DNA of 39,755 nt from Minisyncoccota bacterium (GTDB taxonomy: Bacteria > Patescibacteriota > Minisyncoccia > Phycocordibacterales > JAACPR01): positions 1-39,755 of the forward strand of contig JAULZV010000012.1 in assembly GCA_032117135.1 (NCBI GenBank). Reading direction: 5' to 3'. The translations under genes were made by a program, and so were the position numbers. The notes beneath the pieces are model-generated. The model had not been told where the DNA came from. It worked only from the letters and a program-made list of their open reading frames with translations, and searched no databases. Positions 1-39,755 of the stretch are shown here, piece after piece. Positions within the stretch are counted from its first letter, which is position 1. Each line of letters starts with the position of its first letter.

Positions 1-604
1 CACCGAGGTTATGTGGTGGAATATTAGAAGCCATACCTACCGCAATACCCAAGGTACCATTGAGAAGAAGTGCAGGCACAGCCGTCGGAAGCACTATCGG
101 TTCGCGAGTTCGAGAGTCATACGTAGGCCTAAATTGCACAGTGTCTTTTTCGATATCTTTGAGAATATCTCCCGAAATCTTACTCATCTTGGCCTCGGTA
201 TATCGATATGCAGCAGGCGGATCACCATCAACAGATCCGAAGTTACCCTGACCAAACACAAGCGGATAACGCGTTGCAAAAGGCTGTGCGAGTTTGACCA
301 TCGCATCATAAACCGAACCTTCACCATGAGGGTGATATGAACCAATTACATCTCCAACTACCGCTGCAGATTTTCGAAATTTAGAGGTGTATGCAAGACC
401 GTTTTTGTGCATTGAAAACAAGATTCGTCGGTGTACCGGTTTGAGACCATCACGAGCATCTGGCAAAGCTCGCTGAGTAATAACCGACATCGCATAGTCG
501 AGATAGGATTTTTTCATTTCGGCACTGATTGGCGCTTGCAAAATGGTTGTTCCTGGACGTTTTGGAGCAGAATCTTCTGGAATTACTTCTTTCTTTTTTG
601 GCAT
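1..604 (-). CDS. gyrA: DNA gyrase subunit A, N-terminal part (runs off the left edge)
   Basis: Hand-translated from ATG at 604: [11 protein letters not shown]...[34 protein letters not shown]...[14 protein letters not shown]...[22 protein letters not shown], the GyrA/ParC signature including the catalytic Tyr. Absent from the ORF track because no stop lies in the window. Confidence 0.95.
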
Positions 605-641
605 ATAGCGCGATTATATCACAAATTATCTATTACTTAAA

Positions 642-860
642 TTATTTAAACCCCGCTTTGAGACTATCAAACAAACTCCCTGCATTAGCAAGATTTTGGA
701 TTTCTTGTTCTTCGAGATCAAAGTATTCGACAGGATTAGCAAAAATAGTCAAAAACCACACCGCAGTTATGAGGCCAGTCAAAAGTAGAGATGCAAAAAA
801 TGCGTAGCTTGATTTTTCAGCATGAGAGCGTTGTCTGAGATTCTCAATGTATTTTTTCAT
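642..860 (-). CDS. small hypothetical membrane protein
   Basis: 72-aa ORF with one hydrophobic segment, co-oriented and closely spaced with its neighbours. Confidence 0.7.
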   Translation of the reverse strand: MKKYIENLRQRSHAEKSSYAFFASLLLTGLITAVWFLTIFANPVEYFDLEEQEIQNLANAGSLFDSLKAGFK

Positions 861-870
861 ACTCTATATT

Positions 871-1509
871 TTATAGTGAAGATGACAAAACGACAACTTC
901 ACCTTGCTTGTCAACAAGGTCTTTCTTTTTGATGGTTAATTTATCGATTGGAGCTGTATTACTTGCGTCTGCTTCTTTGAGAAATGTCTTGAGTGCATCT
1001 TTGTCTCCGACTGCACCGTAATGAATCGGAATGATGATTTTGGGTTCACGCTTGAGCGCCATTTTGTATGCATCCTCAGGATTGAGTACTTCATCACCAC
1101 CAATTGGTACGAACAAAATATCGATGTCACCCATTTCTTCTTTGGCCTTGGTACCAAGATCTTTATCCGAAATAGCTCCTAGATATGCAACTCGAATACC
1201 ATCAAGTTCAAAGGTGTACACAGTATTGAATCGCTCGACCCCTCCATATACTGTTTTAGAAGAAAATCCCCTGACGAATACTCCTCGCACCTCGTATTCG
1301 CCTGGTCCTTTGATCACAAAAGGCTCTTTGCCTTGGCGAGTTGCAGTGTCGGAGCCATTGAGGTCAGGATGGTTAGCAGTAATAAGGACCAAGTCACTCC
1401 CAAAACTTGAAAGCTTGTGTTTGGATTCTTTGGAAATTGGATTAAGGGCAATCGTAAAATCTCCGTGTGAGACTTTTACTGATTCGACGCCGTCGTATGT
1501 GATTATCAT
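871..1509 (-). CDS. MBL-fold metallo-hydrolase-like protein (Lactamase_B_3 type)
   Basis: Motifs GPGEYEVRGV, DILFVPIGG and PKIIIPIHY are typical of this family; the HxHxDH site is degenerate (TANHPDL). Confidence 0.8.
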   Translation of the reverse strand: MIITYDGVESVKVSHGDFTIALNPISKESKHKLSSFGSDLVLITANHPDLNGSDTATRQGKEPFVIKGPGEYEVRGVFVRGFSSKTVYGGVERFNTVYTFELDGIRVAYLGAISDKDLGTKAKEEMGDIDILFVPIGGDEVLNPEDAYKMALKREPKIIIPIHYGAVGDKDALKTFLKEADASNTAPIDKLTIKKKDLVDKQGEVVVLSSSL

Positions 1510-1603
1510 GCGGTCAGTATAGCATTTTTTAATTACTATTGAAAAGTGACTCCTACTGAAGCATATGAGAGTTTAGTTTCAAATTAGAACTCAAGAAAAA
1601 GGT

Positions 1604-1632
1604 TTGACAAAAAATAATATTCGTTATATTAT
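1604..1632 (+). promoter_or_regulatory. sigma70-type promoter
   Basis: TTGACA (1604-1609), 17-bp spacer, TATTAT (1627-1632); ATG at 1640. Confidence 0.55.
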
Positions 1633-1639
1633 TTTTTTG

Positions 1640-1777
1640 ATGAAAAAAACTATCGCTCTTCGTTTGTTGGTTTCACCCAGTTTCTGGGTTCGCCACCTTC
1701 CCCAGTTCAGACAAGCTCTCCTGAAAGGTTTTAAGGCCGGATGGTCTAAAGGCCACAAGGATGCTGGGATCGAATGA
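1640..1777 (+). CDS. putative 45-aa small protein, not in the ORF track
   Basis: MKKTIALRLLVSPSFWVRHLPQFRQALLKGFKAGWSKGHKDAGIE*, with a promoter upstream and a hairpin plus T-tract (about 1805-1842) downstream. Confidence 0.45.
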   Translation: MKKTIALRLLVSPSFWVRHLPQFRQALLKGFKAGWSKGHKDAGIE

Positions 1778-1856
1778 TTTACACCAATCTTCGAACCTTT
1801 ACACACGCTACTCACCCTATGATGTAGCGCGTTTTTATTTTTATAGACATTTCAAA

Positions 1857-2114
1857 TCAGGAATATAATTCACTATGTGAACCGAGTGCTCGTAGGTAAA
1901 TGACATCATTTTCTCTTCGATACACAATTCTCATGTCGTTTTGAACATTGATACTTCGATATCCTAATAAGCTCCCTTGCAATTTATGATTATGTAGCAC
2001 TGGATCATATTCGTCTGCTAAAAGTTTTTGTATCACAAGCAAAACCAAATGTTTATTTTTTGGATTTATTTTCTTATACTGTTTTTTGAAACGTGATGAA
2101 TATCGTATCTTCAC
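1857..2114 (-). CDS. type II TA toxin, RelE/YafQ-family mRNA interferase
   Basis: SSRFKKQYKK...HNHKLQG...RSINV..DMRIVY...LGSHSELY pattern. Confidence 0.9.
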   Translation of the reverse strand: MKIRYSSRFKKQYKKINPKNKHLVLLVIQKLLADEYDPVLHNHKLQGSLLGYRSINVQNDMRIVYRRENDVIYLRALGSHSELYS

Positions 2115-2122
2115 ACCCTGTA

Positions 2123-2392
2123 TTATGCATCAAGACTTCTCATGAGATTATCAAGATTTTCAAAAGGTCCATGATCCTTTTTATCCTTCAATTCTTGCTC
2201 CGCGTCTTTAAGAATCTTTTTGAGATACTTGGAAGGCTTATAAGAGATAGTGAGCTCCTTATCCCGTACAAACTGCCTCAAAAAGGCCTGAACGGCAGTG
2301 CTTAATGGGATCCCTAATTCTTTAGCGGTCTCTTGAGCGTTTTTTTTGAGTTCCTTATCGAGCTTTATATTAAAAATTGTTTTAGTATTCAT
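2123..2392 (-). CDS. type II TA antitoxin, RelB/DinJ family
   Basis: RHH-like NIKLDKELKKNAQETAKELGIPLSTAVQAFLRQFV, directly upstream of the toxin; probable start ATG 2392 just after a -10 box. Confidence 0.88.
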   Translation of the reverse strand: MNTKTIFNIKLDKELKKNAQETAKELGIPLSTAVQAFLRQFVRDKELTISYKPSKYLKKILKDAEQELKDKKDHGPFENLDNLMRSLDA

Positions 2393-2427
2393 ATACCAAA
2401 GTATATACTTGGGTATATTTTTGTCAA
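2391..2427 (-). promoter_or_regulatory. TA promoter with overlapping palindromic operator
   Basis: Minus strand TTGACA (2427-2422), 16 bp, TATACT (2405-2400); near-perfect 28-bp palindrome ATATACCAAAGTAT|ATACTTGGGTATAT (2391-2418) covers the -10 box. Confidence 0.7.
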
Positions 2428-2678
2428 CGCAACTCATTTTATCTACAGAGCTGTCCCTTCATCAATACTCTTCCCAACCCTCTTTTTGTATGTTATATTC
2501 ACCCCACTCAGTTTTATTAAAACAAGACAGAGTAACCCTGCGTATATGACCACGAGTGTATGCATGAGCGAACAGAATCTTCTGTTTTAACTGCATACGG
2601 GACTAAACGAATATGCAGACCTCATTATTAAGTAAATATCAAAAAGATCTGGAGCAATCCGGTATCTTATATACAATT

Positions 2679-3752
2679 ATGACAGAAGAAAAAGAGAACG
2701 TAATGCAACAGTTTTTGGCAGATATGCCCAATCCTCCTGCAGAAGGTGACGTAGTTGAAGGTCCAGTTATCACGGTAGATAAGTCAGCAATTTATATTGA
2801 CCTTTCACCATTTGGAACAGGTATTATCTATGGACGAGAATTTATTATCGCTCGAGATATGATTCGAAAACTACACGTAGCAGACTCTGTGTCAGCTAAG
2901 GTAGTAGATGTTAAAAGCAAAAATGGATACATCGAACTTTCGCTCCGAGAAGCAAAGCAAGCAATGGTATGGGAAGAAGTAGAAGCAGCGATCAAGGACA
3001 AGACTCCGATCGAACTTACTGTACAAGAAGCAAACAAAGGAGGACTTCTCCTTTCATGGCAGGGTCTCCAAGGATTCCTACCTGCTTCACAGCTTTCTAC
3101 TGAACACTATCCACGAGTAGCCGATGGTGATAAAGATAGAATTCTTGAAGAATTGCGAAGACTTGTTGGTACAAAGCTTGTTGTAACAATTATCGGCGCA
3201 ACACCAGACGACGGTAAACTTATTTTCTCAGAAAAACACTCTGGAGAAGAGTCTGAGGTTAAGAAAGTTGAGAAGTATGGCATTGGAGACAATCTTTCTG
3301 GAACAGTTACTGGTGTAGTAGAGTTTGGAGTATTCGTTAAGATCGAAGATAACCTTGAAGGACTTGTTCACATTTCAGAACTTGACTGGTCGCTTGTTGA
3401 AGATCCAAAGAAACTCTTTACAGTTGGAGATAAAGTTAATGTCAAAGTTATCGATATCAAAAATGGAAAAGTTTCACTCTCTATCAAACAATTGAAAGAA
3501 AACCCATGGACAACAGCGGGAAATAAATTCAAAAAAGGAGATATTGTAAAAGGTGTTGTGATTAAATTTAACAAACACGGTGCACTCGCATCAATCGAAG
3601 AAGGAGTTGCTGGATTAATTCACATTTCAGAATTTGAAAGTGAAGAAAAATTGAAAGAAACTCTTGAACTTGGAAAAGTATACGATTTCAAAATCACTTT
3701 GTTTGAAGCAAAGGAGCAACGAATGACACTGTCGACAAAAATAAGTGAGTAA
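2679..3752 (+). CDS. rpsA: 30S ribosomal protein S1 (short, about four S1 domains)
   Basis: Repeated S1 motifs (GDVVEGPVI, NKGGLL..GFLPASQL, FGVFVKIEDNLEGLVHISELDW, GVAGLIHISEF); start MTEEKE at 2679 preferred. Confidence 0.92.
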   Translation: MTEEKENVMQQFLADMPNPPAEGDVVEGPVITVDKSAIYIDLSPFGTGIIYGREFIIARDMIRKLHVADSVSAKVVDVKSKNGYIELSLREAKQAMVWEEVEAAIKDKTPIELTVQEANKGGLLLSWQGLQGFLPASQLSTEHYPRVADGDKDRILEELRRLVGTKLVVTIIGATPDDGKLIFSEKHSGEESEVKKVEKYGIGDNLSGTVTGVVEFGVFVKIEDNLEGLVHISELDWSLVEDPKKLFTVGDKVNVKVIDIKNGKVSLSIKQLKENPWTTAGNKFKKGDIVKGVVIKFNKHGALASIEEGVAGLIHISEFESEEKLKETLELGKVYDFKITLFEAKEQRMTLSTKISE

Positions 3753-3771
3753 TTCATATAGAAAGTAACTC

Positions 3772-3814
3772 TATAATCTAAAGCGGCGCCCTTCGGGCGC
3801 CGCTTTAGATTATA
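3772..3814. terminator. bidirectional terminator-like hairpin between convergent rpsA and pth
   Basis: Perfect 20-bp inverted repeat TATAATCTAAAGCGGCGCCC-ttc-GGGCGCCGCTTTAGATTATA. Confidence 0.8.
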
Positions 3815-3853
3815 TACGTTACCCTATCTTACACAGGTAACACACCCTGTAGC

Positions 3854-4399
3854 TTATCGACCAATCAAGCTTTCAATCTTTTTGAAAATACCTTCAATCG
3901 TCCCCCGTTCTAGGAGTCCGAATTTTTTGAGTACGAAATTAGCAACCTCGTCCTTGTGAGGTTTTTTGTGTCCACCAAAAAAAGTTTGAGGACAAATACC
4001 TACCCGAATACGACGAAGATTCAGTTTTGTTTCGTCCAAAATAGAACGGATTCCGTTATGACCTCCATGTCCCTTATCGGTAGACACCTTCAGTTCTCCA
4101 AAGTTAATGTCGATATCATCATGGATTATTGTCACATCATCCACAGTTACATCACTCCATTTAAGAAAAATATTTTTGACTGTCTGACCCGAAAGATTCA
4201 TGTATGTTTCAGGAAGTATCAGGAGATACTGTTGTCCATCACATTCACCCGATGATACAAGAGCTTTAAGAAATGTATCCTTCTTAAAATCCGAAAAATG
4301 ATTTTTGTGTGCGAGCCACAGCAAAAAATCACGGCCAATATTATGTCGCGTTCCAACATACGAGTCTCCTAAATTTCCGAGGCCTACGAGAATTTTCAT
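3854..4399 (-). CDS. pth: peptidyl-tRNA hydrolase
   Basis: LVGLGN..TRHNIG, PETYMNLSG, HDDID and GGHNGIRSI motifs. Confidence 0.96.
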   Translation of the reverse strand: MKILVGLGNLGDSYVGTRHNIGRDFLLWLAHKNHFSDFKKDTFLKALVSSGECDGQQYLLILPETYMNLSGQTVKNIFLKWSDVTVDDVTIIHDDIDINFGELKVSTDKGHGGHNGIRSILDETKLNLRRIRVGICPQTFFGGHKKPHKDEVANFVLKKFGLLERGTIEGIFKKIESLIGR

Positions 4400-4431
4400 A
4401 TGTATATATCATATCACATAATGGGGATAAT

Positions 4432-4509
4432 GGGGTCAGACACCCTTTTTAGACAAAAAGTGTGTTGTAATTATACAATAGATTTTAGAGAAAAAGGGTG
4501 TCTGACCCC
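4432..4509. mobile_element. 78-bp MITE/REPIN-like element, copy 1
   Basis: 19-bp terminal inverted repeats GGGGTCAGACACCCTTTTT around a 40-bp core; identical in reverse complement to 9867-9944. Confidence 0.8.
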
Positions 4510-4559
4510 ATTATCCATTATCCATGACACTTTTTGATTTTTGATATATAGTATTAAGA

Positions 4560-5102
4560 ATGATATCTAAAATACTACACGTCGCAAAAGAGTACATTGT
4601 TTTAATTGGAACATCTCTTCTCCTCGTATTTTTGGTACGAACATACGTTGCTCAGCCTTTTGTAGTAAGTGGTGCATCTATGGAACCGACATTTCATACC
4701 GGCGAATATCTTATTGTTGATCAAATCACGACCGAATTATCGGGCCCCAAACGAGGTGAGGTGATCATTTTCAAATACCCACTCATTCCTTCACGATACT
4801 TTATCAAACGGGTTATTGCACTCCCTGGAGAAACTATCAAGATCACAGGCAACCAAGTCGAGATCAAAGAAGTCGGTTCTGATGACTTTTATATATTAGA
4901 AGAGCCTTATATTGAGTTCACAAAAGAAGCAAATCTCGAAACAGTCCTCTCTAATGACGAATATTTTGTCATGGGCGACAACAGATTCGCAAGTTTAGAC
5001 TCTCGAAGCTGGGGCCCTCTCAAAGAATCCTTTATTGTCGGGAAAGCCTTTGTACGCCTCTTCCCTGTGTCAAAAATTGACTTTTCGCCAGGAAGTTATT
5101 AA
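4560..5102 (+). CDS. lepB: signal peptidase I
   Basis: TM segment, then SGASMEPT (Ser), FIKRVIALPGE (Lys) and YFVMGDNRFASLDSRSWG. Confidence 0.96.
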   Translation: MISKILHVAKEYIVLIGTSLLLVFLVRTYVAQPFVVSGASMEPTFHTGEYLIVDQITTELSGPKRGEVIIFKYPLIPSRYFIKRVIALPGETIKITGNQVEIKEVGSDDFYILEEPYIEFTKEANLETVLSNDEYFVMGDNRFASLDSRSWGPLKESFIVGKAFVRLFPVSKIDFSPGSY

Positions 5103-5113
5103 ATTAGAGCTTT

Positions 5114-6328
5114 ATGGCACCAAAAAACAACCAAGTAGACAATGCCTTCGTAATCTCCCAGTATTATGGTTTTGAAGGTCTTGAACTCAAACAAATAGAA
5201 AAAGAAGATCACGATAAAGCACGTAAGATAAAGAATTACGCTAATTTTGAACACTCTCATCTTCCTAAAATCGAAGAAGCAGTTGCTCTTCTCAAACACT
5301 CAACAAGTGATGGGCAAAAGCGAAAAGAAGTACCTTTTATGTACTATTCAAAAGGTGACATCAAAAATCCTCACGAAAAAAAGTCTAAAAGAAAAACAGG
5401 TGAATCTGTCTCGCTTCACATTATTGGCACTCCAAAGAGCATCGCTGAAGCAATTTTGATCAAGACTGCCTATACTATTCTCAAAGAAGAAGGCTACAGA
5501 AATCTATCCGTTGAAGTAAATAATATAGGAGATAGAGAAACACTGACAACATACAACAAACATGCGACCAATTTTTTTAGAGGCAAACTTGCAGATTTGG
5601 ATACTGACTGTAAAGAATTACTCAAGTTCGGTGGTCACACATTAGTTACATGTAACCTCAAAGGAGTTCAACATATTATCAAAGAAGCGCCGGCGCCGAT
5701 CGAATTTTTGAATGAAGAGCATCGTAATCACCTCAAGGAAGTGGTCGAATACTTGGAGTCGCAAGACATTCCATTTGAAATAAATAAGTTTGTGCTCGGA
5801 GATCCTCATTATTCATCACACACTATTTTTACTATCTTGGATGAAAAGTCAGGCAAAATACTCGCTACAGGATCTCGATACAACGACCTTTCAAAGCGGA
5901 CCGTACTTCGCAAAGGTATTCCTGCTGTTTCGGTATCAATCAAAATTCCTAAACTCAAACAAGTACCAAGCACCAAACAACCCAAATTCGATGACTGTGA
6001 TATTTATTTTATTCAATTAGGATATGGAGCAAAGCTCAAAAGTCTTGAGGTTGTTGAGCGCTTGCGTAAGGCAAGTATCCCAGTTCATCAATCAATCGGA
6101 CGCGACAAAATGTCGACACAGACTCAATTTGTAAACAAGAAAAATGTAAAATATATTCTCTTAATGGGACAAAAAGAAGCTCGAGAAAATAGTATTTGTG
6201 TTCGAAATCTTGAAACTAATTCTCAAAAGACTATCCCACTCGATAATCTTGTTGAATATATCAAAAATATAAGAATTACAGACAAAGCCCTTGCTAAGAG
6301 CGATCTTAAAGTAAAGAAAAAAATATAA
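5114..6328 (+). CDS. histidyl-tRNA synthetase-like paralog with degenerate catalytic core and HGTP anticodon-binding domain
   Basis: YYGF near the N-terminus, EVNNIGD, GSRYNDL (cf. GGRYD.L), and C-terminal LRKASIPV...YILLMGQKE...VRNLETNSQKTIPL; class II motif 2 (FRYERPQ) absent. Confidence 0.75.
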   Translation: MAPKNNQVDNAFVISQYYGFEGLELKQIEKEDHDKARKIKNYANFEHSHLPKIEEAVALLKHSTSDGQKRKEVPFMYYSKGDIKNPHEKKSKRKTGESVSLHIIGTPKSIAEAILIKTAYTILKEEGYRNLSVEVNNIGDRETLTTYNKHATNFFRGKLADLDTDCKELLKFGGHTLVTCNLKGVQHIIKEAPAPIEFLNEEHRNHLKEVVEYLESQDIPFEINKFVLGDPHYSSHTIFTILDEKSGKILATGSRYNDLSKRTVLRKGIPAVSVSIKIPKLKQVPSTKQPKFDDCDIYFIQLGYGAKLKSLEVVERLRKASIPVHQSIGRDKMSTQTQFVNKKNVKYILLMGQKEARENSICVRNLETNSQKTIPLDNLVEYIKNIRITDKALAKSDLKVKKKI

Positions 6329-6409
6329 GTAGGCTCCATGTTTGTTTTGTACCACTCAATTACTGAGTGGTTTGCAAAAATAAATGGATATGGTATCTTT
6401 AACGACATT

Positions 6410-6655
6410 ATGGCTACAAATGTAGAAATCAAAAAAGGAGCGAAAGACAACAATGTCAATCTCATCAAAAAGTTTACACGACGAGTTCAAGAAGCTGGGA
6501 TTATTCCTCGAGTAAAAGGACTTCGATATGCAGAACGAAATATGTCAGCATATGTTAAGAAGACAAAACGACTCAAATCAATCAAAAACCGAGAGGTTCG
6601 AGAAGAACAAATCAAGCTTGGCAAAATCGCAGTGAACACACGACGAGGCCGATAA
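6410..6655 (+). CDS. rpsU: 30S ribosomal protein bS21-like
   Basis: Small basic protein, NLIKKFTRRVQEAGIIPRVKGLRYAER; start MATNVEIKK at 6410. Confidence 0.7.
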   Translation: MATNVEIKKGAKDNNVNLIKKFTRRVQEAGIIPRVKGLRYAERNMSAYVKKTKRLKSIKNREVREEQIKLGKIAVNTRRGR

Positions 6656-6659
6656 ACTA

Positions 6660-7055
6660 ATGTTGGATTTTTCTAATACCACCAAACAAGTTCTCCCACT
6701 TTCTTTTGATCTCCTTGAGAAGATGGCGAATGACATTCTAGACACATCATATGATGTGTCTATTGTTGTGGTAGGCGAAAAGCGCGCACTCTTTCTTAAT
6801 CAACAGTATCGAAACAAGGACTATGTCCCGAATGTACTTTCGTTCCCTATCGATGAGACTATGGGAGAAATTTTTATAAATCCTAAAACTGCCCGCATCG
6901 AAGCATCTAAGTTTGGCCTCACTGTCACCAATTATCTGTATTATCTTTTGATTCACTCAATGCTTCATCTCAAAGGTTTTGACCACGGAGACGAAATGAG
7001 CGCAAAAGAAAAATTCTACATGAAAAAGTTTTTGAATATTGAAATTGATTTTTAG
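6660..7055 (+). CDS. ybeY: rRNA maturation endoribonuclease YbeY
   Basis: LNQQYRNKD..NVLSFP, GEIFI and HSMLHLKGFDH zinc motif. Confidence 0.95.
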   Translation: MLDFSNTTKQVLPLSFDLLEKMANDILDTSYDVSIVVVGEKRALFLNQQYRNKDYVPNVLSFPIDETMGEIFINPKTARIEASKFGLTVTNYLYYLLIHSMLHLKGFDHGDEMSAKEKFYMKKFLNIEIDF

Positions 7056-7076
7056 TGGATCAGAATCAAATTATAC

Positions 7077-7177
7077 AAGAGTGTCGGAATGAAAGTCCTC
7101 GGGTCGCCAAGGGTCGCGATTAGGAAACAGTATATCCCGACCCTTGGCTCAACCAGACATTTCATTCCGACACTCTT
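7077..7177. repeat. long bulged hairpin of about 100 nt, candidate structured RNA or palindromic element
   Basis: 18-bp outer stem AAGAGTGTCGGAATGAAA/TTTCATTCCGACACTCTT and 11-bp inner stem GCCAAGGGTCG/CGACCCTTGGC. Confidence 0.75.
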
Positions 7178-7287
7178 ACATTTTTAAAAGATCCCTTCCA
7201 AAAAACGGTCTTTAATTTATAGAAAAGTAGTTTTCCCATCTTGTGCACTTTCATATTTTGTCAAAAAGCCATACAATAGCTAGAAGT

Positions 7288-8499
7288 ATGTCATCTAATA
7301 TAATTGTAGGCCTTGATATCGGAACAAGTACGATACGCACTGTTGTGTGTCGCGTTTCAAACAACTCCCATCTCCCCGAAGTAATTGGGTACAGTGATAC
7401 ACCAGCCCTTGGTCTGAGACATGGATATATCACCAATCATCAAGAAGCGGTCAAGAGTGTAAGACGCTCGGTCAAAACAGCCGAAAAACTCGCAGGTCAG
7501 AATGTTCAAGTAAAAAAAATATTTCTTGGAGCCGGCGGAATTGGACTATCGAGTTTTATATCCACAGGTGCAGTTATGATTACGCGAGCGGATTCAGAAA
7601 TTACTCAATCTGACATGGAAGCAGCTGTTGCTCAGGCTCGCGAAAATCTCCCACCTCAATACATTCAAAACAGAAGGATTTTGCACGAATCCCCAATCGA
7701 CTTTTTTATTGATGGTCAAGCAGTGCATGGGCACCCAGTGGGTCTTAAAGGAGTGCGTCTTGAAGCGAAAATACTTTTTATGAATTTGCTTGAGCCACAT
7801 ATCCAAGGCTTGATTGAAGTAGTTGAAGACGCCGGATACGAAATTACAGACGTGGTTGCGGCTCCATTGGCAGCAAGTTTTGTTTCACTCACCAAAGCAG
7901 AGCGAATCGCTGGATGTGTTTTGGTTAATATTGGTTCGGAGACATTATCAATTGTTGTTTATTCGGATGACAAACCAATCTCACTTGAAGTATTCCAAAT
8001 TGGAGGTAATGATATTACCAACGATATTGCTCTTGGATTACAAGTATCGCTCGAAGACGCAGAAGTTATTAAGCGAGATCATGATCGAGGCGAAAATCAT
8101 GGATTTTCAAAAAAGAAACTTGATGACATTGTCACCTCAAGACTTACTGACATGTTCGAACTTGTAGATGTGCACCTTAAGCATATTGGCAAAAAAGGAC
8201 TGCTTCCTGCAGGTATCATTATCACAGGAGGAGGATCCCGCATCGCAACGGTTGAAGACGTGGCCAAAGCCTACCTCAAACTTCCTTCCAAAATTGCAAA
8301 AATAAATTGCGTAGCCGAAGATAAAAATTGTGATACGAACGTCAAAATAAAAGATGCGACATGGGCTGTCTCGTATGGACTTTGTGTCTATGGTTCTTTT
8401 GCAGATGACGGGCAATCAATTAATCTGCACAGAGCCCCTGAACTCTTTAAAGCACTCATCAAAACAATTCTTCGCAACTTCAAGCGCTTTCTGCCGTAA
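7288..8499 (+). CDS. ftsA: cell division protein FtsA
   Basis: IVGLDIGTS, VNIGSET, IGGNDITNDIA and GIIITGGGS actin-like motifs; directly upstream of ftsZ. Confidence 0.96.
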   Translation: MSSNIIVGLDIGTSTIRTVVCRVSNNSHLPEVIGYSDTPALGLRHGYITNHQEAVKSVRRSVKTAEKLAGQNVQVKKIFLGAGGIGLSSFISTGAVMITRADSEITQSDMEAAVAQARENLPPQYIQNRRILHESPIDFFIDGQAVHGHPVGLKGVRLEAKILFMNLLEPHIQGLIEVVEDAGYEITDVVAAPLAASFVSLTKAERIAGCVLVNIGSETLSIVVYSDDKPISLEVFQIGGNDITNDIALGLQVSLEDAEVIKRDHDRGENHGFSKKKLDDIVTSRLTDMFELVDVHLKHIGKKGLLPAGIIITGGGSRIATVEDVAKAYLKLPSKIAKINCVAEDKNCDTNVKIKDATWAVSYGLCVYGSFADDGQSINLHRAPELFKALIKTILRNFKRFLP

Positions 8500-8586
8500 C
8501 ACAAAATAGCGCTGGCGTACATTGATATATTCGGTATATCTGGTATGCTATTTTTATTAGTATTTAAGGGTCTAATAGTCAAAATC

Positions 8587-9858
8587 ATGCCACAAGTAAA
8601 GCCAGAAGTAGAAAGTTTTGCACGAATCAAAGTCATTGGCGTAGGAGGTTCAGGAGGAAACGCAGTCAATCACATGGTTAACCAAAAGGTTAAAGGTGTT
8701 GACTTTATTGCGGTTAATACCGATGCTCAAGACTTGCACAACTCCCTTGCAAAGAAGCGCATTCATATTGGTAAAAATCTCACAAAAGGTCTTGGTACAG
8801 GCATGAGCCCAGATCTTGGTCGAAAAGCTATCGAAGAAACCAAAGAGGAAGTTCAAGAAGCAGTCAAAGGTTCGGACATGGTGTTTATTTCTTGTGGGCT
8901 TGGAGGAGGAACAGGATCAGGAGCAAGTCCTATTGTTGCCAATATTGCTCGTGAATCTGGAGCACTCACTGTAGCAGTTGTTACCAAACCATTTTTCTTT
9001 GAAGGTCAGCATCGAGCACGAATTGCAAACGAGGCTCTTCAAGCACTTCGAAGTGAAGTAGATGCAATCATTGTTATTCCAAACGACAGACTTCTCAATA
9101 ATATTTCCAAAGAGACGACTGCGCGTAATGCCTTTGCAATGTGTGACGATGTACTCAAACAAGCAGTCGAAGGTCTTTCTGATTTGATTACAACTCCTGG
9201 TATCATTAACGTCGACTTTGCCGATGTGAAAGCAATTCTCAAGGATGCAGGATCTGCTCTTATGGGAATTGGTATTGCAAGTGGTGAGAAGCGAGCCGAA
9301 GAAGCAGCACGGATTGCAATCAACTCTCCCCTTCTTGATGTTTCTATTAATGGTGCAAAAGGTGTACTGTTTTCGATTGCTGGTAACGATGACCTTGGAA
9401 TGTTTGAGATCCAAGACGCCGCTAAAGTCATTACCGAATCAATGGATCCTGATGCTCGAGTTATTTTTGGAACTATCAAAGACGAAAAACTCAACAAAGG
9501 CGAAGTCAAAGTTACGATTATTGCGTCAGGGTTTCCTGACGACCAAAACAATAGCATCATGCGCGCACAACAGACTCCTTCTTTTGCACAGCAACGACCA
9601 GTTGTCGATCAACAAGATGAACAACCTCGCGAAAAGTCAAAGATTTTTAATGTCATTTCTTCACGAGAAAAAGAGTCTGAGCCGCAACCGCAGCCTGTTG
9701 TGCAACACATACAACATCAATCAGAAACTCGGGACACAAGACAACAACATGTTCAAGAAGAAAAACCAAAAGGAAACAAACCCCTTCCTCCACAACAAGA
9801 AGATGAGGATGAGTGGAGTGCAGTGCCTGCTTTTTTGAGAAGGTCTAAGTTGAAATAG
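8587..9858 (+). CDS. ftsZ: cell division protein FtsZ
   Basis: IKVIGVGGSGGNAVN, GGGTGSG tubulin signature, INVDFADV and C-terminal VPAFLRR peptide. Confidence 0.98.
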   Translation: MPQVKPEVESFARIKVIGVGGSGGNAVNHMVNQKVKGVDFIAVNTDAQDLHNSLAKKRIHIGKNLTKGLGTGMSPDLGRKAIEETKEEVQEAVKGSDMVFISCGLGGGTGSGASPIVANIARESGALTVAVVTKPFFFEGQHRARIANEALQALRSEVDAIIVIPNDRLLNNISKETTARNAFAMCDDVLKQAVEGLSDLITTPGIINVDFADVKAILKDAGSALMGIGIASGEKRAEEAARIAINSPLLDVSINGAKGVLFSIAGNDDLGMFEIQDAAKVITESMDPDARVIFGTIKDEKLNKGEVKVTIIASGFPDDQNNSIMRAQQTPSFAQQRPVVDQQDEQPREKSKIFNVISSREKESEPQPQPVVQHIQHQSETRDTRQQHVQEEKPKGNKPLPPQQEDEDEWSAVPAFLRRSKLK

Positions 9859-9866
9859 GCTCGGAG

Positions 9867-9944
9867 GGGGTCAGACACCCTTTTTCTCTAAAATCTATTG
9901 TATAATTACAACACACTTTTTGTCTAAAAAGGGTGTCTGACCCC
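9867..9944. mobile_element. 78-bp MITE/REPIN-like element, copy 2 (core inverted relative to copy 1)
   Basis: Same 19-bp TIRs; the 40-bp core is the exact reverse complement of that at 4451-4490. Confidence 0.8.
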
Positions 9945-9993
9945 TAACTCTCTGATATAATATTTGTATTATCTGTCAGTAACCAAGAAAATC

Positions 9994-10920
9994 ATGTACG
10001 AACTTGCAATCATCGGTGGAGGTCCAGCAGGAGTAGCCGCAGGAGTGTATGCTTCACGCAAAAAAATCAAAACTGTTTTTATTACCAAAAATTTCGAAAG
10101 CCAGAGTAGTGTGTCAGACAGTATCGAAAATTGGATTGGAACCGTTTCAATCTCAGGAATGGATTTGGCTAAATCCCTTGAAACTCATCTCAAAGCCTAT
10201 GCGGATGATGTTATCGATATCAAGACAGGAGTATATGTCACCAAACTAGCCAAAATTGACAGTGGTTTTGAAGTAACCTACGACAATGCTGAATCAATCC
10301 AAACAAAGACTGTCCTTATTGCCACAGGAAGCCACAGACGCAAACTTACCGTTCCTGGAGCAGATATATTTGAACACAAAGGCGTTACCTATTGCGCGAC
10401 ATGTGATGGTCCAATGTTCACAAGCAAAGATGTTGTCGTGATTGGAGGAGGTAATGCAGGGTTCGAAAGTGCTGCTCAACTTTTGGCATATACAAAGTCA
10501 GTGACACTTCTTCATAAAAATGTAGACTATAAAGCTGACCCTGTCACTATAGAAGCAGTTCTCAAGGATCCTAAAATGACAGCAATTCCAAATGTCGACA
10601 TTATGGAAGTGATTGGCGAAAAATTTGTTTCAGCAATCAAATACAAAAACAATATGACTGACGAAGAAATCATACTTCCGACACAGGGAATTTTTGTTGA
10701 AATTGGTGCAGTGCCAACTACTGAATATGCCAAGGATGTCGTAAAGCTAGATGACTACAATCGAGTAGTGATTGACCCATGGACTCACAGAACCTCTCAG
10801 GAGGGCGTATGGGCTGCAGGAGACTGCACAAATGGTGTCTACCATCAGAACAACATCGCGGCAGGAGATGCGGTCAAAGCACTTGAGGATATCTATATTC
10901 ATTTACAAAGAAATAAGTAA
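9994..10920 (+). CDS. trxB: thioredoxin reductase / AhpF C-terminal-like FAD-dependent oxidoreductase
   Basis: IIGGGPAG, KGVTYCATCDG (CxxC), VIGGGNAG and GVWAAGD motifs. Confidence 0.88.
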   Translation: MYELAIIGGGPAGVAAGVYASRKKIKTVFITKNFESQSSVSDSIENWIGTVSISGMDLAKSLETHLKAYADDVIDIKTGVYVTKLAKIDSGFEVTYDNAESIQTKTVLIATGSHRRKLTVPGADIFEHKGVTYCATCDGPMFTSKDVVVIGGGNAGFESAAQLLAYTKSVTLLHKNVDYKADPVTIEAVLKDPKMTAIPNVDIMEVIGEKFVSAIKYKNNMTDEEIILPTQGIFVEIGAVPTTEYAKDVVKLDDYNRVVIDPWTHRTSQEGVWAAGDCTNGVYHQNNIAAGDAVKALEDIYIHLQRNK

Positions 10921-10932
10921 TATACTAGAGCT

Positions 10933-11331
10933 ATGCAAAATTTAAGTTATCGCCTTGCGCATGTTTCACTTTTTATTGTATTTTTTTGGTTTGGTTCGCT
11001 TAAGTTGTTTGGTGTCTCCCCTGCCAATGACCTGGTAAGAAGTTTGCTTGAAATTATTCCTGTGATGAACTTGTGGCCGTTTGAGTCATTCATTATTGTT
11101 CTTGGACTCGTTGAAATGCTTATCGGCGTACTATTCTTGTTCTCCAAGACAACACGGTTGGCAATTATCATCCTGATCCCCCACATGATTACAACCATGC
11201 TTCCATTGATATTTTTGCCTGCTATGGCATGGCAAGCACCACTTGTCCCAACACTTGCAGGACAATACATCATCAAAAATATTGTGGTTGTAGCACTTGC
11301 ACTGAGTGTCGTGTTAGAAAAACGAAAATAA
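10933..11331 (+). CDS. DoxX-family membrane protein
   Basis: FFWFGSLK, GLVEMLIG and GQYIIKNIV pattern; several TM segments. Confidence 0.8.
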   Translation: MQNLSYRLAHVSLFIVFFWFGSLKLFGVSPANDLVRSLLEIIPVMNLWPFESFIIVLGLVEMLIGVLFLFSKTTRLAIIILIPHMITTMLPLIFLPAMAWQAPLVPTLAGQYIIKNIVVVALALSVVLEKRK

Positions 11332-11437
11332 AGAAAGGTCCACAGGTTTTCGAAATTCATTTCGACACCGCCTCATCTTGCAATACTTTTATTTTTGCTT
11401 AACTGCATCGTATATAGACAATAAAAACATATTACTC

Positions 11438-12016
11438 ATGAAAAAAATAATTCTATTCATTGTATTTACTGCATTCATCACGCTTAGTTATGTCGTATCG
11501 CTTCGGTTGTGGGATTCTGTTTACTCTGAGCAATCTCTTCCTATTCTCAAAACCTCTCACAAGAGCACAGGATCAAGCACAACACCAATCGTCACAGACA
11601 CTCTTCCATCGCAACCTGGACAGACAGAGAATAAACCAGTCTCTCCATCAGTTCCAGATCAGACTTCTCCGTCTCTTCCTCCTCCACTCACCCTTTCTGG
11701 ATCAACATTTAAAGCAATTTCATTTAACAAAACCCCGATTATATCGACACCTTATCCAACACTTTCATTTAATACTGATGGTACGCTGAGTGCGCGATTT
11801 TGTAATTCTATTGGAGGTGAATATACTGATACGTATGGTATCTTGACTGCTCCACACCTCATACAGACGCTTATGTATTGCATTCAACCAGATAATCTCA
11901 TGGATATGGAGACATCTTTTGTTACACTGCTCCAAAATGGAGCATCTTATGAACGAAATGGGAATATCTTAACGATTCAAAAAAATAATATTGAATTAGT
12001 ATTTGAAAGCATATAG
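11438..12016 (+). CDS. META (HslJ-like) domain exported protein
   Basis: N-terminal signal/TM, Pro/Ser/Thr-rich linker, then TLSF..G..CNSIGGEY...TLMYC..ME..F..L. Confidence 0.75.
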   Translation: MKKIILFIVFTAFITLSYVVSLRLWDSVYSEQSLPILKTSHKSTGSSTTPIVTDTLPSQPGQTENKPVSPSVPDQTSPSLPPPLTLSGSTFKAISFNKTPIISTPYPTLSFNTDGTLSARFCNSIGGEYTDTYGILTAPHLIQTLMYCIQPDNLMDMETSFVTLLQNGASYERNGNILTIQKNNIELVFESI

Positions 12017-12072
12017 CATTTAAAAATATTTTGAAAATATGCAGAGTGATTTTATTTTCAAGAAAGATTTTT

Positions 12073-12282
12073 ATGAAATTCTTCTTCAAAAAAGATACTG
12101 AAAATAATGAAAGTATTTTACATCAGTTCATTTACACTATCTTCCCTATTGATATTTTTATTGTAAAAGATTGGGTTTGGTTTATTATTCTCTTATTTAT
12201 TCTCTTAGCTAATATCATTTCACTTGGAATAGCTTACTATACAACAACAAAATTTAACCTGATCAGAAAAGGTCTCAGATAA
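12073..12282 (+). CDS. small hypothetical membrane protein
   Basis: AT-rich ORF with one hydrophobic stretch. Confidence 0.4.
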   Translation: MKFFFKKDTENNESILHQFIYTIFPIDIFIVKDWVWFIILLFILLANIISLGIAYYTTTKFNLIRKGLR

Positions 12283-12468
12283 AAATTAAAGATTGAGAAA
12301 TATTAAAAAGAAGGGTGTTATATTTTATATTCTTTTAATATTTTCAACTTTAGTAAGAAATTATTTCTGTATAGCAGAGAATTCCTGTACAATTTTTGGT
12401 ATATATTTGCCTATCAGCATTAGTCACCTCTCCTTCACTTGCAGTACTAAACGATACACTACTTCAAG

Positions 12469-13920
12469 CTAAAACGAACTCATCCCTGTTTTTTCCATAA
12501 TTCGGTATTGTAGATATTTTATCCATGACTCATCCTTATAAGCTTCGTACTCGAGGCTGTACGTGCCGTTTTCATTTTTCCATATGGTGTCGAAGTACTT
12601 TTTAGCATCTCGTATTGCTTGAACTGATTCTCCAGAAACTTTAATGTTTGTCTCTAAGTTATAGTCGTGAATGTTTCTTTTTGTAAAATTAGCAGATCCT
12701 ACAAACATTTCTTCAATATCACCTCTCCCAACTATTAGAATTTTACTGTGACATTGTTCGCCATAAGTACTGCACCATTTGAGCTTGAGATCAGGGTCGA
12801 ACTTTTTGAGTTCTCGAGCAACTGCCACGTTCGGTACACCGTTTTTCTCCCTCCCAAAGGCATCTTTATTTGGATCAAGTATTATTTGAATATCAACACC
12901 TCTCGACTGCGCATCCTTGAGGGATTTGACTATTTCTCTATCAGAAAAATAAAACATCAAGAGCTTGATATAATCTCCTGAAGTTGTTTGGTCTATTGAA
13001 TGAGTAACCGCGTTCTTGATTTTCATTTCGGTCAAAAGTTGCACCGACACCTCACCTTCCTCATCCATATATGCACCATAGTCCACTGACACATCCTCAC
13101 CTCCTGAATAATTCATTACTGCGAACTCACTTTCCAAAACATCCTTCCAGATATGATCATCGACTCTGAGTGCAACATTACTGTGTGCACTTGAGCCATC
13201 ATGTGGGTTTGCAGAAGTTACAAGTGAAGACATTTTGAGTATTGTATTACCCCCTGAGTCTTGAGACACATAGTCCGCAACGATAACCTTTCGATGGTTT
13301 GCCTTGAAGTTTAAAAGGGTGAGATATGTTTTGAGGCTCACTTTTTGACCACCTGCAACAAAAGGGTTTGGTAGTTTTATAAAATCGACAGGCAGAAACT
13401 GCAAAAATGATCTCCACATGCTTGAGTACAGAGGATTACTATCTCTCAACTTATATAGATTGGTCTCGACCACATTAACGCCGGCCGAGGTCAGGCTACT
13501 GAGGTGTGGAGATTCAATCGCACCATACACACCATTAAATGGGTCAGTTATAAAAATAATATTGATATCTGGGTCTTCTTCTTTTTTGGCGATTAACTTC
13601 TGGGTCAATTCACCTGAAAGTTCACGATAAGCAGTATCCTCTTTACCCTTAAAATCATTAAAAAGAAACATGTCTACCAAAATAAAATTCTCAGCGTTTT
13701 CTATCATTGAAAATACCTCATCAAATATTTCTTGGTTTGAAACTCTTTCGTTGTTCGAGTCAACATATGTCAGATCCGAAAAGAAAACCACCGAACTGTT
13801 TGGAACAGAAAAAACCTCTCCGTCAACAGAGAGACCGTCTGGTAATGGTTTATACACATTAAACAGTCCAACCAAGACAATGATACAAACTAGTCCAAGA
13901 GCAATTTTTTTCTTCATCAT
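12469..13920 (-). CDS. phospholipase D family protein
   Basis: Two HxK motifs (NHRKVIVAD...TSAN; CHSKILIVG...GSANFTKRN) and an N-terminal membrane anchor. Confidence 0.9.
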   Translation of the reverse strand: MMKKKIALGLVCIIVLVGLFNVYKPLPDGLSVDGEVFSVPNSSVVFFSDLTYVDSNNERVSNQEIFDEVFSMIENAENFILVDMFLFNDFKGKEDTAYRELSGELTQKLIAKKEEDPDINIIFITDPFNGVYGAIESPHLSSLTSAGVNVVETNLYKLRDSNPLYSSMWRSFLQFLPVDFIKLPNPFVAGGQKVSLKTYLTLLNFKANHRKVIVADYVSQDSGGNTILKMSSLVTSANPHDGSSAHSNVALRVDDHIWKDVLESEFAVMNYSGGEDVSVDYGAYMDEEGEVSVQLLTEMKIKNAVTHSIDQTTSGDYIKLLMFYFSDREIVKSLKDAQSRGVDIQIILDPNKDAFGREKNGVPNVAVARELKKFDPDLKLKWCSTYGEQCHSKILIVGRGDIEEMFVGSANFTKRNIHDYNLETNIKVSGESVQAIRDAKKYFDTIWKNENGTYSLEYEAYKDESWIKYLQYRIMEKTGMSSF

Positions 13921-14081
13921 AAAATTATAACTCAGATGAGACGAAAGTGGCAGTTTTTTTCAGTAATTTTAAGTATATAAAAAGGAAAGACTGAGGCACG
14001 GGTTGAACGTATATCTCAGTCTCTTTTAGTGAAGTACTTCACCACTCCTACAAATTATTTAGCATTGTCTCGTGGATGCAA

Positions 14082-14519
14082 TTAATTTTCTAATCCTTCT
14101 CGAATAATCCTTGAGACTTCTAAAAGTTCATTTTCAGGAGAATCTTCACGACTACCGGGACGATATAAGAATTTACGTGGTTCATACTCAGTGACACCAG
14201 TATCCCCTTCTTTGCGCGGTAAAACATGCAGATGAAAATGTGGAACAGATTGACCGGCAATCTTTCCTTCATTCCATGCAAAATTAAAGCTTATCGCACC
14301 AAATTGTTTGCGTAGTGCACCACAAATACGAATTCTCAAATCCTCAATAGAATGTTTTTCTTCTACCGTTAGTTCATCGTATCGAGAGACGCAACGTCGC
14401 GGAACAATCAATGTGTGTCCTGGCGTAATTGGAATATTAGTAGGAAATGCCCATGCAAAAGCATTGCCTGTGATTTCACGCTTCTTGATAACTTCGAGTT
14501 CGCAATATACGCAATTCAT
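14082..14519 (-). CDS. HIT family hydrolase
   Basis: CVYC, PITPGHTLIVP and AGQSVPHFHLHVLPR (HxHxH). Confidence 0.93.
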   Translation of the reverse strand: MNCVYCELEVIKKREITGNAFAWAFPTNIPITPGHTLIVPRRCVSRYDELTVEEKHSIEDLRIRICGALRKQFGAISFNFAWNEGKIAGQSVPHFHLHVLPRKEGDTGVTEYEPRKFLYRPGSREDSPENELLEVSRIIREGLEN

Positions 14520-14557
14520 TTTATTTTTCTAATTTTAATTTACTTCCTTGTTATTAA

Positions 14558-15058
14558 CTAAACAAATATAAGCCGAGATAATTCCTCCCAATCCACAGAT
14601 TCAAAGGTTTTATCTAAATCTACTTGAACTTTTTCTTTATCTATTTTTTCAGAACCTTGCCGCAGGAATGTATATGTTGCTTCTGGCACAAAGTGTCGTT
14701 CAATAATCCTGGGATGGTCGATAATAAAAAGTCGGTATGAAGATTTATTTTCTCTTAACCGAAAGGATAAAAAACCAGCGCGAGTAAGCAAATAAACTTT
14801 TCTCCCCTTTTTTTGGCTAAAAATTGCAAGTCTATTGATAAGGTCCAAATCTAAAGAAAAATCTTCATATCTATCGACAGCTCTATCAAAGACAAGAACA
14901 ACTTCGGCGTCATACACCTCTGACCAATGTAGATTATCAATATGCAAGAATTGACAAGAAGCTAAAACGGGAGCATGTTTCTTGATTGCATCAAACTCGT
15001 GCTCATATATCCCACCCATATTAGAGTTTCCTGACGAAGAGCAGATTAATATGTTCAT
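14558..15058 (-). CDS. hypothetical protein
   Basis: 166-aa ORF with AGAAAGGT RBS-like sequence upstream; no family recognised. Confidence 0.6.
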   Translation of the reverse strand: MNILICSSSGNSNMGGIYEHEFDAIKKHAPVLASCQFLHIDNLHWSEVYDAEVVLVFDRAVDRYEDFSLDLDLINRLAIFSQKKGRKVYLLTRAGFLSFRLRENKSSYRLFIIDHPRIIERHFVPEATYTFLRQGSEKIDKEKVQVDLDKTFESVDWEELSRLIFV

Positions 15059-15175
15059 TAATTACCTTTCTATTTTGATTGTTTGATTTTGTTTAAAGAC
15101 CTAATTTGTATTCTATCTAAATATAGTAAATTCAAAAATATAAAAAAGAGAGGACATCCTCGGTAAAATAATTAT

Positions 15176-15895
15176 TTAAAAATTACCGACTTGTGTATCT
15201 TCTTCGTAAAAAAATGGCATTTTTGAGATAGTACCTTTTTTAATCGATCGTAAAACTTTTGGAAGTGAAGAAATGGAATCGAACTTTGCAGATTCATTTT
15301 TGATAGCATCATCAATACTTACCCACATGTTTTCTCCATACTCAGTGTTACAAAGAGTTCCTGAAAATTTTTTAGCATACATAATCGGAAAAAATACATC
15401 CGAAAAAAGTTCATTCCCAACAAATAAAAAACGTCTCATCATTCCTGTAATTTTAAATTCTGCATCTAATCCTGTCTCTGCTTTAAGTTTTCGAGACGCT
15501 GCATCTTCCATTGATTCTCCTTTGCGAAGAACACCGCCAGGCACTCCTTTTTTACCATAAGAAGGATGAGACTTTCGTACTTGATTCAATATCTGAATTT
15601 TACCTTTTTCTGTGCGGGACAAAATCATAATCGGATTAACCTTGAATAAGATCTGACTAGCCTTAGAATTTAGAGATTGTACATCTGCTACATATTGAAC
15701 GCCTGTTTTTGAAAGAGAATATCCCTTGGTTGTTTTATTTAGAAAGCCTTTTTTAACTAAAAACTGAAGATGATAATTAAAAAGATCGTTAGGAATATTT
15801 TTGAGTTGCAGTTCACTATATTTCAAAATATCGGCGTTCTTTAGACGACTTATGATTTGATTTTGTATTTCTGATTTTATCTCAGATATTGCCAT
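15176..15895 (-). CDS. winged-HTH plus Nudix-like domain protein
   Basis: N-terminal LKYSEL...FNYHLQFLVKKGFL..GYSLSKTG wHTH; C-terminal PGGVLRKGESMEDAASRKLKAETGL Nudix-like box. Confidence 0.8.
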   Translation of the reverse strand: MAISEIKSEIQNQIISRLKNADILKYSELQLKNIPNDLFNYHLQFLVKKGFLNKTTKGYSLSKTGVQYVADVQSLNSKASQILFKVNPIMILSRTEKGKIQILNQVRKSHPSYGKKGVPGGVLRKGESMEDAASRKLKAETGLDAEFKITGMMRRFLFVGNELFSDVFFPIMYAKKFSGTLCNTEYGENMWVSIDDAIKNESAKFDSISSLPKVLRSIKKGTISKMPFFYEEDTQVGNF

Positions 15896-15968
15896 GATTG
15901 AAAATTACAACACTATGAGTTTTATTACAAGTTCAATCATTCTCGAGTGCTCGAACTAGCTCTCTCTT

Positions 15969-16043
15969 TGGTGACCCCACGGAGAATCGAACTCCGATTA
16001 CCGCCTTGAAAAGGCGATGTCCTAACCGTTAGACGATGGGGCC
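15969..16043 (-). tRNA. tRNA-Glu (TTC)
   Basis: Reverse complement GGCCCCATCGTCTAACGGTTAGGACATCGCCTTTTCAAGGCGGTAATCGGAGTTCGATTCTCCGTGGGGTCACCA; cloverleaf with encoded CCA. Confidence 0.97.
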
Positions 16044-16175
16044 ATACGAGATCCTCCGACACTAAGAAGGAAAATCAAGTGACACTATAATAGCAACTTT
16101 CTCAAAAAAATCAAAGGGTCTGCAGTCATTCGTCATAGACTGTAAAATCCTTGATTTTGTGCTACTATCCCCTAT

Positions 16176-17393
16176 ATGAAAATCCTAGCAATCGAGACCT
16201 CCTGCGACGAGACCGCACTTGCCCTCGTAGACGTAGATATATCAAGCGATCATGTGAGTGCAAACCTCATCCAAAGCGAGATATTTTCTCAAATCGACAT
16301 CCACAAAGAGTTTGGAGGGGTATTTCCTGCTGTTGCCAAACGAGAACACGCACGCCATGCTCCCCTCCTTCTCAAAAAGATGCTCGCTTCACGTGACATC
16401 ACCTCAATAAAAGACCCAAAGACTACAGACACCACGAATCAAGACACTCCAAATACGATAGACACCCCAACACAAACAGATCCATACCTTTGGGCAACAC
16501 TTGAAGAATTGCTCGTGCGCGAACCAGGTCTCTTTGAAGCAACCAAAGATATTCTGCTCACCTATCGCAAACCAGATATTGATCGTATTGCTGTCACTGC
16601 TGGTCCAGGACTTGAACCAGCATTATGGGTAGGAATTAATTTTGCCAAAGCCTTGTCATTGTTTTGGAACATACCACTGATAGCGACTAACCACATGAAG
16701 GGACATATTTTTGCAGTCCTTCTTAATAAACAGAAAATTGAGTTCCCTGCTCTCGCGTTCTTGATGTCAGGAGGACATACCGAACTTGTTCGAATGAACT
16801 CTTTGCATCATTTTGAAATACTTGGCAAAACCAAAGATGACGCAATCGGCGAATCATATGACAAAGTTGCCCGCATGCTTGGATTTGAATATCCAGGTGG
16901 TCCCAAAATTGCGCAGCTGGCGCAGGAGGCGCGCACCGCAGGTGCACGCAGTGGAGATATTATTTTGCCACGACCCATGATCCATACTCAGGATCTTGAT
17001 TTTTCTTTTTCAGGTCTCAAGACATCTGTTCTCTACAAAATACGTGACCTCACTCAGTCAGGCGCTACGCCGCTTTCAGAAGAACTCAAACTCAATATTG
17101 CACACGAATTCGAAGAAGCAGTGACCGACATCATCCTACACAAAATAACACGAGCTCTCCAAACCTTCCCTGCTCGCACCCTCGTAATCTCAGGAGGAGT
17201 AATTGCTAATACCTATTTGCGTTCACGCATCACCGAGCGTGCGGAGCAACTCGGTATCACCCTCCTCTTGCCCAAAATAGAAGACTCGACCGACAACGCA
17301 CAGATGATCGCAGTGGCAGGAGCGATCGAGTCGCTCAATACCTCTATGACCGAAACTTCTGAGATACGAGCCTCTGGAAATCTTTCCTACTAG
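16176..17393 (+). CDS. tsaD: tRNA N6-threonylcarbamoyladenosine transferase TsaD
   Basis: ILAIETSCDET, GGVFP.VAKREH, GPGL, NHMKGH, SGGHT, DDAIGESYDK, FSFSGLKT and TDNAQMIA motifs. Confidence 0.96.
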   Translation: MKILAIETSCDETALALVDVDISSDHVSANLIQSEIFSQIDIHKEFGGVFPAVAKREHARHAPLLLKKMLASRDITSIKDPKTTDTTNQDTPNTIDTPTQTDPYLWATLEELLVREPGLFEATKDILLTYRKPDIDRIAVTAGPGLEPALWVGINFAKALSLFWNIPLIATNHMKGHIFAVLLNKQKIEFPALAFLMSGGHTELVRMNSLHHFEILGKTKDDAIGESYDKVARMLGFEYPGGPKIAQLAQEARTAGARSGDIILPRPMIHTQDLDFSFSGLKTSVLYKIRDLTQSGATPLSEELKLNIAHEFEEAVTDIILHKITRALQTFPARTLVISGGVIANTYLRSRITERAEQLGITLLLPKIEDSTDNAQMIAVAGAIESLNTSMTETSEIRASGNLSY

Positions 17394-17777
17394 ATACCCT
17401 TTTTCTTTAAAATACTGCAAATATGCCAGTGAATTATGCATATGTTGTTGCCACTCGAGCTAGGTAATCGCACGTTTTGTATTTGTGCGTTTCAAGGGTT
17501 AATTCAGCAGATATGCTTGACTTTTTTTTAAATTTTTCCAAAATAGAAGCAAGTGTACCTCAACGACAGGCTGATTGGATATCTCATAGCAGCCAACCAA
17601 AGAGATATCTTTTTCAGACCAGCATGTGCACAGTATGATGGAGTCCTCTAGTCCTCCAGCTAGCCATCTGCATGATTCACATGCTCAGCTCGCAGGTGTC
17701 TACTACCTGCCAGCACCCTGTCACGAGTGGCGAGGACGTTACCGCTCCCTCGATCTCGTCCCCGCCTCCTGGCACCC

Positions 17778-17816
17778 AAAGTGCGCATCCGTTCCGGATG
17801 CGCACTTTATTCTTTT
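17778..17816 (+). terminator. intrinsic terminator-like hairpin upstream of valS
   Basis: 14-bp perfect stem AAAGTGCGCATCCG-ttc-CGGATGCGCACTTT followed by ATTCTTTT. Confidence 0.7.
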
Positions 17817-17853
17817 ATGGAAATATCTCTCACACTTTGATACTATGAGCCCT

Positions 17854-20040
17854 ATGGATAACAAATTTTTAAAACCCTACGAACCAAAAGAAGTCGAGTC
17901 TGATATCTATTCCAAATGGCGTGATGCAGGTTTTTTTAATCCTGATGTATGTATCACAAAAGGCGTCACTCGCATGGATGCCCCCACCTATTCGATTGTA
18001 CTCCCTCCACCTAATGTGACAGGTGTACTTCACCTTGGTCATGCAATGATGCTTGCGATCCAAGACACTATTGTGCGTTTCCAGCGTATGCGTGGCAAAC
18101 GAACTCTTTGGATCCCAGGGACCGATCACGCAGCTATTGCAACTCAAACCAAAGTTGAAAAACTTCTCCAAAAAGACGGAAAACGAAAACATGACCTCGG
18201 ACGAGAAGCTTTTTTGAAAGAAGTCGACGCATTCGCACAAGACAGTCATGACACTATTGCCAAACAAATCTCAGCAATGGGTGCCTCCGTCGACTGGTCA
18301 CGAGAAGCATTTACACTCGATGACACAAGAGAGAAGGCGGTACACACTGCTTTCAAAAAAATGTACGAGGATGGACTTATCTATCGCAAAGAAAAAGTAA
18401 TCAACTGGGACCCTAAAGGTCAGACTGTTATTTCGGATGATGAGATTGTACATGAGGCTCGCAAGGCAACACTGTATACCTTCAAGTATGCAGCAGATTT
18501 TCCTATTGCAATTTCGACCACACGACCCGAAACCAAATATGGTGACACTGCCGTTGCCGTTCATCCTGATGATACTCGATATGCTCAATTTGTTGGACAC
18601 ACATTTGAAGTTAATTTTGCAGGAGAACAGTTATCAATCCAAATTATTGCCGATCCAAGCGTCGATCCTGAGTTTGGTACAGGTGCACTTGGAGTGACAC
18701 CCGCACACTCCCAGACCGACTATGATATGGCACAGGCACATAATCTCCCCCTCAAACAAGTTATCAACGAATATGCCAAGATGACCACTTCAAGTGAATT
18801 AGTGAATGGACTCAAAGTCGAAGAAGCTCGAACTAAAACAGTCGAATGGCTTCGTTCGCAGGCTCTGATGATCGACGAGCAAGAGTCAGATCAAAATGTT
18901 TCAACTGCTGAGCGAACAGGAGCAATTATCGAACCACTTCCTAAACTTCAGTGGTTCGTGGATGTAAACAAAAAATTTACTCTGAAACACTCACATCTCG
19001 ATGGTATCACAGACGGTGCGCAGGTTTCACTCAAAGAACTAATGACTCATGTGGTAGAGTCAGGACAAATCAATATTTTGCCCGAACGTTTTGAAAAAAC
19101 ATATTTTCATTGGATTACCAATTTGCGCGACTGGTGTATCTCAAGACAAATCTGGTACGGACATCGGATTCCTGTATGGTATGGACCAGATGGTGCTTTA
19201 TCTGTTGGCCAAGACCCACACGATCAATCATTTGTACAAGACGACGACACGCTTGATACCTGGTTTTCTTCTGCACTATGGACATTTTCAACACTTGGAT
19301 GGCCAGATGCGACCGAGGATTTTGCACACTATCACCCTACTGACCTACTTGAGACTGGATACGACATTATTTTCTTTTGGGTTGCTCGCATGATTCTTAT
19401 GAGCACCTATCTCCTTGGAGACATCCCGTTCAAAACAATATACCTTCACGGAATTGTACGCGATGCTAAAGGCAAAAAAATGAGCAAATCCCTGGGCAAC
19501 GCCATTGATCCGCTTGATTTGATCGAAACATATGGAACCGATGCAGTTCGTATGTCACTTTTGGTAGGGATTGGTCCTGGAAGTGACACTAACTTTTCGG
19601 AAGATAAAGTGCGTGCATACAAAAAGTTCGCCAACAAAATTTGGAACGCAACACGATTTGTACTTGAACAAACCACTGACGCAGACTTTGCAACACCTGA
19701 CACACTCACACAACAAGACACACAATATCTCAATGATTTTAATTCACTCGTCCACGAAATTACAAAAGAAATTGAAGAGTACAAACTGTATCTCGTAAGT
19801 GAAAAGCTGTATCATTATGTATGGCACACGTTTGCCGATATTATTATCGAAGACTGCAAAAAAAGAATTGCGCAAGGAAACGAAGATGAAAAAAAATCAG
19901 CACGTCATACACTCCGGTATCTTTTGATCAATCAACTCAAAGTACTTCATCCATTCATGCCATTTATCACCGAAGAGATATGGCAAACAATCCATAAAGA
20001 TAATACAATGCTTATAGTGAGCGCTTGGCCACACGCATAA
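17854..20040 (+). CDS. valS: valyl-tRNA synthetase lacking the C-terminal coiled coil
   Basis: PPPNVTGVLHLGHA, GTDHAAIATQ, TTRPET, DWCISRQIWYGHRIP and KMSKS; start MDNKFLKPYEP preferred. Confidence 0.97.
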   Translation: MDNKFLKPYEPKEVESDIYSKWRDAGFFNPDVCITKGVTRMDAPTYSIVLPPPNVTGVLHLGHAMMLAIQDTIVRFQRMRGKRTLWIPGTDHAAIATQTKVEKLLQKDGKRKHDLGREAFLKEVDAFAQDSHDTIAKQISAMGASVDWSREAFTLDDTREKAVHTAFKKMYEDGLIYRKEKVINWDPKGQTVISDDEIVHEARKATLYTFKYAADFPIAISTTRPETKYGDTAVAVHPDDTRYAQFVGHTFEVNFAGEQLSIQIIADPSVDPEFGTGALGVTPAHSQTDYDMAQAHNLPLKQVINEYAKMTTSSELVNGLKVEEARTKTVEWLRSQALMIDEQESDQNVSTAERTGAIIEPLPKLQWFVDVNKKFTLKHSHLDGITDGAQVSLKELMTHVVESGQINILPERFEKTYFHWITNLRDWCISRQIWYGHRIPVWYGPDGALSVGQDPHDQSFVQDDDTLDTWFSSALWTFSTLGWPDATEDFAHYHPTDLLETGYDIIFFWVARMILMSTYLLGDIPFKTIYLHGIVRDAKGKKMSKSLGNAIDPLDLIETYGTDAVRMSLLVGIGPGSDTNFSEDKVRAYKKFANKIWNATRFVLEQTTDADFATPDTLTQQDTQYLNDFNSLVHEITKEIEEYKLYLVSEKLYHYVWHTFADIIIEDCKKRIAQGNEDEKKSARHTLRYLLINQLKVLHPFMPFITEEIWQTIHKDNTMLIVSAWPHA

Positions 20041-20042
20041 CA

Positions 20043-20780
20043 ATGGATATCTTTAACACTTTATTTTTCTCATTCCTCATCGGTATACTTCCTGCTGCTG
20101 GATGGCTTATTTTTTGGTTACAAGAAGACAATGCTCATCCCGAACCTCCTCGTGCAATTTTGAAAACATTTGCATATGGTGCACTTTCAGTACCCTTCGC
20201 ACTTGTAGCGCAGCTTACGTTCAATTTTATTTTTTCAATCGAAACAACTGCATCTCTCGAGTCTCTCCCTTTCTTCACCGCGTTTGCCATAATTTTGGTA
20301 TGGGCCTTTACCGAAGAATACGTCAAATATAAAGCCGCATGGAATGGTGGCCTGAGACACAATGTTACTGATGAGGCTGTTGATGTACCTATCTATATGA
20401 TTTCTGCAGCACTTGGATTTGCAGCGGTCGAAAATTCGCTGTATGTACTTGCCCCAATGTTTGCGCAAGACTGGAGTATTGTATACGAAACTACCAAAAT
20501 TCGGTTTATAGGAGCATCTCTTGTTCACGTTGCATCATCTGCATTGATTGGACTTTTTGTTGGATACTCTTTGTTTTTTATGAAATCAATCCGCCGAAGA
20601 TATCTTGGTGTCGGATTTATGCTTGCGACAGTATTGCATGCACTGTTTAATTTATTTATAATTAAACACAGTCAAAACTCATTTGCTGGTTTCCTGCTGA
20701 TCTGGTTGTTCGTTGTCCTGATAATAGTTTTGTTCGAGCGAATTAAAAAAATTAAAGTAAATACAATCGACAATGTTTAG
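20043..20780 (+). CDS. prsW: PrsW-family intramembrane protease
   Basis: D..HPEP, EEYVKY, ALGFAAVEN, R....SLVH and LHALFN motifs. Confidence 0.9.
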   Translation: MDIFNTLFFSFLIGILPAAGWLIFWLQEDNAHPEPPRAILKTFAYGALSVPFALVAQLTFNFIFSIETTASLESLPFFTAFAIILVWAFTEEYVKYKAAWNGGLRHNVTDEAVDVPIYMISAALGFAAVENSLYVLAPMFAQDWSIVYETTKIRFIGASLVHVASSALIGLFVGYSLFFMKSIRRRYLGVGFMLATVLHALFNLFIIKHSQNSFAGFLLIWLFVVLIIVLFERIKKIKVNTIDNV

Positions 20781-21342
20781 GAACAATAAAAAAAAGAAAA
20801 CACTCATTGAGCGTCTCACTGGAGCAATCCATCTTGATGAAGATGATGATTTTGATACAGAGGAAGAAGTTCCTGCCCACCGCAATTCCCAACACTATCA
20901 AGCTCACACCTACCCTCCTCATGCACAATATGGCATGACTCCTGAAGCACCACAAAGAGCTCAATCGTATGCTCAATCAGTACCACAATCATACCAAGAT
21001 GATGTCGAAGAAATTGGCGAGCTTTCGGTTGATGTTATTAATACAGCCGACAATATTGTAGTCAAAGCAATGATTGCAGGTGTCAAACCATCTGATGTCG
21101 ATGTTGATATTACTCGAGACTCGCTCACCCTCCGCGCCACACGCACTGACGAACACGAAATCGAAGATGAAAATTTTCATCAGCGAGAACTTTATTGGGG
21201 ATCATTTGCTCGAACAATTATTTTACCCGAAGAAGTTGATGTTGACCTTGCAGAAGCAAAAGAAAAACATGGTCTTCTTGTGATCACCCTTCCTAAGTTA
21301 GACAAAAATCGCAAGACTAAGTTGCAGATCAAATCGAATTAG
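20773..21342 (+). CDS. Hsp20/alpha-crystallin small heat shock protein
   Basis: VDVINT..IVVKAMIAGVK..DVDV...RELYWGSFARTIILPEEVD...HGLLVITLPK. Confidence 0.93.
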   Translation: MFRNNKKKKTLIERLTGAIHLDEDDDFDTEEEVPAHRNSQHYQAHTYPPHAQYGMTPEAPQRAQSYAQSVPQSYQDDVEEIGELSVDVINTADNIVVKAMIAGVKPSDVDVDITRDSLTLRATRTDEHEIEDENFHQRELYWGSFARTIILPEEVDVDLAEAKEKHGLLVITLPKLDKNRKTKLQIKSN

Positions 21343-21353
21343 TTGTCTTACTG

Positions 21354-21440
21354 CAAAAAAGCGGAATACATACCCGGAGGGCGACTCGCAGGCCTCTGGC
21401 CGAGGACGGGCGCCCAAAGGGTATGTATTCCGCTTTTTTG
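21354..21440. repeat. long hairpin between convergent hsp20 and tRNA-Phe
   Basis: Perfect 22-bp arms CAAAAAAGCGGAATACATACCC/GGGTATGTATTCCGCTTTTTTG around a GC-rich inner stem (GGGCG/CGCCC, CTCG/CGAG). Confidence 0.75.
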
Positions 21441-21471
21441 TTTTGCTATAAAACTTACTAAAAACTTACTT

Positions 21472-21547
21472 TGGTGTCAGGAGCCGGGTTCGAACCGGCG
21501 ACCCTTCGCTCTTCAGGCGAATGCTCTACCAACTGAGCTATCCTGAC
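21472..21547 (-). tRNA. tRNA-Phe (GAA)
   Basis: Reverse complement GTCAGGATAGCTCAGTTGGTAGAGCATTCGCCTGAAGAGCGAAGGGTCGCCGGTTCGAACCCGGCTCCTGACACCA. Confidence 0.97.
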
Positions 21548-21574
21548 ATAATTCCTCAACTACACTGAATATAT

Positions 21575-21874
21575 TTATTCGGTTGATGGTTTTTTGAAAT
21601 ACTCAAATAACGCATTATCCGAAAATGAACCTACTGAAGTATTAATGCCTTGTATGGATTGATATGCATCTTTGACTTGAGTCACAAAAGGCTCAACAAA
21701 TAGCCAAGCAGAATAAAATACTCCAATAAATACAAGCGTCTTAATAATACCGAACCAGAAATCAAGTGACATCTTTCTTTTGATGGCACGGAGCATCCTG
21801 TTGTTATCATCAAGCTTTCGCTCAAGTACATCAAGTCGATCTTCAATATCCATGTCAACGGGCATGTGGGTCAT
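21575..21874 (-). CDS. hypothetical coiled-coil plus TM protein
   Basis: ERKLDDNNRMLRAIKR followed by a hydrophobic segment; start codon uncertain. Confidence 0.7.
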   Translation of the reverse strand: MTHMPVDMDIEDRLDVLERKLDDNNRMLRAIKRKMSLDFWFGIIKTLVFIGVFYSAWLFVEPFVTQVKDAYQSIQGINTSVGSFSDNALFEYFKKPSTE

Positions 21875-21979
21875 TATAGTAGAAAAGGAGTAATATTTCA
21901 ACTCCTGACATAACATACATAAAAAGTAACTTTGAGAGAAATTTTAGACTCGACATACTTTCGTCACTTTCCTCACATG

Positions 21980-22051
21980 TGTCCCCGGCAGGAATCGAAC
22001 CTACAACTATCCCTTAGGACGGGACTGTTATATCCATTTAACTACGAGGAC
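21980..22051 (-). tRNA. tRNA-Arg (CCT)
   Basis: Reverse complement GTCCTCGTAGTTAAATGGATATAACAGTCCCGTCCTAAGGGATAGTTGTAGGTTCGATTCCTGCCGGGGACA; CCA not encoded. Confidence 0.92.
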
Positions 22052-22152
22052 AATGTTCTTTTATACCATATTTATAAACAAAAACACCACCTTGTAGGTG
22101 GTCTGATTGTTTTTTGAAACATATAGCAAGGTCGAAGTTGAGTATACGCAGC

Positions 22153-22416
22153 TTATGCAGCCATGTTTGTATCTTCTTCACCTGCACTTGCAAGAACCTC
22201 TTTGATTCGAGCTTCGTCAAAACCAACAATGATTTCTCCTTCGATATCAATAACAGGAACTCCCATTTGTCCTGATTTTTCTACCATCGTATTGCGTTGC
22301 GTCTCATCAACAGCAACATCATGTTCTACATATGTAATTCCTTGTGCGTCAAAAAATTCTTTTGCAGCCTTACAGTACGTACATGTAGGTGTTGAGTAAA
22401 TTTCTACTTTTTTCAT
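22153..22416 (-). CDS. glutaredoxin / NrdH-redoxin
   Basis: YSTPTCTYC, SGQMGVPVI and IIVGFD motifs. Confidence 0.93.
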   Translation of the reverse strand: MKKVEIYSTPTCTYCKAAKEFFDAQGITYVEHDVAVDETQRNTMVEKSGQMGVPVIDIEGEIIVGFDEARIKEVLASAGEEDTNMAA

Positions 22417-22474
22417 ATCAATTCTTGTTACTGATAATTACCATCTTATTTTAACACAAACACTCCCTTGATTC

Positions 22475-22849
22475 CTAGTTAAAAAAGTCTTTGAATGTAT
22501 TAAAAAACTTTTTGACACTTCCTTTTTCTTCAATAATGGGAGGCGGAAGTTTTTCTTCTTCTATAATAAATACAACATGCTCGTCAGGTTTCATTACATC
22601 GAATTTAGAACGAACTTGCATTTCCATTCCAGTTGGAGATGATGCGTGCGCTTTGGTTTTGACCAAATCTTCGTATTGCACTTCAAGTGTAGCAAGTTTT
22701 GCATGAGATGCTTCAAGACGTCTCGTACTTTCGGCATATTTGTGCCACCCTTCTGCCATATTCAATCCCACATAAGCAAGTCCAGCAAGTGCTACAAAAG
22801 AAATTGCACCGTATCCAAATCTATTTTGTTCTGGTTTTTTACGATACAT
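22475..22849 (-). CDS. septum formation initiator (FtsB/DivIC-like)
   Basis: TM, coiled coil, then EMQVRSKFDVMKPDEHV (cf. E..AR..LG..KPGE). Confidence 0.7.
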   Translation of the reverse strand: MYRKKPEQNRFGYGAISFVALAGLAYVGLNMAEGWHKYAESTRRLEASHAKLATLEVQYEDLVKTKAHASSPTGMEMQVRSKFDVMKPDEHVVFIIEEEKLPPPIIEEKGSVKKFFNTFKDFFN

Positions 22850-22892
22850 GATAGCTTGATTATCGCATATTTTTTGCTAAACTGGTATCACT

Positions 22893-23015
22893 ATGTCAAT
22901 TTTATTCCACAAGAAAAGCAAGAGATTCGTTCGTATCGTATTTATTATCCTCGCAGTCCTCGTATCAGGTAGTATGATTCTCGTTTCTGCCCCTGGGTTG
23001 TTTGGGATGTTTTAG
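22893..23015 (+). CDS. 40-aa single-pass membrane microprotein, not in the ORF track
   Basis: MSILFHKKSKRFVRIVFIILAVLVSGSMILVSAPGLFGMF*: basic N-terminus then a TM helix. Confidence 0.6.
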   Translation: MSILFHKKSKRFVRIVFIILAVLVSGSMILVSAPGLFGMF

Positions 23016-23138
23016 ATTTTAATCTTATTTTACAAAGAGTCAGAAATTGACACTTTTTAGTATCTATTGTAATGTATATTTGAAGTTGATCAGAAGAGCA
23101 CAGTGCTCTTCCCTTCCATAAAAAATAACAAGACAAGA

Positions 23139-23348
23139 ATGAAAACACTAGTTCTACCACAAGACGTTCGGGCACTTACAGCCACTCCGCACAATTCACT
23201 TTCTCATCTTGACCCCAAGATATTCAGAAAGGGGGAGGAAATTAGAGTTGAAGAAGTCGGAGAGAAGGCATACGACCACCGTGATCAAAAGGTCTTACAG
23301 GTTGTCGGAGAAAACCCTGAGCGTTTCATTATCGAGAGCGAGCTTTGA
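23139..23348 (+). CDS. hypothetical small protein
   Basis: ATG-initiated part (MKTLVLPQ...) of ORF 23103-23348, with TTGACA upstream. Confidence 0.45.
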   Translation: MKTLVLPQDVRALTATPHNSLSHLDPKIFRKGEEIRVEEVGEKAYDHRDQKVLQVVGENPERFIIESEL

Positions 23349-23536
23349 TTTGCTCACCACTTCTCTATCAAGGTCTGACCGCGTTCAACTTTTTCAAAGT
23401 TGCGCGGTTTTCTTTTATACAAAAATCGGCTTCGTCACCTCTTTCCTAATCCTCTTCCGCTCCAAAATTCTAAATTCACCTACAAAAGGACTAAGTATTG
23501 GACGGGGTGTTTTATTTTACACAGGCACAAACCTCT

Positions 23537-23986
23537 CTATACAGCCTCATCAAAACGAATAGAGTTGTGATCATCCTGAGGACGTTTTGGTTTTGAATTA
23601 TCAACTTTCCGACTTGGAACATCCCAATATTTTTCAAGTTGTTCTCTTCCCTTCATTTCTTCAATTTGAGAAACATTGTTTCGACTCACTGTATGGACTG
23701 GCTTAATTTCAGATGTAGTATGTTTTGTTTCCAAAGGAAATTGATCATACCTCCCTTCTTCAACATCAGACTCCCAATTAGATGGCTCATTATCAATGTC
23801 ATCCAAATCAATCACATTCTGTTTTATAAACTCATTATCTTCTCCTTTTTTTGTTAATTGTACATCAGCTAATATTTCATCAGGACTTTCTGCCGAAGAA
23901 TCTTTCATATCTTCAATAGGAACAAAAGAAACAGGATTGTTACCAAGATTATCTTCAGCACCTTCAGTCCTTTCAAAATGACTCAT
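23537..23986 (-). CDS. hypothetical acidic, probably disordered protein
   Basis: 149-aa D/E-rich ORF. Confidence 0.65.
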   Translation of the reverse strand: MSHFERTEGAEDNLGNNPVSFVPIEDMKDSSAESPDEILADVQLTKKGEDNEFIKQNVIDLDDIDNEPSNWESDVEEGRYDQFPLETKHTTSEIKPVHTVSRNNVSQIEEMKGREQLEKYWDVPSRKVDNSKPKRPQDDHNSIRFDEAV

Positions 23987-24059
23987 ATCGATTATATTAC
24001 TTTTACTAATAATAAAAGTATATCAAATTTAAGATAAAAAGGTTATCTTACACAAACAC

Positions 24060-25859
24060 CTAATCCGTATCCCCTCTCATCATCTTAAGGAAAATATCAT
24101 TAGTGATATTCACTTTACCCATTTTTTGCATACGCTTTTTACCCTTTTTTTGCTTTTCACGGAGCTTCATCTTTCGGGTAATGTCTCCACCGTACATGTG
24201 CGCAGTTACGTTCTTTTTGAGGGCGGAGAGAGTTTTGGAAGCAACAATGCGCCCGTCGATTTTGGCCTGGATCTTGGTGACAAACATCTGTCGCGGCAAA
24301 GCGCCATATAATTTTTCAACAGTCTTGTTACCTTCCTCTTCAACTCGCTCTTTGGAAATAATTCGTGTGAACGCAGGGTATGGTTCTTCAGCTACGAGAA
24401 TTTCCATTTTGGTTACATGTGCATCTTTGAGCTCACCTACTTCATACGAAAGTGAAGCATATCCTGAAGATGCGCTTTTGACTTCATCAAAAAAGTTTCT
24501 CATCAATTCTCGAAGAGGCATCGAGATCATAATTGATTGTCTGTCTCCTACCGTATGTGTCGCAGTCACACTCGCCTCATGATGAAACAAAAGTTGCATA
24601 AGCGCACTGACATATTCGCTTTTGACGATAATATTCACATCTACCCATGGCTCTTTGACCCATTCGATCTCACCGTAATCCGGGAACATAGTTGGAGAAT
24701 AAATAAACTTTTCAGGCTTACCTTTGGTTTTGACCAAATAGTTAATTGTTGGAAGTGTTACCACAAGATCAATATCAAATTCTCGTTGAAGTCGCTCCGT
24801 GATTATTTCGAGATGAAGCATACCCAAAAACCCACATCTAAATCCTCGCCCGAGCGAACCAGAAGATTCTTCTTCGAATGTATATGATGCATCAGAAAGT
24901 TTGAGTCGTTCAAGCGCTCCACGGAGCATATCGAAGTCATCCTGACTTTCAGGAAAAATACTTGCCCATACTACAGGTCGTGGCTCTTCGTATCCAGGAA
25001 GTTCTTCGAGTTGGTTATTGTCATACACAATCGTATCTCCGACTTTGGCAACACCAGGTCGCTTGATGCCCGTTACAATATATCCGATCTCTCCTGCTTG
25101 CAAACGATCCGCAGGAAGTTGCGCCGGAGTAAATATCCCTACTTCGTTTGTGATAAAAGTCTCTCCTGCAATTTTGAAACGCAACTTGGATCCAGCGGTC
25201 ACTTCTCCATCAAAAATACGGGTATACACAATTACCCCTTGATGATTAGAATATTGAAAATCAAACACCAGAGCTCGAAGATCTTTGGGAGAATCGAACT
25301 GCACAACAGGTGCAGGCACCCGCTCAATCACCGCTTGAAGTAGTCCATCTACCCCAAATCCAGTCTTGCCAGAAGTTTCGATTACATCATCCAGATCGCA
25401 ATTAAGAAGCTCACAGAGCTCCATTTTGACATCATCAACACGTGCATGAGGTGCATCTACCTTAGAAAGCACAGGAATGATAACAAGACCCATCTTTTGA
25501 GCCATTTCTAGAGTAGTCAAAGTCTGTGCTTGAACTCCTTGTGTTGCGTCTACCAGCAAGATCGAACCTTCGACGGCGTTGAGGGCGCGCGAAACCTCGT
25601 ACGAGAAGTCGATGTGTCCCGGCGTGTCAATGAGGTTGAGCGCGTATTCTTGACCCTTATGGACATATTTCATGCGTGCAGGAGTCATTTTGATTGTAAT
25701 CCCCTTTTCACGCTCTAATTCCATACTATCAAGCACCTGATCCTGCATTTTGCGCACCTCAATAGTACTCGTCAATTCGAGCATACGATCAGCAAGGGTT
25801 GATTTGCCGTGGTCTATATGAGCAATAATGCTAAAGTTTCGTATATTGTGTAGATTCAT
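24060..25859 (-). CDS. lepA: elongation factor 4 (LepA)
   Basis: IRNFSIIAHIDHGKSTLADR, DTPGH, GFRCGFLGMLH and YGGDITRKMKL.EKQKKGKKRM. Confidence 0.98.
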   Translation of the reverse strand: MNLHNIRNFSIIAHIDHGKSTLADRMLELTSTIEVRKMQDQVLDSMELEREKGITIKMTPARMKYVHKGQEYALNLIDTPGHIDFSYEVSRALNAVEGSILLVDATQGVQAQTLTTLEMAQKMGLVIIPVLSKVDAPHARVDDVKMELCELLNCDLDDVIETSGKTGFGVDGLLQAVIERVPAPVVQFDSPKDLRALVFDFQYSNHQGVIVYTRIFDGEVTAGSKLRFKIAGETFITNEVGIFTPAQLPADRLQAGEIGYIVTGIKRPGVAKVGDTIVYDNNQLEELPGYEEPRPVVWASIFPESQDDFDMLRGALERLKLSDASYTFEEESSGSLGRGFRCGFLGMLHLEIITERLQREFDIDLVVTLPTINYLVKTKGKPEKFIYSPTMFPDYGEIEWVKEPWVDVNIIVKSEYVSALMQLLFHHEASVTATHTVGDRQSIMISMPLRELMRNFFDEVKSASSGYASLSYEVGELKDAHVTKMEILVAEEPYPAFTRIISKERVEEEGNKTVEKLYGALPRQMFVTKIQAKIDGRIVASKTLSALKKNVTAHMYGGDITRKMKLREKQKKGKKRMQKMGKVNITNDIFLKMMRGDTD

Positions 25860-25893
25860 AGTAGTTCCTCCATCCTAATAGAAATCCTTAATT

Positions 25894-27564
25894 TTACAAC
25901 TCCTGTTCGACATCAGGCTGAAGTATTGGTCTTTTCTTTATTTTTTTCATAATCGTATCCAAAAATATTTTGACCTCCTTGTTACCTATCACAACAAGGA
26001 ATGCAAACCCACACGCAAGTCCAAGCATACCAGATAATGCTCCCTGGAGCGTGATCCCGAGCAGTGTTCCGAGGTCAAAAATTCCACTAAAGAAATCAAG
26101 TGATGTATATCCTACCAATCCAATGATAGCAGCGCCCATGAGACTTTGTGAAAAACTCATAAAGAAAGATCGTGAGAGCAGAATGCGTTTTCCTCCTATA
26201 CCAAGCAAGAGCAACAAAAATTGAATCCATTGACCACAAGTAAATGCAAATGGAAGTAATAGTACAAGACTTGATTCTACCCCATCCACTCTCAAAAATA
26301 CTTCGAAATAGTGATAAATATCAGACGAAACAACAGCGGGCATATACAATATAGGAATAAGTCCAAGTGTTACCAGTACTGCCACAAAAGAACAGATGAA
26401 TGGATACTGAGTTTTGCCCATGGCATAAAACGCACGAATCAATACAAGCGATGCGCTTTGTGCAATCAGAGAAAGCGTAAATAAGGCAAGTGCAGCCGCA
26501 ACAAGAATTGTTTCGTTCCAATCAAAATTACCTGCACCCAAAATAACTCGAACGATCTGTGCCCGCAAAACAATAAAACAAGCTACAACAGGAAGCGACC
26601 AAAAAAATACATGCCTCATTGCTCTGGACAGTAGTTCATAGAACTCTTTGGTTTTTTGATTTTGAAACAAACTTGCAAGGCTTGGGAATGCCGCTAACGA
26701 ATAACTTACTCCAATAATCGCCATTGGCACCGATTGTAAATTGTACGAGAGATTAAAGATTGAAATTGAACCTACTGCAAGTAACCCAGCAAAAAACGTC
26801 ATACAAATGAGAAGAATTTGAGTTGAAAGCATCGAGAATGTTCGAGGAATCGAATGTGTCAAAAGTTTTTTGATTTCACCAAAATTAATTTTTGAAAATG
26901 TCGGCACATACTCTCGACATATTGTAGGTAGCAGTACTCCCATATGAAGCAAAGCACCAAGTACTACTCCGTATGCCAAACCAATCAAACCATACAGTGG
27001 GTACAGGACTGTAATTCCAAAAATAATACCAACATTATAAATAACAGGGCTAATAGCATATACAAAAAACTTTTTGCGAGCTTGAGCAAAACTTCCAAAA
27101 AAACTAGAGAATGAAAGAAGGAGTGGTTGAAGCAAAAGTATTCGAGTCATCCATACAAGAGTTTGAGGGTCACGAGCGAATATCTCAGGCACAATCAAAT
27201 TGAGAAAATATGGCACCGTTACCCATGCAATAACAAAGAAGATCGCGGATATCCCTACTACAAAGGTAAAGATAGAGTTAAGGTATCTCTTCATTTCTTC
27301 AATGTTTTTTTGTTTTTCTACAATCAATGGAACAAGAACCGACACCGCCACAAAAGTCGAGAGTAGAACAAACATCACATCAGGCAGTCTAAAAGCGGAA
27401 TAATATAAATCGAGTTCTACTCCGGCTCCAAATGTAGATGCAAGAAGTCTATCACGAACGAGCGCGAATACTTGAGACAAAATAGAGAAGATCCCAAGCA
27501 AATACGCTGCTTGATGGAGGCCTTGAATTTCGGTCTGGAGCAGATTTCTGATATTTTTTACCAT
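25894..27564 (-). CDS. murJ: lipid II flippase MurJ (MviN)
   Basis: RDRLLASTFGAG..LD.YYSAFRLPD, P.IYNVGII, RAFYAMGKT..P; many TM segments. Confidence 0.93.
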   Translation of the reverse strand: MVKNIRNLLQTEIQGLHQAAYLLGIFSILSQVFALVRDRLLASTFGAGVELDLYYSAFRLPDVMFVLLSTFVAVSVLVPLIVEKQKNIEEMKRYLNSIFTFVVGISAIFFVIAWVTVPYFLNLIVPEIFARDPQTLVWMTRILLLQPLLLSFSSFFGSFAQARKKFFVYAISPVIYNVGIIFGITVLYPLYGLIGLAYGVVLGALLHMGVLLPTICREYVPTFSKINFGEIKKLLTHSIPRTFSMLSTQILLICMTFFAGLLAVGSISIFNLSYNLQSVPMAIIGVSYSLAAFPSLASLFQNQKTKEFYELLSRAMRHVFFWSLPVVACFIVLRAQIVRVILGAGNFDWNETILVAAALALFTLSLIAQSASLVLIRAFYAMGKTQYPFICSFVAVLVTLGLIPILYMPAVVSSDIYHYFEVFLRVDGVESSLVLLLPFAFTCGQWIQFLLLLLGIGGKRILLSRSFFMSFSQSLMGAAIIGLVGYTSLDFFSGIFDLGTLLGITLQGALSGMLGLACGFAFLVVIGNKEVKIFLDTIMKKIKKRPILQPDVEQEL

Positions 27565-27576
27565 GTATCACAGATA

Positions 27577-29955
27577 TTATTCCAGACTCGAATCCACATC
27601 TCCCGCGGTAGCATCAACATTTTCTTCAAGAGGCAAGCTATCTCGAACTTCTGGTTGAACGTCAAATGGAGAACGTGCTCCTTCAAATGGATCTTTACCA
27701 GCTTTCAAATTGTTCAGAATCAATGTAATTTCAGCATTGTTAGGATAGAGCATTTGAATGTCTTCGAATTGAGCAATTGCATCTGTCGTTCTATTGATTT
27801 TATCATAACTCAAACCCAAAAAGTACTTAGCGTTTACGAAATAAGGAGACAGAATCACAGCTCTTTCAAATGAAACCGTACTTTCGAGATATTGTTTTTG
27901 GTTATATCTGAGAAGACCAAGTTGGAAATGTAATGTTGGATTAGCTGGGTCGACACCGATTCCTGCCTGAATACTCTTGATTGCTTCATCAACCTCTCCT
28001 TTTTCTACTTGAATTTGAGAGAGAAGAAACACTGCATCTACAAAGTTTGGCTTAAGTTCGACAGAAATTCTAATTTCATTAATTGCCGAATCAAATTCTT
28101 TAGCAAAAGCATAGGTACGAGCTTTTTCTAAATGTGTTCGAGGATTATTCGGAACAAGAAATAACGCTTCGTCCAACACGCTTAAAGCACGGTCTTTTGC
28201 TCCTTCAATCTCGAGCTGAACGAGATTAGTATAAATTTGAGCAAGTGCTAATCGATTAGAATATGACTGAGGATCATAGGAAATTGCAGCTTGAGCATAC
28301 GCAAGAGTTGCCTCAAGAGCATTTTGAAATTGTTCAGCAACTTGTTCCTGAGGGGTGTCTGATGACTGATTAGCAATTTGCCCTATTCGAAGCATACCTA
28401 ATTCGGCCAATGCTCTCATGTAGACATCAGAAGAATAGATGGCTTGTGCATTTAAGAGACCCCTTTCGGCTTGTAAAAAATCACCAGTCTGACTATACGT
28501 ACTTAGAGTTTGATCAAAAACCACTCGTGATGCGTATTGACTTACAACCGTAATACTTGCATAGATAAATACAATCAAAAGAACTACGAGAGTAAGTATG
28601 TACCCGAAAGAAATTCGAGGACTTGAATTAATTTGAATTTCTCGATATTCGATCAGATTCGCACTATTAAGATTCGCGATAAATAGCCCGAGAAACAGGA
28701 AGAATAGAATCGTAAGAACTGTCGATGGAATATAGAACAGTAATACCATTAAAAAGAATACAAAGCCCAAGATCGAATATAGTCGGATAAACATGTCCGA
28801 CTTTTGTTCCAGTGGCGCAAAAATAAGACGGAATGCATAATAGAGACCCGCAGACAAAAACAGAATCCAAGCTAATAATCCAAGAACACCCTGAGTAGCC
28901 GGTACAGATAAGATAGTAGAAAATCCTTGTCTAAATTCGGTATCCCAGAAAGAAGTCATGTTAATTCCCAATGGTCGATGTTGTAGCCATGGAATTTCAA
29001 AACGATTAATCCCTGCACCTGTAATCGGATCAGCCTTTAGCGATGAAGTTGTTACATCAAGAGTACCAGAAAGTGTCGGTCGAACTTCTTCAAATTGAAA
29101 ATTAATTCGTGAATGTAACACATCTACTCCCGACATGAGTGCTTGGATTTTTCCTCCAACAAGGATAAAGATAATAGAAACAATAACGATCGAAAGTGCT
29201 GGGTAAGAGATTCGATTTTGGACATCAGAATCAGGATTGAGAACTGCATTGATTACAAAATAAAGCAATGCGAACGCGAGAGCAAAAAACCACAAAAGAG
29301 CAGAGTTCATCAAGACAATAAGGAGTGCCGAAAGGATCATACCAATCCACCCTGCGATAATAAATATTCTTGAATGTTTGAGGTATTGCAGAACTAACAC
29401 AGAAGAGAGGAGTCCAAATAACGCGAAGAAGCCAAATTCGGTCCATTTACCAATGGTATTAGAGGTATTAGCAAAGAAAAATCCAAGAGAAGGAAGTGTA
29501 GGAAACAAGATATTAATCAAATGTACACACATCGTCACAATGACAGTTGCGTGCAAAACAATAAACATACGACCCCTAGAATGTGTATCCGCAAACAAAA
29601 CAGAGACCGCATATGCAAATGAAAAAAGAATAAAGAGACTGATAAATGAAGTCGTATTGATTTGACGACCAAAAAGTGAAATTCCAACATTACTTGAGAA
29701 TAAAGAAGAGACAAAAGCTGTTACCAATATTGCCCCCATCGAAATCCATATAACATTACGAGAAAGGGAAAAAGAGTTCTTTTTTATTTTTTGAATAAGT
29801 ATTAACACGCTCACAACAATAGCAGTGATAAGAATCAAAAAGTTCTTAGTTGGCTCAAGTGAGACAAAGGCAAATGGCAGAAAAAGTGTCGGGAGAAGAA
29901 AAATTGATATAAGGATAAGAAATTGGCTTATGGTCGTCATTTTTGTTGAATGCAT
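27577..29955 (-). CDS. polytopic membrane protein with C-terminal TPR repeats (O-antigen ligase/Wzy-like N-terminus)
   Basis: About 12 TM segments, PITGAGINRF loop, then TPR repeats (AISYDP, ELKPNFVDA, VDPANP..HFQLG, LSPYFVNAKYFLG). Confidence 0.8.
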   Translation of the reverse strand: MHSTKMTTISQFLILISIFLLPTLFLPFAFVSLEPTKNFLILITAIVVSVLILIQKIKKNSFSLSRNVIWISMGAILVTAFVSSLFSSNVGISLFGRQINTTSFISLFILFSFAYAVSVLFADTHSRGRMFIVLHATVIVTMCVHLINILFPTLPSLGFFFANTSNTIGKWTEFGFFALFGLLSSVLVLQYLKHSRIFIIAGWIGMILSALLIVLMNSALLWFFALAFALLYFVINAVLNPDSDVQNRISYPALSIVIVSIIFILVGGKIQALMSGVDVLHSRINFQFEEVRPTLSGTLDVTTSSLKADPITGAGINRFEIPWLQHRPLGINMTSFWDTEFRQGFSTILSVPATQGVLGLLAWILFLSAGLYYAFRLIFAPLEQKSDMFIRLYSILGFVFFLMVLLFYIPSTVLTILFFLFLGLFIANLNSANLIEYREIQINSSPRISFGYILTLVVLLIVFIYASITVVSQYASRVVFDQTLSTYSQTGDFLQAERGLLNAQAIYSSDVYMRALAELGMLRIGQIANQSSDTPQEQVAEQFQNALEATLAYAQAAISYDPQSYSNRLALAQIYTNLVQLEIEGAKDRALSVLDEALFLVPNNPRTHLEKARTYAFAKEFDSAINEIRISVELKPNFVDAVFLLSQIQVEKGEVDEAIKSIQAGIGVDPANPTLHFQLGLLRYNQKQYLESTVSFERAVILSPYFVNAKYFLGLSYDKINRTTDAIAQFEDIQMLYPNNAEITLILNNLKAGKDPFEGARSPFDVQPEVRDSLPLEENVDATAGDVDSSLE

Positions 29956-30043
29956 ATAAAAATATTGATACGTTTAATTATGTAGATGTAGTATATCAAA
30001 ATGACATGAAAAAACCCACGGTTTTATCCGCAGGTTTTTCATG

Positions 30044-30387
30044 ATACTCATAAGCCGAATTCTGTCGTCGGCGGACCGACGGATGACCATTTATCTGGGC
30101 TTGTGATTACTCACAAGCTCAAGCGGCACTCTGCGACAAGCGCAGCACGACCTTGCATGGATGTAAGGATTTAGCCGTTTCACTCGTATGTTTCCATACG
30201 ACTACTCCTTGCGGAGTCCTTGATCTTTCGATCGAAGACGTCTCTGCTCGCACCTCGTGTTGGGCGCCGAAGGCGCCCAACAGATGGGGGTTACCCACTA
30301 CACGTTTTCAAGCATTCCAAAGGACTACTTGACCATGTTCGGACTTTCCTCTATATACACAAGATATATAGCGATCATCGAGCTACT
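30044..30387 (-). ncRNA. rnpB: RNase P RNA
   Basis: Minus strand has GATGATCG...GAGGAAAGTCCG near the 5' end and ACAGAATTCGGCTTA at the 3' end (P4 signatures); terminator-like hairpin at about 30005-30043. Ends approximate. Confidence 0.95.
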
Positions 30388-30403
30388 ATATTGTACCATT
30401 ATT

Positions 30404-30919
30404 TTACTTAAAATCAACTATATCCCCTATTTTTATAAGATTCTCTTTCACAAAACCAGCAGGTACCTCAAGGACGTATGACGCCAATTTAGGTGATTGA
30501 AATGTTTGTGGATAACTATCAGGTGTCGCATTTTCTTTGAAATAGACCACTTCATGATGACTATTAATCCAAATAATATCCAAAGGAAAAAGCATATCCT
30601 TCATCCAAATGCCATAATCCCCTTCCTCTTCAAACACAAACAACATTCCAGATTGTGGTTTGAGACGTTCACGGCCAGACAATCCTCGATGTCGATCTTC
30701 TGGAGTATCCACAACCTCAGCAGTGATAACAGTTGTACCGACGACAAGCAATCTGTTATTGGACATAAAAGTGTCTTGAAAAAAATCTTTGATAGTAGTG
30801 TACCCTGGAACAAAGTTAAATGAGAGCACAAAATAAAGTCCGAAAAAAAATACGACCTTAAGAACAAGTAGTGTCCACTTTTTGGTTGGACTAGCGGGCA
30901 TCCTCATATGGATATGCAA
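30404..30919 (-). CDS. DUF192 domain protein
   Basis: AEVVDTPEDRHRGLSGR..GMLFVF..IWMKDMLFPLDIIWI..YVLEVPAG; start uncertain. Confidence 0.9.
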   Translation of the reverse strand: MHIHMRMPASPTKKWTLLVLKVVFFFGLYFVLSFNFVPGYTTIKDFFQDTFMSNNRLLVVGTTVITAEVVDTPEDRHRGLSGRERLKPQSGMLFVFEEEGDYGIWMKDMLFPLDIIWINSHHEVVYFKENATPDSYPQTFQSPKLASYVLEVPAGFVKENLIKIGDIVDFK

Positions 30920-31412
30920 TTACAGCAATAAGTAAAAATACCGCCAAAGAGATGAGAGGGACCGTTACAAACCCAAAATGCACAAATGTTGGTACGGCAC
31001 AATCAACAGGAGATCCAGGGTTACAAAACGCAGCATTTAATCCCAATAAACCTGTCTGTAAAATTGTATGATAGATTGCAATAATGACTCCTACAATCGA
31101 AAGTGCGAATGCGTACACTCTTGCACCTGTATCATGACGATACAATGCAATTCCTGAAATAATAGGGATCGAAAATAACATTGTTCTTTGATACCAACAT
31201 AGTTCACATGGAGCAAGGCCGAAATATACACTGAGCAAAATACTTCCCATTGATCCAAAGAGAGAAATAAAGAAGATCAATTCTCCTTGTATTTTTGAAT
31301 ATAGTTTTGAAGGTATGCGAGAACCTGAAAACGAAAGTGTAATACTTGCAATACAGAAAATCAGCAGTCCGATTGCTCCTAGTGAAAAAAATTGTAATAT
31401 ATAGTCTTGCAT
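30891..31412 (-). CDS. disulfide bond formation protein DsbB/BdbC family
   Basis: PCELCWYQR motif and a second Cys pair (FCNPGSPVDC); multiple TMs. Confidence 0.9.
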   Translation of the reverse strand: MQDYILQFFSLGAIGLLIFCIASITLSFSGSRIPSKLYSKIQGELIFFISLFGSMGSILLSVYFGLAPCELCWYQRTMLFSIPIISGIALYRHDTGARVYAFALSIVGVIIAIYHTILQTGLLGLNAAFCNPGSPVDCAVPTFVHFGFVTVPLISLAVFLLIAVIAYPYEDAR

Positions 31413-31417
31413 AATTG

Positions 31418-31939
31418 TTATAATGTTCTAATAAGACGCTCGGTCATGCCCACATTTATATATTTGATCCACACAAGCAAATCATGATCGCGCCCAAAAT
31501 AAAATCGTATTCCACGAAGACGCGAATTTGTAAGAGTACTTTCTTCAGTGATACGAATATCAGTACCTCCTGAATGATTCCAAAGTTCAAACGTCCAAAT
31601 TCCGGTCAGTCCATATGAGCTCTCAGTCAATTCGACGACAAGTTTTCGGTTATCGATTCGTTCATTGGTTCGATAAATCCGATACCCTCCATTAGTGAGA
31701 TTTTCGCGCCATGCAACAAGACGACCGTATCGTTCGATTATTTCAACTGATTCAACATCTCGTTTTTTGAATGTCGCATCTTCAAATTTGTTGAGTTCAG
31801 TCCATACTTGAGCCGCATTATAGTCTACCGAAAAAACTGTCATGCGTGTCTGCGTAGGTGATGTGGCATATCCAGCAATCAAAACTGCAATTGCAGCAAC
31901 GACCACAAGCGCAAACACAGCTGAGATTATACGTAACAT
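31418..31939 (-). CDS. SRPBCC/polyketide-cyclase-like protein with N-terminal anchor
   Basis: VW..L, GIWTFEL..GGTDIRITEE pattern. Confidence 0.6.
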   Translation of the reverse strand: MLRIISAVFALVVVAAIAVLIAGYATSPTQTRMTVFSVDYNAAQVWTELNKFEDATFKKRDVESVEIIERYGRLVAWRENLTNGGYRIYRTNERIDNRKLVVELTESSYGLTGIWTFELWNHSGGTDIRITEESTLTNSRLRGIRFYFGRDHDLLVWIKYINVGMTERLIRTL

Positions 31940-31966
31940 ATCTATAGTATAGTTGTAGTAGTATTT

Positions 31967-33151
31967 TTATTCAACCCTTAAGAAATGCATCTTGCCTTTT
32001 TGGATGATGTCGCCCGTAGAAATGAGTTTGGATAAGTCTTTTGAAACTTCACCATTGATTTTGACACCGCCTTGCTCGATAGTACGTCGTCCTTCACTTT
32101 TGGATGCTACAAGATTACTCTCTACAAGAATGGCAAGCAGTGAGTACTCTGATGGTGTGATACTTGGCATCTCATCAGGGATTTCTTTTTTGGAAAAAGT
32201 AGAGATCCAATATTCTTGTGCATGCAGCGCCTCAGTAGCGTCGTGATACATTCGAGTAATCTCGAATGCGATTTTCATTTTGATTTCTTTAGGATTTACT
32301 CCTTGTGCTAATTGAGCTTCGTAATGAGCTACATCAGATAATGGAACACGTGTTGCTACGATGAAGTATGTAACGATAAATTCATCCTTAAGCGACATCA
32401 GCTTACCGAACATATCTTTCGGTTCATCAAAAATATTAACAGTATTTCCAAAACTTGAACTCATTTTGCGACCATCCAATCCTTCGATAAGAGGGTTTGT
32501 CATAATGTTTTGAGGAACTTGACCATATGTTCTTTGTAGATCGCGTCCTGCCAACAGATTGAATCGCTGATCAGTACCACCCACTTCAACATCTGATTTG
32601 ACCTTAACCGAGTCATATCCTTGCATCAATGGATACAGTAATTCGCGAAGTGAAATTCTTTTGCCAGCCGAAAGTCGTTTGGCAATATTTTCGCGCGAAA
32701 TAAAATCATGTAACGAAAAAGAATCTGCTTGAAATCCAATATCAGCATATGAAAGTTTTTTGAGCCATGAACTGTTGTAGTGAATCTCGGTTTTTTTGAT
32801 ATCAATTATTTTGGAAGCTTGCTGAATATATGTCTTGAGATTTTTTTTAATTTCGGCAGGAGTAAGCATAGGTCGCTCGCTTTCTTTGTCTGACGTATCA
32901 CCGATTGTTCCTGTAAAGTCGCCAATAATAAAAACGATCTTGTGTCCAAGTTTTTGAAAATCTCTTAATTTGAGAAGTGGGATTGAACGACCTAAGTGTA
33001 TATTAGGACTTGTTGGGTCGATACCAAGTTTGATACGAAGTTGCTTTCCACTTTGAAGTTTGGTTGCGAGATCATCTTGATCAATAACCTCAATAACTCC
33101 TCTCGAAAGGAGTTCTGCGATTTGTTCTGGATTAGTGTGTATAGTAGTCAT
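31967..33151 (-). CDS. tyrS: tyrosyl-tRNA synthetase
   Basis: LGIDPTSPNIHLGR, IGDFTG.IGD, YPLMQGYDS, GGTDQRFN, KMSSS and a C-terminal S4 domain; exact start uncertain. Confidence 0.97.
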   Translation of the reverse strand: MTTIHTNPEQIAELLSRGVIEVIDQDDLATKLQSGKQLRIKLGIDPTSPNIHLGRSIPLLKLRDFQKLGHKIVFIIGDFTGTIGDTSDKESERPMLTPAEIKKNLKTYIQQASKIIDIKKTEIHYNSSWLKKLSYADIGFQADSFSLHDFISRENIAKRLSAGKRISLRELLYPLMQGYDSVKVKSDVEVGGTDQRFNLLAGRDLQRTYGQVPQNIMTNPLIEGLDGRKMSSSFGNTVNIFDEPKDMFGKLMSLKDEFIVTYFIVATRVPLSDVAHYEAQLAQGVNPKEIKMKIAFEITRMYHDATEALHAQEYWISTFSKKEIPDEMPSITPSEYSLLAILVESNLVASKSEGRRTIEQGGVKINGEVSKDLSKLISTGDIIQKGKMHFLRVE

Positions 33152-33191
33152 AGGTACGCTCATAGTAACAGAATTAGAGCATGTGGACAAT

Positions 33192-33467
33192 TTAGTTTTC
33201 AGGATCAGTATCCTTTGGTCTTCCCCACTGCCATCGGGGCGTTTCGCCTTTTTTGTAACAAATCTTGAGAAAGATAATTGTCAAAAGAATAGCTGGCAAC
33301 AGAAATATAAGGACGAATTCACGAGGTGTTGCACTTGCATCAATCATCGCTGCAAAAAATATCATCAGTATCACATACGCACATGTAATAAGAAGTCCTT
33401 GCCATGTTGCAGGATACCATCCCCATCCGTACCATTTTCGCTTAAACCACAGTTTTTTGTCTTCCAT
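33192..33467 (-). CDS. conserved hypothetical two-TM protein
   Basis: WFKRKWYGWGWYPATWQG...CYKKGETPRWQWG pattern flanking two hydrophobic helices. Confidence 0.75.
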   Translation of the reverse strand: MEDKKLWFKRKWYGWGWYPATWQGLLITCAYVILMIFFAAMIDASATPREFVLIFLLPAILLTIIFLKICYKKGETPRWQWGRPKDTDPEN

Positions 33468-33546
33468 ACACAAATTATATATAAGAAAAACCAACTCGCA
33501 ACCAGGTTCTTTACTTTGAACTCATTAGCCGTTACCATTTGATGAT

Positions 33547-34254
33547 ATGAATATAATTTTTCTTGATACAGAAGCAACAGGATTACAAGATGCGCGGATG
33601 ATCCAACTTGCATACAAAATGCGCGGATCAGATGAACTATTTACCCAATACTACAAACCACCTGTTCCTATCGAATTTGAAGCTATGGGCATCCATCACA
33701 TCACTCAAAAAATGGTCGATGACAAAATACCGTTTGATCAGTCCCCTGACAAACCTGCACTACAAGAGCTTCTTAACACCTCGATTCTTGTTGCTCATAA
33801 TGCAGCATTTGATATTGAAGTTCTCAAAACAGAAGGTATTGCAACTAAGGATTACATTTGCACGTACAAGGTTGCATATGCTCTCTATGATCTTCCTAAT
33901 CACAAAATGCAATCACTCAGATATCGTTGGAGTATCGAGATCGATCAAGCAGTCGCACACGATGCAGCTGGTGATGTGATGGTTCTTGAAGAGGTGTTCG
34001 AATATATGCTCAAGGACTATTGTGCGACCAATGGAGTATCACCAGAAGAAGCGATACAAAAATTTATTGAAATATCAACACAACCAACCCTTCTTAAAAC
34101 TCTCAGTTTTGGAAAATTACGAGGAGAAACATTCGAAGATATTCGCATCAAGGATTTTGGATATTTACAATGGCTCGGAACACTCACCGACAAGGACGAC
34201 GATTTTGTCTATACTATTCAACACTATCTCAAAAAAGGTCCTTCTGGTAATTAA
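33547..34254 (+). CDS. DEDDh 3'-5' exonuclease (exodeoxyribonuclease X-like)
   Basis: LDTEATG, VAHNAAFD, ICT, AHDAAGDV and C-terminal FGKLRG...D.GYLQW. Confidence 0.9.
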   Translation: MNIIFLDTEATGLQDARMIQLAYKMRGSDELFTQYYKPPVPIEFEAMGIHHITQKMVDDKIPFDQSPDKPALQELLNTSILVAHNAAFDIEVLKTEGIATKDYICTYKVAYALYDLPNHKMQSLRYRWSIEIDQAVAHDAAGDVMVLEEVFEYMLKDYCATNGVSPEEAIQKFIEISTQPTLLKTLSFGKLRGETFEDIRIKDFGYLQWLGTLTDKDDDFVYTIQHYLKKGPSGN

Positions 34255-34378
34255 GAGTACAGGATCGGACTATACGAGACTTTCCTTGCATCTTCTGTAC
34301 TTAGTATTACAAATCGATATCTTCTTAGATTTTAGGATTTTAATTCTAATTGTAAAAAGAATATATACATGTATATAT

Positions 34379-34930
34379 ATGAAATTAAAAAATCTCTCTC
34401 ACAGAGAATCAGGATTCACACTTATGGAATTACTTATTGTAGTTGCCATTATAAGCATCCTCTCCTCTATCATACTCTCGACGGTTCGAGGAGCATACGA
34501 ATCTGCATATCTTGCCAAATCAAAAAAAGAATTTAATAGTGTAGCCGAATCTCTCGAATTATATAAATCAAATAATGATGATAATTTTCCTGCTGACACA
34601 AACCGAGACATTCCTCCAGGACTTCAACAATATCTAGCACCAGGAATTTGGCCTGACGCAGCCTGGCCTGGAAGTGTTTTTGATTGGGAGAACTGGAATG
34701 ATCCTGAGACTGGTCACAAAATATACCAAATTAGTGTTCGATTTTGTCCTGTTGGACAGCCTGCTCAGTGTAAATTTCCAAAAAAGAGCTGGGCTGATGA
34801 TTTTGATATTTCTAGTTCAGTGTTTTATTGCTTGTCAGGAGCATGTAGAGCTCACATTGATCGACCTGTCGATCATCCGGGATATTGCGTAAATTGCGCC
34901 GAACCTCAATATCCGTATGGGATTTATTGA
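34379..34930 (+). CDS. type IV pilin / pseudopilin-like protein
   Basis: Class III signal G|FTLMELLIVVAIISILSSIIL; start ATG 34379. Confidence 0.9.
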   Translation: MKLKNLSHRESGFTLMELLIVVAIISILSSIILSTVRGAYESAYLAKSKKEFNSVAESLELYKSNNDDNFPADTNRDIPPGLQQYLAPGIWPDAAWPGSVFDWENWNDPETGHKIYQISVRFCPVGQPAQCKFPKKSWADDFDISSSVFYCLSGACRAHIDRPVDHPGYCVNCAEPQYPYGIY

Positions 34931-34949
34931 TGTGATTTGATGTAGTAAC

Positions 34950-35591
34950 TTAAGAATCAACTTTTCCTCTGTATTTTTCTAGATGTTTTGTATCTATTCT
35001 ATCTTCAGCTTTTGCGTTAATTATTTTTTGCATTGATTGGTCATCAACAACATCCTTGAACATTCTCATAAAAGGATCAAAATCAAAATACTGATTTTTG
35101 TAATAAGGATGCACATTAAAATCACCTTGATCCCAAGTCGAAATATCGGAAATATTGTGTTGCATAATCGCCTCAACTTTATCTAATGAATGAGCGAACT
35201 TAGCTTCAAGAGTTTCTTTTTTCTCAAATTCTTCCCAAAGAGAGGTAATCTCATCGGCTTTCTCTTTTGACAATGAAGCGACGAGTTCGGCAAAAGCTTT
35301 TTTCTCACGTTCATACTTGTGTTCCTGTCTTGCAGATATTTCATGAGAAGGAATGTCTCCTGTTACCGCTTCGGCAAGATCGTGAATAATAAACATCTTC
35401 AAAACTTTTAGCAGATCAACTTTGGTTTGTATTTTGTCTTCCAGCAGTATTGCAAGCAAACAAAGCATCCATGAATGTTCAGCAACACTTTCTTGACGAG
35501 AAGAGTCGGTGAGCCACGAATGTCGCGTGGTAGTTTTTAACTTCTCTGCTTTCTTGTGAAAATCTATCAGGTCTTTGATCTGTTCTTTCAT
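34950..35591 (-). CDS. HD-domain hydrolase (5'-deoxynucleotidase-like, HD_3)
   Basis: LK...R.SW...RQESVAEHSW, IHDLAEAVTGDIP, LWEEFE..ET.EAKF..LDKVE. Confidence 0.9.
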   Translation of the reverse strand: MKEQIKDLIDFHKKAEKLKTTTRHSWLTDSSRQESVAEHSWMLCLLAILLEDKIQTKVDLLKVLKMFIIHDLAEAVTGDIPSHEISARQEHKYEREKKAFAELVASLSKEKADEITSLWEEFEKKETLEAKFAHSLDKVEAIMQHNISDISTWDQGDFNVHPYYKNQYFDFDPFMRMFKDVVDDQSMQKIINAKAEDRIDTKHLEKYRGKVDS

Positions 35592-35660
35592 ACTCTCAAT
35601 TTTACCTTGGATGGTGATTTATAGGTAGTGGAGGGTCACTCCGATACTAAATTTTTACTA

Positions 35661-35856
35661 CGGAGAATAAGGGATTCGGTCACAGATAATTTTCTACGAA
35701 AATTTCTGCGACCCCGACTCGGCCATCCCAGATTTGCTCCGCAAATGCAAGGACCCTAGACCTCCGTCTTTCTCATCCCTTATTCTCTCGCAACATGCGA
35801 AAACCGCAACACAATGTGTTGCGGTTTGCAGTTGCGGGCCGTCTCGAGTTAGAACC
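35661..35856. other. multi-hairpin structured element with tRNA-3'-end-like sequence at the island boundary
   Basis: 13-bp outer IR (35663-35675/35775-35787), internal hairpins, and an adjacent 12-bp perfect IR (35801-35827). Confidence 0.6.
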
Positions 35857-35997
35857 GTAGCGGGTCAAGCCCAGTAAGGTTTATTTAAGACTTTTCTAGT
35901 ATATCAAATCGATGTATCTCGAGCAGAGCAAAAAGTGACAAAAGTGACAGTTCTTGCAGTGTTTTTGTGACAGTGGATTGTCACTTTTTAAACACAA

Positions 35998-36252
35998 TTA
36001 ATACAATTCCGAATGTGTACCGATATTTACAAAATTAACCACATCACCATCTTCTTTAAAAATAGCTCTGTAATCACCTGTCACATTAATACTACGACAG
36101 TCAGTGAATATCTTATCTACAGAATGATTGTTTAAGGTTTTGTGATTTTTATCTTCTATGAAAGTCTCTAATCTATCACAGAATTGATCTTGTATCTTTG
36201 GGGAAAGTTTTTTGAGTTTCTTTTTGAAATTTTTATGAAAAACAATCTCCAT
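35998..36252 (-). CDS. type II TA toxin, RelE/YafQ family
   Basis: HKNFKKKLKKL...LNNHSV...RSINVTGDYRAIF...IGTHSELY. Confidence 0.9.
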   Translation of the reverse strand: MEIVFHKNFKKKLKKLSPKIQDQFCDRLETFIEDKNHKTLNNHSVDKIFTDCRSINVTGDYRAIFKEDGDVVNFVNIGTHSELY

Positions 36253-36255
36253 GCG

Positions 36256-36531
36256 TTAAGATTTAAGATATGCTATAGCGTCTTTGGCAGAATTGAATTT
36301 AGGTGAGACATTCTTGCCTTCTTTGATGTCCTTAAGTGCTTTCTCAACACTCTTTCGAGTAACAGGGTTAAACTCTTCCTTGGAAATGAGCCCAACATTA
36401 AAGTCCCCATCAACAAAGGCTTTGGTTGCGAGTTTTAAAATAACTCCAAATGACAAACCTTGGCTTTGAGCCTTTTTCATGGCTTGTTCCTTGAGTTTCT
36501 TATCTAAATTGAATATTACTTGTGTGTTCAT
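36256..36531 (-). CDS. type II TA antitoxin, RelB/DinJ-like
   Basis: VIFNLDKKLKEQAMKKAQSQGLSFGVILK; upstream of the toxin; TTGACA promoter at 36566-36561. Confidence 0.85.
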   Translation of the reverse strand: MNTQVIFNLDKKLKEQAMKKAQSQGLSFGVILKLATKAFVDGDFNVGLISKEEFNPVTRKSVEKALKDIKEGKNVSPKFNSAKDAIAYLKS

Positions 36532-36645
36532 GTATATATATTATATTAATGAAATATATATGTCAAATTCCAATCCCTACCACACTATGTTTTTCTAACT
36601 CTGCATAGTCTTAGCAAATCCCCTGTTTCTGTCATTAATTAATAT

Positions 36646-37959
36646 ATGGAAACCCAATACATAAGCAACTTCGGAGTTAGAACTGAAGTGCCTCAAATAA
36701 AGGTGAAATACGTCCTCTACGCTCGAAAAAGTACCGAGACCGAAGAACGCCAAGTATTATCAATTGACTCACAAGTAAAGGAAATGCTCCAGATAGCAGA
36801 GAAGGAAAACATGGAGATTATAGATATTAGAAGAGAATCACATTCAGCAAAGGATTCAGGACAAAGACCAGTATTTAAAGAGATACTCTCTGACATAGAT
36901 ATGGGTAGATACAACGGAATACTCACATGGGCACCTGACAGGTTATCAAGAAATGCAGGAGATCTTGGTTCACTTGTTGATCTCATGGATCAAGCAAAAC
37001 TGCAAGAGATAAAAACATATGGGCAGACATTCAAGAACTCTCCCAATGAGAAGTTTCTCTTAATGATTCTCTGTTCTCAAGCAAAGTTAGAGAATGATAA
37101 CAAAAGTATAAATGTTAAAAGAGGTTTAAGGACAAGGGTTGAAATGGGATTATGGCCAGGACCTGCTCCAACTGGATATCTCAAAGAAAAACGAAGTGAC
37201 AGGAAGTGCGAGACATACATAGACCCAGAGAAAGGCCATGTGATCAAGAAGATGTTTGAAAAGGTTGCATATGAGAAATGGAGCGGAAAGAAAGTATATA
37301 ACTGGTTGAAGTTTGATCTCAACTTCAGAAGTGCATACGGAAAGAAACATTTGAGTCTCGGAAATATATTCAGAAGTCTAAGCAACCCATTCTATTATGG
37401 AGAGTTTGAATATCCTCGAAATAGCGGGAACTGGTACAAAGGAAAACATGAACCACTCATAACAAAGGAATTATATGACATGGTGCAGGCACAGGTGAAG
37501 AGCAATACACTTAGAATCGAGAACAAGGAATTTGCATTCACCAAACTCATGACTTGCGGGCTGTGTTCATCTGCAATATCAGCAGATGAGAAGTTTAAGA
37601 AATTAAAGAATGGAACATCAAACAGACATGTGTATTACAAGTGTGCCAAGTCAAAGGATCACAATTGCACAAATCCTCCTATTAATGAAACTGACTTGAT
37701 TAAGCAGTTTGAAAAATTGATTGATGACATGAAAGTGAATGAGTTAAAAGTACGAGACAAGATTAAGGATGAGATACTCAGATTCAAGAAGTTCAACACT
37801 TCTCTCCTTGGGAAAAGTACTACTATTCAGATTGAAGATATTGATATCAAGAATTATGTAAAGTTTATTTTGAAGGATGGAGAGATGCAGGAGAAGCGGG
37901 ATATATTGGAGAATATTTCGGAGAGGATTTTATTGAAAGATAAAAACTTATTTATCTGA
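36646..37959 (+). CDS. large serine recombinase (resolvase, recombinase and Zn-ribbon domains)
   Basis: YARKS catalytic motif, SIDSQ, ESHSAK..RPVF, DRLSRN, APTGY, NPFYYG, HEPLIT, CGLC...YYKC. Confidence 0.93.
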   Translation: METQYISNFGVRTEVPQIKVKYVLYARKSTETEERQVLSIDSQVKEMLQIAEKENMEIIDIRRESHSAKDSGQRPVFKEILSDIDMGRYNGILTWAPDRLSRNAGDLGSLVDLMDQAKLQEIKTYGQTFKNSPNEKFLLMILCSQAKLENDNKSINVKRGLRTRVEMGLWPGPAPTGYLKEKRSDRKCETYIDPEKGHVIKKMFEKVAYEKWSGKKVYNWLKFDLNFRSAYGKKHLSLGNIFRSLSNPFYYGEFEYPRNSGNWYKGKHEPLITKELYDMVQAQVKSNTLRIENKEFAFTKLMTCGLCSSAISADEKFKKLKNGTSNRHVYYKCAKSKDHNCTNPPINETDLIKQFEKLIDDMKVNELKVRDKIKDEILRFKKFNTSLLGKSTTIQIEDIDIKNYVKFILKDGEMQEKRDILENISERILLKDKNLFI

Positions 37960-38997
37960 TAATAGCTTTTCACAAATCTTCTTAGAACAACAATGCTTTA
38001 ATCTGCCGAGATAAGATTGAAGTATCTGATTATATTGATGAGGTGAAATCAGCTCTTTTTCTAATTTTATTCGAGCTATTTTCATTTTGGAGATTATCCG
38101 CCTTTTTGTTTTAGTTCTAATAACAGAGTGATACGGAAAATGAACAAATCCTAAAAAATCTATACCTTCATGCCATTTTACAAAAGATACTTTACTTGGA
38201 TGTAAATTCAACTTTAGTTCTGTTTTCAAAAAATAATCAATTTTATCAAGAATATTTTCTAGATATTGTCTATCGTCCGACAGAGCAACAAAATCATCAG
38301 CATATCTTATATAATGTTTTACACCCAAGTTTCTCTTTATAAAATTATCGAGAGGATTCATATATACATTAGAAAATAATTGCGAAGTCAAATTTCCAAG
38401 TGGTATTCCCTTATCTGGTTGTGATTGAAAACTTTTAATAATCTGAATTAAAAGTTTTGTTACTTTTTCATCTTTTATCTTTTGCAATAAAAGACCAATT
38501 AAAATATCATGATCAACTGAATCAAAAAACTTTCTTATATCACACTTAAGTATCCAAACAGTCTTAGTATTTTGACAGGATATCTTCCAAGCAAATTTTC
38601 GAAATCTCTTTCCTGCTTCATATGTACCTTTGTTTTTCCTAGATGAGTATGAATCAAAAATAAATCCTTTATCAAAAATTGGTTCAATAATTCTAACAAG
38701 AGCATGGTGAAAAACTCTATCAATTACTTTAGCCTTATGGATACTTCTTAATTTTGGGTCATGAACATAAAATGCGGTATACTTATCGTGTTTATATTGG
38801 TCAGATTTTAAAAGATGATGAAGATTAAATAATTCCTCTTCGAGAGAAACAGCAAAAGAACTTACATCGTTCTTTTTTATTTTATCTCTTTTAAATTCTG
38901 ACCAAGCGGTAAATAAATTAGAAACGGAAATTATTTTAATAAATAAATCATGACCATTAAAGATAACACCCCCCCCCCCCCCGCGATTCTCTAGCAA
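37948..38997 (-). CDS. DGR reverse transcriptase
   Basis: DPKLRSIH, DRVFHHA, FIFDSYSSRKNKGT, LKCDIRKFFDSVDH, GIPLGNLTSQ (SQ, DGR-type), YIRYADDF, GIDFLG; about 350 aa with no endonuclease domain. True start may be ATG 39010 via the G-tract. Confidence 0.93.
   Translation of the reverse strand: MLENRGGGGGVIFNGHDLFIKIISVSNLFTAWSEFKRDKIKKNDVSSFAVSLEEELFNLHHLLKSDQYKHDKYTAFYVHDPKLRSIHKAKVIDRVFHHALVRIIEPIFDKGFIFDSYSSRKNKGTYEAGKRFRKFAWKISCQNTKTVWILKCDIRKFFDSVDHDILIGLLLQKIKDEKVTKLLIQIIKSFQSQPDKGIPLGNLTSQLFSNVYMNPLDNFIKRNLGVKHYIRYADDFVALSDDRQYLENILDKIDYFLKTELKLNLHPSKVSFVKWHEGIDFLGFVHFPYHSVIRTKTKRRIISKMKIARIKLEKELISPHQYNQILQSYLGRLKHCCSKKICEKLLSDK
38969..38982. repeat. C14/G14 homopolymer shared by the 5' ends of RT and avd
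   Basis: 14 consecutive C in a very AT-rich region. Confidence 0.9.
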
Positions 38998-39013
38998 TTC
39001 GATTGTTCATAAA

Positions 39014-39331
39014 GTGTATGAATTATATATAGTTTTTTATAGTTATAGCAAATTATTTCCAAAGAGAGATAGATTTGCCTTAGTTGCAAGAATAGAAAGT
39101 AATATTCTAGAACTTTTAGAATTACTTTTATTGGCTCAAACTAAAGAAAAGTCTAGTAGAATTCTTATACTTAACAAAGCAGATTTAAAGATATTGACAA
39201 TAAAATTATTTGTACGTATGTCATACGAAATTAAAGCAATTGATCAAAACAAATATATCAAGTTGGAAGAAAAAATTATTGAAATAGGAAAAATGACTGG
39301 TGGTTGGATTAAATACACAAAAACTGCTTGA
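39014..39331 (+). CDS. avd: Avd-like four-helix-bundle DGR accessory protein
   Basis: (SIVHKV)YELY...LFPKRDRFAL..RIE...LNKAD....IKLFVRMSYEIK.I...Y......IEIGKMTGGWIK; the EIG.M.GGW signature. The frame stays open upstream to 38954. Confidence 0.88.
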   Translation: MYELYIVFYSYSKLFPKRDRFALVARIESNILELLELLLLAQTKEKSSRILILNKADLKILTIKLFVRMSYEIKAIDQNKYIKLEEKIIEIGKMTGGWIKYTKTA

Positions 39332-39351
39332 AATTTATCAAGCAGTTTTTG
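39318..39351. terminator. 14-bp perfect inverted repeat between the avd stop and the TR 3' end
   Basis: CAAAAACTGCTTGA-aattta-TCAAGCAGTTTTTG, T-rich on both strands. Confidence 0.7.
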
Positions 39352-39354
39352 AAC

Positions 39355-39475
39355 ACTTCGAGAGAAACACACGCCCAGATTGGAATTCGCATTGTCTGGA
39401 TTCCTCCTGTTGACATTCGCCCCCTTGGAATCGAAATTACCCAGATTCACGAGGTTACCGTCAGAATCGCGCATT
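39355..39475 (-). ncRNA. DGR template repeat (TR), ends approximate
   Basis: Reads DSDGNLVNLGNFDSKGANVNRRNPDNANSNLGVCFSRS with nine AAY codons; 22 bp (39359-39380) are identical to 39734-39755. Confidence 0.9.
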
Positions 39476-39668
39476 GTTTCTTATATATTTCCATCCATAC
39501 CACCAAACACTTCGTTTATATAAAAGGTTGTGTTTGTTTTGTTACTAAAACGCATGCACTCCGTTGCCATAAAATACCCGCATTCAGAAATATATAGGCA
39601 GTGTAATTGGCGACCGTAATCCGTAAACTACGATTCATTAGCCAACTAATATCTTATCATACGAAAAA

Positions 39669-39693
39669 GTCCTCTCCCTAAACGGTCGAGGAC
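39669..39693 (-). promoter_or_regulatory. hairpin downstream of the VR (candidate target-recognition stem-loop or terminator)
   Basis: Minus strand GTCCTC-GA-CC-GTTTA-GG-GA-GAGGAC followed by TTTTT, 33 nt after the target stop codon. Confidence 0.5.
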
Positions 39694-39726
39694 AATTCAA
39701 GTTTTCAATATTCAAATTCCAATATT

Positions 39727-39755
39727 TCATCTGCGAGAGAAACACACGCCCAGAT
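39727..39755 (-). CDS. 3' end of DGR target gene / variable repeat (rest lies beyond the window)
   Basis: Minus strand ..AT CTG GGC GTG TGT TTC TCT CGC AGA TGA (LGVCFSRR*) matches the TR end; only 29 nt visible. Confidence 0.75.

Follow-up and report, generated by a model that had tools for sequence, protein, structure and literature searches.

Diversity-generating retroelements (DGRs) are already known as an abundant class in CPR bacteria, and Wu et al. 2018 (PMC5758913) assign 90% of the CPR DGRs in their survey to a single architecture termed B3. In the same source, some of the CPR targets are described as AAA/Midasin-linked, and, according to PMC10907252 (citing Paul 2017), AAA-CLec is the most frequent kind of target in CPR bacteria. 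As reported in PMC5758913, length differences occur in 25 of 372 DGRs, including 11 with frameshifts; the authors record frameshifting indels beside AAC/AAT codons as well as changes at non-adenine sites.

The locus considered here lies at the end of the window, i.e., the whole stretch of DNA analysed (39,755 nt), which is one whole contig (C12) of a Minisyncoccota genome; another contig of this genome, C24, carries the continuation. The locus very probably represents a complete chromosomal DGR of the CPR/Patescibacteria type that has been active recently. All of its parts can be placed, its target is identified across the contig break, and two natural alleles of its variable repeat (VR), one of them frameshifted, provide contig-level evidence of the recent activity. 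Both the head-to-head arrangement of the reverse transcriptase (RT) and avd genes and the AAA-lectin target are already catalogued for CPR bacteria; the less ordinary feature of this DGR is a homopolymeric tract, C14, situated in the overlap of the two genes.

Layout of the locus and its repeats

On the minus strand, the target gene with VR at its 3' end (on C24) is followed by a spacer, the template repeat (TR), and a terminator-like hairpin. Next come the oppositely oriented avd and, last, RT, these two genes being arranged head to head. The same arrangement of RT, avd, TR, and VR, together with adenine-biased repeat pairs, was encountered in the related loci examined, and an inverted avd, positioned head to head with RT, is seen both here and in the relatives having an Avd match. 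Judging from the sequences, C24 continues C12: the two contigs share an identical overlap of 127 bases, they are bridged by a contig of 10,446 nt from the public run X1 (with a copy of TR 155 nt beyond position 1 of C24), and the join is backed by synteny with the same-genus genome G025 (gene order LemA-HtpX...TyrRS-p173-DsbB). Extending the DNA rightwards onto C24, as the initial annotation had proposed, yielded the full VR and revealed the target, which this annotation had rightly considered unidentifiable from the window.

The DGR is chromosomal, and the host genome is small, of CPR size. The variable island bearing the DGR is marked by a gene for a large serine recombinase (36646..37959, plus strand; Resolvase, Recombinase, and Zn_ribbon_recom domains), convergent with the RT gene and overlapping it by 12 nt. 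Since an HD-domain neighbour was not found in five same-genus genomes, it was unusable as a border of the island, and TyrRS and HtpX were taken instead; the island between them spans ~12 kb here vs. 2.4 kb in G025. No tRNA or tmRNA genes were detected within 33000-39755, hence no tRNA attachment site was found for the island, and the Rfam search over 35000-39755 (E <= 0.1) returned 0 matches.

The TR occupies 39356..39478 on the minus strand (123 nt) and is, as originally perceived, rich in AAY: it contains 33 adenines and nine AAY codons. The window harbors the 3' tip of VR (39731..39755, minus strand), which continues as C24:103-227, inside the target ORF (C24:77-2050, minus strand) and at the 3' end of its coding part. 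The exact 22-bp repeat described earlier (39359-39380 = 39734-39755) is the tip of this 123-nt TR/VR pair, the similarity running over the full 123 nt on C24. As many as 18 of the 19 substitutions in the pair fall on the 33 adenines of TR (P about 7e-10), and the pair also has one 2-nt indel; with the full VR at hand and its mismatches adenine-specific, the interpretation as a DGR, initially made from the window, holds. A genome-wide adenine-tolerant scan, covering possible remote VRs, found only this one.

At its 3' end, TR possesses a 20-nt adenine-free stretch, identical in VR, which is followed by CGA (IMH*-like). The first mismatch past the repeat is indeed TR A vs. VR C on the minus strand (CGA in TR, CGC in VR), and two causes had been offered for it. 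The same change recurs in 6 of 10 related loci and hence appears to represent an IMH/IMH*-type marker; the other cause, random adenine mutagenesis, did not stand.

Seven nucleotides after TR, there is a 14-bp stem-loop with a U-run (39318..39351, minus strand), folding at -21.9 kcal/mol; a comparable hairpin and a U-run follow TR in 10/10 related loci, with differing sequences. This stem-loop may serve as a terminator for TR RNA on the minus strand and for avd on the plus strand. The spacer between VR and TR (39479..39730, minus strand; 252 nt) contains the stop of the target gene and one more terminator-like hairpin, GTCCTC...GAGGAC followed by T5, at about 39665-39695. The spacer of the relatives holds two covarying hairpins, which the spacer of this genome (G000) fits partly, matching in 6 of 9 pairs for one and 3 of 6 for the other (hand count, alignment A2); the pairing being only partial, these hairpins are not claimed for the window. 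Likewise, no TR promoter is claimed, since the scan for sigma-70-like promoters upstream of TR performed no better than shuffles (11 sites vs. 10.5 expected) and none stood out.

The diversified target and its operon

The target ORF encodes an AAA_5 ATPase of 657 aa, the Pfam E-value being 8.3e-13 for AAA_5 vs. merely 0.096 for AAA_3, and the Walker A (GGTSIGKT) and Walker B (VIVLDE) motifs can be read in its translation. AAA_5 was found in 23 of the 29 long homologues scanned; one homologue matches bpMoxR weakly. For the C-terminal 267 aa, modelling gives an FGE/C-type-lectin fold, in line with the target class expected by the initial annotation. This module is present in 1,029 representative clusters, always in the C-terminal position, and its consensus end, LGVxFSR, matches the frame of TR.

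The AF2 model of the variable module has a pLDDT of 94.4. In a wide VIA search of 48,161 chains, its best structural match was TvpA (2y3c) with Z 8.8 over 174 aa, barely above the background of 7-8 stated for the tool, followed by FGE-type folds, Mtd (Z 6.2), and TaqVP (Z 5.2). Foldseek against PDB gave nothing at E <= 0.001, so the fold comes from the VIA search only, and Pfam, NCBIfam, and PHROGs were all without a match to the module. The FGE/C-type-lectin fold of the variable domain is, hence, predicted with moderate confidence; the model also features a helical insert of roughly 85 residues (122-206).

Two genes upstream of the target, a protein of 703 aa with CobT_C/VWA domains is encoded, and the middle protein between them (136 aa) has no family match. 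The same target/vWA operon is found in the genome G017. Overall, the AAA-lectin + vWA operon is conserved, and a related genome possesses it with no DGR, which supports the reading of the target as an ATPase-coupled diversified sensor. Most likely, the target would be a cytoplasmic ATPase acting as a diversified ligand sensor coupled to its ATPase.

Reverse transcriptase, Avd, and the tract in their overlap

The RT ORF (37948..38997, minus strand) encodes, as assembled, 349 aa from TTG 38997, and the conserved N-terminus of the enzyme starts near 38940. It matches RVT_1 of Pfam (1.8e-24) and the PHROG family phrog_1423, reverse transcriptase (9.8e-104). The GxxxSQ and YADD motifs reported initially are in place as GNLTSQ at residue 201 and YADD at 232, which corresponds to the DGR-type combination of [ILV]GxxxSQ and YxDD. 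RTs sharing ~50% identity with it are present in 93 of the 301 genomes of the order.

The avd gene (38950..39331, plus strand) lies on the strand opposite to RT. Its earlier designation as Avd-like is confirmed by matches to bAvd of Pfam (1.4e-15; 58.1 bits at a cutoff of 40, from position 3 of 107), DivGenRetAVD of NCBIfam (1.2e-19), and the PHROG family 'Avd protein of DGR' (1.2e-19); a phmmer search of PDB sequences gave 0 matches. The open Avd frame extends upstream to 38954, and its match to the profile begins near 38999, i.e., 17 nt past the C14 tract. As assembled, GTG 39014 is the only canonical in-frame start (ORF 39014-39331, plus strand), at a cost of ~6 profile positions. When the frame is taken from 38954, the NCBIfam score increases from 70.5 to 76.3 bits, both values being below the curated cutoff of 80, and the match shifts to profile position 2.

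The C14 homopolymer (38969..38982; G14 on the RT strand) resides where the 5' ends of RT and avd, arranged head to head, overlap. At this length, ATG 38950 of avd is one base out of frame and reads MTIKDNTPPPPAIL* (the asterisk denoting a stop), and the removal of one C from the tract places it in the Avd frame. The start ATG of RT in the relatives (MVM...) is here one base out of frame as well, reading MVMIYLLK*, and TTG 38997 is in frame with RT at C14. As it is assembled, the element thus displays three features against full function: avd without an in-frame ATG, the RT ATG out of frame, and a frameshift in VR.

Poly-G/C and dinucleotide contingency loci, where frame is set by the length of a repeat, are known in Campylobacter, Neisseria, and Haemophilus. 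The present site resembles them in that a long 5' coding repeat sets the frame (C14, with avd ATG off by one base). Moreover, some repeat is kept at this site whatever its sequence: among 38 related loci, 22 carry poly-C, six (CT)n, and ten neither, so that a repeat is present in 28/38. The assembled tract is in frame with avd ATG in 5 of the 23 scorable loci and out of frame in 18. One can tentatively suggest, although with slightly more doubt than conviction, that the length of the slippage-prone tract sets whether Avd, and here RT too, is translated from ATG, so hypermutation would be on in a fraction of cells. If the tract is a real switch, cells would regulate targeted hypermutation by phase variation. 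Our literature search found no paper describing a repeat tract in an RT/avd overlap, and a scan of metagenome contigs for an exact 41-nt pattern gave 0 matches, i.e., no other copy.

Allelic variation and alternative readings

Public runs X1-X4 were compared as assembled contigs, so the evidence on alleles is at the contig level. Along 2,100 nt, the X1 contig departs from C24 in 16 letters and by a deletion of 2 nt, every one of these changes falling inside C24:128-224, and is otherwise identical to it; 15 of the 16 differences map to adenine sites of TR, and the 16th falls in an ambiguous indel zone. Hence, VR variation, which the initial annotation had advised to look for in reads, is represented at the contig level by two alleles that differ at TR-adenine sites while their flanks do not vary: 16 differences in VR vs. 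none in about 2,000 flanking bases indicate very recent diversification. The TR piece of X1 was left out of the comparison, being listed with 0 other letters, which is irreconcilable with the TR/VR differences. Runs X3 and X4 represent a strain about 7% diverged, whose sole contig across the VR region continues into the flank of TR; it was rejected as a further VR allele and regarded as a TR copy or a k-mer chimera. In the C24 allele, 2 nt are inserted and one T is changed to C, and the last ~20 codons are frameshifted off the family consensus. Accordingly, the statement that the repeat finishes in a stop codon is valid in the TR and family frame (...LGVCFSRR*) and fails in the assembled VR allele, where the ORF ends 24 nt later owing to the insertion.

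One might suspect that the insertion and the T-to-C change stem from an assembly chimera of several VR haplotypes. Indeed, the end of C12 and the start of C24 coincide with the first variable positions, as in a branching assembly graph, and the X1 contig is devoid of the insertion. However, a 151-nt contig from X2, a run of a different study, is identical to C24:45-195 with the insertion included, and frameshifting indels and non-adenine changes have precedents in DGRs (PMC5758913), making a chimera rather unlikely. The frameshifted VR allele can also be viewed, along with the avd ATG out of frame at C14 and the similarly displaced conserved ATG of RT, as a sign of a relic DGR, which would have worked until recently in this lineage but be dead here, with the two VR alleles being a record of its history; the allele data are available at the contig level only. 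We regard a relic as improbable: the 349-aa RT ORF is in other respects undamaged and retains its catalytic motifs, TTG 38997 holding it in frame at C14, and the VR differences against unchanged flanks argue for very recent diversification. The tract is also out of frame in 18 of 23 relatives, which suggests a trait of the family and not decay.

There is next to no probability that the element is something other than a DGR, e.g., a group II intron, a retron, or a defence RT accompanied by a chance repeat, and this reading is already refuted by the TR/VR statistics. It could draw on the NCBIfam group II intron RT model, which matches the RT at E 5.3e-45, though with 154 bits, under its cutoff of 300. 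On the other hand, the Avd gene adjoins RT, the 123-nt adenine-biased repeat sits at the 3' end of an ORF and has a second allele, and the Rfam search of 35000-39755 revealed neither an intron nor a retron RNA. The solved structure nearest to the RT by sequence is not a group II RT either; it is 8ub7 (E 3.8e-35, vs. 2.7e-20 for group II intron RTs), which we take to be the Bordetella bRT.

Under the preferred reading, i.e., a complete and recently active DGR, the TR-containing RNA would be copied by an RT-Avd complex with misincorporation opposite the template adenines, and the cDNA would replace VR. This would recode up to about 20 codons (nine AAY) within the last 41 codons of the target, which, encoded together with the small protein and the vWA protein, would most likely function as an ATPase-coupled, diversified ligand sensor. 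The ends of the RNA, the way it is primed, the part played by the 3' hairpin, and the function as a sensor are what we infer here.

Relation to known systems

The closest described systems are the CPR DGRs, comprising the B3 'CPR set' (PMC5758913), RT clade 2 (Roux et al. 2021, PMC8144416), and the AAA-ATPase-CLec targets (Paul et al. 2017, cited in PMC10907252). They share with the present element the set of avd, TR, and RT without any other accessory gene, the inverted avd, the small genome of CPR size, the chromosomal location, the P-loop/AAA (Midasin-like) target with a C-terminal VR, and the occurrence of non-adenine changes and frameshifting indels; no essential difference is apparent.

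The DGR of the Bordetella phage BPP-1 (mtd-avd-TR-brt) is similar in the possession of RT and Avd, the adenine-specific transfer from TR to VR, the adenine-free IMH-like 3' end, and the lectin-fold variable protein. In contrast to it, the DGR described here is cellular and not phage-borne, and it diversifies a cytoplasmic ATPase instead of a tail fibre. Its avd is inverted, located between TR and RT, and overlaps RT head to head; a terminator-like hairpin directly follows TR, where BPP-1 has the spacer region.

In the MoxR-vWA ternary conflict systems (Kaur et al. 2020, PMC7159879; Dore et al. 2024, PMC10907252), the gene of an AAA+ ATPase likewise adjoins a vWA gene, and a DGR-diversified lectin-fold (FGS/CLec) domain is the likely sensor. 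No VMAP component or effector domain of such systems was recognised among the proteins of the target operon. The variable domain is fused here to the ATPase, whereas there it is fused to the vWA protein, and the host is a CPR bacterium, not a multicellular one. TvpA of Treponema denticola (2y3c), the top structural match of the variable module, differs from it in sequence (11% identity), and the module here has the helical insert and is fused to an ATPase.

Like the contingency loci of Campylobacter, Neisseria, and Haemophilus, the C14 tract is a long repeat, prone to slippage and placed in the 5' part of a coding region, the frame of which depends on the tract length. It differs from them in that the gene switched would belong to a machine of targeted hypermutation, and in that a single tract is situated in two genes on opposite strands.

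Element components and continuation onto a second contig

The element at 37948–39755 is a genuine diversity-generating retroelement (DGR) of the CPR type, and the parts named in the initial annotation were borne out. The reverse transcriptase (RT) ORF (37948–38997, minus strand) matched RVT_1 (1.8e-24) and phrog_1423 (9.8e-104), and the claimed GxxxSQ and YADD motifs are present as GNLTSQ (residue 201) and YADD (residue 232). By sequence, its closest solved structure is 8ub7 (328 aa, E 3.8e-35), presumably a Bordetella phage enzyme, followed by group II intron RTs at 2.7e-20. The Avd-like gene (39014–39331, plus strand) was recognized by Pfam bAvd (1.4e-15), NCBIfam DivGenRetAVD (1.2e-19) and the PHROG family “Avd protein of DGR”. 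The template repeat (TR; 39356–39478, minus strand) is AAY-rich as described, with nine AAY codons; the 22-bp exact repeat (39359–39380 = 39734–39755) and the mismatch directly beyond it, TR A vs. variable repeat (VR) C, were also seen in the sequence.

The window comprises all of contig C12 from a genome of 716,822 bases in 57 contigs (G000). Three lines of evidence show another contig of this genome, C24 (14,807 bases), to be its continuation: the first 127 bases of C24 are identical to the end of C12; a public contig (10,446 nt) from sequencing run X1 spans C24:1–2100 and carries a TR copy, located exactly 155 nt past position 1 of C24; and the gene order in G025, a genome of the same genus (LemA–HtpX, 2.4 kb, TyrRS–p173–DsbB), equals that of the joined C24 and C12. 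The rightward extension proposed earlier thus yielded the full VR. The end of C12 coincides exactly with the start of the variable positions, as would be expected of branching in the assembly graph.

The window is chromosomal, harboring ftsA, ftsZ, several aminoacyl-tRNA synthetases, lepA, and murJ. The region between the core genes HtpX and TyrRS (window 33191–39755 plus C24:1–5537) contains the DGR, the target operon, and genes for a large serine recombinase, an HD-domain protein, and a ParE-like toxin, the latter preceded by a 91-aa upstream ORF. Its length, ~12 kb here vs. 2.4 kb in G025, marks it as a variable and possibly mobile island.

Variable repeat alleles and recent activity

The TR (39356–39478) aligns with C24:103–227 (39731–39855 in joined coordinates) over 123 nt, so the similarity does extend beyond 22 bp with the anticipated adenine bias: of 19 substitutions, 18 affect positions among the 33 TR adenines and the remaining one affects a T (P = 7e-10). 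The VR of C24 also has a 2-nt insertion relative to the TR. If every TR adenine were recoded, about 10^15.5 protein variants would be possible (computed). The suggested search for remote VRs, run as an adenine-tolerant scan of all G000 contigs, returned no further VR, leaving that of C24 as the sole one found. TR and VR share an identical, adenine-free 3′ stretch of 20 nt, after which the TR has CGA and the VR has CGC. This mismatch had been ascribed either to adenine mutagenesis or to a difference between the invariant 3′ end of the VR (IMH) and its counterpart in the TR (IMH*); the second reading stood and the first did not, since the CGA/CGC difference recurs in 6 of 10 related loci, and the mismatch is best regarded as a putative IMH/IMH*-type marker.

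Due to the 2-nt insertion, the last ~20 codons of the C24 target are out of frame: the protein as assembled ends in ...RFPIWACVSLADEILEFEY, whereas LGVxFSR is the ending in the TR frame and in the family consensus. Frameshifting DGR indels beside AAC-type codons, as well as non-adenine changes, are documented in PMC5758913, which reports length differences in 25 of 372 DGRs and frameshifts in 11.

Four public runs were compared, all as assembled contigs rather than reads. Outside C24:128–224, the X1 contig is identical to C24:1–2100; within that interval, it shows 16 letter differences and a 2-nt deletion. Seven of nine equally good alignments place 15 of the 16 differences at TR adenine sites, the other two placing 13 and 14 of them there; the sixteenth sits in an ambiguous indel zone. 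The X1 allele has the length of the TR and is therefore in frame. Run X2, from another study, provided a 151-nt contig identical to C24:45–195, insertion included. Compared with C24, these contigs reveal what appear to be two VR alleles on otherwise identical DNA, a signature, at the contig level, of recent mutagenic retrohoming. They provide contig-level evidence that the DGR has been recently active.

Cassette layout and the repeat tract between RT and avd

RTs of ~50% identity were found in 16 of the 33 family genomes (E <= 1e-10) and in 93 of the 301 genomes that made up the order-level sample (E <= 1e-60). In the family set of 11 related RT loci, nine had an Avd match (L037 and L041 had none). 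At the order level, 26 of 29 loci had one, and one of these 26, L014, coincides with L033. At all loci with an Avd match, avd lies on the opposite strand, head to head with the RT gene. Adenine-biased TR/VR pairs occur in nine related loci. In 10/10 loci (the window and nine related ones), the TR is followed within ~10–25 nt by a stem-loop plus U-run, the stem sequences differing between loci; in the window, it is a terminator-like structure of 14 pairs (39351–39318, minus strand). We infer that this stem-loop ends the TR RNA and terminates the convergent avd.

In relatives (L020, L032–L036, L039–L041), the spacer upstream of the TR harbors two short covarying hairpins, with 87.2% of the cells paired vs. 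62.0% in shuffles (0 of 500 as high) and double, compensatory changes in 13 of 15 pairs. Conserved motifs such as AAAAAATAA and GGTGGTG occur there as well, and Rfam (E <= 0.1, searched over 35000–39755 of the window) yielded no match. The G000 spacer (39479–39693) is shorter and fits the two hairpins only partially. At one relative locus (L032, G024:C3), a single TR apparently matches two VR-like copies that flank the RT gene on either side (approximate coordinates 5182–5323 and 7815–7959), which suggests that this DGR may have two targets.

A run of 14 C (38969–38982) is located between the RT and Avd cores, in the head-to-head 5′ overlap of the two genes. From ATG 38950, avd reads MTIKDNTPPPPAIL*, and loss of one C would bring it into the Avd frame. 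The Avd profile match begins ~17 nt past the tract and scores better if translation is taken from further upstream, so a start at GTG 39014 would truncate Avd. On the minus strand, the ATG-GTC-ATG at 38925–38957 that matches the RT start of the related locus L034 reads MVMIYLLK*, one base off the RT frame; hence, RT can start only past the tract, the only starts leading into it being TTG 38997 at C14 and ATG 39010 at C13.

Among 38 related loci (L020, L032–L040, L044–L071), 22 possess a poly-C of 7–16, six carry (CT)n there instead, and the other 10 lack both. Of the 23 loci that could be scored (left out: two with N gaps, three lacking an Avd match, and the 10 lacking a tract), only 5 have an upstream ATG in the Avd frame. 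That repeats of two kinds occupy this one site points to selection for slipperiness itself. The tract is a candidate switch. The literature search found no publication on an RT/avd tract among the titles listed.

Target protein and its operon

The target ORF (C24:77–2050, 657 aa) combines an N-terminal AAA_5 domain (8.3e-13), with Walker A and Walker B motifs seen in the translation, and the VR at its 3′ end. Its C-terminal 267 aa had no match in the family libraries searched. This module defines a family of 1,029 representative clusters (E <= 0.001) and is always C-terminal in its proteins, which span 219–1,090 aa. A scan of 29 of the 36 listed homologues of at least 450 aa detected AAA_5 in 23 and, in one, a weak AAA_16 match under the Pfam cutoff. 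The AlphaFold model of the module (pLDDT 94.4, alignment of 65 sequences) had no Foldseek match. An exhaustive structure aligner ranked the DGR protein TvpA on top (rmsd 3.9, 174 aa), at a Z of 8.8 that barely exceeds its stated background. Chains of the FGE paralogue, EgtB, and PvdO type came next, and Mtd and TaqVP scored Z 6.2 and Z 5.2; the chains after TvpA share the FGE/lectin fold. Because the Z of TvpA is only just above background, the C-type-lectin fold assigned to the module has moderate rather than strong support from the predicted model.

Upstream of the target are genes for a 136-aa protein without a family and then a 703-aa CobT_C/VWA protein (C24 2482–4593, minus strand). In translation, the N-terminal half of the latter displays an HExxH-like HEGGH motif, and the middle of the protein is acidic and rich in lysine; its domain search matched no peptidase family. 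The same vWA/small protein/AAA-module operon exists in a related genome, G017 (L042, G017:C2:25917–39719), which is 93% complete and yielded no DGR RT match at E <= 1e-10; its AAA-module protein has a different, non-VR-like C-terminal end. Hence, the DGR diversifies one version of a host ATPase–vWA system.

Overall, the DGR is ordinary for the CPR class, which is already known. PMC10907252 (citing Paul 2017) names AAA-CLec as the most common target architecture in CPR, and the ATPase is suggested there to transduce a signal sensed by the tip. The MoxR–vWA systems described in PMC7159879 carry the DGR-diversified domain on the vWA component, whereas in the window DGR it resides on the AAA_5 ATPase.
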